Assembly: GCA_963847705.1 (NCBI GenBank)
Contig: CAWKBC010000038.1
Span: forward strand, 1-46,870
DNA: 46,870 nucleotides
Direction: 5' to 3'
Source of the DNA: an uncultured Pseudomonadota bacterium
GTDB taxonomy: Bacteria > Myxococcota_A > Polyangia > Fen-1088
How positions within the stretch are numbered: the first letter of the stretch is position 1; the number at the start of each line of letters is the position of its first letter. The notes below the pieces were generated by a model. It was not told where the DNA came from, did no database searches, and saw only the letters and a list, made by a program, of their open reading frames with translations. Below are positions 1-46,870 of this stretch, in pieces. The translations under genes were made by a program, and so were the position numbers.

Positions 1-29
1 GTTATGATGCCGGCAAGGCGTCGCCCGGC

Positions 30-1640
30 ATGGCCAAAATCATCGTCAGCGGAAACGACCAGCGGCGCGAGTACGACCTCGCCCCGGTCAACACCATCGG
101 CCGCCACCCCGACAACACGCTGCAGATTCTCGATCGGATCGTCTCCAAGGAGCACGCGCAGGTGCTGCGCCAGCCGGATGGCCGGTACCTCTTCCGGGAC
201 CTCGGCAGCCTGAACGGCTCGTTCCTTCACGGCGAGCGGGTGCACGAGCACATCCTGCGCGAGGGGGACGAGATCATGCTGGGCTCGACCTCGCTGACCT
301 TCCAGGAGAGGTCGGCCGCAGGACTCGCTGCTGCAGAAGGTGACCATCGCGCCGTCGGTGACCGAGGCGCTCATCCGCCAGAAGATCCAGGCGCCGTCGC
401 GCGTCGACGCGAGTTCCTCCCCGAGCGGGAGATCTTCGACGTCGAGGTGCTGCGGCGCGACTACGAGAAGCTGCGCCTGGCCAACGAGCTCGGACGCTCG
501 ATCGGCCTCGAGGTGAACCTCGAGCTCTTGCTCGAGCAGATCATCATGAAGGCGTTCGAGCTGATCCCCGCCGACCGGGGCGTGATCTTGCTGCTGGAGG
601 ACGGCGTCCCGCAGCCGAAGATCGCCAAGACCCGCGACGGCAAGAACGAGCAGATCGTGCTGTCGAAGTCGATCCTGGCCGAGGTGGTGACCAACAAGGC
701 CTCGGTGCTGTCGTCGGACGCCACCATGGACAGCCGCTTCTCGGCCGCCCACTCGGTCATCATGCAGGGGATCCGCTCGACGATGACGGTGCCGCTGCTG
801 CACCGCGACGAGCTGCTGGGGATCATGCACCTCGACTCGATGATCGCCACCAACGCCTTCACCGAGAAGGACCTGCAGATCTTCGGCGGAATCGCCAGCC
901 AGGCGGCGGTCGCCATCCACAACTCGGAGCTGGCGCGCAAGATCGAGCACGAGGCCAAGACGCGCGCGCAGTTCCAGCGCCTGCTGTCGCCCAACCTGGT
1001 CGATCAGGTGGTGCAGGGGAAGCTGCAGCTCGAAAAAGGCGGCGCGCTCTCCGAGATCACCCTGCTCTTCTCGGACATCCGCGGCTTCACCTCGATGAGC
1101 GAGTCGCGCGAGCCGCAGGAGATCGTCCGCATGCTCAACGAGTACTTCGAGCTGATGGTGGACGTGATCTTCAAGTACGAAGGGACGCTGGACAAGTTCG
1201 TCGGCGACGAGGTGATCGCCCTCTTCGGCGCGCCGGTGGCCATGGAGAACGCCGAGTTCAAGGCGGTGCAGTGCGCGCTCGACATGATGCGCGTCCTCTC
1301 CGAGTGGAACCGCACGCGCGCCGCCGAGGGTCAGAACGAGATCAACATCGGCATCGGGATCAACACCGGCATCGTGGTCACGGGCGCCATCGGCAGCTCG
1401 CGCGCGCTCCAGTACACCGCCATCGGCGACGCGGTGAACACCACCTCGCGCCTCTGCAACATCGCGCAGCCCGGGCAGGTCATCTTGTCGGAGGCCACCT
1501 ACCGCAAGGTGCAGGACGCGGTGGCGGCGGTGCCGCTCCCGCCGGTCCGCGTGAAGGGCAAGGCGGACGAGCTCCGCGTCTACAACGCCGTCGGCCTGCG
1601 CAACCGCGAATACCGCGCCGAAAACACCCGGCCGGGCTGA
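30..1640 (+). CDS. FHA-GAF-class III adenylate/guanylate cyclase
   Basis: N-terminal FHA (IGRHPDN, VSKEHA, DLGSLNGS), central GAF domain, and C-terminal cyclase motifs LFSDIRGFT, DKFVGD, GIGINTG and YTAIGDAVN..SRL. The Lys/Thr specificity residues favour ATP. Likely compensating indels at ~315-410. Confidence 0.92.
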   Translation: MAKIIVSGNDQRREYDLAPVNTIGRHPDNTLQILDRIVSKEHAQVLRQPDGRYLFRDLGSLNGSFLHGERVHEHILREGDEIMLGSTSLTFQERSAAGLAAAEGDHRAVGDRGAHPPEDPGAVARRREFLPEREIFDVEVLRRDYEKLRLANELGRSIGLEVNLELLLEQIIMKAFELIPADRGVILLLEDGVPQPKIAKTRDGKNEQIVLSKSILAEVVTNKASVLSSDATMDSRFSAAHSVIMQGIRSTMTVPLLHRDELLGIMHLDSMIATNAFTEKDLQIFGGIASQAAVAIHNSELARKIEHEAKTRAQFQRLLSPNLVDQVVQGKLQLEKGGALSEITLLFSDIRGFTSMSESREPQEIVRMLNEYFELMVDVIFKYEGTLDKFVGDEVIALFGAPVAMENAEFKAVQCALDMMRVLSEWNRTRAAEGQNEINIGIGINTGIVVTGAIGSSRALQYTAIGDAVNTTSRLCNIAQPGQVILSEATYRKVQDAVAAVPLPPVRVKGKADELRVYNAVGLRNREYRAENTRPG

Positions 1641-1665
1641 CGTCGGCGACGAAGCGGGGGAGAGC

Positions 1666-2868
1666 TTGCGGTCGATCCTCTGTCTGCTCGGCCTGCTGCT
1701 CGCGCTCGGGGCCGCGGCCGCGGGCGCGCTCATCGTGCTGCCAGCGCCCGGCAAGACGCTGGCGCTGGCGGCCATCGTCGCCTCCGAGCGGAGCGCCTTC
1801 CTGGTCGCCGCGGCGGTGGTCGCGCTGGGGATCGCGCTGGTCCTGCGCGGCATCGGCTCGCCCTTCATCGCCTCGGTGATCGCCCTCTCGTCGGTCTCGG
1901 CCATCGCGCTCGGCCTCATCCCGCTGGTGCAGGCGCGGCAGATCGCGCAGGCGCGCGGGGTGCCGCTCGATCTCAAGCGCTACCTGCACGCCCAGACCGA
2001 CCGCGACGCGACCGGGCACCCCGATCGGACCGTCCCCTTTGCCACCGTCGACGGCGGCCGCGTGCTGTCGCTCGACGTCTACCTGCCCTCGCCCCGGCCG
2101 GCCACGCCAAGCCGCCCGCTGCTGGTGGTGCACGGCGGGTTCTGGGCGGCCGGCCAGCGCGGCGAAGCCTCGCTCACCAGCCGCGGGCTGGCCGAGCATG
2201 GGTTCACCGTGTTCGACGTGGAGTACCGGATCGCGCCGCAACCCAACTGGCAGACCGCGCTCGGCGACGTCAAGTGCGCCATCCGCTGGGTCAAGCAGCA
2301 CGCCAGCACCGACGACTGGAACGTCGATCCGAAGAAGGTCGCGCTGCTCGGCCGCTCCGCCGGCGCGCACCTGGCGCTGATGGCGGCCTACACGGCGACC
2401 GCGGAGGATCTCCCCTCCAGCTGCCCGCCCGTTGGGGTGGCCGGCGCATCCGGCCTGGGCAGCTCCGTGGACAGCTCCGTCGAGTCGGTCGTTTCCCTCT
2501 ACGGTCCGACGGACCTCGCCTGGGCTTACGCCCACCCGGCCAACCTCCACGCCGCCGACAGTCCCGCGAGGCTGCGGGCGTTCCTGGGCGATGCGCCCGA
2601 GCGAGAGCCCGAGCGCTACCGGGCAATGTCCCCGATCGAACGTGCGACCGCGACCGCGCCGCGCACGCTGCTGGCGCAGGGGGGCCGCGATCAGTTCGTG
2701 GCGCCCGATCAGATGGAGCGGCTCGCGGCGCGCCTGGCCGCCCTCGGCGTGCCGCACGAGACGCTCTTCATCCCCTACGCCCAGCACGCCTTCGACTTCG
2801 TCCCCGGCAGCTTCTCGAGTCAGATCCTCGAAGCGACGCTGCTGGCGTTCTTGCGCGATTCTCACTGA
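1666..2868 (+). CDS. Membrane-anchored alpha/beta hydrolase (esterase/lipase)
   Basis: N-terminal hydrophobic helices, VVHGGFW oxyanion motif, GRSAG nucleophile elbow, GGRDQFV Asp and QHAFD His. Confidence 0.88.
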   Translation: MRSILCLLGLLLALGAAAAGALIVLPAPGKTLALAAIVASERSAFLVAAAVVALGIALVLRGIGSPFIASVIALSSVSAIALGLIPLVQARQIAQARGVPLDLKRYLHAQTDRDATGHPDRTVPFATVDGGRVLSLDVYLPSPRPATPSRPLLVVHGGFWAAGQRGEASLTSRGLAEHGFTVFDVEYRIAPQPNWQTALGDVKCAIRWVKQHASTDDWNVDPKKVALLGRSAGAHLALMAAYTATAEDLPSSCPPVGVAGASGLGSSVDSSVESVVSLYGPTDLAWAYAHPANLHAADSPARLRAFLGDAPEREPERYRAMSPIERATATAPRTLLAQGGRDQFVAPDQMERLAARLAALGVPHETLFIPYAQHAFDFVPGSFSSQILEATLLAFLRDSH

Positions 2869-4214
2869 GTGGCGGGCTCTGCCGGCGTTTCTTCGGCGAG
2901 CGCGCGCGCCACCGCGTCGGCCAGCGTGCGGCGGCGGTCGGCCAGCCGCTGCGCCGTCTTGAAGTGCAGCGCCCGCAACGAGACGGCGCGCCAGCCGGCC
3001 ACGCCGTCTCGCACCAGCTCCTCGAAGCGGAGCGCCACGTAGCCGCCGGCGACGCCGAGCGCGAACGTCGGCAGCGCCCAGAGCGCGCCCCAGAGCCGGC
3101 CGGCGACGAGCGCCTCCGCCGTCCAGCCGACGATGAGGAACAACGTCCCGGCGAACAGCTTGACCGTGCTGAGGATGTCCTCGTCCTGGGTCACCCGGGG
3201 CGCGATCCACCCCGCGAAGCGGTAGGGAATCCAGCCCATGACCGCGCCCAGCGCCGCCAGCGGCGCGGCGACGACCAGCTTGGCGACGGCCGCGGCGAGC
3301 GTGCCGACACGCGGTGCGGTCAGCTCCAGCGCCCAGGGATCGCGAACCCCGAGCCGTCGGAGCGTCTGCCAGTAGCCGCGCACCTCGGCCACGATCGTCT
3401 CGAGGCGCGCCGGATCTCTGGCTCGCATCCGCGCGTAGGCGGCCGCCAGCTCGCGGGCCCGCCGGTGGCCCGCCGCCGGGTCGTTCGGATCGTCGCCGCT
3501 CTTCGGATCGCTGGTCCAGCGCGCCACCCGCGCGATCCCCGCCAGGAGCTCGCGCGATTCGGCCTGCAGCACGACCTCGTCGAGGCGCGCGCCGATCTCC
3601 TCGGTGAGCGCCGTGACCGCGGCGCGCTCGTCCTGGCGGTAGGCCGGGAGGCGAGGCGCGACCTCGATCGGCTCTCCCACCACCAGCAGCACCGAGGATC
3701 GAAAGGTGGTCTTGCGCTCATAGCTGAGACCGACCGGAACGACGACGACCCCGAGCCCGCCGTCATGCTCCGCCTCCGCCGAGAGCGCGATGCGCGCCGC
3801 GCCCGTCTTGAGCGGCCGCATCTCGGGATCGGAGTGGGAGACCCCCTCCGGGAACAGCGCCAGCACGCCGCCCGCCGCCAGCTCGGCCCGGCAGCGCGCG
3901 AAGCTGGCGTCGTTGCGAGAGGCGTCCTGCCCGCGCGCCCCCGACTCGTGGGCGCGATAGACGGGGATGCTGCCGAAGGCGTTCATCGCCAACCGGCCGA
4001 GCGGATTGCCGAAGAGCGTGCTCTTGGCCAAGAAGCGCGACGGCCGCCCCGTCGCCACCCGCAAGACGATGGGATCGAGAAGGCCGTTCGGGTGGTTGAG
4101 GACGAACACCAGCGGCTTGCCGCGCGGAATCCGCTGGTCGCCGTCGAGGGTCCGCGCCGGATAGTAGAGCCGCACCAGCGCCTCGCCCAACCAACGAACC
4201 AGCGCCGCGAGCAC
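2862..4214 (-). CDS. Lysophospholipid/glycerol-3-phosphate acyltransferase family protein with C-terminal TM helices
   Basis: NHPNGLLD (HX4D), FLAKSTLF, ALFPEG and LKTGAAR motifs. Start placed at GTG 4214 (VLAALVRW), 6 nt after a TATCAT -10-like hexamer. Confidence 0.88.
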   Translation of the reverse strand: MLAALVRWLGEALVRLYYPARTLDGDQRIPRGKPLVFVLNHPNGLLDPIVLRVATGRPSRFLAKSTLFGNPLGRLAMNAFGSIPVYRAHESGARGQDASRNDASFARCRAELAAGGVLALFPEGVSHSDPEMRPLKTGAARIALSAEAEHDGGLGVVVVPVGLSYERKTTFRSSVLLVVGEPIEVAPRLPAYRQDERAAVTALTEEIGARLDEVVLQAESRELLAGIARVARWTSDPKSGDDPNDPAAGHRRARELAAAYARMRARDPARLETIVAEVRGYWQTLRRLGVRDPWALELTAPRVGTLAAAVAKLVVAAPLAALGAVMGWIPYRFAGWIAPRVTQDEDILSTVKLFAGTLFLIVGWTAEALVAGRLWGALWALPTFALGVAGGYVALRFEELVRDGVAGWRAVSLRALHFKTAQRLADRRRTLADAVARALAEETPAEPATQ

Positions 4215-4327
4215 ACCCGAATGATACGTCAGCCCCGGGGCACCTCTCGTTGCAAAGCGTTCGCCCCCGCCACGGCGCTCCCGCAACCCCCGCGCGCTCG
4301 CATGGTACCCTCGACGGCGCGGGTTAA

Positions 4328-5332
4328 ATGCGTCTGACGAACCTGCGACGTGCACGCGCCAGCCTTTCCGCTCTCACGCTCGTGCTCTTGTTCACCGCGT
4401 CGGGCCAGCCAGCACACGGCGCCGCGCTGTCCGTCGACGCACCGGACTCGTGTGTCGATCCGGCGGCGCTGGCCGACGAGGTGAGCGACCTGATCGGCAA
4501 GCCGCTGGCCTCGGTCGCCGAGGTCGACTTTCGGATTCAGATCGCCAAGACGACGCGCCAGCGGTGGCGCCTGAAGCTGGAGACGATTGGGCTGCGCACC
4601 GCAGGGGTGGGCGAGCCGGCGGTCCGGGGCAGCCGCGAAATCGAAGGGGCGACCTGCGCCGAGCTGGCCGAGGCGGCGTCCGTGGCCATCGCGGTCTCGG
4701 TGCGATCGATCGCCGGCGAGGCCGGCCCGATCGAGCCGCAGCCGCAGCCAGCGCCGGCGATCCTGCCGCCGCCCTCACCGCCGGTCGGGGCGCCGCCCTC
4801 TTTGGAACGCAGCGGAGAAGGGACACCCTCCTGGCGTCCCGCCGTCGCGCTGGCGCTGACCACAGACACCGGCGCCCTCCCCAGCACCAGCATCGGCGTC
4901 GGACTGGCCGGGAGCGTCCAACACCGATCGCTGCAGCTCGGGTTGCTGGCCACCTGGTTCGGGTCGGAGGACGCCACCGGCGCGGACCACACGGGCGGCA
5001 CCTTTCAGCTCGCGGTCGGCGGCGCGCGCGCCTGTTTCGCCCCGCGCAGGGGGCGCTGGACGCCGCTTGCCTGCGGCGGGTTCGAGCTCGGACGCCTGAG
5101 CGGGACCGGACAGGGCGTCGCGCGCCCGGAGACGGGAGAGGCCCTCTGGAGAGCCCTGCGCGCCAATCTGGGCGTGACGATGGCGCTCGGCGGCAATACG
5201 GGGCTCTTGCTGACCGGCGGAGTGGCGGTCCCGCTGGCGCGCCCGGCCTTCGTGCTCGACGGAAGTGAGCTGGTCTACCGGCCGAGTCGCCTGGCGGGTC
5301 GGTTCACGGCCGGCCTCCAGATCGGATTTTGA
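4328..5332 (+). CDS. Exported protein: 2-Cys N-domain, Pro-rich linker, C-terminal beta-barrel-like domain (first gene of ECF cassette 1)
   Basis: Signal peptide, APDSC...GATCAELAEAASVAI domain, PQPQPAPAILPPPSPP linker, and alternating amphipathic strands ending AGLQIGF. Confidence 0.75.
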   Translation: MRLTNLRRARASLSALTLVLLFTASGQPAHGAALSVDAPDSCVDPAALADEVSDLIGKPLASVAEVDFRIQIAKTTRQRWRLKLETIGLRTAGVGEPAVRGSREIEGATCAELAEAASVAIAVSVRSIAGEAGPIEPQPQPAPAILPPPSPPVGAPPSLERSGEGTPSWRPAVALALTTDTGALPSTSIGVGLAGSVQHRSLQLGLLATWFGSEDATGADHTGGTFQLAVGGARACFAPRRGRWTPLACGGFELGRLSGTGQGVARPETGEALWRALRANLGVTMALGGNTGLLLTGGVAVPLARPAFVLDGSELVYRPSRLAGRFTAGLQIGF

Positions 5333-5359
5333 GACGGATTTTGAGCCAGCCTCATTTTT

Positions 5360-5393
5360 CCGAAACGGATTTGCCCCCGCCCGGAGACCCACC
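5360..5393 (+). promoter_or_regulatory. Putative autoregulatory ECF-sigma promoter upstream of the sigma gene
   Basis: ccgaaacggatttgcccccgcccggagacccacc matches 6681-6714 at 27/34 positions without gaps and ends 15 nt before the TTG start. Confidence 0.6.
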
Positions 5394-5408
5394 GGGAGGC
5401 GCGCTGTC

Positions 5409-5969
5409 TTGAAATCGGTCCCGCTCACCCCCGGCAAGCCGCCCCCAGGGCCGCGCGCGCAGCCTGAAGCCCCACAGAGCTTCGATGAGATCTACGACCG
5501 TTACTTTCCCTTCGTCTGGCGCTGCCTGCGCGGGATGGGCCTCGGCCCAGCCGCCCTGGACGACGCTGCCCAGGATGTCTTCCTGGTCGTGCACCGCCAG
5601 CTGGGCGGCTTCCGGGGCGAATCGAGCGCCCAGACCTGGCTGTACGGGATCGCCCGGCACGTGGCCTCCAACCACCAGCGGCGAGACCAGCGCAAACAGG
5701 CGCCGCTCGAGCCTCTGGTGTCCGAGCCCGCGCACCCCGAGCCCGGGCCGCTCGAACGGGCCGAAGACGCGGAAGCCGCAGCGTTCGTGGCGGCCTTCGT
5801 GGCAGGCCTCGACGACAAGAAGCGAGATCTCTTCATCCTCGCGGTGCTGGAAGAGATGACCATCCCCGAGGTGGCCGCCGCGCTGGCGATTCCGCTCAAC
5901 ACCGCCTACACGCGCCTCCGCAGCGTGCGGGCCGACTTCGAGCGCGCGCTCGGGAGCCGAAGGTCATGA
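5409..5969 (+). CDS. ECF-type RNA polymerase sigma-70 factor
   Basis: Region 2 (FDEIYDRY..DDAAQDVFL..FRGESS..TWLYGIA) and region 4 (EMTIPEVA..IPLNTAYTRL). TTG start with GGGAGG RBS. Confidence 0.92.
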   Translation: MKSVPLTPGKPPPGPRAQPEAPQSFDEIYDRYFPFVWRCLRGMGLGPAALDDAAQDVFLVVHRQLGGFRGESSAQTWLYGIARHVASNHQRRDQRKQAPLEPLVSEPAHPEPGPLERAEDAEAAAFVAAFVAGLDDKKRDLFILAVLEEMTIPEVAAALAIPLNTAYTRLRSVRADFERALGSRRS

Positions 5970-6736
5970 CCGGCGACGAGCGCGATCCGTCCGAGGTGCT
6001 GGCGCGGGCGCGGCGCGCCTGGTCGCCCGGCCAAGCCGACGCCGCGCGCGTGCGGCGTGCGCTCGGCGCGGCGCTGGCTGCCGACCCTTCTTCGGGCGGG
6101 GGCGCAGCGCCCGCCCGCCCGCCCGAGTCGGCGTCGGCGTCGAGTTGGACTTCGAGGTTCTTGGTCGCGGGCGCGATCGCGGCCGCGAGCGGAGGCGCCG
6201 GGTACTGGGCCGGTCATCGTGCGGGTAGGCGCGAGGGACGGCCGACCACTTCGATGCTCTCGCTTGAGGCTCCGAAGGCGGTGGCTCCCGCGCCGAGGCC
6301 GGCGCTCGCGCCGTCACCCGTTGCGGAGAGCCCGCCGCTGGCGATGCCGTCGGTCGTCCCCTCCCGTCACGACGCCCATGGCGCACGACGCGGCTCGGAG
6401 AGCCAAACACCCACCCAGACCGAATCCCTGGCCATCGAGGTCCGCGCGCTGCGCAACGCCGAGCGGGCGCTTCGCGATGGAACTCCAGGGCTGGCGCTGG
6501 CCTTCCTGCAGGAGCTGGATCGTCAGGTCCCGAACGGCAAGCTGGCCGAGGAGCGCGACGCGGCCAGCACGCTCGCCCGCTGCGCCCGCGGCGATCACCC
6601 CTTCGGCGTCGACCTGGCGGCGGAGTTCACCGAACACCACCCAGGGAGCGTCTACCGCGCCCGCGTCGAGCAGGCCTGTACCGAGACGGATTCGCCCCGC
6701 CTCGGAGACTCATCCCCGAGGAGGTCAGATCGATGA
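5966..6736 (+). CDS. Putative anti-sigma factor (single TM, Pro-rich linker, C-terminal TPR-like helical domain)
   Basis: ATGA overlap with the sigma gene, hydrophobic FLVAGAIAAASGGAGYW segment, and C-terminal LAIEVRALRNAERALRDG..ALAFL..PNGKLAEER helical pattern. Confidence 0.7.
   Translation: MTGDERDPSEVLARARRAWSPGQADAARVRRALGAALAADPSSGGGAAPARPPESASASSWTSRFLVAGAIAAASGGAGYWAGHRAGRREGRPTTSMLSLEAPKAVAPAPRPALAPSPVAESPPLAMPSVVPSRHDAHGARRGSESQTPTQTESLAIEVRALRNAERALRDGTPGLALAFLQELDRQVPNGKLAEERDAASTLARCARGDHPFGVDLAAEFTEHHPGSVYRARVEQACTETDSPRLGDSSPRRSDR
6681..6714 (+). promoter_or_regulatory. Second copy of the putative ECF promoter, upstream of the lipoprotein gene
   Basis: ccgagacggattcgccccgcctcggagactcatc, followed by GAGGAGG RBS and ATG 6733. 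Confidence 0.6.
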
Positions 6737-7569
6737 GAAACGAACGAACGCTGACTCTGGTGGCTCTGCTCTGCGGCGCCGGAGCGCCGCTGGCCTGCTC
6801 GGGCGGCGGGGCCGTCAACATCGGCAACACGAACGTGGCCGGGGCCCAGCTCTCCGACTATGCGGCCAGCTGGGACGGTTACGCCGAGGCTTACACTTTC
6901 AGGCCAGACGGCTCAGACCGGGTTCGTCTGGCGATCGATGCGAGCGGACAGGGGACGTTCCGGGTGGGAAATGCGACGACGCTGCTGTCACCCCCGACCG
7001 ATCCGAACGTCGGATATCCGCCCGGAATTTCGGCGCTCGGCGCGAATGACGGGCCGAGAGAGGACTTTCTGTACCCAATTCACGCGGCGAACGTTCAAGA
7101 GTCCCGGATTCAACTCGGAATCAACACAGAGGATCTCTTCGCGGCCTGGTGCCCTCTGCAGACACCCATTCCGTACTATGAGACCACCACGGTCAACGAT
7201 GCCGGTAGCTCGTACACGGTCACCGCGGCGAGCGACGCCGGAACTGTTTCCACTTCGTACAGTTGCGTGCCCAATCTGGGGGGGATGGAGCAGATCAACC
7301 CGGCCACCGGGACCCCGACGAATTGCACGGTCAACGAGCCCGACGGTTCGAGCGCTCCGGTCGATTGCGACAAGTTCTATCTGTGCACCATGGCGTTCGC
7401 CTGCACCTGCACCGCCAGCGGATGCACCATCCCCCCGATGCCGGCCGACGCGACTGCCGCCCAGTACCCGATCGAGCTCGACGGAGCGCTCGATACCACC
7501 GGAAAAATCCTGACCGGAACGCTGGCGCTCGGCGGTCAGCGCATCACCGTCCACCTGACCAAGCAGTAG
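6733..7569 (+). CDS. Cys-rich lipoprotein of unknown function
   Basis: Lipobox PLAC, C-terminal half with multiple Cys (CDKFYLC..FACTCTASGC), ATGA overlap and strong RBS. Confidence 0.78.
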   Translation: MRNERTLTLVALLCGAGAPLACSGGGAVNIGNTNVAGAQLSDYAASWDGYAEAYTFRPDGSDRVRLAIDASGQGTFRVGNATTLLSPPTDPNVGYPPGISALGANDGPREDFLYPIHAANVQESRIQLGINTEDLFAAWCPLQTPIPYYETTTVNDAGSSYTVTAASDAGTVSTSYSCVPNLGGMEQINPATGTPTNCTVNEPDGSSAPVDCDKFYLCTMAFACTCTASGCTIPPMPADATAAQYPIELDGALDTTGKILTGTLALGGQRITVHLTKQ

Positions 7570-7600
7570 CGACCGCCTCGCGACCGCCGAGCGGGGCGCG

Positions 7601-10600
7601 CTACGCCTCTGGGTGCGTGAGCAGCCGCCGCACCCAGAGGTCGGTCAGCTTTTCCTGGACGGTGTTCTGGCGGAGGCGGTCGGCCAGGTTCTTCCAGTCG
7701 ACGAAGTCCTGCGGCTGGTCCTGGTTCGAGCAGGAGAAGACGATCGTCTCCTTGCCAGTGGCGGGATCGATGTGGCGCTGCAGGCACTGCGCGCAGATCT
7801 CCTTCATCATGCACTGCATGGGCGAATTGATCGACGCGATGGCCACGTGCCCTGGACGGAAGTGCTGCGCCAGCACGCCGTGGCGCGCGTCCTTGACCGC
7901 CTTCATCATGCGATCGCTGCCGATGGCGATGACCCGGTGGCACTCGGGCAGCGGCACCAGAATCTCGCCCAGCTCGCCGCGTGCGTAGGCGCCCATGGCC
8001 TGGACGACGTTGCCGGAGAAGGCGCGATCCTGCGGGCGGCGCGGGTCGGGCAGCTCGCCGCCGTCGACGCTCCAGATGATCTGATCGGCGGCCGCCTCGA
8101 TCTCGTCGATCTTGTAGATGTCCTCGCGCTGGCGGTAAGCGGCGAAGTAGAGGACGCGGCTCCCCTGCGCCCGCAGCGCGCGGCCGATCGAGAACAGCAC
8201 GGCGTTGCCCAGGCCGCCGCCGGCCAGGACGACCGATTCGCCGGCCGGCGTCTCGGTGGGCGTGCCGGTGGGGCCCATGACGACCACCGGCTCGCCCGGC
8301 TGAAGGCTCATGCAGAGGCGCGAGCTGCCGCCCATCTCCAGGACGATCAACGACAGCAGCCCGGCTGGCTTGTCGACCCAGGCGCCGGTGAGCGCCAGCC
8401 CCTCCATGAGGAGGCGTGAGGTGTGGCTGCCGGCCATCTTGGCCAGCGCCTCGTAGTTCTGCAGGCGGAAGAACTGCCCCGGCTCGAAGTGACGGGCGGC
8501 GGCGGGCGCGCGCACGATCACCTCGACGATGGTCGGCGTCAGGCGATCGACACGAACGACCGTGGCGCGCCACTCGTCGTCGAGGCGCGCCGCGAACGCG
8601 TTCCAGGCCGCATCGCGCGCCGGCTGCGCGGCGGCGTCGAGCCCGGCGATCTCGTCGGCGAACAGCGCCTCGACGTGCGGCGCGCCGTCCTTGGCCGAGG
8701 CCATCGCGCGCACCACCGACCCGGCGTACACCGGGTGGTTGTCGCCGTAGTAGCTGACCGTGTGCCCGTCGCGGAGGTAACTGGTGAAGAAGCCGACGCC
8801 GCTGCCGGCGTCTTCCAGCTTGAGAGCGCCGTCGTCGCCGCGCACGGCCTTGAAGCTCTTGAAGGCCTTGGCGCGGTGATCGATCTCGAACGAGCCGGGG
8901 CGCTCGCGCTCGTAGGTGACGTTGGGCGAGGTGCCGGCGGCGACGAACAGGCTGCGCGCCGGCAGCGTCACCTGCTCGCCCGTCCCCTTGAGCTCGCCGT
9001 CGACCAGCGCGAGCCGCTCGAACTCCACCGCCTTCAGCGCGCCGCGCTCGTCGGGAACGCAGGCGAGCGGGGCCAGCTTCTCGACGAAGCGGACCCCTTC
9101 CTCGAAGAACTTGGTGATCTCCTCGTGGTTGAGGCGATAGGCCGGGCTGTCGGACATGTCGCGCCGGTAGACCAACGAGACGCCGCCCCACTTCTCCACC
9201 AGCGGCGCGAAGTTCGGCACCTCGCCGGCGGCCACCGCGCGCGTCCGCTCGGCCCGCACCGCGCGCCCGTGCTCCAGGAACTCGAGGGCGACCTCCCGCT
9301 CCTCGTGGTCGTAGGTGAGCTCCAGCGTCGCCGCGGCCTCGTGCCCCAGTGCCTCCCAGCGCTCCAGGAACTTCTCGACCTGGACCGGGTAGTAGGCGGC
9401 GGCCTCGGTGGTGGTGTCGATGCCGGTCAGCCCGCCGCCGATCACCAGCGCCGGCAGCCGGACCTGGAGGCTGGCCAGCGAATCGCGCTTGAACGCCCCC
9501 GACAGCTGCAGCGCCATCAGGAAGTCGGACGCCTTGCGCACGCCACGAATGAGGTTGTTCTTGACGTTGATGATGGTCGGCTTGCCGGCCCCCGCGGCGA
9601 TGCCGACGTGGTCGAACCCCATCGCGAACGCCTCGTCGGCGTCGACCGTGCCGCCGAAGCGGATGCCGCCGTACACCCGAAAGGTCGGGCGGCGCGCCAG
9701 GTTGAGGTGAAGCGCGGTGAGGAAGCTCTTGTCCCAGCGGACGGTGATGCCGTACTCGGCGACGCCCCCGAAGCCGGAGAGGCGCCGCTGGTCGAGCGGA
9801 GCCGCCAGCTCGTCCCAGCGCTCGACGGCGCGGGGAGGCCAGACGTCGGCGCCTATCAAATCAGCCGGCAACGGCTCGATCTTGAGCCCGTCGATCCCCA
9901 CCACGCCAAAACCGGCGTTGAGCAGGTGCTGCGACAGCGTCGAGCCGGCCGGCCCCATCCCCACCACCAGCACGTTCTTGCCGATGTACGGCCGCGCCAC
10001 TGGGCGCGCGCGGTTGAGCGGATTCCAGCGGGTCAAGAGGCCATAGATCTCGTAGCCCCAGCGCATGCCGAGCACGTCGGTGAGGACCCCCGTCTCGGCC
10101 TGCGGGATGTTGACCGGCTCCTGCTTCTGGAAGATGCAGGCCTTCATGCAGTCGTTGCAGATGCGATGGCCGGTGCCGGGCAACATCGGGTTGTCGATGA
10201 CCACCATGGCCAGCGCGGCGATCGAGTCGCCGTCGCGCCGCAGGACGTGCATCTCGCCGATCTTCTCCTTGAGCGGGCAGCCGCGCAGCGTGACGCCGAT
10301 GGGGTTCTTCTTCATCCCCCCCTGCTTGTCGTGCATCCCCTTCGAGCAGGAGTCCTTCTCCCGCTCGTGGCAGTACATGCAGTAGTCGGACTCCGACGCC
10401 ACCTCGCGCCGGGACATCCGCCCGTCGGTGAGGCCGAACCCGTCGCGCCGCCGCCGGTGCTCGGCCGGCCCCTCGGTGATGTTCGTCAGCTTCGGTTCCG
10501 GGCGCCGCAGCGGGACGAGATCTTCGAAGTCGACCGCGTGCGCGTGGCGAAATGAAACCCAGCTGGCGACCGCCTTGGCCGCCTCGGGCACGAACCGGTG

Positions 10601-11188
10601 CACCGACGCCCAGCGCTCGAGGAGATCGAGCTCCGGTTGCGACGCCCCCGCCTTCTCCTTGGCCAGGAGCGCGTCGATCACCGCCGCCAGCGTCAGCTCC
10701 TCGTCGCCGTCGACCACGAGATCGGGGAACGTCGCGCAGAGCTCGGCCACGGCCACCCGCAGCTCCGCCGGATCGTCGGTCAGCAGCTTGTCCTCGGGGT
10801 AGCGCTTGCAGGCCCGCCGGACGATGAAGTGCTTCATCCGGAAGATCGCCGCCTCGCGCGCCGCGACGTCGAGCTGGGCCTGCCGCGCCGAATCGACCTG
10901 GAACAGGCGCGCGACGAACGCCCCCAGCGGCCGCGCCACGTCGATGAGCAGCTCCGACTCCTGGGGCGCCGTCACGGTCCCGCCCGCGCGGTAGGCCTCG
11001 AACCGCGCCGCCAGCCCCGCGTTGCCCGCCGCCAGCTCGACGCGAAACAGCGCATCGAGCGCAGCGAGCCGTTCGGGCTCGTAGAGATCTCCGTAGCGGA
11101 AGCCGTCGATGCCGAGCGCGAAGTTGCGCGCAGGGTCGCGCGGCGCGCTTCCGGCGCCGCTTGCGAACGCGAATGGGTTGTCGTTCAG
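7601..11188 (-). CDS. Fused Fe-S flavoprotein: GltD/NfnB-like oxidoreductase plus FNR/PyrK/NfnA-like domain
   Basis: CMYCH..SC..GCP and GHRICNDCMKAC Fe-S motifs, Rossmann GMGPAG and GGGLTG, C-terminal RLQNY, GPTG, GGGLG and MQCMMKEICAQC..SC. The frame stays open upstream of the GTG at 10975 to a CTG at 11188, so the start is uncertain. Confidence 0.85.
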   Translation of the reverse strand: MNDNPFAFASGAGSAPRDPARNFALGIDGFRYGDLYEPERLAALDALFRVELAAGNAGLAARFEAYRAGGTVTAPQESELLIDVARPLGAFVARLFQVDSARQAQLDVAAREAAIFRMKHFIVRRACKRYPEDKLLTDDPAELRVAVAELCATFPDLVVDGDEELTLAAVIDALLAKEKAGASQPELDLLERWASVHRFVPEAAKAVASWVSFRHAHAVDFEDLVPLRRPEPKLTNITEGPAEHRRRRDGFGLTDGRMSRREVASESDYCMYCHEREKDSCSKGMHDKQGGMKKNPIGVTLRGCPLKEKIGEMHVLRRDGDSIAALAMVVIDNPMLPGTGHRICNDCMKACIFQKQEPVNIPQAETGVLTDVLGMRWGYEIYGLLTRWNPLNRARPVARPYIGKNVLVVGMGPAGSTLSQHLLNAGFGVVGIDGLKIEPLPADLIGADVWPPRAVERWDELAAPLDQRRLSGFGGVAEYGITVRWDKSFLTALHLNLARRPTFRVYGGIRFGGTVDADEAFAMGFDHVGIAAGAGKPTIINVKNNLIRGVRKASDFLMALQLSGAFKRDSLASLQVRLPALVIGGGLTGIDTTTEAAAYYPVQVEKFLERWEALGHEAAATLELTYDHEEREVALEFLEHGRAVRAERTRAVAAGEVPNFAPLVEKWGGVSLVYRRDMSDSPAYRLNHEEITKFFEEGVRFVEKLAPLACVPDERGALKAVEFERLALVDGELKGTGEQVTLPARSLFVAAGTSPNVTYERERPGSFEIDHRAKAFKSFKAVRGDDGALKLEDAGSGVGFFTSYLRDGHTVSYYGDNHPVYAGSVVRAMASAKDGAPHVEALFADEIAGLDAAAQPARDAAWNAFAARLDDEWRATVVRVDRLTPTIVEVIVRAPAAARHFEPGQFFRLQNYEALAKMAGSHTSRLLMEGLALTGAWVDKPAGLLSLIVLEMGGSSRLCMSLQPGEPVVVMGPTGTPTETPAGESVVLAGGGLGNAVLFSIGRALRAQGSRVLYFAAYRQREDIYKIDEIEAAADQIIWSVDGGELPDPRRPQDRAFSGNVVQAMGAYARGELGEILVPLPECHRVIAIGSDRMMKAVKDARHGVLAQHFRPGHVAIASINSPMQCMMKEICAQCLQRHIDPATGKETIVFSCSNQDQPQDFVDWKNLADRLRQNTVQEKLTDLWVRRLLTHPEA

Positions 11189-11192
11189 AGCG

Positions 11193-12386
11193 TCAGACTC
11201 TTACGTTACAGAACTGCTGGTAGTCAATCAGCTCGATGTCTTCGGGCTTCTTCCCGTCGCCGCAGACCGGGCAGGTCGGGTCGTGCGGCCGCTTGAACTC
11301 GCGGAACTTCATGGCCAGCGCGTCGAACACCAGCTGCCGCCCGGAGAGCGTCTTGCCGATGCCCAGCAGCACCTTGATCGCCTCGACCGCCTGCAAGGAG
11401 CCGATCACGCCGCAGAGAACGCCGAGAACGCCCGCCTCCTGGCAGGAGGGGGCCATGTCCGGCGGCGGCGGCTCCGGATAGAAGCAGCGGTAGCAGGGAC
11501 CGTTGAAGGGCAGGAAGGTGGTGACCGTCCCGTCGAACCGGTAGATGCTGCCGTCGACCACCGGCTTCTTCAGCTTCAGCGCCGCGTCGTTGATCAGGTA
11601 GCGGGTCGGGAAGTTGTCGACCCCGTCGACGATGAGGTCGTAGTCCTTGATGATGTCGAGGACGTTGTCCGAGTCGAGCCGCACCTGGTGCTTGATGACC
11701 TTCACGTCGGGGTTCAGCTTGGAGATGGCGATGGCCGCCGATTCGACCTTGGGCATCCCGATGCGGTCGGTCGAGTGGATGATCTGCCGCTGCAGGTTCG
11801 ACGCGTCGACCACGTCGTCGTCGACGAAGCCGATCGTGCCGACCCCCGCCGCCGCCAGATAGAGCCCCACCGGCGACCCCAGCCCGCCAGCGCCGAGCAA
11901 GAGCACCTTGGAGCTGAGCAGCTTGATCTGCCCCGCCTCCCCCATCTCGGGGAGCATCGTGTGACGCGCGTAGCGCAGGCTCTGCTCCTGCGTCATCACG
12001 ATCGGCCGATCGAAGGGCAGCCCGGCCCGCTTCCAGGCAGAGAACCCGCCGGCCAGCGACTTGACGTTGGTGTAGCCGAGCTCGCCGAGCGCGCGCGCCG
12101 CCAGGGCCGACCGCGTCCCACCGGCACAATAGAGCACAATCTCCGACGACTTTTCGGGAACCTGATCCTCGATCCGCAGCTCGAGGAAGCCACGCGGAAT
12201 CCAGCGCGCGCCGGGGATCGACCCTTCGACCCACTCGTCCTTCTCGCGCACGTCGATCAAGATCGGCCCGGCGCCGTTGCCGTCGCCCGCCTTGCCCTTC
12301 TGGGCCTCGACCGTCTTGCGCAGCGTCTCGACGTCGGTCTCGCGAATCTGCGATTTGACGTCCTTCAGCAGGTTCCCAAAGCTCAT
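11193..12386 (-). CDS. moeB: Rhodanese-MoeB/ThiF fusion (MoeZ-like sulfur-carrier adenylyltransferase)
   Basis: Rhodanese (IDVRE..EW..GSIPGA, YCAGGTRS) followed by ThiF domain (RYARH, GAGGLG, SNLQRQ, PCYRC, SCQEAGVLG, CPVC). Start at ATG MSFGNLLK. Confidence 0.92.
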   Translation of the reverse strand: MSFGNLLKDVKSQIRETDVETLRKTVEAQKGKAGDGNGAGPILIDVREKDEWVEGSIPGARWIPRGFLELRIEDQVPEKSSEIVLYCAGGTRSALAARALGELGYTNVKSLAGGFSAWKRAGLPFDRPIVMTQEQSLRYARHTMLPEMGEAGQIKLLSSKVLLLGAGGLGSPVGLYLAAAGVGTIGFVDDDVVDASNLQRQIIHSTDRIGMPKVESAAIAISKLNPDVKVIKHQVRLDSDNVLDIIKDYDLIVDGVDNFPTRYLINDAALKLKKPVVDGSIYRFDGTVTTFLPFNGPCYRCFYPEPPPPDMAPSCQEAGVLGVLCGVIGSLQAVEAIKVLLGIGKTLSGRQLVFDALAMKFREFKRPHDPTCPVCGDGKKPEDIELIDYQQFCNVRV

Positions 12387-12524
12387 GCCCGAAAGTACTC
12401 CTTCGCTTGTTGCTGTGCGAGTGGGATGCCACCCGCGGCTCGCCGGTGACATGTCCAGCAGAACAGAATATCCGTTATTTACCTAGAAGTGCATGTGGGA
12501 GGCAAGCGCTGCCGTGAAACACAG

Positions 12525-12560
12525 AAAAAGGCCCGGTCCGATCGGTTGATCGGCCGGGCC
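12525..12560 (-). terminator. Intrinsic terminator downstream of the lipoprotein gene
   Basis: Inverted repeat ggcccgg(t)ccgatc-ggtt-gatcggccgggcc flanked by an A5 run (U-tract on the minus strand). Confidence 0.7.
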
Positions 12561-12582
12561 CTTCGTCAGGCTTGCGTGAGGT

Positions 12583-13404
12583 CTAGTAGAATTTCACGTT
12601 CGAGAGAGTGAAGTTCCAGTCACACTCTGTGGCGCCGCCGTCGGACGCCTTCGGGGTGCTGAGCTGCCACTGGACACCCGTGAGCTTGGTCGTATCGAGC
12701 GCGGTCGAGGGGCTCCCGCCCGCCGGAGCGGTGTACGGAACCTGAATCGTGGTCGCCGTGCTTGTCAGCTGCGCGCTCGTGATTTGGAGCTGGGGCGCAT
12801 ATGAGCCCGCCGGGCCCGCGGACTTCACATCCGTCGACTTGGTGATATCGGCATGCTCGCTGTCGAGAATCGAGAACTGCATAGTGCAGCCCGCGCCCGT
12901 CAGCGATCCGCTGATATCGAACTGAACCCCGGTGTAGGTGTGTCCGTCGACGCAGTCGGTCCCGGCGGTGTTGCCGTTGAAGTAGAGCCCGAAGCCCTGA
13001 TAGTGATTGTTTGCGTCGATCTGAACCGTGTCCGTCACGTTCACCCCGCCGGCCGTCAGTTGGGTGAAGGTCGGCTTGGGGGTGTCGCCGTAAGTGAAGG
13101 TGCCGAAGAGGGACGAAATGCCGCCGTCGCCGGCCGCGAAGGACGCGATTTCAGTACCCGCGGGTGCATCGGACGTCGCGCATCCCAGCGTCGCGCCAGC
13201 CGCGCCGCTGTTGCCGGCCGTTCCGCCGGTGCCCGTCGAGCCGCCCGTGTGGGTTCCGCCGGTGCCAGTTCCGGTTCCGCCGGTGCCCGTGGAGCCGCCG
13301 GTGCCGCCCGAGCTGCTGCTGCTGCAACCGGCAGAGCCGACCGTCGCCAGACCGAGGCTCATGAGCCCCACAAACGCCAACTTTCTAAAATCCGTCATGT
13401 TCAT
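12583..13404 (-). CDS. Lipoprotein with Gly/Thr linker and beta-sandwich (carbohydrate-binding-like) domain
   Basis: Lipobox SAGC, GGTGGSTGTGG linker, GFGLYF..CVDG..YTGVQFDISG and LTGVQWQ..FTLSNVKFY jelly-roll pattern. GGAG RBS. Confidence 0.78.
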   Translation of the reverse strand: MNMTDFRKLAFVGLMSLGLATVGSAGCSSSSSGGTGGSTGTGGTGTGTGGTHTGGSTGTGGTAGNSGAAGATLGCATSDAPAGTEIASFAAGDGGISSLFGTFTYGDTPKPTFTQLTAGGVNVTDTVQIDANNHYQGFGLYFNGNTAGTDCVDGHTYTGVQFDISGSLTGAGCTMQFSILDSEHADITKSTDVKSAGPAGSYAPQLQITSAQLTSTATTIQVPYTAPAGGSPSTALDTTKLTGVQWQLSTPKASDGGATECDWNFTLSNVKFY

Positions 13405-13578
13405 TTTCTCCGATAATAAAGATGGGGGAGGTGGCGCCGGGAACCAACGCCGTGGATGGGCTTTAGTGCCGATCGGGCAAGATGACTAGCCCAACCAGCG
13501 ATTTTTTGCAAATCCGGTCCGGAATCGTGCTTCGATGGCCCGGGCTTTGCCAGGGCTGACCCGCGACGAATCGAATGG

Positions 13579-13607
13579 TTGGCAACCCCCGGTCAGCCGA
13601 CTATACT
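13579..13607 (+). promoter_or_regulatory. Sigma70-type promoter of the A-type carrier gene
   Basis: TTGGCA-17 nt-TATACT, upstream of AAGGAG RBS and ATG 13629. Confidence 0.65.
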
Positions 13608-13628
13608 TTGCACCGACAAGGAGAACCG

Positions 13629-14021
13629 ATGTCTGTCGCAGCTACCGAGACCGAGACCAAAGAAGCCGCCGCCCCGACCGCGCAAGAGGACGCGCCGATG
13701 GTGTCGCTGAGCGACAAGGCCGCCGAAAAGGTCAAAGAAATCCGCGGTGAAGAGAGCATCGAAGAGGGCTACGCTCTCCGTCTGAAGGTTCAGGGCGGTG
13801 GCTGCTCGGGCTTCTCCTACGACCTCTACTTCGACCAGCCGGCCGAGGGCGATCGTCCGTTCGAGATCAAAGGGGTCAAGCTCATCTGTGATGAGATGAG
13901 CCTGATGTACCTCCTCGGAACCGAGATCGACTACGTCGAGGGTCTGCATGGCGCCGGGTTCAAGTTCAACAACCCGAACGTCAAGTCGACCTGCGGCTGC
14001 GGCAGCTCCTTCAGCACCTAG
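13629..14021 (+). CDS. erpA: A-type Fe-S cluster carrier (ErpA/IscA/HesB family)
   Basis: LRLKVQGGGCSGFSY, GTEIDY and GFKFNNPN..TCGCGSSF motifs. The ErpA versus IscA assignment is tentative. Confidence 0.92.
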   Translation: MSVAATETETKEAAAPTAQEDAPMVSLSDKAAEKVKEIRGEESIEEGYALRLKVQGGGCSGFSYDLYFDQPAEGDRPFEIKGVKLICDEMSLMYLLGTEIDYVEGLHGAGFKFNNPNVKSTCGCGSSFST

Positions 14022-14080
14022 CGCGAGAGCGGGCAGAGCCCGCCCGCGACCCGCTGTAGGCGATCCGCTATAAGGAACGA

Positions 14081-15460
14081 GTGGATCCGTATGAGCTGTT
14101 GACGCGTGAGCTGGGAAGCTCGCGCGTTCTTCGTACGCCGGAGGCTATTGAGACCTACGGGCGTGACGAGTCTGGGCGTGGTTTCTATCCGCCCGATGCA
14201 GCGGTGCTGTGCGAATCGCGCGCGGAGATCGAGCTCGTGCTGCGGCTGGCGGCAGAGCACAAGATTCCCGTGACGCCGCGGGGAGCCGGCAGCGGGATGA
14301 CCGGTGGCGCGTTGCCAGTGCGCGGAGGGATCGTGCTCTCGACCGAGCGCATGAAAAAGATCCTCGAGGTCAGCGTCGACGATCGCATCGCGGTCGTCGA
14401 ACCGGGCGTCATCAACGCTGACCTGCAGGCGGCTGCGGAAGCGCAGGACATGTTCTACGCGCCGGATCCGGCCAGCCTCGGCTTCTGCTCGATGGGAGGC
14501 AACGTCGCCGAGAACGCAGGTGGCCCGCGGGCATTCAAGTACGGCGTCACGCGCGATTGGACGCTGGGTCTGACAGTGACGCTGATGGGCGGCGAGACGA
14601 TGCGCCTCGGTCGCCGCACGCCCAAAGGGGTGACGGGTTACGACCTGACCGCTCTGTTCGTCGGCAGCGAGGGGACCTTCGGCGTGACCAGTGAAATCAC
14701 GGTGAAGCTGATCGGAAAGCCCGATGGTGTGGGCACTTTCATCGCCGTCATGCCCGACGCCATCTCGGCTGGGCGCGCGGTGAGCGCGATCATTCGTAAG
14801 GGCTATCGCCCGCGTGCCCTGGAGCTGCTCGACAAGGCCGCCATCGACCACGTCCGCCCGAAGTCGGCTTTCACGTTCCCCGCGGAGGCCGGCGCGATCG
14901 TCCTCGTCGAGCTCGACGGCGACCCCGACGGGATGGAGGCGGCCATCCTTCGCTGCGGCTCTGTCTGCGAGGATGAAGGCGCGCGCGAGGTGATCGTGGC
15001 GCGCGACGACGCTGACCGCGAGCGTCTCTGGCAGACGCGGCGGCTGGTCTCGCGCTCGCTGAGAGAGGCGCACGCCTTCAAAGTCTCCGAAGACATCGTC
15101 GTGCCACCGGGTTCCATCGCCGAGATGCTTCGCCGCTGTGACGCGATCGGTGGCCGGCACCGCCTCCTGATGGCGACCTTCGGTCACGCGGGCGACGGCA
15201 ACCTCCACGTCAACGTCCTCACCGACGAAAACCACCGCGAGCCCTCCGTCGCCAAACGCATCGACGCCGCACTCGCCGACATCTTCCGTGCCGCCCTCGA
15301 CCTGGGCGGCACCCTCTCCGGCGAGCACGGCATCGGAATCGCGAAAGCGAAGTACATGGCCTGGGAGCAGTCAGCCGAAGTGATCGGCTGGCAGAAGCGC
15401 CTCAAACGCCTGTGGGATCCGCAGGAGCTGCTGAACCCGGGCAAGATCTTCGCCGGATAG
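14081..15460 (+). CDS. FAD-linked oxidase (GlcD / D-2-hydroxyacid dehydrogenase family)
   Basis: PRGAGSG..GG, APDP, GGNVAENAGG, GSEGTFG, GHAGDGNLH, SGEHGIG and LLNPGK motifs. Confidence 0.92.
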   Translation: MDPYELLTRELGSSRVLRTPEAIETYGRDESGRGFYPPDAAVLCESRAEIELVLRLAAEHKIPVTPRGAGSGMTGGALPVRGGIVLSTERMKKILEVSVDDRIAVVEPGVINADLQAAAEAQDMFYAPDPASLGFCSMGGNVAENAGGPRAFKYGVTRDWTLGLTVTLMGGETMRLGRRTPKGVTGYDLTALFVGSEGTFGVTSEITVKLIGKPDGVGTFIAVMPDAISAGRAVSAIIRKGYRPRALELLDKAAIDHVRPKSAFTFPAEAGAIVLVELDGDPDGMEAAILRCGSVCEDEGAREVIVARDDADRERLWQTRRLVSRSLREAHAFKVSEDIVVPPGSIAEMLRRCDAIGGRHRLLMATFGHAGDGNLHVNVLTDENHREPSVAKRIDAALADIFRAALDLGGTLSGEHGIGIAKAKYMAWEQSAEVIGWQKRLKRLWDPQELLNPGKIFAG

Positions 15461-15586
15461 CGAGGCTGCACCTCGGGTTGCTCTTGGCAGTCAGGCGCTT
15501 TCTCGTCCCACGGTGGATCGACAGTTTTGAGCTCACTCCACCATTCGAACCCGGGCGGCTCTCCTCGCGCCCGTGAGCGGACCGGC

Positions 15587-16351
15587 TCAGACTACTGGTG
15601 CGGCGGCGATGACGATCGCGCCCGGATAGCGCCCCTGATCGACGAACTTGCAGTACGCGCCGTCGCATCCGCGATCGCGCATGAGCGATAGTAGGTCGCC
15701 GAGATTATAGGGATTCATCAACATGTGGGGGTAACGCATGGGACGACTGCGGGCGAGGTTAGCGAGCCAATGCACGCCAGGAACATTCGCCTGCGCCCAG
15801 TTGATCGCGTGGCGAAGGTGAGACGCACGATCGTCGTAAGGAACGTGAACGGCAATGACTCCCCCCGGAGCCAACCGATCCAGAGCCCGGCGAACGACGT
15901 GCAATCCGCGCGCGACTGGCATGTGTTGGAGGACGTTATAGCTATGAAAGAGGTCGACGGGCTCGGTGATCCTCGAAAGATCGTCGTCGCTCGGAAGCCA
16001 GCGCACGTTGGTCGCCCCGAGACGGGTGGCATTTCTTCCCGCTTCACTCAGAGCATCGGTCGACACGTCCAGCCCGATCAGCGACTGACACCGACTCGCC
16101 AATGGAATTGCCACTCGACCCACCGAGCAGCCGAAATCCACGGCCAGCCGCGGTCTGAAATCGGGCACGATGCGGAGCCTGATCGCATCGAAGAGATCTG
16201 AGAGATAGCGCTCCCCGGATTGAAAGTAAGCGCCGATGTCGCGGCCTAGCGTGGAATCGAGCTTGTATGGATCCAGCGTTTTGACAGTGCTGAGATAGGG
16301 ATCAATCTGTCCCAGCCGTGCCCAATGTTTGTCACTGTTCACCATGATCAC
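15587..16351 (-). CDS. Class I SAM-dependent methyltransferase
   Basis: VDFGCSVGR motif I, IGLDVS, VLQHM and LAPGG. Codon usage is more A/T-rich than the flanks. Confidence 0.82.
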   Translation of the reverse strand: MIMVNSDKHWARLGQIDPYLSTVKTLDPYKLDSTLGRDIGAYFQSGERYLSDLFDAIRLRIVPDFRPRLAVDFGCSVGRVAIPLASRCQSLIGLDVSTDALSEAGRNATRLGATNVRWLPSDDDLSRITEPVDLFHSYNVLQHMPVARGLHVVRRALDRLAPGGVIAVHVPYDDRASHLRHAINWAQANVPGVHWLANLARSRPMRYPHMLMNPYNLGDLLSLMRDRGCDGAYCKFVDQGRYPGAIVIAAAPVV

Positions 16352-16365
16352 CTACTCACCCGCCG

Positions 16366-17985
16366 TCAGGGTGCAATCTTTAACAGTAGCCCGCTCGGAT
16401 TGGCTGCGCCCAAGATCCCGACGCCCTCCACACTCGGACCAATGTTCGCGCCCAGGTTGACCTCGGCATAAAACGAGCCATCGGAACTGACCGCGACACC
16501 AGAGCCAACGTCCGTGCCACTCGTTCCGACGACCTTGGACCAGAGGCGAGACCCATTCTTGTCGTACGAGACAAAAGCGGCGTCTCCGTCCCCGAACGAG
16601 GGGCCACCTGTCAGGATAGGGCCGGCAATGTTCGCCGAAACGATGAGCTGCCCGGAATCGTTGATCGCGATGTCGGCCGCCGTGTCGTCGCCCGCCGAAC
16701 CGAACGATTTTGCCCATGCGACGCTCCCATCGGAGTTGTGCAACTTAGCAACGAAGACGTCGAGCCCTCCGAAGCCGCCGACCGGGTAGGACCCGAACAT
16801 TGCAGAGCCCGACACCGTGCCAGCAATATAGATTTCTCCAGCGGCATCGGTTGTCAGGTAGGGATATTTGTCCGGCCCGGGGCCTCCGAGCGCAACGGCC
16901 CACTCTGGCGTGCCATTTGGCATGAGCTTGGCCACCCAGATGTCGAAATCACTGGAGATCATCGAGCCGCCGAATGCGGTCATCGCCCCATTAAAAAATC
17001 CCGACGCGATGATGTTGGTCCCAGTCCACGCTATCCCGGTCGCCTGCTCGAAGGCCGAATCGGCAAACGTCTTCGTCATGTTAACCGCACCAGTGACGAC
17101 GCTGAGCTGCGCGATGAAGATATCGCGATCGCCAGCGCCGGCGAACGCCTGAGCCATCTGGGTATTTTCTCCGACAATCAAGCTGGTGCTTTGGTCGAAC
17201 CATCCCGCAGTAAAGATCGTGTCGTTCGGTCCGCGGGCTGAAACTGCCATGAAGTCGTCACCCTGGCCGATCAGGCGATCAACCCACGTCGGCTGGCCCG
17301 TGCTGGCAGAATATCGGCCAACAAATCCATCACTATTGGGACCGCCCGCCGGAGGCAGAAGACCGAGACCTACGTCGACGTCATTACAAATCGGCGCTCC
17401 ATTCGGGTCACATTTAGACGTCCCCTCGATGACCGGGGCGCCCGAGGAATCGAGGACGTCCATGTGTCCGTAGACGATTCCAGTCCCCGACGGTGAGCCA
17501 CCCCCAAACCTGGTCGAGAAGAGATGAGTTCCGTCGGATGACGAATACTCGGCAATCGCCACGTCGGTGGCTCCGACCGGAGCCAAGAGTGATCCCCCCA
17601 AGTTGGCTGGGCCACTCAGACTCCCGGATACCACGACGCCGGCCGACCCCTCCGCGACGCCATAAAGGAATACTGAGGAGGCCGACCTTGCCCACAGAAT
17701 CGTGCCCGGCGATACCATTGGATGTGAGTCGTCGATCGAGGCGTCAATTGGCGAAACGTCCTTGCTTCCTCCGTCGTTTCGCTGGCCTCCCCCGACTCCG
17801 CCGCTTCCTCGCACTCCTGCACCTCCTCCAACTCCGACGCTTCCCGCCGTCCCAGTCGCCGACCCGCCAACGCCGCCAGTCGATGGCTCGCTGGCGTCAT
17901 CGAGCCTCGTTCGTGTCGGACAGGCCAACGATGTCAGTGCCAGGGGAAGTGCCATGAAGATCGTCGTCACTTTGGTGAGATTCAT
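16366..17985 (-). CDS. Lipoprotein with Gly-rich linker and beta-propeller (SBBP-like) repeats
   Basis: Lipobox SLAC and repeats of D(I/V)F(I/V)AKL..G...W...(F/L)GG.G.D. Lower GC3 than the flanks. Confidence 0.8.
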   Translation of the reverse strand: MNLTKVTTIFMALPLALTSLACPTRTRLDDASEPSTGGVGGSATGTAGSVGVGGGAGVRGSGGVGGGQRNDGGSKDVSPIDASIDDSHPMVSPGTILWARSASSVFLYGVAEGSAGVVVSGSLSGPANLGGSLLAPVGATDVAIAEYSSSDGTHLFSTRFGGGSPSGTGIVYGHMDVLDSSGAPVIEGTSKCDPNGAPICNDVDVGLGLLPPAGGPNSDGFVGRYSASTGQPTWVDRLIGQGDDFMAVSARGPNDTIFTAGWFDQSTSLIVGENTQMAQAFAGAGDRDIFIAQLSVVTGAVNMTKTFADSAFEQATGIAWTGTNIIASGFFNGAMTAFGGSMISSDFDIWVAKLMPNGTPEWAVALGGPGPDKYPYLTTDAAGEIYIAGTVSGSAMFGSYPVGGFGGLDVFVAKLHNSDGSVAWAKSFGSAGDDTAADIAINDSGQLIVSANIAGPILTGGPSFGDGDAAFVSYDKNGSRLWSKVVGTSGTDVGSGVAVSSDGSFYAEVNLGANIGPSVEGVGILGAANPSGLLLKIAP

Positions 17986-18084
17986 CGTGCGGCTCTTATC
18001 GACCGGGGCGCCTAGGGGTTGCGTGGCATCCTAGCCACGAACGTCGATTCCGTTCTAGTGGACCGCTGACCGCGTGCTGCGGAG

Positions 18085-18435
18085 CTACTTCACCTCGACG
18101 CCGTCTTCTTCTTTCAGCCGGTCGATCTTCGACTGGCACTGGGACTTGATGTTGGAGCGCATGGAGGGGCTGTCGTCGTGCAGCGACTCGTCGAGGATGC
18201 CGGCGTAGGTCTGGCACTGCAGGCCGGCGGGGTCCTTGTTGCAGAAGTGGTTGCGCACCCGCTCGCAGGGGTTCCGGCGGCTGTCCACCATGATGAGGAC
18301 CAGCCAGACGGCGCCCGCCGCCAGGCTGCCCAGGCCGATGGCGGCCATGGCGCGAAAGCGCTTCTTGTACTGGTGCACGTCGATCTGATCGGCCTCGCGC
18401 CGGATCTGCTCCATCTCTTCGGGTGTCTCGTCCAT
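18085..18435 (-). CDS. Hypothetical single-TM protein with 4-Cys C-terminal domain
   Basis: Host-like codon usage, GGAG RBS, TM AMAAIGLGSLAAGAVWLVLIMV, and four Cys after the TM. Confidence 0.72.
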   Translation of the reverse strand: MDETPEEMEQIRREADQIDVHQYKKRFRAMAAIGLGSLAAGAVWLVLIMVDSRRNPCERVRNHFCNKDPAGLQCQTYAGILDESLHDDSPSMRSNIKSQCQSKIDRLKEEDGVEVK

Positions 18436-18468
18436 GACGTGCTCCGCCCGATGTTATAACCGCCGCGC

Positions 18469-19164
18469 ATGCGGCGCGCGAAACTGATCACCAAGGCGAA
18501 CCGCCGGCCCACGCGCGGCAAGTGGCCGCCGGACCCGGCCCGGGTCCGCTCCATCCTCGAAGCCCTCGAAGAGCTCTATCCCGACGTCGACTGCGAGCTC
18601 GACCGCGAAACGCCCTTCCAGCTGGTCTGCGCGACCATCCTTTCGGCCCAGTGCACCGACGACCGGGTGAACAAGGTGACGCCCGAGCTGTTTCGGCGCT
18701 TCCCCACGCCCGAGGCGATGGCGCGCGCGCCGCTGCCGACTCTGGAGAAGATCATCCGCTCGACCGGCTTCTACAAGCAGAAGGCCAAGAGCCTCAAGGG
18801 GACGGCCGAGGGGATCCTGACCCGCTTCGGAGGGGAGATCCCCAGGACCATCGCGGAGCTGACCACGCTGCCGGGGGTCGCGCGCAAGACCGCCAACGTC
18901 GTCCTGGGAACGGCGTTCGGGCTGGCCGAGGGGGTCGTGGTCGACACGCACATCCAGCGCCTGGCCATGCGGCTGGGGCTCACCCGCTCCCTCGAACCCA
19001 GAGGGATCGAGCAGGACCTGATGAAGGTGCTGCCGCAAGAAAGCTGGATTCGGGCCGGTCACCAGATCATCTGGCACGGGCGGCGGGTCTGCTTCGCGCG
19101 CAAGCCGAACTGCCCCGGGTGCACGCTGGCGCCGTTCTGTCCGTCGGCTGGCCTGGAAATCTGA
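18469..19164 (+). CDS. nth: Endonuclease III
   Basis: ILSAQCTD, HhH LPGVARKTANVV, VVDTH and 4Fe-4S motif CFARKPNCPGCTLAPFC. Confidence 0.96.
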   Translation: MRRAKLITKANRRPTRGKWPPDPARVRSILEALEELYPDVDCELDRETPFQLVCATILSAQCTDDRVNKVTPELFRRFPTPEAMARAPLPTLEKIIRSTGFYKQKAKSLKGTAEGILTRFGGEIPRTIAELTTLPGVARKTANVVLGTAFGLAEGVVVDTHIQRLAMRLGLTRSLEPRGIEQDLMKVLPQESWIRAGHQIIWHGRRVCFARKPNCPGCTLAPFCPSAGLEI

Positions 19165-19231
19165 GGCGACGGCCCAGCGCCAATCAGTCGGCCGCCAACC
19201 CGGGGCCGCTTGGCGACCTCGCGCAGCGTGC

Positions 19232-20382
<1,151 letters not shown>

Positions 20383-20386
<4 letters not shown>

Positions 20387-21126
20387 GCGGCACCTCCTGC
20401 GTCCGACTTGCCGCCCGCGCCGCCGGATCCGCTGCCGCCGGCGCCGCTGCCGCCCGTTCCGTTCCCGCCGCCCGCCCCTTTGCCGCCCGCGCCGCTCATG
20501 CCGCCCCCGCCGCCCGTCCCCGCCGCACCGCCGGTTCCGCTGCCGCCGGTCCCTTTGCCGCCTGTCCCGCTGCCGCCGGTCCCGCTGCCGCCCGTCCCGT
20601 TCCCCCCGGTGCCGTTCCCGCCGGTGCCGGGGCCGCCCGTCCCGCCCCTGCCGCCCATTCCGCCCGAGCCGAGCTCGCCCCCGGTTCCACCGCCCCCGCC
20701 GGTCCCTGGAATCGCGTCGCTGCCGCCGTCGACCGGGGGTGGCGATCCCGAAACCAACGTGACGACGACGATGGTCTGCCCCCCGACGTTGATGTCCTGC
20801 TGCGTGGTCATCCCCTCGGCGACCAGGGACCCGGCGCTGTTGATCGCCGCGACCGCGACCGTCACCGGCCCCGTCAAGTCGGGCGCCAGCTCCACGCTCA
20901 GGCTGGCCGGAAGGGTGATGGCGGCGCCGTCCTTCGGCGCGATCTGGAACGTACGCTGCTGCATCTGCGAGGGATCGACCGTCACGCTCAGGGACGCAGG
21001 CATGATCGACAGATCGCCCGCCACCTCGACGAGCAGGATCGAATCGCCGCGGTGGCAGGCAGCGAACACCGTCGACGCGGCGACGGCCGCAGCCGGGATG
21101 AAGACGCGATGGCGATGGGAGCGCAT
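20383..21126 (-). CDS. Lipoprotein with long Gly/Thr/Ser-rich C-terminal tail
   Basis: Lipobox FAAC, ~120-aa beta-rich domain, then (GGxGT)n tail. The start overlaps the stop of the upstream TPR gene. Confidence 0.72.
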
Positions 21127-21841
21127 CAAAACTTGTAGTTGCCGAGGTCGGTGGAGGGAGGGACGGTGGCCGGCGTCCGCAGCGCGAGATAGGCCCCCAC
21201 CGCACCACCGGCGACGGCGGCGCCGACGGCCAACCAGAGCCAGGTCTTGCCGTGGTGGCTTTCGCCCGCGGACGGGGCCAACGCCACCGGCGCCGGCTGA
21301 ACGAGCGTCGCCGCGGGCGGCGGCGCCACCGGCGCGGGGGGCGGTGAGTCGTCGACCAGTGGCGGGCGCTCGGCCGACAGATAGGGAGACGGCGTGGTGA
21401 TCGGGCGAAGGGGCGGTGGCGAGGTCGGGCGCTCGGGCCCCCGGCTGTTCGGTCGGCTGGGCGCGGCACCCGCGACGGGCGGGTCCGTCGCGGCGAGCGG
21501 CGTCGCGCTCAGTGTCGATATCTTGGCCTCGATCTGGGCGCGGTTGGGGGCGGCTGGAACGGCCTCCAGAAATGCGCGGTAGTCGGTGACCGCCTTCTCG
21601 TCCTGCCCGATGCGCCGGTAACACTCCGCCCGGTTGAAGAGCACCACCGGATCGCCGAGCTTCTTGAGAGCCAGCGTGTACTCATGGATCGCCGCCGGGC
21701 AGTGGTCGTCGCCGGCCAGATCATTTGCCTTGCGCAGGTGGTAGCGCCCCTCGGAGATCGCGTGCTCGGAGGGGGACGCCGCCCGCGCGGCGCCACCGGC
21801 CGCCAGCAGGAGCGACACCGCCAGTGCGACGGCGCCGGTCT

Positions 21842-21845
<4 letters not shown>
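21126..21845 (-). CDS. Exported TPR protein with Pro-rich linker and C-terminal hydrophobic segment
   Basis: Signal peptide, TPR pattern AAIHEY..LFNRAECYRRIG..AVTDYRAFL, and C-terminal TWLWLAVGAAVAGGAVG..PSTDLGNYKF. Confidence 0.82.
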
Positions 21846-23992
<2,147 letters not shown>

Positions 23993-24019
23993 TTGGTGCA
24001 AATCCCGTGAAGGACGACG

Positions 24020-24048
24020 AAGTTAGCGTCGCCCGCCCCCGAATGCAA
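24020..24048 (-). promoter_or_regulatory. Sigma70-type promoter for the riboswitch-thiC transcript
   Basis: TTGCAT (24048-24043), 17 nt spacer, TAACTT (24025-24020). Confidence 0.6.
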
Positions 24049-24072
24049 AGGGCGTTGGTCGAGTCTCCCACA

Positions 24073-24363
24073 ACCACCCCGCCACGGGGCGCAACGCGCC
24101 CGAGTCCAAGCACCGGGAGGCTCGGCTTCGCCTGCCCAGCCCTCTGGCGACCACCCCGCCAGAGGGCGCAACGCGCCCGAGTCCAAGCACCGGGAGGCTC
24201 GGCTTCGCCTGCCCAGCCCTCTGGCGACCACCCCGCCAGAGGGCGCAACGCGCCCGAGTCCAAGCACCGGGAGGCTCGGCTTCGCCTGCCCAGCCCTCTG
24301 GCGACCACCCCGCCAGAGGGCGCAACGCGCCCGAGTCCAAGCACCAGGAGGCTCGGCTTCGCC
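24073..24363. repeat. 77-bp tandem repeat (~3.8 copies) rich in hairpins, REP/BIME-like
   Basis: Units start at 24073, 24150, 24227 and 24304 and are near-identical. Internal inverted repeats gccctctggcg/cgccagagggc and gggcgc/gcgccc. Confidence 0.95.
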
Positions 24364-24441
24364 GAGCCGGCAGCGGCGACCAGCTCCGAAGGGGGGCCCG
24401 CGGGGGGCCGTCCGCGGCCCCCCGCGAACGCCGAAGGCGCG

Positions 24442-25179
24442 TCAGTTCACGTAGTTCTTGGGCGGGCGCCCTGCCCCGCCGTCGATGACCCGGTAGCGCC
24501 GGCGGAGGCGGCGGATCTTGAGCGCGTCACGGAACGCGTCGAACCCGCCGGGCGCCGCGCCGAAGTAGCCGATCGCGGTCGCCACGGCGGTCGCCGCCAG
24601 CTCCGGCACCGCGGTCTCGCTGCCCGACAGGCAGACCACCACGCTCCAGGCCACATAGATCATCGCGATGGTGCGCGCCTGCAGCGTGAGACCTCCGATG
24701 ATCTGCATCGGCGCCTTCCCGAAGATCCGGCCGAACGCCACGAACAGCGCCAGGACGGCCAGCGAGCCGCCGGCGAAGATCCCGCCCGTGCGGACATAGC
24801 CAAGGTGAACGACGAGGCCGAAGGCGAGGTTGGCCAGGATGCCCGCGGTCAAGTAGACGCCCAGGAACCGGCGCGTCCCTTGCGTCCGCTCGAACGAGGC
24901 CCCCACCCACCAGATCCCGAGCATGGTGAAGACGAACGACCAGATCTCGAAGTGCACGAACAGCGCGGTGATCGGCTGCCAGACCTCGCCGGCGAACAGC
25001 CCCGGCCCCACCGCCAGGTGGGCGAGCATCGCCGCCCGCAGCGGGCGCACCAGGATGAAGGCGCCGAAGAGCACCGCGTTGGCGATCAGCAACGCCCTGA
25101 CCGTCGAGGTCAGGCCTGCGGTGATCGGGCGGGATCCGGTGGGTCGAGCCGATCGCCTGGACGGTAGGTCCGGCATCAC
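24442..25179 (-). CDS. Rhomboid-like membrane protein, probably catalytically inactive
   Basis: GEVWQPITALFVH, FTMLGIWWVG..FER..G..RFL..YL..G rhomboid pattern. GASG is replaced by GGSL and there is no TM6 His. Confidence 0.75.
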   Translation of the reverse strand: MMPDLPSRRSARPTGSRPITAGLTSTVRALLIANAVLFGAFILVRPLRAAMLAHLAVGPGLFAGEVWQPITALFVHFEIWSFVFTMLGIWWVGASFERTQGTRRFLGVYLTAGILANLAFGLVVHLGYVRTGGIFAGGSLAVLALFVAFGRIFGKAPMQIIGGLTLQARTIAMIYVAWSVVVCLSGSETAVPELAATAVATAIGYFGAAPGGFDAFRDALKIRRLRRRYRVIDGGAGRPPKNYVN

Positions 25180-25222
25180 GTCAACCTTAGCGCACTTGCG
25201 CGCTGGGCGCCGGCCGAAGGGT

Positions 25223-25642
25223 TCACAGCGGCCAGAGCACGACCGAGAACTGCGTCGGCGGGCCGTCAGATTCGATCGGTGCGGGGGTGGTCGTCATCGT
25301 CATGTTGGGCGGCGGGTTCGACTTGATGAGCGCTCCTTGTGAGTCGAGCATCTGAACCGAGAACGACCAGGTGCCCGGAGTGGCGTCCGCGGTCACCCAA
25401 CCGGCCGTGCAGAGCGCCACGATCTGCTGGGCATCTCCGCCCTCATCGCTGCCGGTCGCCATGATCGAGTCGACGTAGAACTGGCCACATCCAGTGGCCG
25501 CAGTCTGCGCGGTCCCGGTCTGGTCCACGAAGATCCAGCTGAGGCGGTAACTCCCGTTCTGGCCACAACCGGCGACAGCCAGCAGAGCCGCCGCGCAGAG
25601 CCCGAGCGCCACCGAACACGGCTGCGAACGCTTCATCCACAT
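25223..25642 (-). CDS. Lipoprotein (paralogue family with the next two genes)
   Basis: Lipobox VAGC and LSW..C..C pattern. Confidence 0.72.
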   Translation of the reverse strand: MWMKRSQPCSVALGLCAAALLAVAGCGQNGSYRLSWIFVDQTGTAQTAATGCGQFYVDSIMATGSDEGGDAQQIVALCTAGWVTADATPGTWSFSVQMLDSQGALIKSNPPPNMTMTTTPAPIESDGPPTQFSVVLWPL

Positions 25643-25671
25643 CGCGCGGGCTTATAACACTTCCCGCGGCG

Positions 25672-26121
25672 CTATTGCGCGGGCGGCGTCACGACCAGGA
25701 GGGCCGGGCCCGGGGTCCGGTAAGAACCGCAGACCGTGACGTCGATCGACGTCGTCTGAGGAACGGCCAGCGCGTTCCCGCTGGCGTCCTCCAGGTTGAC
25801 GGTGACGTTGTAGGAGGCGTAGTTCTGCTGCAGGAGAATGTCCTTGTCGCCGTACGAGCTGTTCGGCGAGCAGATCTGCGGATAGTTGACCCCGTCGATG
25901 TTGATGACCACGGTCGCCGCGCCGGCCGCCGCGCAGGTGACCGCGCCGCCCGCCGGGTTCTGGATCTGCCAGTCGACGTCGAGATCGGACTGGCATCCGT
26001 AGCCGTAGCCTCCGTCCGGGGTCGTGTCGACCACGCAGCCGGAAAGGGCCAGACCTAGCCCGACGACCGACGCAAGAAGAAAGGGGCCGAGCGCGAGGGT
26101 GCGGAAGCTCTTGGTGTTCAT
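25672..26121 (-). CDS. Lipoprotein
   Basis: AGGAG RBS, ATG MNTKSF, lipobox LSGC and VDW..TCAAAGA..QIC pattern. Confidence 0.76.
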   Translation of the reverse strand: MNTKSFRTLALGPFLLASVVGLGLALSGCVVDTTPDGGYGYGCQSDLDVDWQIQNPAGGAVTCAAAGAATVVINIDGVNYPQICSPNSSYGDKDILLQQNYASYNVTVNLEDASGNALAVPQTTSIDVTVCGSYRTPGPALLVVTPPAQ

Positions 26122-26164
26122 GGGAGTCTCCTGGTCACTCGTCATTTTCATCACTGTGAAATCA

Positions 26165-26650
26165 TCAGTGTGGAGCACAAACGTTCCCACTGCAGGCCAG
26201 AGAACAAGGCGCCACCAGCGTAAACGCGTCGACCTCTGTAGGCTGTCCGTTGGTCACCTGAAGCAAGACCTGGTCCGGCGTCGAAGGGGTCATGATCTCG
26301 GTCTGGGGGATCTCGACGCCGTCGGTGCCGACCGCCACCACCGAGGCTGCGTACGATTCTCCCGGCCCGGTCGGCGGGATGTCGAACTGCGTCGCCCCGG
26401 TCTGGTTCTGACAGGAAAAGTCGCACTGTGCCTGTCCGGCACAGGGTGTGGCGCCGTCGATGGTTCCGCCCACGCCGTTCAGCACCAACCGAACCTTGGC
26501 GATCGCGGGATCGGCGCAGCTGCAGTCGGTGATTCCGCTGCCGCTCGGTGAGATCACCACCCAGCTGATCTCGACCGCGCCGCCGCTGATCTTCACGCAG
26601 CCGGAAAGGAGGGAGGCAACGATCGCCATGGCTGCCAGAACGTTTCTCAT
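26165..26650 (-). CDS. Cys-rich lipoprotein
   Basis: ATG MRNVLAA, lipobox LSGC and ISW..DCSC..FSC pattern. Confidence 0.72.
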   Translation of the reverse strand: MRNVLAAMAIVASLLSGCVKISGGAVEISWVVISPSGSGITDCSCADPAIAKVRLVLNGVGGTIDGATPCAGQAQCDFSCQNQTGATQFDIPPTGPGESYAASVVAVGTDGVEIPQTEIMTPSTPDQVLLQVTNGQPTEVDAFTLVAPCSLACSGNVCAPH

Positions 26651-26791
26651 GAGGCACGCGCGGGCCCGCCCGGACGACGGAGCGGAAAAAGCTTCGAAAA
26701 GTCGGGGGTAGGAATGGGTGAGAGTCGTGTCAAACTGCAACCCGGATCGCTCGCTCCCGAGCGCCCTCTCATCGATGGAGGTCAACGCCTG

Positions 26792-27508
26792 ATGTTACCG
26801 CTCATCCTGCAAGCCGGCGCTGGAGAAGCGCGGCTCGACATCATCTCGCTCATCTTGAACGCCTCCCCGGTGGTGAAGGGGGTGCTGGGGCTGCTCATCC
26901 TGATGTCAGCCGCCTCCTGGTTCGTGATCGGATCGAAGACGCTCTACCTGTCGGCCGCCGCCTCGCGCTCGGCGAAGTTCCAGGATGCATTCTGGAAGAC
27001 CGGACGCCTCGACGAGATCTGGCGCATGAGCGAGGCCGCGCCGCCGTCGCCGGTGGGCGAGGTCTTTCGCGCCGGCTACACCGAGCTCGCCAAGCTGCAG
27101 AAGCGGCGACAGGACAACGCGGACCCGGCGGGCGAGGCTTTTCTCGGCGACATCGAGAGCGTCGAGCGGGCGCTCGATCGGGCGCGGACGACGGCCATCA
27201 CCGAGATGGAGTCGCGCGTGCCGCTGCTCGGCACCACCGCCAGCGCCGGCCCGTTCATCGGCCTCTTCGGCACGGTGTGGGGCATCATGAACTCCTTCCG
27301 CAACATCGGCGCCAAGGGGGCGGCCAACCTGGCCACCGTGGCGCCCGGCATCGCGGAGGCGCTGGTCGCCACCGCCATCGGCCTCATGGCCGCCATCCCG
27401 GCCGTCATGGCCTACAACTACCTGTCGCGGCGGATCCGGGTCATCACCTCCGAGATGGAGACCTTTTCCAGCGACTTCCTGAACATCGTGCGCCGGAGGT
27501 TCTTCTAG
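26792..27508 (+). CDS. tolQ: Tol-Pal proton channel subunit TolQ
   Basis: [21 protein letters not shown] and [16 protein letters not shown] motifs. GGAGG RBS. Confidence 0.94.
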
Positions 27509-27510
27509 CC

Positions 27511-27921
<411 letters not shown>

Positions 27922-28617
27922 ATGGCGCGCGAGATCATACGGCGCGGGTCGCGGCGAAACCTGGCCGGGATCCTGTTCACGGTGGCTCTGCACGGCGGGG
28001 TGCTGCTGGCCGTGGCGGCCGCGCACAACAAGCCGGAGCCGCCGCTCATCATGCCGCACGACTTCGTGCGCGCCGAATTGGTGAAGCTGGGCAAGCCCCG
28101 GGATCCGTTCTGGCTTCCACGAATCACCCAGCCTCCGAAACCGACCGCCCCACCCAACCAGCTCAAGGTCTCCGAGGATCCCGACGCCAAGGCGGCGCCC
28201 AAGGAAGCGCCGCGCCCCGAGGATCCGAAGATCTCCAAGGAGCTGAAGAACGCGCTCGATCGCGCCAAGAAGCTGGAAGCGCTGGCCGCGGACGACGACG
28301 ACGACGAGGGCTCGCTCACCGGCTCGAAGCTGGGGGCGTCGAACCGCGCCGTGGGAGACCAGTACCAGGCGCAGGTCCTCGGCCTCTTGCGGGCCAACTT
28401 CAACTTTCCGGCCGGCCTCACGCCCGATCAGGTTCCGGTCCTTCCGGAGATCACCTTCCGGATCGCGCCCGATGGAACGATCGGCGACGTCAAGCTCGCC
28501 AAGTCGTCCACCAACAGCTTCGTCGACGACGCCTGCGTCGACGCCGCCAAGCTGACTGGCAAGGTTCCTCCGCCTCCTCCGACCATGCATGGTATGAGAG
28601 TCCAGTGCGTCAAGTGA
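27922..28617 (+). CDS. tolA: TolA/TonB-like energy transducer
   Basis: N-terminal TM with T..LH motif, Pro/Lys-rich linker and C-terminal TonB_C-like domain, located between tolR and tolB. Confidence 0.78.
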   Translation: MAREIIRRGSRRNLAGILFTVALHGGVLLAVAAAHNKPEPPLIMPHDFVRAELVKLGKPRDPFWLPRITQPPKPTAPPNQLKVSEDPDAKAAPKEAPRPEDPKISKELKNALDRAKKLEALAADDDDDEGSLTGSKLGASNRAVGDQYQAQVLGLLRANFNFPAGLTPDQVPVLPEITFRIAPDGTIGDVKLAKSSTNSFVDDACVDAAKLTGKVPPPPPTMHGMRVQCVK

Positions 28618-29945
28618 CCCGGCGGCTGGTCGGCACTTCCCCGCGTCGGCGCTTCGGGCGTCTCGCGCTTGCTCGCCTCGCGCTCGTGTCGCTGCTGGCG
28701 ATGGCGGCGGTGGCCGCTCCGGCGCGCGCCCAGCCCCCCGGCGGCGACGACGATCTCCCCGCGGTGCAGCTCTCCGGCGCCGGCGTCGAGATGCTGAAGC
28801 TGGCGCTCCCCCGCTCCGAGGGAGACCCCGCCGCCGGCGAACTGCTGTCCAAGGACATGGACATCACCGGCCTCTTCCAGTTGCTCGATCCGGCGTCGTT
28901 CCCCGCGCAGCTGCAGGCCGAAGGGCTCGGGTTCTCGTCGGCGCTCTGGTCGCAGGTCGGCGCGCAGGCGGTCATCAAGATGAAGCTCGCCGGCGGCGTG
29001 CTCGAGGGGCGTCTCTTCATCGTCGCGCGCGGCGATAGCCCGGTCCTCTCCAAGAGCTACCGCGCGGCCGATCCGCGCGACGCCGTCCACCAGTTCGCCA
29101 ACGACGTGGTCAACGCCTTCACCGGCCAACCGGGGGTGTTCGGCTCGCGCATCGCGCTGGCGCTCACCGGGCACGGCCCGCACGAGATCGCTGTCGTCGA
29201 CATGGACGGCGGGCGGACGGCGGTGGTCACCAAGATGGGCTCGGACAGCCTGCTGCCGGCGTTCTCACCGACGGGGGCCGAGATCGCCTTCACCTCGTAT
29301 TTGCGCAACAACCCAGACCTCTACATCGTCTCGGCGGGGGGCGGACGCGCTCGCCGCGTCTCGAAGCAGCCGGGGCTCAACACCGGCGCCGCCTGGGCGC
29401 CGGGCGGGCACAGTCTGGCGCTCACCCTGTCGTACGAGGGGAACTCCGAGCTCTACAAGATCGATCCCGGCGATGGCCGGGTGGAGGCGCGCCTGACCAA
29501 CAACCCCGCCATCGACAGCTCGCCCGCCTTCTCGCCCGACGGATCGCAGATCGCCTTCGTCTCGAACCGACAGGGCTCGCCGCAGATCTTCATCATGTCG
29601 GCGTCAGGCGGCGGCGCCAAGCGGGTCACCTTCCAGGGGAAGTACAACCAGACGCCGCGCTGGAACCCGCGCGCGGACAAGCCGCAGATCGCCTTCACCG
29701 GACGCGACGAGCGAGGCGTGTTCGACGTCTTCATCCTCGACGTGAAGAGCGGGAGGGTTGACCGCGTGACGCAGGGAAAGGGCTCCAACCTCGACCCGAC
29801 CTGGTCGCCGGACGGACGCCTTTTGGCCTATGTGTCGAGCCGGGGCGGCCTCTTCGTGAACAACCCCGAGACCCACCACGAGGTCGAGGTCTGGCGGGGA
29901 AGCGCCTCGTCCCCCTCCTGGGGTCCCGCGCCCAGCACCCGCTAG
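28614..29945 (+). CDS. tolB: TolB beta-propeller protein
   Basis: Signal peptide, TolB N-domain and PD40 repeats (PAFSPTG, WAPGG, PAFSPDG, PTWSPDG). GTGA overlap with tolA. Confidence 0.92.
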   Translation: MTRRLVGTSPRRRFGRLALARLALVSLLAMAAVAAPARAQPPGGDDDLPAVQLSGAGVEMLKLALPRSEGDPAAGELLSKDMDITGLFQLLDPASFPAQLQAEGLGFSSALWSQVGAQAVIKMKLAGGVLEGRLFIVARGDSPVLSKSYRAADPRDAVHQFANDVVNAFTGQPGVFGSRIALALTGHGPHEIAVVDMDGGRTAVVTKMGSDSLLPAFSPTGAEIAFTSYLRNNPDLYIVSAGGGRARRVSKQPGLNTGAAWAPGGHSLALTLSYEGNSELYKIDPGDGRVEARLTNNPAIDSSPAFSPDGSQIAFVSNRQGSPQIFIMSASGGGAKRVTFQGKYNQTPRWNPRADKPQIAFTGRDERGVFDVFILDVKSGRVDRVTQGKGSNLDPTWSPDGRLLAYVSSRGGLFVNNPETHHEVEVWRGSASSPSWGPAPSTR

Positions 29946-29948
29946 AGT

Positions 29949-30116
29949 CCGCCGGCAGGGCGTTGCCGGTAAGCAACGGTCAGCGCACTGAACGACCACG
30001 TGGCCCGGCGAGGTAGAGCCCGGAGGCGGCGTGGGTCCGCCCTCCGCCTGTCAAGCTGGAGCGGATGAATATCAAGGATCTGCTTGCGGCCTAGGGAGCG
30101 AACCCTAGGTTCTCTG
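29949..30116 (+). ncRNA. Candidate structured RNA (long irregular hairpin, 6S-like topology); unverified
   Basis: 29949-29965 pairs with 30073-30089 (14/17 including GU), inner stems ccggc/gctgg, cggag/ctccg and gcgg/ccgc, then hairpin cctaggg/ccctagg plus ttctct. Confidence 0.3.
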
Positions 30117-30118
30117 GC

Positions 30119-30292
30119 ATGACAACAGATCCTGTTTGCGGAATGGACCTCGAAGAGTCGCAGGCCAAGGCGTCCGCGGATTTCGAGGGGAAGACCTACT
30201 ACTTCTGCTCCGATGCCTGCCGCGAGGAGTTCGAAGCCAGCCCCGAACAGTACGCGCTGGGCGCCAACGCGGGCGCCGCGGCGTCACCCTAG
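30119..30292 (+). CDS. YHS/TRASH domain small metal-binding protein (57 aa, not in the ORF track)
   Basis: MTTDPVCGMDLEESQAKASADFEGKTYYFCSDACREEFEASPEQY, with DPVCGM and YYFCS..C motifs. Confidence 0.92.
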   Translation: MTTDPVCGMDLEESQAKASADFEGKTYYFCSDACREEFEASPEQYALGANAGAAASP

Positions 30293-30337
30293 CGCGCGCT
30301 TTACCTCCGGGCGCCGGTGGCGCAAGCTCGCCGCCGG

Positions 30338-31282
30338 ATGAACCTGGCGACGATCGACATCGGCACCAACACCACGCTGCTTTTGGTGGCGCGTCTGTCG
30401 GCGGACGGTACGCTCGAGCTGGTGGACGAGCGGGCAGAGATCACCCGCCTGGGGCGCGGTATCGGCGCGGGTGGCGCCCTGGGGGCCGAGGGGATCGCTC
30501 GAACGCTGGCGGCGCTGCGGGAGTACACGACCGTTGCGCGCCGCCACCACGCAAAGATCGCCGCCATCGGAACAGAGGCGTTGCGGCGAGCCCCGAACTC
30601 GGCCGCGTTTCTCGACCCGGCCGCCGAGATTCTGGGGACCCCGATCGAAGTCATCGACGGTGCGCGCGAAGCCGCGCTCACGTTTCAGGCGGTGGCGAAC
30701 GCCTTTCCCGCCGCCATGGCTGGGGCGCTCACGGTGGTGGACATCGGCGGCGGCTCGACGGAGATCGTGATCGCCACCGGCGGCCAGGTCACGTTCAACG
30801 TGAGCTTGCCGCTGGGGTCGGTCCGGCTGACCGAAGCCTTCGTTCACCACGATCCGCCCCGCCTCGACGAGATCGCCGCCCTCACCGCCGCCGTCGACGC
30901 TGCGCTGGCGGGCATCCCCTTCCCTCCGCCGGGCACCGCCGTCCCGGTGACCCTGGTCGGCGTGGCGGGGACAGTGACCTCGCTGGCCGCCATGGCCGAG
31001 GCGCTGGTCAGCTACGACCCTGCCCGTGTGCATGGGTATCGGCTGTCCCAGGAAGCGCTGGCCGGGCAAATCGCCCGCCTGCGCCTGGGGACGCAGGCCG
31101 CCCGCGAACGGATCATCGGCCTCGATCCGAGACGGGCCGACGTCATCCTGGCGGGAGCCCTCATCTTGGAGCGAATCGCCGCGGCGGCGAGGGTGAAGGA
31201 GATCGAGGTGAGCGACCGCGGGATCCGCTGGGGGCTCATGCACGAGCTGGCACGGAAGTTTTCGGTGCAGGGCGTCGCTTGA
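30338..31282 (+). CDS. ppx: Ppx/GppA family exopolyphosphatase
   Basis: IDIGTNT, ITRLG, TEALR, DIGGGSTE, RADVILAG and GIRWG motifs. Confidence 0.93.
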   Translation: MNLATIDIGTNTTLLLVARLSADGTLELVDERAEITRLGRGIGAGGALGAEGIARTLAALREYTTVARRHHAKIAAIGTEALRRAPNSAAFLDPAAEILGTPIEVIDGAREAALTFQAVANAFPAAMAGALTVVDIGGGSTEIVIATGGQVTFNVSLPLGSVRLTEAFVHHDPPRLDEIAALTAAVDAALAGIPFPPPGTAVPVTLVGVAGTVTSLAAMAEALVSYDPARVHGYRLSQEALAGQIARLRLGTQAARERIIGLDPRRADVILAGALILERIAAAARVKEIEVSDRGIRWGLMHELARKFSVQGVA

Positions 31283-31314
31283 TACGGCCGGGCTCCGACG
31301 GTATTTTGTGGACC

Positions 31315-31953
31315 ATGCGCAGCGCCTGGCTCCCTTGGATCTCGGGCCTGGCGTGCATGACGGTGGCCGGCTGTCACTCGCGGTCGGCCCCCATCCAGGC
31401 CCCGTTCGCCGACGACTTCGAGCGCGCGGAGCTGGGCGCCGAATGGAACCCCACCTCGACCGCCTACCGCATCGATGGCGGCAAGCTCGAGGTCTCCAAC
31501 GCCTACAACCACCCGGCCTGGCTGCGCCGCCGCCTCCCACCCAATGCGGTCATCGACTTCGACGTCATCTCCAAGAGCCCCTCCGGCGACATCAAGGTCG
31601 AGCTTTATGGTGACGGCGAGTCGTTCGATCCCGACAAGGGGAGCTACGACTCGACCGGCTACGTGGTCATCTTCGGCGGCTGGCACAACACGCTCTCGGT
31701 CATCTGCAGGCTGGAGGAGCATGGGGCCGGTCGCAAAGCCGAACGCGACGACGTCAAGGTGACCCCCGGCCAGCACTATCACTTCACGATCACCCGAAAG
31801 GACGGCGCCATCGACTGGTCCATCGACGGACGCCCGTTTCTCGCCTGGACCGATCCCGAACCCCTGGCCGGCCCGACGCACGAATACTTCGCCGTCAACG
31901 ACTGGGAGGCCGACGTGACGTTCGACAACCTCCACATTCGACCGGCCCCTTGA
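31315..31953 (+). CDS. Lipoprotein with ConA/LamG-like beta-sandwich
   Basis: Lipobox VAGC and FADDFER..W, GYVVIFGGW, HFTITR..IDG, VTFDNLHI patterns. Confidence 0.8.
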   Translation: MRSAWLPWISGLACMTVAGCHSRSAPIQAPFADDFERAELGAEWNPTSTAYRIDGGKLEVSNAYNHPAWLRRRLPPNAVIDFDVISKSPSGDIKVELYGDGESFDPDKGSYDSTGYVVIFGGWHNTLSVICRLEEHGAGRKAERDDVKVTPGQHYHFTITRKDGAIDWSIDGRPFLAWTDPEPLAGPTHEYFAVNDWEADVTFDNLHIRPAP

Positions 31954-33032
31954 CGACGACGATGGACGAACCTCCGCCCAGTCCCCGTTTCGATGTGGGC
32001 CGCGCCTTGGCGGCGCTGGCTGGGCGCAAGTCGGCGCTCATCTACATGCACGACAATCCCGATCCCGACGCGCTGGCGGCTGCGCTCGGCCTCAAGCGGC
32101 TCTTCGAGCACGAGCTGGGCGTGGCCGTGACGCTGGGGCATGGCGGGATCGTCGGGCGCGCCCAGAATCGCGCCATGGTCGACACGCTGGGGATGCCGCT
32201 CGCGCCGGTGGAGCAGATCAATCCCGACGCCTTCGACCTCATCGCCATCGTCGACAGCCAGCCGGAGACTGGAAACAACTCGCTGCCGCCGGGACACAGA
32301 ATCGACGTGGTGGTCGATCACCACCCGGTCCGGCCGGCCAGCGCGCGCGCCCCCTGGTGCGACATCCGCCCCGACTTCGGCGCCACCTCGACGATCGTGT
32401 TCGAGTACCTTCGCGCGCGGGGCATCACCCTCGACGTCAAGCTGGCGACCGCGTTCTTCTTCGCGCTGCGGACGGAGACGCGCGACCTCGGCCGCGAGTC
32501 GACCGGCGCCGAACGCACCGCGTATCTGGCGCTGGTCCCGCTGGTCGACCACGGGCTCCTCTACCGGATGAGCCACCCCAAGGTGCCCCGCGAGCACTTC
32601 GCGGCGCTCGACCGCGCGCTGCGTTCGGCGCTGCTGTTCGGCGACGTCGTGGCGGTGAACCTGGGGACGCTCGGCTACCCCGATCTGGTCGCCGAGATCG
32701 CTGATCTGCTGCTGGCCTACGACAGCGCGAAGATGGTCCTCTGCCTGGGTGAGTACCGAGAGAACGTCTATCTGTCGTTGCGAACCGAGGCGGACAACGC
32801 GCGCGCCGGCGCCATCATGCGGCACATCGTGGCGCACGACGGCGCGGCCGGGGGCCATGGAACCATGGCCGGCGCGCGGCTCTTCGCGCAGATCCCTTCG
32901 GAGGCAAAGCTCGCAGAGACCTTCCAGGAGATGGTGCGCCGCCTGATCGAAACGCTGGGACATCCCCCGACGCCCGGCGAGCCGCTCCTGCAGCCACCGG
33001 CCGCGACCAAGCCGACTGGTCAGGCGCCCTAG
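31950..33032 (+). CDS. DHH/DHHA1 family phosphoesterase (NrnA-like)
   Basis: HDNPDPD, IVDS, VDHH, GATST, SLR and GGH motifs. Confidence 0.92.
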   Translation: MTTTMDEPPPSPRFDVGRALAALAGRKSALIYMHDNPDPDALAAALGLKRLFEHELGVAVTLGHGGIVGRAQNRAMVDTLGMPLAPVEQINPDAFDLIAIVDSQPETGNNSLPPGHRIDVVVDHHPVRPASARAPWCDIRPDFGATSTIVFEYLRARGITLDVKLATAFFFALRTETRDLGRESTGAERTAYLALVPLVDHGLLYRMSHPKVPREHFAALDRALRSALLFGDVVAVNLGTLGYPDLVAEIADLLLAYDSAKMVLCLGEYRENVYLSLRTEADNARAGAIMRHIVAHDGAAGGHGTMAGARLFAQIPSEAKLAETFQEMVRRLIETLGHPPTPGEPLLQPPAATKPTGQAP

Positions 33033-33343
33033 ACGATGCCGACGGGGCGTGCTGGACCAGCCGGCGCGGCTCCTTCGACGGGCGCGGGCGCTTCCTGGCG
33101 GGCCAGGCCGAAATACAGCCCCAGCGCCATCAGCAAGAGCGCTCCAATGCAAACGCTCACCGTGCGCACCTTCTCCCGACGCGAGCGGCTACCGACCCTC
33201 TTCGCATTCTCCAGTTGCTCCAGGCGGCGGCGAGCGACGACCCGCTCGCGCAACTTCTCCAGCGCGTAAGGAGTGAGCGTCCCGCTGCCACTGCGGTCGC
33301 TATCGCTGCCGACACTCGACTGACCGTTCGTCATGGCCGCCAT
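33029..33343 (-). CDS. Small hypothetical single-TM protein
   Basis: AAGGAG RBS, basic helix, then TM VSVCIGALLLMALGLYFGL. Confidence 0.65.
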   Translation of the reverse strand: MAAMTNGQSSVGSDSDRSGSGTLTPYALEKLRERVVARRRLEQLENAKRVGSRSRREKVRTVSVCIGALLLMALGLYFGLARQEAPAPVEGAAPAGPARPVGIV

Positions 33344-33395
33344 CGCTCCTTGCGAGAGGTGCGGATGGCAGCTTACCCCAAACGATTTGTCGAAT

Positions 33396-33500
33396 CTATC
33401 GAACGTTCAGCGCGACGACCAGGCCCCAGACGACCAGCGAGATGACCGAAGCCGCCAGCAACGCGAAGATTGTCCGCTTCTTCTCTTTCAGTTCTTTCAA
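33396..33500 (-). CDS. Small membrane protein (34 aa, not in the ORF track)
   Basis: TTG start, MKELKEKKRTIFALLAASVISLVVWGLVVALNVR*: basic N-terminus plus one TM helix, with GC-ending codons in the TM part. Confidence 0.55.
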   Translation of the reverse strand: MKELKEKKRTIFALLAASVISLVVWGLVVALNVR

Positions 33501-33605
33501 TCCGGAAACCACGACTAAGAAAAACCCCCTGTTTTAAAAACCCCAGCTCCGTACTCATGCGCACGTTCGGTGCGTGTGCAAGGGGCTGGCACATTTCGTC
33601 ACCAT

Positions 33606-33851
33606 TCAGTATCGGCGGCTCGGGTGACTCTTGAGCATGGCCGCCTCCCCGTCACGAACCTGGCGCATGACCTCGACCGTCCGCTGGCAGTAGGGGCAGA
33701 GGGCCACCTTGGCTCCAGACAGCAGCGGGACGACCCTCAAGGTGCCCTTGCATCGACTGCGCTCGCTGGACGGTCGCACGACGACGTTAATATATGTGAC
33801 GGCACCAGCTCGTGCACGAAATCGGCCCCCGATGCTGCCGCGTTCCGACAA
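33606..33851 (-). CDS. Small hypothetical protein with possible Zn-binding C..CPYC..H
   Basis: The 3' half has host-like codons and a CPYC motif. Start is uncertain. Confidence 0.4.
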   Translation of the reverse strand: MSERGSIGGRFRARAGAVTYINVVVRPSSERSRCKGTLRVVPLLSGAKVALCPYCQRTVEVMRQVRDGEAAMLKSHPSRRY

Positions 33852-33902
33852 GCGAAGGGCGCCGATTGCCGCACGAGCCGAAGCCCGTCACAGCGAGCCC
33901 GG

Positions 33903-34391
33903 TTACGCCGCGGCGAGTTGCGGCGCCACCAGCCACGCCCGGGCCGAGCGGACCGGGCCGCTTTCCGGTTTCTCGCCGAACGGGACGGCGTTCTGGATGA
34001 GGTCGTGCCAGCCGTCGCCGAAGTCCCCCTTGCGCGCGTCGAAGGTCACGGCCACGAGCGCGGTGTGTCCCAGAGGGCTCTCGATGAGCATCTCGCCCGG
34101 TCGCGCCCCCTCGGCGCCGGTGAAGGTTCCGACGGCGCGGTAGGCGCCGTGCCCAAACGGCTCGACCTCGCGGCTGTAAAACGAAAACAGGTCGCTGCCG
34201 CTGCTGACGCCGCTGGTTGCGTCGATGGCCAACCGCACGCTCACACGGTCGAGATCCGGCCCGAAGGCCAGGCCCGATTCCCAGTCGGCGAACTTGCCGC
34301 GAAGCAGAAAATCGCCGCCGCCGACGTCGAGCTCCACGCTCGGACGGGCATTGTTCGCCACGGATGACTTTTGCTGAATGATGGTTCCCAC
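33903..34391 (-). CDS. Divergent YceI-like beta-barrel protein
   Basis: LRGKFADW..L.F.PDL..VSV...IDATS, F.S..VEP.G.G.Y...G.FT and DFG..W resemble YceI. The RDxHL segment is missing. Confidence 0.55.
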   Translation of the reverse strand: MGTIIQQKSSVANNARPSVELDVGGGDFLLRGKFADWESGLAFGPDLDRVSVRLAIDATSGVSSGSDLFSFYSREVEPFGHGAYRAVGTFTGAEGARPGEMLIESPLGHTALVAVTFDARKGDFGDGWHDLIQNAVPFGEKPESGPVRSARAWLVAPQLAAA

Positions 34392-34420
34392 GGCGACACC
34401 GTATACACGGCGGACCGTCG

Positions 34421-34526
34421 GTCTAGTTCAGCGCCCTTGCGCCTTGCCGCGAAGCCCTGCTAGCGCCGCGGTCGAGTTCGGCGCCCTTGCGCCTTGCCGC
34501 GAAGCCCTGCTAGCGCCGCGGTCGAG
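34421..34526. repeat. 50-bp tandem duplication
   Basis: 34431-34476 is identical to 34481-34526, and the preceding 10 bp match at 8/10. Confidence 0.92.
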
Positions 34527-34719
34527 CGGGAGGCCGAGCGGACGCTGCATCCGCCTGACGGTGGGCGACTTCGGGAGGCTGGGCGTTCCGGCCCAGCGTC
34601 CAGCTCGGCGGATCGCTGGCGGGAAACGACTCATCGGACGACTCGTCGACTTCCAGGTCGTTCGCGGCGGCCTTCTCTCTCGCCAGCTCGGCCTTTGTGT
34701 TCGTTTTCTTGTCGGACAT
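34510..34719 (-). CDS. Small protein with ESFPASDPPSW motif
   Basis: AGGAGG RBS and VDESSDESFPASDPPSWT, a motif recalled from small conserved hypothetical proteins. Confidence 0.75.
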   Translation of the reverse strand: MSDKKTNTKAELAREKAAANDLEVDESSDESFPASDPPSWTLGRNAQPPEVAHRQADAASARPPARPRR

Positions 34720-34832
34720 CGCCAACCTCCTCGCGTCGACCCGAGGCGGAACATGGCCATGCCCCAGAGGTCGCGAAAGGTGGGCTGGTCCCCGATTTCG
34801 CGGTAAAAGGGCGCAGCTCAAAGGAGACTCCC

Positions 34833-35078
34833 ATGACGAACAAGGGCGCAATCATCGCGGCAATGGCGGCAGGACTCTTCAGCGCGGGGGCCCCGCTGGC
34901 CGCTTCAGCCGCTGACGCGGCCAAGGTCCACTGCCAGGGCGTGAACGCATGCAAGGGGAAGAGCGCCTGCTCGACCGCCACCAGCGGCTGCTCCGGTCAG
35001 AACAGCTGCAAGGGCAAGGGGTGGATCGAGATGTCCGAGAAGGATTGCAAGGCCAAGGGCGGCACGGTCGCCAAGTAG
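34833..35078 (+). CDS. BufA2-like periplasmic Cys-rich peptide (bufferin-type precursor)
   Basis: AAGGAG RBS, signal peptide, and six-Cys core VHCQGVNACKGKSAC..CSGQNSCKGKGW..DC..KGG. Confidence 0.85.
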   Translation: MTNKGAIIAAMAAGLFSAGAPLAASAADAAKVHCQGVNACKGKSACSTATSGCSGQNSCKGKGWIEMSEKDCKAKGGTVAK

Positions 35079-35111
35079 CCGTCCGCTCGGTCGGCCAGGT
35101 GGTCGGGAGCT

Positions 35112-35807
35112 TCACCCCGCGCGGAACTGAAAGTCGCGTTCGCGCACGACCTGCCGTTCGACGAGGTCGACCAGGAAGGCGCGCCCCTCGCCGATCATCC
35201 CGTTGAAGGTGAGCAGGTACCAGACGTCCACCGCCCAGCGGACGTGGCCGCTCTCGCAGGGCGGCGACCACTCGGTCGGTTCGAGATCGCCGAGCCCTGG
35301 CGGTCGGACGCGGCCGTTCACGCGCAGCTCGCGGAACGGCGTCGACGCCCGCACGATCTCGACGGCGTTCGAGGCCGCCACGGGCTGGATCTGCCGCCGC
35401 CATTCGCTGACGAGCCGCAGCCGCGCCGGGCTGCCCCCGAGGTCGGTCTCCGCCTCGTAGGCCTCGTCGGCGGGCAATCCCGCGAAGTCGGAGACGTCGA
35501 ACTCGGGGAAGAGATCCTCGGCGGCGATCTCCTTTTCGCGCGCCGCGACCGCCTCCTCGAGCTCGCGCCGCCGGTCAGCCGTGTAGTAGGCGTAAAGCCG
35601 CAGCGCCGCGTGGCGCGAGGGGAGCTTGTGATCCCAGTCGATCACCCAGAGCGCCCCGGCGTAGTCGGCCTCGCCAAACGGAACCAGCGGGGGAATCGTG
35701 GCCGCGATCTGCGCCCTTGCCTCCGCCCCCTCGAACAGTCCCTGCTGCGCGAGGCGCGGGTGAACGCGCATCTCGAATCTCAAAAGGTCGCGCAGGTCGA
35801 GCGCCAT
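35112..35807 (-). CDS. Hypothetical protein
   Basis: Host-like codon usage, globular composition and TAAAAT 9 nt before the ATG. No family recognised. Confidence 0.7.
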   Translation of the reverse strand: MALDLRDLLRFEMRVHPRLAQQGLFEGAEARAQIAATIPPLVPFGEADYAGALWVIDWDHKLPSRHAALRLYAYYTADRRRELEEAVAAREKEIAAEDLFPEFDVSDFAGLPADEAYEAETDLGGSPARLRLVSEWRRQIQPVAASNAVEIVRASTPFRELRVNGRVRPPGLGDLEPTEWSPPCESGHVRWAVDVWYLLTFNGMIGEGRAFLVDLVERQVVRERDFQFRAG

Positions 35808-35912
35808 AAGCGCCCGATTTTACGTCGGCGGGCGCGCGGCGCCTAGCGAAGTACTTTACGGGACGCCAAAAGCACCGCGCGCCCCTCGCGCGGGGGGGGC
35901 ATACTGGCGACC

Positions 35913-37112
35913 GTGCCCTCCCGGCGGCTCGAGTGGGATCCGGCCGAAAACGCTCTGGCGGCCCTCACGCGCGCCGCTTCGGCGCGCGGTGCGCTCGACC
36001 TGACCGAGACGAACCCAACCCGCGTCGGGCTCCCCTATCCGCACCAGGCAATCGCCGCCGCGCTGGCGCGCGCCCCCATCGCCACTTACGACCCGGCGCC
36101 GCTGGGGCGGCCCGAGGCGCGCGACGCCGTGGCGGCGGACTACGCCCGCGCCGGCGTCGCGGTCGATCCGGAGCGCGTGGTGCTCACCGCCAGCTCCAGC
36201 GAGTCCTACGGGTTCCTCTTCAAGCTCTGCTGCAACCCCGGGGACGCCGTCCTGGTGCCGGAGCCGAGCTACCCGCTGTTCGAATACCTGACGCGGCTCG
36301 AGGGGGTCGTCCCCGTCGGCTACCGGCTGGCGTTCGACGGCGTCTGGCACGTCGACTTCAGCAGCGTGACCGAGGCGGTCACGAGCGCGCGCCGCCAAGG
36401 CCACCCCCCGCGCGCCATCATCGTCGTCAACCCGAACAACCCGACGGGCTCGTTTCTCAAGCGCGACGAGCTGGCGCGGCTGTCGGCGATCGCGGCGAAG
36501 GAGGAGCTGGCCCTCATCTCGGACGAGGTGTTCGCCGGCTATCCCTTCGCGCCCGACCCGACGCGCGTCACCGCCGCCGCCGTCGACGCCGCGCTCGATG
36601 ACGGCGCTTCCGTCTTCAGCCTGGGAGGCCTGTCCAAGGCCTGCGGGCTGCCGCAGCTCAAGCTCGGCTGGATCGTCGCCGGCGGTCGCGACGCCAGGCG
36701 AGCGGTCGCCGCGCTGGAGCTCATCGCCGACACCTATCTCTCGGTGGCCACGCCGGTGCAGGCAGCGCTCGCCGAGCTGCTGGCGCTGGGCGCCGAGGTG
36801 CGCGCGGCGATCGGGGTTCGCATCGCGGAAAACCGGGCGCGACTGCGCGCCGCGCTGCCGCCCGAGTCCGGTTGCACGCTGCTCCCCACCGAGGGGGGGT
36901 GGTCGGCCATCCTGCGCGTCCCCGCCAGCCGCAGCGACGAAGCCTGGGCGGCGGCGCTGGCGACCGAAGCCGGCGTGCTGGTGCAGCCCGGTTACTTCTT
37001 CGATCTGCGGGGCGGAACCTTTTTGGTTCTCAGCTTGCTCCCGTCGTCTGACCTCTTCGCCGCTGCGATCGCGCAACTTGTCGCGCATGTCGAGTCGGTG
37101 CTGAGATACTGA
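35913..37112 (+). CDS. PLP-dependent aminotransferase class I/II
   Basis: PEPSYP, VNPNNPTG, SDEVF and GLSK..GLP..KLGW motifs. Confidence 0.92.
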   Translation: MPSRRLEWDPAENALAALTRAASARGALDLTETNPTRVGLPYPHQAIAAALARAPIATYDPAPLGRPEARDAVAADYARAGVAVDPERVVLTASSSESYGFLFKLCCNPGDAVLVPEPSYPLFEYLTRLEGVVPVGYRLAFDGVWHVDFSSVTEAVTSARRQGHPPRAIIVVNPNNPTGSFLKRDELARLSAIAAKEELALISDEVFAGYPFAPDPTRVTAAAVDAALDDGASVFSLGGLSKACGLPQLKLGWIVAGGRDARRAVAALELIADTYLSVATPVQAALAELLALGAEVRAAIGVRIAENRARLRAALPPESGCTLLPTEGGWSAILRVPASRSDEAWAAALATEAGVLVQPGYFFDLRGGTFLVLSLLPSSDLFAAAIAQLVAHVESVLRY

Positions 37113-37115
37113 GCC

Positions 37116-38216
37116 GTGGCCGTGGCCCTCGCACCTGCCTACGCAATCGCGATCTTGATGACCGCGGGGCCCGACGACGGCTGCCCTTCGCCGCGCCAGC
37201 TGGCCGACGCCCTCTCGGCGCATTTGCCCGGGATGGTGCTGCCGTTTGGCCACGCCACCGGCCCGACCACGCTGCGCCTCGGGGTCGCGATCGACGCGGC
37301 CGGGGCGATGCGGCTCGATCTTTATGACCCGGAGGGGGGACCGCTCCTCCATCGCTGGCTCCCGCCGAGCGATCGCACGCACGCGGGTGACTGCCCGGCC
37401 CTGGCCGAGACGGCCGCGCTGATCGTGGAGCGCTACTGGCACGAGGTCGGTTACGACGTCCCGCTCGAAACCCCGAACGCCCCACCCAAACCACCGCAGC
37501 CGAAGGCGACAGCGCCTCCACCCCCAGCTCCGCCTCCACCTCCGCCACCGAAGGCCGCCCCACCTCCGCCGCCCAGACCTGCGCCGCCGCCGGCCCCTCC
37601 GCCGGTGGCCGAGAAGGTGAGCCCACCGCCGGAGCCCCAAGCTCGTCGGCCGCAGCCTCCGGCCGAACCCTTGCCGCCGCCACGGTGGTGGATCGGCGGC
37701 GGCGCGGAGGGCCTCCTGACCGCTTCGGGAGATCGCGCCGGCGCGGCCGTCCTGGCGATCACCCTCGAAGGCCTCGCCTTCGGGCGACGCCTGGGACTCC
37801 GGCTGTCGGCGGGCGCCGAGACCGGCGTCTCGGTTCCGGTTACGAGCGGCGGATGTGCACAACCAAAGGCGTGCAGCGCCGACGTGCTCCGGTTCCCGGC
37901 GCGGATGGGTGCCTACCTGCCGATCTCGCTCGGGGTCGGCCAGCTCGAGCCCGGAATCGGCGTCGACCTCGGCGCCATCGAGGTCACCTACCGGCACGGA
38001 TCGACCTCCCAGACGCACCTCGGCGTCACCCGCGGAATCGACGCCGCCCTCGGCTGGGCGCTGCCGCTGCCGCATCATATTTATATTCGGGCATTGGCTC
38101 AGGCCGTGACGGAGGTCCCCTACCACGTCGTAACTGCCTCTAACGACACGGCAATCTTCACTACTCCCAGTTTCCGCTTCGTGCTTGGGATAGAATTGGG
38201 CGTTTGGTTTCCCTGA
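37116..38216 (+). CDS. Exported protein: 2-Cys N-domain, Pro-rich linker, beta-barrel-like C-domain (first gene of ECF cassette 2)
   Basis: GPDDGCPS..GDCPALAETAALIV domain, long Pro tract and amphipathic strands ending LGIELGVWFP. Confidence 0.75.
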   Translation: MAVALAPAYAIAILMTAGPDDGCPSPRQLADALSAHLPGMVLPFGHATGPTTLRLGVAIDAAGAMRLDLYDPEGGPLLHRWLPPSDRTHAGDCPALAETAALIVERYWHEVGYDVPLETPNAPPKPPQPKATAPPPPAPPPPPPPKAAPPPPPRPAPPPAPPPVAEKVSPPPEPQARRPQPPAEPLPPPRWWIGGGAEGLLTASGDRAGAAVLAITLEGLAFGRRLGLRLSAGAETGVSVPVTSGGCAQPKACSADVLRFPARMGAYLPISLGVGQLEPGIGVDLGAIEVTYRHGSTSQTHLGVTRGIDAALGWALPLPHHIYIRALAQAVTEVPYHVVTASNDTAIFTTPSFRFVLGIELGVWFP

Positions 38217-38244
38217 TGAAGCGAAACCGAGTGGGTCACTAATC

Positions 38245-38841
38245 ATGGCAGAGGGTCCCGTGAACACGCCTGGCCTGATGCGCGCCGCTCCGAGCGGTGG
38301 AAGCTTGACCGCCGACCTGGACATGGTGGCGCGGTGCCGCCGTGGCGATGGGGTCGCGTGGCGCGGTCTCTATGACCGCTACGCGCCGATCGTCTATCGG
38401 TTCCTTTCGGCCTTCGGCGTGCCGAACGAGGATCGGGAGGACGCCTGTCAGGAGGTGTTCGTCGCCATCTACCGGAGCCTGGCCCGCTTCCGGGGTGAGG
38501 CGCGGCTCTCGACCTGGATCTATCGGATCGCGGCCCGCCACGCCGGCCGCATCTCTCGCCGCCGCCGCGTGCGGGGCCTCCTGTCGACGCTGCTCCTGCG
38601 GGAGCCGCCGCCCCCTCCGGCGCCGGATCCTTCGGAGCGCAGCGAGCGGCTGCAGCTCCTCGACGAGCTGGTGAGCAAGCTGTCGCCCAAGAAGCGGCTG
38701 GTGCTGGTCCTGTTCGAGATCGAGGGGGTCCCCATCGAGGAGGTCGCCAAGATCGCGGGCTGCCCGGAGAACACCGCCTGGTCGCGGCTGCACTACGCGC
38801 GCGCCGAGCTGGTGGCGATGGCCAAGAAGAGGGTGCGGTGA
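38245..38841 (+). CDS. ECF-type RNA polymerase sigma-70 factor
   Basis: LYDRY..EDACQEVF..FRGEARLSTWIYRIA and LFEIEG..EEVA..PENTAWSRLHYAR motifs. Confidence 0.94.
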   Translation: MAEGPVNTPGLMRAAPSGGSLTADLDMVARCRRGDGVAWRGLYDRYAPIVYRFLSAFGVPNEDREDACQEVFVAIYRSLARFRGEARLSTWIYRIAARHAGRISRRRRVRGLLSTLLLREPPPPPAPDPSERSERLQLLDELVSKLSPKKRLVLVLFEIEGVPIEEVAKIAGCPENTAWSRLHYARAELVAMAKKRVR

Positions 38842-40319
38842 CGCCGCAGCACCGCTGGCCCGACGGCCCGGACGAGGTCTCGGCCGAGCTGCGGCGCGCC
38901 CTGGACGAGGCAGCGCTGCGCGGCCCCGACGACATGACCCTGCGGCGGGGGTGGAGCGCGGTCGCCGTGCCGGTGCAGCCTGCGCGCACGCGGCGCGGGT
39001 TCTGGTTTGCCGGCGGCGTGGCGACGACCGCCGCGCTGGTGCTGGCCGGATCGTTCTGGCTCTGGCCGCACCCGACGGAGCTGGCCGCAGGGGGACACCT
39101 GAAGGCGCCCGCCAGGAGCGAGAGCCCCATCGCGCCGGGAGCGCGCCGGCTGACGCTCGAAGGGGGCGTCGAGGCGGTGCTCGGCCGATCGAGCGTCATG
39201 CGGCTGGAGGACGGCGCGCCGCGGATCGAGGTGGGCGAGGTCCGGTTCAGCGTGCCGCACCGCCAGCCTGGGCACCCGTTCGTCGTCCGCGCCGAGGGCT
39301 ATCGCGTGGTCGTCGTCGGCACCCGGTTCGGCATCAACGTCGACGGCAAGAGCGACAGCGTCGATGGCAAAAGCGACGGCAGGAGCGACGGCAAGGCCGA
39401 CAGCAAGCCGGAGGGGACCAAGGCGGTGGCGGTCGACGTCGACGAAGGGATCGTCGAGGTCTGGGACGCGGCCACCCAGCGCCGTCTGGCGCGGCTCACC
39501 CCCGGCGAGAGCTGGCAGAGCCCCGAGGTCGCCGCCCGGGCGCCGTCCGGGCCTGCCGAGGTCGAGCCGACGCCCGCGTCCGGCTGGCCGGCGCCGACGC
39601 TCTCGACGCCGCCGCGCACTCTTCGACACTCGGGCAAGCATCCGGGAGCCCGCAGCTTGGCGCTCGCCTCACCGGGTGAGACCACGACGACCAGCGACCG
39701 CCTGCCGAACCCGGCCGAAGCGCCCACCGCCGAGTCGGCGGCCGCCCGCGCAGCGCTCGCTTCGGGGGACGCGCCGCGCGCGCTGCAGCTTTACCGCGCG
39801 CTGGCGCAGGGGACCGGCCCTTCGGCCGAGAACGCCTCCTACGAAATCGGGAAGGTTCTGAACGAGAAGCTCGGGCAGCCTGCCAACGCGGTGGCCGCCT
39901 GGCGGCACTACCGGACGGCAAACCCCGACGGGCTTCTGCGCGCCGAGGCGGACGTGTCGATCATCGAGACGCTCGCCCGCACCGGCGACACCGACGAGGC
40001 GCTGTCGGAGGCGAACGACTTCCTGCGGCGCCGCCCCGACAGCGAGCGGCGCGCCGAGATCGCGCGGCTGGCCGGCGATCTCTACCGAGCGCGGGGCGAC
40101 TGTCACCGCGCCCTCGCGGCTTACCAGATCACGCTGGGGGCTTCGCGCCCCCGCGACGCCGTCGAGGCCGCCACCTTCCATCGCGCGGCTTGCCTGGTCC
40201 ATCTCGGCGATGCGGGCGGCGCCGACGCCGCGCGGGCCTACCTGCGCGCCTACCCGAGCGGAAAGTTCCGTGGCGAGGCGGCGGCGCTGGCGGGCGGCGG
40301 TTCCGCGCTGCATCCGTAG
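38838..40319 (+). CDS. Anti-sigma factor candidate with FecR domain and C-terminal TPR repeats
   Basis: GTGA overlap with the sigma gene, single TM, FecR pattern GEVRFSV..PFVV..VVVGTRF..V.V.EG.VEV, and TPRs ending YLRAYPSGKF. Confidence 0.85.
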   Translation: MTPQHRWPDGPDEVSAELRRALDEAALRGPDDMTLRRGWSAVAVPVQPARTRRGFWFAGGVATTAALVLAGSFWLWPHPTELAAGGHLKAPARSESPIAPGARRLTLEGGVEAVLGRSSVMRLEDGAPRIEVGEVRFSVPHRQPGHPFVVRAEGYRVVVVGTRFGINVDGKSDSVDGKSDGRSDGKADSKPEGTKAVAVDVDEGIVEVWDAATQRRLARLTPGESWQSPEVAARAPSGPAEVEPTPASGWPAPTLSTPPRTLRHSGKHPGARSLALASPGETTTTSDRLPNPAEAPTAESAAARAALASGDAPRALQLYRALAQGTGPSAENASYEIGKVLNEKLGQPANAVAAWRHYRTANPDGLLRAEADVSIIETLARTGDTDEALSEANDFLRRRPDSERRAEIARLAGDLYRARGDCHRALAAYQITLGASRPRDAVEAATFHRAACLVHLGDAGGADAARAYLRAYPSGKFRGEAAALAGGGSALHP

Positions 40320-40325
40320 GCGGCC

Positions 40326-41450
40326 GTGACGCGGCGGATCTCGCTCGCCTGCGCGCTGCTGGCCATCTTCCTGGGCGCCTGCCAGCAGACACTGGTGCTC
40401 GACGACCTCGCCGACGCCGGGCGACGCGGCACCGGAGGAACCGGCGGAACCGGCGGAACCGGCGGAACCGGAGGAACCGGCGGAACCGGCGGCAGTCCGA
40501 CCGACGCCGGTTCGAGCGACGCGCACTGCCAGGTGCCCCCCGTCAGCTTCACGCCCGACACCCCACAGGTGATTGTGGTCCTCGATCGCTCCTCGATGAC
40601 GACCCAGATGCCGTTCGGATCCCAGGACACCGAATTCACCGCGGCTGCGGCGGACCTCAGCGCCGAGGTCTCGAGTTACCAGGCGAGCAACGGGCAAGGG
40701 CGCGCCACCAAGCCGCCGATCAGCTTTTCGTTCCTGGACTTCCCCGACAGCGCCTCCGACTGCAACGCCGCGGTCGGCTGCTGCGCGAGCGACGTCATGT
40801 CGACACCCAACAGCCAGGCTTTCCAGAACGCGGTCTACTACGCCTGCGGCGCACCCAACGCCTGCGTATCGTCGAACAACCGCCCGATCGCCGCGGCGCT
40901 CACCACCGCCTACGACGCTTTCAACCAGGCGAGCGGCCCGCAGTCCGGCCAGCGGTTCGTGCTGCTGGTGACCGGAGGTCCGCCCAGCGGCCAATGCTTG
41001 ACCCTCGGCGACTGTCAGAGCGCCATCAACGAGGTCGACTCCCTCTTCAAGAAGCTCGACGTGACGACCTACATCGTCGGAATGGGTGACCAGACGAACG
41101 ACAGCTGCCTGCAGGCGATGGCCAACGACGAGGGGTCGGCGCAGTTCTACAGTGCGGCGAGCACGCCCAACGATCTCGTCAGCGCGCTCGAAGCAATCAC
41201 CGGCAGCATCGCCGCATCAGCCTGCCGCTTGACGCTGTCGTCGGGGACCATCTCGGCGAGCCAGCTGGCGGTTCAGTTCCAGGGGACGCCGGTCCTGCCG
41301 GACTTCAAGAACGGCTGGTCCTTCGACGACGGCGGCGGCACGCCGCGCCTCACCCTGCACGGCAGCGCCTGCCAGAGCTTCATCCAGAACTATCCCTTTG
41401 GCCTGCAGATCTCCGACGGTTGCGTCTCGGATCACTTCCCCAATCCCTGA
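40326..41450 (+). CDS. Cys-rich lipoprotein with VWA-like domain
   Basis: Lipobox LGAC, (TGG)7 linker, MIDAS-like VVLDRSSM, P..AAL, VLLVTGG and TYIVGMG. C-terminal NGWS..LHGSAC module. Confidence 0.8.
   Translation: MTRRISLACALLAIFLGACQQTLVLDDLADAGRRGTGGTGGTGGTGGTGGTGGTGGSPTDAGSSDAHCQVPPVSFTPDTPQVIVVLDRSSMTTQMPFGSQDTEFTAAAADLSAEVSSYQASNGQGRATKPPISFSFLDFPDSASDCNAAVGCCASDVMSTPNSQAFQNAVYYACGAPNACVSSNNRPIAAALTTAYDAFNQASGPQSGQRFVLLVTGGPPSGQCLTLGDCQSAINEVDSLFKKLDVTTYIVGMGDQTNDSCLQAMANDEGSAQFYSAASTPNDLVSALEAITGSIAASACRLTLSSGTISASQLAVQFQGTPVLPDFKNGWSFDDGGGTPRLTLHGSACQSFIQNYPFGLQISDGCVSDHFPNP
40431..40493 (+). repeat. 9-bp coding VNTR, 7 copies, encoding (TGG)n
   Basis: accgg(a/c)gga repeated seven times. 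Confidence 0.9.
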
Positions 41451-41482
41451 AGCGCGGGCGCCTGGCCCGCCGGCCCCCGCGG

Positions 41483-42685
41483 TCAGCCCAAGGCAGCGTC
41501 GAGGTCCGCGATCAGATCGTCGACGTGCTCGATGCCGACGGAGAGGCGGCAGAGGCCGTCGGTGATGCCGAGGGCGCGGCGGCGCTCCGGGGGGATCGAG
41601 GCGTGGGTCATGATGGCCGGGTGCTCCGCCAGCGACTCGACGCCACCCAGCGATTCGGCGCAGGTGAAGAGCCGCAGGCGCCGCAAGAAGGCGCGCGCCT
41701 TGCCGAGCGCCCCCCGCCCTTCGTGAAACGCGAAGCTCACCATGCCGCCGAAGCCGGACATCTGCCGCTTCGCCAGCGCATGTTGCGGGTGCGAGCGCAG
41801 GCCGGGGTAGATCACCTGCGCGATCTCGCGGCGCGATTCCAGCCAGCGGGCGACCCGCAGGGCGTTCTCCTGGTGGCGTTCCATGCGGACGGCCAGCGTC
41901 TTCGTTCCGCGCAGCACCAGGAAGCTGTCGAAGGCGGGCTGGCTGCCGCCCATCGAGTTCTGGACGAAGGCGATCCGGGCACGCAGCTCGGGGTCATGGC
42001 CGATCACGGCGCCGCCGACGACGTCGGAGTGGCCGTTCAGGTACTTGGTCGTCGAGTGAACGACCAGGTCGGCGCCCAGCTCCAGCGGGCGCTGGAAGTA
42101 GGGGGTCATGAAGGTGTTGTCGACGGCCAGGCGGACCCGGCGCGCGGCACAGATCCGTCCGATGGCCCGGATGTCGGCCAGGCGCAGCAGCGGGTTGGTG
42201 GGCGTCTCCAGCCAGCAGAGCTTGGTGCGCGGGCCGATCGCGGCGGCGACCGCGCCGGCGTCGCGCGCGTCGACGAAGGTGAAGCTGAGTCCGAACCGGC
42301 GGAAGACCTTGTCGAAGAGGCGAAAGCTGCCGCCGTAGATGTCGTCGCCGGCGACCACGTGATCGCCCGCCTCCAGCGTGGCCAGCACGGCGGTCGTGGC
42401 GGCGACGCCGGCGTTGAACGCCAGCCCCCAGTCGCCCCCCTCCAGCGCCGCCAGGTTCCCCTCCAGCGCGAAGCGGGTCGGGTTCTGGGTGCGCGAATAC
42501 TCGAAACCGGTGTGCTCGCCCGGCCCTTTTTGCGCATAGGTCGAGGTCAGGAAGACGGGCGTCATCACCGCGCCGGTGATCGGCTCCGGGCTCTGGCCGG
42601 CGTGCACCGCCTGCGTCTCGAACCTCGCTGGGCGCTTCGTCCGTCGGGCTTTTCCGTTTGGCCCCGCGGGGCGCGGGCGCTTCAT
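41483..42685 (-). CDS. Cystathionine gamma-lyase/synthase (Cys/Met PLP enzyme)
   Basis: YSRTQNPT, ETPTNP, VDNTF, HSTTKYLNGH, ESLGG and RLSVGIE motifs. ATGA overlap with cbs. Confidence 0.94.
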   Translation of the reverse strand: MKRPRPAGPNGKARRTKRPARFETQAVHAGQSPEPITGAVMTPVFLTSTYAQKGPGEHTGFEYSRTQNPTRFALEGNLAALEGGDWGLAFNAGVAATTAVLATLEAGDHVVAGDDIYGGSFRLFDKVFRRFGLSFTFVDARDAGAVAAAIGPRTKLCWLETPTNPLLRLADIRAIGRICAARRVRLAVDNTFMTPYFQRPLELGADLVVHSTTKYLNGHSDVVGGAVIGHDPELRARIAFVQNSMGGSQPAFDSFLVLRGTKTLAVRMERHQENALRVARWLESRREIAQVIYPGLRSHPQHALAKRQMSGFGGMVSFAFHEGRGALGKARAFLRRLRLFTCAESLGGVESLAEHPAIMTHASIPPERRRALGITDGLCRLSVGIEHVDDLIADLDAALG

Positions 42686-44061
42686 GCGCGCCGCTCGGCC
42701 AGGAACTCGATGAGATCGATCTTGGTGATCACCCCGACGATGGCGTCGCCGGTCTGGACCACCACCATCTGGGCGTCGTTGAAGATGTTGCGCAGGAGGT
42801 GGATGCGCGTCGACGACGTCACCGTCGCATAGTCCGATTCGACCAGCGGATCGATCGGCGCGTCCAGCCCGCCTTCCCCTTGCACCAGGAACCCCAGCAG
42901 ATCGACCTCGGTGACCAGGCCGGCGAGCTGGCCCCCCTCCTGCTCCAGCACCGGCATCTGCGAGACGCCTCCGTCGCGCATGGAGGCGATCACGTTGCGG
43001 ACCGAATCCCCCTTCTTGGCGGTGATGAGCGGGCGTTGCTTCTTGTGGCGCAGGAGCTCGGCCACCGTCCCCAACGGATCGGGCTCGTCGAGGAAGCCGT
43101 TCTCGCGCATCCACTTGTCGTCGAAGATCTTCGACAGGTACTTGGACGCGCCGTCGGGGAGCAGCACCAGGATGTTCTCCTTCCGCTTCGAGGCCTCGGC
43201 GTACTTGATCGCCCCCGCCACCGCCGCGCCCGAGCTGCCGCCCACGAACAGCCCCTCCTGGCGCACCAGCTCGCGCGTCATCAAAAAGCACTCCTTGTCG
43301 TCGACGCGCACGATCTCGTCGACCAGCTTGAGGTTCATCGTGCTCGGCAGAAAGTCCTCGCCGATCCCCTCGACGTAGTAGGCGAAGGGCCGGGTCATCC
43401 GTCCCGTCTTCACGAACTCGTAGTAGAGCGACCCGATCGGGTCGACGCCGACCAGCCGGAAGCCGGGCTTCTTCTCCTTGAAGAAGCGCCCGCAGCCGGA
43501 GATCGTCCCGCCGGTCCCCATGCCGGCGACGAAGACGTCGACCTCGCCGTTGGTCTGCCCCCAGATCTCGGGCGCCGTCGAGCTGTAGTGCGCGTCGGGG
43601 TTGGCGGGGTTGTGGTACTGGTTGGCGTAGAAGGCGCCCGGTGTTTCGGCCACGATCCGCTTGGCCGTCTGATAGTAGCTGCGCGGGTCCTCGGGCTCGA
43701 CGGCGGTCGGGCAGATCACCACGCGCGCCCCGAAGGCCCGGAGCCCGGCCACCTTTTCGGGCGACATCTTGTCGGGCATGACGAACACGCAGCTGTAGCC
43801 GCGCAGCGCCGCCACCAGGGCCAGGCCCATCCCGGTGTTGCCGCTGGTCGCCTCGACGATCGTGCCGCCGGGTCCCAGCAGCCCCCGGCGCTCGGCGTCG
43901 GTGACGATGTTGCGCGCCACCCGGTCCTTCATCGAACCGCCCGGGTTGAGGTACTCGCACTTGACGTAAATGTCGGCGGCGACGTGGCGCGCCAGCTTCT
44001 GGAGCTTGACGATCGGCGTGCCGCCGACCGCCTCCAGGATGTTGTTCTTGGCGCCCGTCAC
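42682..44061 (-). CDS. cbs: Cystathionine beta-synthase with C-terminal CBS domains
   Basis: KCEYLNPGGSMKDR, EATSGNTG, GMGTGGT, EGIG, YLSKIF..WM motifs and a CBS domain pair. Confidence 0.93.
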   Translation of the reverse strand: MTGAKNNILEAVGGTPIVKLQKLARHVAADIYVKCEYLNPGGSMKDRVARNIVTDAERRGLLGPGGTIVEATSGNTGMGLALVAALRGYSCVFVMPDKMSPEKVAGLRAFGARVVICPTAVEPEDPRSYYQTAKRIVAETPGAFYANQYHNPANPDAHYSSTAPEIWGQTNGEVDVFVAGMGTGGTISGCGRFFKEKKPGFRLVGVDPIGSLYYEFVKTGRMTRPFAYYVEGIGEDFLPSTMNLKLVDEIVRVDDKECFLMTRELVRQEGLFVGGSSGAAVAGAIKYAEASKRKENILVLLPDGASKYLSKIFDDKWMRENGFLDEPDPLGTVAELLRHKKQRPLITAKKGDSVRNVIASMRDGGVSQMPVLEQEGGQLAGLVTEVDLLGFLVQGEGGLDAPIDPLVESDYATVTSSTRIHLLRNIFNDAQMVVVQTGDAIVGVITKIDLIEFLAERRA

Positions 44062-44075
44062 GACGCGCTCACGGT

Positions 44076-44561
44076 CTAGGCCTTGAAGTGGTCGCGCCCG
44101 TGTGAGGTCCGGAAGTGCTCGACCACGCTCTCTTCCAGCAGCTCCTGCATCGTCTGACCGCCGTAGCGCGCGGCGATGCGGTCGTCATATTCGTCGGCGA
44201 TGATCGCGACATCTCGAATGGTGGTGGTCAGCTCTTCGTGGTCCAGCGTGTCGCCGCCGAGCAGCGTGTGAGAGAAGATAATCACGTCGCCCGCCGGGAC
44301 ATAGGCGAAGGCGCCGAAGCGCAAGAGCGCGTTCATCTCCAGGAGCTGCAGCGCCAGCGGCACCTCCATCGTGACGCCCTTGACCAGCTGAGCGACGCAG
44401 CGGACCACGGCGCGGTCAGGGTTCCAGGCGATGACGTTGATCATCACGATGGATGATCCCTGCTTGACGACGTAGAGGCCCTCATCGACCTTCTTGAACG
44501 CAGGGCTCTTGCGCAAGGTCTTTTCGATGAGCTGGCAGCTCGTCTTGGCGGCGGCGTTCAT
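44076..44561 (-). CDS. YbjN/CesT-like (T3SS chaperone fold) protein
   Basis: QLLEMNALLRFGAF and VAIIADEYDDRI..YGG pattern. Start is ATG 44561 or TTG 44567. Confidence 0.75.
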   Translation of the reverse strand: MNAAAKTSCQLIEKTLRKSPAFKKVDEGLYVVKQGSSIVMINVIAWNPDRAVVRCVAQLVKGVTMEVPLALQLLEMNALLRFGAFAYVPAGDVIIFSHTLLGGDTLDHEELTTTIRDVAIIADEYDDRIAARYGGQTMQELLEESVVEHFRTSHGRDHFKA

Positions 44562-44602
44562 ATCCAAATCGGTACCACGGATAAAGTAAACTCACCACCG
44601 CG

Positions 44603-45850
44603 ATGCGCACCTGTAAGCACTGCGCGCACAACAGCGCCGACCACCTGGCATTTTGTGCAGCGTGCGGGCACTGGCTGGGGTCCCCGACCTCCCGGATGTC
44701 GGCGTTCGGTGGAATGGGCGGGAGCGCAACCGGAAATGGGACCGGCCGGGTCCGGGGCACGGCGGCCTTCTCGCGCACGATGGTGGCAGCACCCCGGGGC
44801 CCCGTCACGGGACGCTCGACCGGGCGGTCGACCGCGCCGTTGCGAGGGGAGACCAGCACCGAGCGGACGCTGGCCGACAGACCCAAGCGGGGGCTCTCCT
44901 GGGCCGGCGACGCCATCGGCTACATCTACGTCTACCTGCGCGACAAGGTCGACGCCGGCGCCCGACGGCGTCGCCTGGCCGAGGAGCGGACCGGCGCCGA
45001 GGCGCTGCTCTCCGGCGCCCTCAACGAGCTGGCCGCGGCGGTCCTGCGCGAAGGGGTGCAGCACCCCGACTTCACCGGGCTCCTGGAGGCGATCGGGCGC
45101 GCCCACGCCCGCCGCGAGGCGGCGGCCGCCGACCTGGAGGCCGCCGAGACGCTGCAACAGAACGAGGCGACCCGCCTGGGGGCGCTGGTCGAGGCCGCCG
45201 AGGGGGAATGGATGGCCAACGACCGCACCAGCCGCGAGGCGGACGAGATCCTGCGGGGCGCCGCGGAGGATCGCGACACCGCCGGGGTGCGTCTTGGGCG
45301 GGTGAAAGACGAGCGGGCCCGACTGGTGCGCGAGATGGGGAGCAACGCCGGCGACGCGCGCGCCGCGCAGCTGGCGCATGACGCCATCGGCCTGGCCGAC
45401 GAGCAGCGCGCGCTGGAGGAGCTGACCGAGAGGCTCGATCGCCAGCTGGCTGATCTCCGCGACAACTCGGCGGCCCTGCGGACGGCGGCAGCGGCGGCCA
45501 AGGCCAAGCTGGAGGCCGCCACGGCCGCGCGCCGCGACGCCGCCTCCGCGATGGGCGCCAGCATCGCCGGCCGACAGCGCGATCGGGCCGCCGCCGAGAA
45601 GGAGGCGGTGGACCTGACCGAGCAGCTCGGACGGACCGCCGCCGAGATCCGGGCGCCCCACGGCGTCCTGCTCTCCTCCTACCAGAACATCGATCGCCTC
45701 ACCGAAACGATCGCCGATCGCGGCGCCCAGATCGCCGCCATCGAACAGATGCAGGCCCACTACGACCAGCGCAAGCTGCTGACCGGCGTGGGCCTGCTGA
45801 CCAGCATGCTCATCGCCACCGCGGCCGCGCTCTGGGCCGTGCTCAGGTAG
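44603..45850 (+). CDS. Zinc-ribbon, coiled-coil, C-terminally anchored membrane protein
   Basis: CKHC..FCAACG at the N-terminus, long Ala/Glu/Arg heptads and a C-terminal TM. Confidence 0.78.
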   Translation: MRTCKHCAHNSADHLAFCAACGHWLGSPTSRMSAFGGMGGSATGNGTGRVRGTAAFSRTMVAAPRGPVTGRSTGRSTAPLRGETSTERTLADRPKRGLSWAGDAIGYIYVYLRDKVDAGARRRRLAEERTGAEALLSGALNELAAAVLREGVQHPDFTGLLEAIGRAHARREAAAADLEAAETLQQNEATRLGALVEAAEGEWMANDRTSREADEILRGAAEDRDTAGVRLGRVKDERARLVREMGSNAGDARAAQLAHDAIGLADEQRALEELTERLDRQLADLRDNSAALRTAAAAAKAKLEAATAARRDAASAMGASIAGRQRDRAAAEKEAVDLTEQLGRTAAEIRAPHGVLLSSYQNIDRLTETIADRGAQIAAIEQMQAHYDQRKLLTGVGLLTSMLIATAAALWAVLR

Positions 45851-46193
45851 TGCGTCTCCCCTCGTCCAGAGCCGCCGGCGCGAACGACTCGACCACCTCG
45901 TAGCTCCCGGGGTCGAACTTGGCGATCGTGAGGATCTCCTGCAGGTAAGGAGCGGGCCCCGGATCCCTCCGCATCGCTTCGTAGTCGCCCAGGCTTCGCC
46001 ACTGTGAGTACATCGTGACCTTCGTGCCATCCAGGCTCCGGTGGAGGCTCGCGGAGAGGAAGCCAGGTGCGGCGCGAACGTAGCCGTCGGTCACCGTGAT
46101 GAGAAGGTCGACGAGCCGTGACTGATTGGCTGGGTCGACGGTAAAAATATTGATGAGCGTCGTCAGGTCAGCGTCTTTCGAGATCGTGGTCAT
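45843..46193 (-). CDS. Antibiotic biosynthesis monooxygenase (ABM) family protein
   Basis: LINIFTVDP.NQ, PGFLSASLHRSLDG and YSQWRS motifs. AGGAG RBS. Confidence 0.88.
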   Translation of the reverse strand: MTTISKDADLTTLINIFTVDPANQSRLVDLLITVTDGYVRAAPGFLSASLHRSLDGTKVTMYSQWRSLGDYEAMRRDPGPAPYLQEILTIAKFDPGSYEVVESFAPAALDEGRRTT

Positions 46194-46255
46194 CGCCTTC
46201 TCCTGAGCCCAATCTTGATCGATCCCCTGCCGACGCCGCCATGGCGGCGTCGCCG

Positions 46256-46627
46256 TCAGGTCTTGGAGAGGGGCGCCGCTTCCAGCGCGACGAAGGCCCA
46301 GGCGGCCAGCAGCAAGAGGCCGCCGAGCGGGGTGACGGCGCCGAGGACCGTGACCCCGGTGATGGCCAGGGCGTAGAGGCTGCCGGCGAAGACGGCGATC
46401 CCGGCGGCGAACAGGGTCAGGATCAGGCGCCCGCGGCGCAGCTTGTCGCCGGCCAGCGCCACCGCCAGCGCCGCCACGGCGTGGACCAGGTGGTAGAGCG
46501 CGCCGGTCCGGTAAATCTCGAGCATCGCGGGCGACAGGCGGGCGCGCAGGCCGTGCGCGCCGAAAGCGCCGAAGGCCACCGCGGTGAAGCCGAGCGCGCC
46601 GGCCAGGCCCAGCCCGCCACGCCTCAC
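46256..46627 (-). CDS. DUF423 family membrane protein
   Basis: GAFGAH, YHLVHA, FAGSLY and GAVTPLGG motifs. Confidence 0.92.
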   Translation of the reverse strand: MRRGGLGLAGALGFTAVAFGAFGAHGLRARLSPAMLEIYRTGALYHLVHAVAALAVALAGDKLRRGRLILTLFAAGIAVFAGSLYALAITGVTVLGAVTPLGGLLLLAAWAFVALEAAPLSKT

Positions 46628-46870
46628 GACTGCGGCTGCCCCTGACTGTCGCGCGACAGGCCGAGCGCGCGCATCTTCTTGTGCAGGTTGGTCCGCTCGA
46701 TCCCGAGCAGCGCGGCTGTCCGTGAGATGTTCCAGCCGTTTTCGTCCAGCTTGATCCGGATGTACTCGCGCTCCATGTGGTCGCGGAACTCGCGCAGCGG
46801 CAGCGCGCGCGCCTCGGCCGGCAGCTCGACCCGCGGGAGCTGGGTGGGCGGCATGGCGCTCTCCCGACGG
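46624..46870 (-). CDS. C-terminal fragment of a sigma54-dependent (NtrC/NtrX-like) regulator with Fis HTH; 5' end outside the window
   Basis: LREFR..EREYI..L..NGWNISRTA..LGIERTNLHKKM. The frame is open to the window edge. Confidence 0.85.
   Translation of the reverse strand, partial: RRESAMPPTQLPRVELPAEARALPLREFRDHMEREYIRIKLDENGWNISRTAALLGIERTNLHKKMRALGLSRDSQGQPQS

Follow-up and report, generated by a model that had tools for sequence, protein, structure and literature searches.

In FecI/FecR/FecA signalling, a 22-stranded TonB-dependent transporter of the outer membrane (OM), whose N-terminal domain is periplasmic, works with a membrane anti-sigma factor and an ECF sigma factor. The Dma1/Das1 systems (ECF21) of Bacteroidota combine an ECF sigma factor and a single-pass anti-sigma factor with an 8-stranded OM barrel on a long disordered tether (PMC10927553, PMC7826278). 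In some ECF21 subgroups the barrel has a gene of its own at +2, 99.6% of ECF21 comes from Bacteroidetes (PMC7826278), and the sections of PMC10927553 used here report that no Dma-type protein was found outside Bacteroidota. Sorangium and Chondromyces contain the uncharacterised group ECF210 and the group ECF267, which has anti-sigma factors of FecR and TPR type and no TonB-dependent receptor (PMC7826278, Casas-Pastor et al. 2021). For these Sorangium-type groups the sections of the classification used here give no known input, suggest kinases in that role, and name neither a barrel nor a lipoprotein partner (PMC7826278). In M. xanthus, DdvS/DdvA consists of an ECF sigma factor and a single-pass anti-sigma factor with periplasmic TPRs, which RseP cleaves once the periplasmic part is lost (PMC11506125). 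In the SigX-CfrX-CmpX-OprF operon of Pseudomonas aeruginosa, an OmpA-family barrel is implicated in regulation (PMC7826278).

We analysed a window of 46,870 nucleotides from a genome of the class Polyangia, in which an earlier note had described the same four-gene order at 4328..7569 and 37116-41450. Both stretches, here cassettes A and B, indeed read on the forward (+) strand, as do all features below, in the order barrel, ECF, anti-sigma and lipoprotein gene. The last three genes overlap or nearly abut, as had been described: in cassette A both junctions (ECF/anti-sigma and anti-sigma/lipoprotein) are 4-nt overlaps, and in cassette B the boundaries are 38841/38838 and 40319/40326. This unit, which encodes a predicted small OM barrel, an ECF sigma factor, its likely inhibitor in the membrane and a lipoprotein that varies between cassettes, would act in a manner akin to FecIRA and to the Dma proteins of Bacteroides, yet it probably belongs to neither. 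With FecIRA it shares the N-terminal periplasmic domain on an OM protein, the membrane anti-sigma factor and the ECF factor; a weakly FecR-like region in cassette B scores under the cut-off. Unlike FecIRA, the cassettes lack a 22-stranded TonB-dependent transporter and any STN match, FecR is not matched in cassette A, the barrel is predicted to be 8-stranded, and the variable part is the lipoprotein. The reported lack of a TonB-dependent receptor holds: the three PF00593 matches in the genome lie neither in the window nor beside a cassette.

The likeness to Dma/ECF21 extends to the ECF factor, the single-pass anti-sigma factor, the 8-stranded OM barrel (predicted here) with its long disordered tether, and the presence of lipoproteins (NigD) in the Dma/ECF21 regulon. 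However, Dma, as described in these sources, is a single polypeptide of Bacteroidota, whereas the Polyangia cassettes encode a separate barrel with its own periplasmic domain that would face a TPR, their lipoproteins have an N-terminal motif in common, and there are two dozen cassette paralogues. In the window, as in the other loci that we read, anti-sigma factor and barrel have a gene each; a search for a fused form, which is a weak test, returned no homologue of 635-2000 aa. The ECF267 pattern (FecR-like and TPR anti-sigma at +1, without a TonB-dependent receptor) fits cassette B weakly and does not fit cassette A. DdvS/DdvA resembles the cassettes as a myxobacterial ECF factor with a single-pass anti-sigma factor and periplasmic TPRs, but DdvA carries a zinc anti-sigma domain together with a TPR-CHAT region of ~900 residues, and its description, in the sections used here, mentions no barrel or lipoprotein partner (PMC11506125); the cassette anti-sigmas measure 256 and 493 aa, show no CHAT match and have Cys in the C-terminal part only. 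The SigX system shares an ECF operon with an OmpA-family barrel that is implicated in regulation; as described in part, it differs in comprising a major porin and a mechanosensitive channel in single copy, without a TPR anti-sigma factor or a swappable lipoprotein. A literature search, run largely without subscription papers, found no description of the module, and ten distant homologues that we looked up carry no functional names.

We propose, with a probability of roughly 55%, that each cassette is a TonB-independent three-part trans-envelope switch made of lipoprotein head, barrel and TPR anti-sigma factor. The predicted OM barrel would hold a swappable and probably surface-exposed lipoprotein through a short motif after the lipid anchor, while its periplasmic N-domain would touch the anti-sigma factor, a membrane protein that likely keeps the ECF factor inactive, at its TPR end. 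Ligand binding by the lipoprotein head, or its cleavage or loss, would be relayed inwards through the barrel protein as far as the TPR. This would free the anti-sigma factor or lead to its cleavage, for which RseP-type proteolysis as in M. xanthus DdvA is the probable route, and the sigma factor would then read its own operon, together with the lipoprotein gene, from the predicted promoter copies.

Homologues of the first gene had been expected to lie consistently beside ECF/anti-sigma pairs, and they do. Among loci chosen through barrel homology only, an ECF gene lies inside the locus in 74/80 cases of a first set (67 directly downstream of the barrel), in 50/60 of a second (48 directly downstream) and in 20/20 loci of family B; at 16/140 barrel loci no ECF was present in the retrieved DNA. 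The background rate in the own genome is 8.4% (430/5116 genes within 3 kb of an ECF-type match). This genome encodes 26 barrel-type genes, 24 with an ECF gene alongside and two without any nearby. The cassette sigmas make up about half of the ECFs examined in the host (24/47), and all 24 fall within one clade of 30 (support 0.977), whose other six members have no adjoining barrel. The module was found in half of the Polyangia genomes sampled (84/161), and the barrel family spans 8,813 clusters at 50% identity.

The earlier proposal hinged on a barrel fold in the first genes, and this fold is predicted in both. Barrel protein A (4328..5332; AF2 pLDDT 80.6) comprises a Sec-type signal peptide, an N-domain (residues 33-130), a Pro linker and a predicted 8-stranded barrel (170-334), for which a fold search returned OmpW (VIA Z 17.3, rmsd 2.4, 161 aligned), NspA (17.2) and OprF (16.7). 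Barrel protein B (37116..38216; pLDDT 81.2) has a very short hydrophobic leader, an N-domain (residues 10-111), a Pro linker and a predicted 8-stranded barrel (190-365) that matches 3dzm (VIA Z 18.1, rmsd 3.4, 172 aligned) and NspA (17.4). Since only ~10 residues precede the first predicted strand of B, its signal peptide is atypically short. In these models, both proteins are thus predicted to have an alpha/beta domain in the periplasm that a Pro linker joins to an OmpW/OmpA-type 8-stranded barrel. An aromatic last residue had been ascribed to both barrels; barrel B instead ends W-F-P.

Barrel protein A has no Pfam or NCBIfam match, and none of 63 family members matches a Pfam barrel family. 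Pairwise BLAST detected no similarity between the two first genes, nor did iteration of single-family N-domains link them; the link emerges with barrel profiles only (leave-one-out E 1.7e-7 and 7.5e-5; hhalign 72.6%), by which A and B are remote homologues. The model of N-domain A is a periplasmic beta-alpha-beta-beta-beta-alpha unit with Cys at C42/C110, and N-domain B has C23/C93. The quoted Cys motifs are present in both, but the 2-Cys feature marks one subfamily and not the whole system: about 10/26 own-genome paralogues, read by eye, have a Cys-free N-domain. Fold matches of the N-domains were middling (A: ribosome hibernation-factor-like, Z 8.5; B: TolB-N, Z 9.2, rmsd 2.7, 96 aligned; 5tse, 8.4; curli complex, 8.2) and we found no STN or other Pfam match, so that we claim no family for this domain. 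The most conserved barrel residues sit in loops (P185, G261, P302, R305, F308, V316), and charged residues alternate along the strands (E253, R278, R325), which suggests a closed lumen; given these conserved charges, threading of the lipoprotein through the lumen seems unlikely.

In both cassettes the ECF gene adjoins a gene for a single-pass membrane protein. Putative anti-sigma A (5966..6736, 256 aa), whose role we infer from gene position and architecture, has a short N-terminal region, an Ala/Gly-rich membrane segment (residues 65-83), a Pro linker and a TPR-like module (~152-238) with C206/C238; it matches neither FecR nor any other Pfam family. Putative anti-sigma B (38838..40319, 493 aa) has a membrane segment (57-75), a FecR-like region (PF04773, E 3e-4; 21.5 bits, below the cut-off of 24) and C-terminal TPRs (TPR_16, E 1.5e-7). 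By eye, the same TPR-like module ends 24/24 cassette anti-sigmas. Across 88 cassettes, the partial correlation of distances with the TPR was 0.21 for the N-domain and 0.09 for the barrel; the difference between the N-domain and barrel correlations was 0.11 (bootstrap 0.008-0.21). The N-domain thus appears to co-diverge with the TPR more than the barrel does. This effect is modest and confounded by descent, since the N-domain also correlates with the ECF factor (0.27) and the barrel-TPR value is non-zero as well; it lends indirect support to a contact between N-domain and TPR. Mutual information (top-10 z of 6.0 for N-TPR, 5.5 for barrel-TPR and 4.4 for N-barrel, vs about 4.3-4.5 after permutation) was set aside as contact evidence because subfamily structure dominates, and the best pairs mostly follow one TPR disulfide.

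The lipoproteins had been described as unrelated and perhaps interchangeable, which our results support: most have a short N-terminal motif in common. Lipoprotein A (6733..7569; lipobox Cys22, eight more Cys in the mature part) begins with C-x7-I-G (6796..6825), a candidate barrel-docking peptide in which C1 and G10 are invariant in 18/18 alignment rows. Most of the otherwise unrelated lipoproteins of the cassettes have the pattern C-x(2-8)-[LIV]-G directly after the lipid Cys. With this pattern fixed before counting, it occurs in 23/29 first-downstream lipoproteins (19/20 genomes) vs 4/39 distant ones, while the same peptides, once shuffled, give 6.0 +/- 2.2 matches. A general sorting signal can be eliminated, because the motif is no commoner than expected by chance among 409 other predicted lipoproteins of this genome (35 matches vs 37.9 shuffled). 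For a stricter pattern, which was defined on the own genome, the counts were 8/29 vs 6/57 (p 0.06); several cassette lipoproteins there bear only variants of the motif, as does lipoprotein B (40326..41450; Cys19, Gly/Thr linker, with homologues), whose N-terminus CQQTLVL is without the Gly. In many cassettes our script picked up no lipoprotein. The 44 motif-bearing lipoproteins form 29 unrelated clusters, and in 41 of the 44 the Gly lies 7-9 residues past the Cys, a fixed distance that suits a partner held in the same membrane. The motif next to the lipid anchor likely plugs these lipoproteins into the barrel.

Short peptides are common ligands of TPRs and of small alpha/beta domains, and a lipoprotein that faces the periplasm might dock its motif directly on N-domain or TPR, with the barrel as a mere anchor. 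We regard this as very unlikely, since a fixed lipid distance is easier to reconcile with a partner anchored in the membrane than with domains that hang on long Pro linkers, and the conserved barrel loops would be left unexplained.

ECF sigma factors A (5409..5969; PF04542, PF08281) and B (38245..38841) both pass Pfam Sigma70_r2 and r4_2 as well as TIGR02937. The start of ECF-A is likely the TTG at 5409, conserved in orthologues, rather than GTG 5265; that of ECF-B may lie a few codons downstream of 38245. Between the barrel and ECF genes of cassette A lies a predicted ECF-type promoter, GAACGGAT-N10-CCGGAGAC (5362..5388), which is likely autoregulatory. With a matrix built from 21/22 orthologous intergenic regions, it is the best match genome-wide (28.4 bits vs shuffle maxima of 21.9 and 18.8). 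A second predicted copy (6683..6709) lies within the anti-sigma 3' end, 24 nt upstream of the lipoprotein start; it ranks second genome-wide at 21.5 bits, taken alone inside the shuffle range, and a lipoprotein-side copy occurs in 12/16 orthologues. The predicted ECF-B promoter from the alignment, TGATGAAG...CACTAAT (38214..38243), overlaps the barrel B stop codon and is the top genome match (28.6 bits vs shuffle maxima of 19.3-22.0); its fixed spacing fits 11/20 homologous loci. Since in each of the two cassettes a predicted promoter follows the barrel gene, with a second copy ahead of the lipoprotein gene in cassette A, and a sigma70-like -10 box lies just upstream of the barrel start in orthologues, the barrel would stand outside the predicted sigma operon and would not simply be a sigma output. 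The position of the promoters thus disfavours the barrel as an ordinary ECF operon member.

The same position bears on the possibility that the barrel is a mere display or export partner of the lipoprotein, to which it would be linked by service, with the lipoprotein as sigma output and the TPR sensing something else. Motif enrichment fits this possibility equally well, the lipoprotein has a promoter copy of its own, and some barrels without an adjoining ECF retain a neighbouring lipoprotein (L179, own C34:112986). We nevertheless consider it unlikely: the barrel gene is outside the predicted ECF transcript, barrel-ECF-anti-sigma adjacency is steadier than lipoprotein presence across the loci compared, and the N-domain follows the TPR (0.21) more than its own barrel (0.12). 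The genome-wide scan found no sigma A target beyond the cassette itself, which would agree with a split Dma-like monitor whose barrel reports the OM or assembly state to the anti-sigma factor and whose lipoprotein is a barrel-docked effector that closes a feedback loop rather than a ligand sensor. Dma1 is indeed proposed to sense through its 8-stranded barrel (PMC10927553), and split ECF21 subgroups exist (PMC7826278). Nevertheless, two dozen paralogues per genome with differing heads and distinct promoters exceed what a general monitor needs, and we find this account improbable.

Beyond the three-part switch itself, we tentatively suggest, at somewhat worse than even odds, a modular receptor class: the barrel could be a universal socket, a ten-residue plug after the lipid Cys could turn any lipoprotein into the head with which an ECF switch senses, and the signal could cross the periplasm, without TonB, by a handshake of N-domain and TPR. 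If true, this would be a third route across both membranes, after TonB-dependent transducers and fused Dma proteins, and one with a replaceable sensing head; head swapping would give each myxobacterial genome dozens of private sensing channels and would allow new sensors to be engineered. New here are the lipoprotein motif, the two promoter positions and the co-divergence of N-domain and TPR, for a barrel family that has no Pfam or NCBIfam model though its module takes about half of the host ECFs examined. The motif and the two promoters offer direct handles for testing.

Sigma B has extra promoter matches at C27:38094 (23.1 bits) and C21:101866 (22.2 bits), barely above the shuffle maxima, for which we make no claim. 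The family of lipoprotein A has no Pfam or NCBIfam match, and its nearest Atlas clusters (0.86) are a lead only. Lipoprotein B is unrelated to that family (hhalign 0.4%), and its likeness to vWA, seen by eye only, was not significant (5%). Lectin-like, lyase-like, propeller, Kazal and pacifastin domains occur among the heads of other cassette lipoproteins. The codons that spell the promoter copy at 6683..6709 are rare in the host genome (GAT 24%, GGA 8%).

The two four-gene runs described in the earlier note, cassette A (4328–7569) and cassette B (37116–41450), are both present in the order barrel gene, ECF sigma, anti-sigma, lipoprotein. Contig C38, which makes up the window, belongs to a 6.1 Mb genome with 69% GC (the own genome, G000), and the homologues that bear names come from Polyangia. 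Domain and family matches identify both sigmas as ECFs; Pfam and NCBIfam searches returned no family for the first genes or the lipoproteins of either cassette. With Pfam, anti-sigma B gave TPR matches and a FecR match below threshold, and anti-sigma A gave neither. No TonB-dependent receptor is encoded near any cassette in the own genome; for the window, the note had already stated that there is none. In our judgment, the cassette is real and represents a new form of trans-envelope ECF signaling; literature searches found no description of a four-gene barrel/ECF/anti-sigma/lipoprotein module.

The postulated barrel is borne out by AlphaFold2, which predicts an eight-stranded fold for both barrel A (4328–5332, pLDDT 80.6) and barrel B (37116–38216, pLDDT 81.2). 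Each model comprises an alpha/beta domain of ~100 residues (the periplasmic N-domain), a low-confidence proline linker, and eight long strands. In fold searches, the strands resembled OmpW, NspA, OprF, OmpA, and Thermus 3dzm (Z 16–18), and the N-domain drew only middling matches. BLAST detected no similarity between barrels A and B; in leave-one-out tests, barrel profiles built from the remaining paralogues in the own genome recover both (E = 1.7e-7 and 7.5e-5). With the barrel profile, 23 of 26 members score below E = 0.01, the best reversed control being 0.18. None of 63 aligned members matched a Pfam barrel family, and the profile of family A (barrel A homologues) matched 8,813 clusters at 50% identity.

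An ECF region-4 match lies within 1.7 kb of 24 of the 26 own-genome barrel genes, a count that is biased because 16 of the 26 were initially picked by eye beside ECFs; as background, 430 of 5116 genes have such a match within 3 kb. Starting from both window families, an N-domain profile found 10 own-genome members, eight of them adjoining an ECF, and further rounds on this genome added none. Loci outside the own genome were selected on barrel homology alone, and most of these homologues adjoin ECF/anti-sigma pairs. At 15 orthologous loci, an ECF was the next gene in all 14 having enough DNA. Among 80 of about 81 distinct matches in 25 other genomes, an ECF was found in 74 (directly downstream in 67) and an anti-sigma TPR in 63. 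For 60 of the 150 listed matches, drawn from new genomes only, the numbers were 50 and 47, with two of the ten ECF-less loci truncated by contig ends; 20 loci of family B (barrel B homologues) gave 20 and 18. Gene order is variable. Genomes with matches number 26 of 251 in the phylum and 84 of 161 in the class, and for family B 39 of 41 in the taxonomic family; these figures, like the linkage counts, include related genomes that are not independent. In a FastTree phylogeny of 47 of the 69 region-4 matches (LuxR-type and long sigmas excluded), all 24 cassette sigmas fall within one clade of 30 (support 0.977).

At C2:27169–29417 (L018), two tandem barrel genes precede one ECF, and no lipoprotein follows the anti-sigma. 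The barrel genes at C34:112127–114068 (L030), C30:497310–498227 (L035), and locus L179 have no adjacent ECF; those at C34 and L179 still neighbor a lipoprotein gene. Other ECF/anti-sigma operons with a third gene of 520–575 aa lie at C14:196025–198815, C35:25373–28436, and C47:170479–173259, and the C14 and C35 ECFs were placed outside the cassette clade.

The lipoproteins proved unrelated, as had been suggested, and varied, with LamG, GH8, pectate lyase, FG-GAP, PD40, RCC1, Kazal, and pacifastin domains, lyase-like jelly rolls (matches below cut-off), and many unknowns. A hydrophobic-Gly motif directly behind the lipid Cys was first spotted in the own-genome cassette lipoproteins. Among lipoproteins called by a custom lipobox script, which missed some and over-called others, the strict own-genome-derived pattern matched 8 of 29 first-downstream versus 6 of 57 distant lipoproteins in a second locus set (p 0.06); of the remaining lipoproteins in the own genome, it matched 4 of 409. 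The relaxed pattern C-x(2-8)-[LIV]-G was picked after inspecting that second set, where it matches 21 of 29, and was fixed before testing a fresh set of 60 loci. There it matched 23 of 29 first-downstream lipoproteins (19 of 20 genomes), 9 of 33 other adjacent ones, and 4 of 39 distant ones; shuffled peptides gave 6.0 ± 2.2 matches. In the own genome, lipoproteins outside the cassettes match at the rate expected by chance (35 of 409 versus 37.9 after shuffling). Beyond residue 15, the 44 motif carriers form 29 BLAST clusters, and in 41 of them Gly lies 7–9 residues past Cys. C1 and G10 are invariant in the lipoprotein A family, the motif is absent from a non-cassette homologue at locus L005, and family B lipoproteins carry the variant C-x-x-T-x-V-L. 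At C1:175803–220000, several cassettes cluster amid secreted proteins of carbohydrate-active look; three related lipoproteins there begin C-x-x-T-L-D-A-G; a fourth lipoprotein weakly matches nucleoside hydrolase.

We consider it most likely (probability roughly 0.55) that the barrel grips the lipoprotein by this motif while its N-domain contacts the anti-sigma TPR across the periplasm. A change in the lipoprotein head would then release the sigma, and freed sigma would yield more sigma and more lipoprotein. In the least probable of the readings considered, a periplasmic lipoprotein would itself bind the N-domain or the TPR. All 24 own-genome anti-sigmas carry a C-terminal TPR-like module behind a proline linker. 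Across 88 non-redundant cassettes, N-domain and TPR distances correlate at 0.21 once ECF and barrel are partialled out, the corresponding values being 0.09 for barrel versus TPR and 0.12 for N-domain versus barrel. This co-divergence is no more than suggestive of an N-domain/TPR link. A less likely alternative to our preferred reading is that the barrel serves display only. Cassettes built around the proposed grip and N-domain contact would work like FecIRA and like the Dma proteins of Bacteroides, yet they miss a defining feature of each; the comparison drew on PMC10927553, PMC11506125, and PMC7826278. A split Dma-like envelope monitor seems improbable to us.

Between the barrel and ECF genes of cassette A orthologues, we found GAACGGAT-N10-CCGGAGAC, with 21 of 22 in the matrix (L013, whose match started at the edge, was left out). 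The best two genome-wide matches of this matrix are at window 5362–5388 and 6683–6709. The latter's score alone is within the shuffle range; the element recurs in 12 of 16 orthologues and uses rare codons. Anti-sigma A orthologues share a conserved T-D-x4-G-D tail, which probably arises as a by-product of the predicted promoter embedded there. Cassette B has a different motif, overlapping the barrel B stop, and barrel A orthologues show by eye a TAAGAT/TATACT box immediately before the start. We call all three predicted promoters because of their likeness, as we take it to be, to ECF and sigma70 elements. By these predictions, sigma, anti-sigma, and lipoprotein would be under ECF control and the barrel outside it. 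Additional lipoprotein A family copies lie away from the usual position at L005:10366–11211 and L007:3682–4443, neither with the promoter pattern.

A class I/II-like PLP aminotransferase gene (window 35112–37112) ends 3 nt upstream of barrel B; by eye, about 12 of 20 family-B loci have this neighbor too, often accompanied by a divergent 231-aa gene without an NCBIfam match. Four genes at window 26792–29945 resemble tolQ, tolR, tolA, and tolB. On the minus strand, the run at 20383–23889, which gives a weak TIGR02552 match, encodes a long protein that may bind haem, a small lipoprotein resembling cytochromes, a secreted protein of TPR-like character, and another lipoprotein.

Follow-up and report, generated by a model that had tools for sequence, protein, structure and literature searches.

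In Myxococcus xanthus, the ECF sigma factors CarQ and DdvS are each described as paired with a membrane anti-sigma factor (CarR and DdvA) and as acting at their own promoter and at similar promoters of target genes (excerpts of PMC8156234 and PMC11506125). In excerpted accounts of autoregulated ECF promoters (PMC7826278, 10.1101/2020.06.23.168245), a bipartite motif with a variable spacer of fixed length lies immediately upstream of the sigma gene, and its bases are tied to sigma residues at the Arg171 and Asn84 positions; mutagenesis, as reported in the extract of 10.1101/2020.06.23.168245, assigns G(-31) to Tyr171, G(-12) to Asn84 and C(-13)G(-12) to Asp84. In the excerpt of PMC3397946 the Tt-RpoE1 promoter is given as tGTTAC-N16-CGTC. 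Myxobacteria encode dozens of ECF sigma factors whose promoters and targets are mostly uncharted, and the groups ECF210, ECF216, ECF220 and ECF267, all myxobacterial, are described without a conserved promoter motif in the excerpted supplement of PMC7826278. The locus analysed here, cassette 1, resembles CarQ/CarR and DdvS/DdvA in its pairing of an ECF sigma with a putative anti-sigma factor and in its predicted own and target promoters, and resembles the autoregulated ECF promoters in both the form of its upstream motif and the ties of its bases to these two sigma positions.

Cassette 1 lies in a 46,870-nucleotide stretch of DNA (the window) from a 6.1-Mb, 69% GC, 84.7% complete genome, whose closest named relatives are Polyangia and Myxococcales assemblies. 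It consists of four genes on the + strand (4328-5332, 5409-5969, 5966-6736 and 6733-7569) in an order that recurs across the genus; the last three, encoding the sigma factor, a putative anti-sigma factor and a lipoprotein, are linked by ATGA overlaps. The sigma gene (5409..5969, 186 aa, TTG start) matches Pfam Sigma70_r2 (residues 28-95) and r4_2 (131-171) as well as TIGR02937 above cut-off and has no r3 match, as in ECF (group 4) sigma factors. In an alignment to 1or7_A, its Tyr167 and Asn88 fall on Arg171 and Asn84 of RpoE. No Pfam family was found for the three other genes, and their named homologues are labelled hypothetical.

Position and layout suggest that the product of 5966..6736 (256 aa) is an anti-sigma factor: a conserved N-terminal part is followed by a weakly hydrophobic segment (65-83, peak hydropathy 1.21), a Pro-rich linker, a TPR-like C-terminal domain and a tail encoded by a predicted promoter. 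Leads to BamD/YfiO and TPR_14 were weak and below cut-off, and its profile found no match among solved structures. The hydropathy peak lies at 45-90 in 96 of 108 homologues and reaches at least 1.2 in 88 and at least 1.6 in 3; the candidate membrane segment is weak. The last gene (6733..7569, 278 aa), the predicted target, encodes a Cys-rich lipoprotein with a nearly invariant Cys22 and an atypical lipobox (Pro at -3); its structure model is confident and has no structural match (none in Foldseek at E 0.001, and Atlas matches all <0.9). The first gene (4328..5332), upstream of the sigma gene and devoid of a motif copy in the profile scan described below, encodes a predicted outer-membrane protein, modelled (pLDDT 82.7) with a TolB-N-like alpha/beta domain (~30-131), a Pro linker, an 8-stranded barrel (170-333) and a final Phe. 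Foldseek matched this model to OmpA, NspA, OmpW, Ail and TolB. The word TAAGAT stands 6-11 nt before a barrel-gene start codon in 9 of the 16 orthologues that could be anchored (3 of 19 loci could not; sites in L008, L009, L012-L014, L032, L033 and L035), and the source genome carries a variant (window ~4315-4335). It resembles a housekeeping -10 element and may give a leaderless or near-leaderless transcript, which would suit a standing barrel sensor.

The cassette contains two copies of a 34-bp sequence on the + strand. Copy 1 (5360..5393) precedes the sigma gene, and copy 2 (6681..6714) falls within the last 18 codons of the putative anti-sigma gene. An earlier note on this DNA had counted 27/34 identities without gaps, had placed the copies 15 nt before the sigma TTG (5409) and 18 nt before the lipoprotein ATG (6733), and had put copy 2 inside the anti-sigma coding tail (ORF 5966-6736); all of this is correct. 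Its reading of the conserved blocks as -35/-10-like elements is about right, but the 9-nt spacing that it gave is not, since ACGGATT and CGGAGAC are separated by 10 nt in both copies. In the register used here, ACGGAT (5365-5370 in copy 1, 6686-6691 in copy 2) is followed after a 12-nt gap by GGAGAC (5383-5388 and 6704-6709), with a conserved A at 5391 in copy 1; the -12 base is the second G of GGAGAC (5384), and the predicted transcription starts lie at ~5396 and ~6717. Each copy is followed by a Shine-Dalgarno-like sequence on the same strand: GGGAGG (5394..5399), 9 nt before the sigma TTG, where AGG and the TTG start recur in orthologues, and GAGGAGG (6718..6724) before the lipoprotein ATG, where GGAGG recurs.

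How unusual is such a pair? The rest of the 6.1-Mb genome holds no better match than 24/34 to copy 1 and 23/34 to copy 2. Ungapped pairs with at least 27/34 identities arose by chance in 59 of 400 random 3.3-kb tiles (14.75%), and in 18 of 20000 trials with paired 100-nt windows 1321 nt apart. The identity taken alone is modest evidence, and the pair owes its significance to its position before two starts and to its conservation. It was not among the 20 largest families that a generic repeat finder returned in this GC-rich region, and neither a sigma-70 promoter nor a terminator was found in 4100-7800. At the barrel gene stop, a tandem duplication of ~12 nt (5324-5346) creates an extra first-block-like word without a second block; this duplication is missing from L002 and L003.

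We searched 20 orthologous loci (sigma identity 58-99%) for ACGGAT and GGAGAC 12 nt apart with at least 10/12 letters matched. The upstream bipartite motif with its variable spacer, as in an autoregulated ECF promoter, was kept in 19/20 loci (it is degenerate in L013), the gap length being imposed by the search itself; of the 18 loci whose sequence covers the position of copy 2, 17 kept it, L038 stopping at a contig end. In the upstream copy, block columns carry 1.1-2.3 bits of information (one 0.6) and spacer columns 0-0.6. When 26 genomes of the genus were scanned with an exact pattern, 11 of them held 18 sites in all, and the reversed control gave no match. The sites are located at cassettes of the cassette 1 type; an extra site in genome G024 is copy 2 of a cassette divided between two contigs, and the letters of the G041 site are identical to copy 2 of L036. 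We also built a profile from 35 sites of other genomes, leaving the source genome out, and it scored the two copies at 34.1 and 30.9 bits. The next site in the source genome (C21:307037, 20.1 bits) was set aside because it is part of an ORF and the encoded protein accounts for its letters; this ORF (C21 ~306900-307400, - strand) resembles a gene for a Cap15-type beta-barrel effector of CBASS defence. Two checks that the earlier note had proposed, conservation in orthologues and a genome scan, thus came out in its favour, the only two strong sites of the 84.7%-complete genome being those of cassette 1. The predicted regulon is therefore cassette 1 alone, within the assembled sequence.

Because the motif stands before both the sigma and the lipoprotein genes and is kept in relatives, it is likely the sigma factor's own promoter. 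We conclude, with a probability of roughly 0.87 and from comparative evidence, that copy 1 is probably an autoregulated ECF promoter and copy 2 a second promoter for the lipoprotein gene.

Does the adjacent sigma factor read these sites? Across the family, the motif consists of TGACGGA or AACGGAT, followed by GGAGAC, CCAAAC, GGACTA and others. Out of 148 sigmas, the 102 with less than 60% identity were used to compare motif letters with sigma residues. Upstream, the word [GA]ACGGA occurs for 34 of the 60 that carry Tyr at the position of RpoE Arg171 and for 4 of the 42 that do not; within the sigma gene itself it occurs in 7/94. When the residue at the 84 position is acidic (Asp/Glu), the second block is CCA in 10/12 cases, versus 0/22 for the others; Asn sigmas have G at the -12 position in 5/7, a weak result at 69% GC. 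In cassette 1, Tyr167 and Asn88 and the motif agree with the published pairs Tyr with G(-31) and Asn84 with G(-12). The pair Asp with C(-13)G(-12) does not hold in the Asp/Glu relatives, which mostly have CCA instead; this concerns the code family-wide and not the cassette 1 sigma. Since the published code is only half borne out, the promoter register is uncertain by ~2 nt, and the presumed -31 G and the -12 G lie 1-2 nt closer together here than they do in those relatives. The covariation supports recognition by the adjacent sigma, although the sigmas compared include kin and are not independent, and we infer recognition of the ACGG block by region 4.2 (Tyr167) and of the G at -12 by region 2.4 (Asn88).

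We compared upstream with downstream regions across non-orthologous cassettes. Both windows were present for 95 of 136 sigma loci (from the source genome, G034 and others); these 95 formed 49 clusters at 55% identity. In a motif-free test, the cassette's own downstream region was the best match for 9/49 upstream regions (expected ~1; 0 of 100000 permutations) and among the top 3 for 12/49 (expected ~3), leaving 37/49 outside the top 3; from the source genome, 2/22 ranked first, cassette 1 and C29:74475. When cassettes were anchored on the first block, 31/95 had the word on both sides and 17 were left below 62% identity, mis-anchored rows included. In these 17, the second block agreed within cassettes (5.98 vs -0.41; 0 of 50000) and the spacer did not pair (-1.02 vs -0.57; p 0.74), which argues against a duplication remnant, in which the spacer would be common too. 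These tests were devised after inspection of the data, so a fresh set was drawn from the phylum: 13/161 genomes matched and gave 14 new loci, 12 of them usable and related to each other. Of these, 3/12 ranked first among 61 (p 0.016) and 9/12 did not. Kin among the cassettes are not independent, and p values are accordingly overstated. As far as these sequences indicate, some members of the family have twin promoters and others do not.

These data bear on the strongest alternative, that the sites are promoters read by another factor, be it an ECF sigma paralogue that shares the first-block residues, a repressor or an activator. The genome encodes dozens of ECF-like sigmas, the ACGG first block is family-wide, and several paralogues in this genome also carry Tyr at the equivalent position. 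Against this, the second block pairs within cassettes and varies with the residue that the neighbouring sigma carries, strong sites are confined to cassette 1, and the closest paralogue in the genome (C29, 41% identity) has a different second block. We consider another reader improbable and retain control by the cassette's own sigma.

Several related loci deserve mention. Cassette 2 in the same window (37116-41450) comprises a barrel-like gene, an ECF sigma, a longer putative anti-sigma (493 aa) whose end is TPR/YbgF-like, and a lipoprotein; the promoter-like word on its upstream side lies across the stop of the barrel-like gene, and a paired downstream copy was not found (rank 37 of 49). C29:74475 (- strand) carries a paired motif of another type, with first block GAAACC/GTAACC and second block GACAC, and its sigma has Arg at the 171 position, in agreement with the published Arg to C(-31) rule. 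The 9.6-Mb genome G034 (L056-L088) encodes at least 33 related sigmas, many with a common first block and distinct paired second blocks, a set ready-made for an orthogonality test. Tandem sigma/anti-sigma pairs occur at C1:178099 and 180581 and at C27:349979 and 351299, where the upstream region of the second sigma follows the first anti-sigma; the C1 and C27 loci look like duplicates of one another. Finally, extra copies of the lipoprotein gene in relatives (L035 ~7330-7390, L034 ~2070-2130) lack the cassette 1 motif and bear a TGACCA-type word like that upstream of another ECF sigma of the source genome (C32:169456), hinting that they may be under a different sigma.

What constrains copy 2, which overlaps a coding sequence? 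The second alternative holds that it is kept as a functional protein tail and resembles copy 1 by chance or as what is left of a duplication. In favour of such a tail, 104/120 anti-sigma homologues end in Thr-Asp-x4-Gly-Asp, with no motif in another frame in that protein set; GAT is not rare, making up 36/84 Asp codons elsewhere in the anti-sigma genes; and some 15% of random tiles contain a 27/34 pair. Against it, the codon after Gly-Asp is TCA in 10, TGA in 4 and ACA in 1 of 15 loci, so that the third base is constant while the residue varies or gives way to a stop, and TCA accounts for 2% of Ser codons in 11 window genes. Of 25 loci (6 doubtfully anchored rows excluded), 10 have the downstream copy in frame and 9 use it as the stop codon; in 5 it follows the stop, and in 1 it lies in another frame. 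These four placements of copy 2 among relatives argue that the constraint acts on DNA, and the unpaired spacers speak against a remnant. On the upstream side, a long open frame, most often that of the barrel gene, ends at the TGA of the family word in 13/14 cases. An origin of the anti-sigma tail by simple loss of a TGA stop was considered and dropped, as the stop frame differs from the Thr-Asp frame. The sequence comparison thus largely refutes a protein constraint, to which we give very little probability, and the tail is best read as a by-product of the predicted promoter and ribosome site. The least probable alternative makes the repeat an RNA element or a recombination site on either side of a mobile module of sigma and anti-sigma genes: the copies do bracket exactly these two genes, but they fold no better than shuffles (z -0.49 and -0.04), the two blocks are fixed while the middle is free to vary, the same order of four genes is found across the genus, and block letters covary with residues of the sigma. 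No locus with barrel and lipoprotein genes brought together over one copy appeared among those compared, although retrieval by the sigma gene would have missed such a case.

How would a circuit with two sigma-dependent promoters work? Released sigma would fire both predicted promoters. The first would drive the sigma and putative anti-sigma genes, a positive feedback that the co-translated anti-sigma would restrain; the second would lift the lipoprotein above the regulators. Transcripts would start near 5396 and 6717, with an uncertainty of ~2 nt; the first predicted start falls on the Shine-Dalgarno sequence itself. As the genes overlap by ATGA and no terminator was found, the first promoter should also read into the lipoprotein gene, making the second an added boost. 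The proposal of the earlier note that the sigma drives the lipoprotein separately calls for this caveat. The barrel could be made from a housekeeping promoter and serve as a surface sensor, its periplasmic domain passing the signal on to the TPR-like domain of the putative anti-sigma; we put the odds of this proposal at about even.

Do other cassettes share such a cargo? A lipobox-like gene follows copy 2 in 23 of 28 paired cassettes, which were hand-picked; the script favoured lipobox starts and missed cassette 1's own atypical lipobox. With a stricter caller, Cys-x(3-8)-[ILV]-Gly was found after the lipid cysteine in 22/23 cargo proteins of paired cassettes and 8/12 of unpaired ones, versus 22/232 lipoprotein-like ORFs of the genome; this caller gave no lipoprotein for 3 paired and 27 unpaired cassettes, and the pattern was defined after the sequences were inspected. 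The pattern, at window 6796-6828 and in the cargo genes of L037-L106, suggests a common docking or export signal in otherwise unrelated cargo. It is possible, though less likely than not, that Myxococcota hold a large family of self-contained trans-envelope circuits made of a barrel sensor, an ECF sigma, a TPR anti-sigma and a cargo lipoprotein. Their common first block would often lie over upstream stop codons, cassette-specific second blocks set by one sigma residue would insulate them, and unrelated cargo would use Cys-x(3-8)-[ILV]-Gly to dock on either the barrel or the TPR domain and so complete a loop of feedback or surface display. If this family-wide reading is true, the circuits would form a two-piece counterpart of Bacteroides Dma and a natural library of orthogonal sigma-promoter pairs.

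The core claim, an ECF sigma that drives itself and a neighbouring gene, is ordinary biology. Setting the upstream against the downstream copy within a cassette gives, with no clustering step, both a promoter and a target for an individual sigma, which makes regulons directly testable. It also provides matched sigma-promoter pairs for tests of the recognition code, to which Asp with CC is one apparent exception, and it points to an uncharacterised signalling route from barrel to anti-sigma.

How does cassette 1 compare with described systems? Searches of the open-access literature gave no account of the motif or of the cassette, and the excerpted supplement text of PMC7826278 contains no match to GACGG, TGACG, CGGAT or GGAGAC. 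The groups ECF210, ECF216, ECF220 and ECF267, compared by description in that excerpt, are Myxococcota ECFs like the cassette 1 sigma, some with membrane or TPR anti-sigma candidates at +1. ECF267 is described there with FecR-like anti-sigmas (fused to TPRs) and kinases and ECF220 with C-terminal sigma extensions. In contrast, no FecR match was found in the cassette 1 protein or in 108 aligned members, and the cassette 1 sigma ends 5 residues past the sigma profile.

Cell-surface signalling by FecI/FecR/FecA also unites an outer-membrane protein, an anti-sigma and an ECF sigma in one cassette. Cassette 1 differs in lacking a TonB-dependent receptor and a FecR domain, and its barrel is an 8-stranded model of the OmpA/NspA/OmpW kind. 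Its layout resembles that of Dma1/Das1 of Bacteroides thetaiotaomicron, in which, in the excerpt of PMC10927553, an 8-stranded outer-membrane barrel is joined by a disordered tether to an inner-membrane anti-sigma that acts with an ECF sigma. Dma1, however, is described there as one polypeptide that pairs with ECF21 and is restricted to Bacteroidota, whereas in cassette 1 the barrel with its TolB-N-like domain and the anti-sigma with its TPR-like domain are separate ORFs flanking the sigma gene, and their contact is putative.

Among the M. xanthus systems (PMC8156234 and PMC11506125, as excerpted), DdvA has periplasmic TPRs, a likeness to the TPR-like domain of the putative anti-sigma, and CarR, unlike it, has six membrane helices. 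DdvA further combines a zinc-binding anti-sigma domain with a TPR-CHAT region of ~900 residues, whereas the cassette 1 protein, at 256 aa, has no His or Cys in its first 60 residues and no CHAT match. An upstream barrel gene is not described for CarQ/CarR or DdvS/DdvA in these excerpts, and cassette 1 holds both predicted promoters within four genes. Compared with autoregulated ECF promoters, it has a second copy of the motif at the end of the anti-sigma gene. By analogy with CarQ and DdvS (PMC8156234, PMC11506125, in the same excerpts), cassette 1 would thus combine an autoregulated ECF promoter with a single additional promoter for a target gene.
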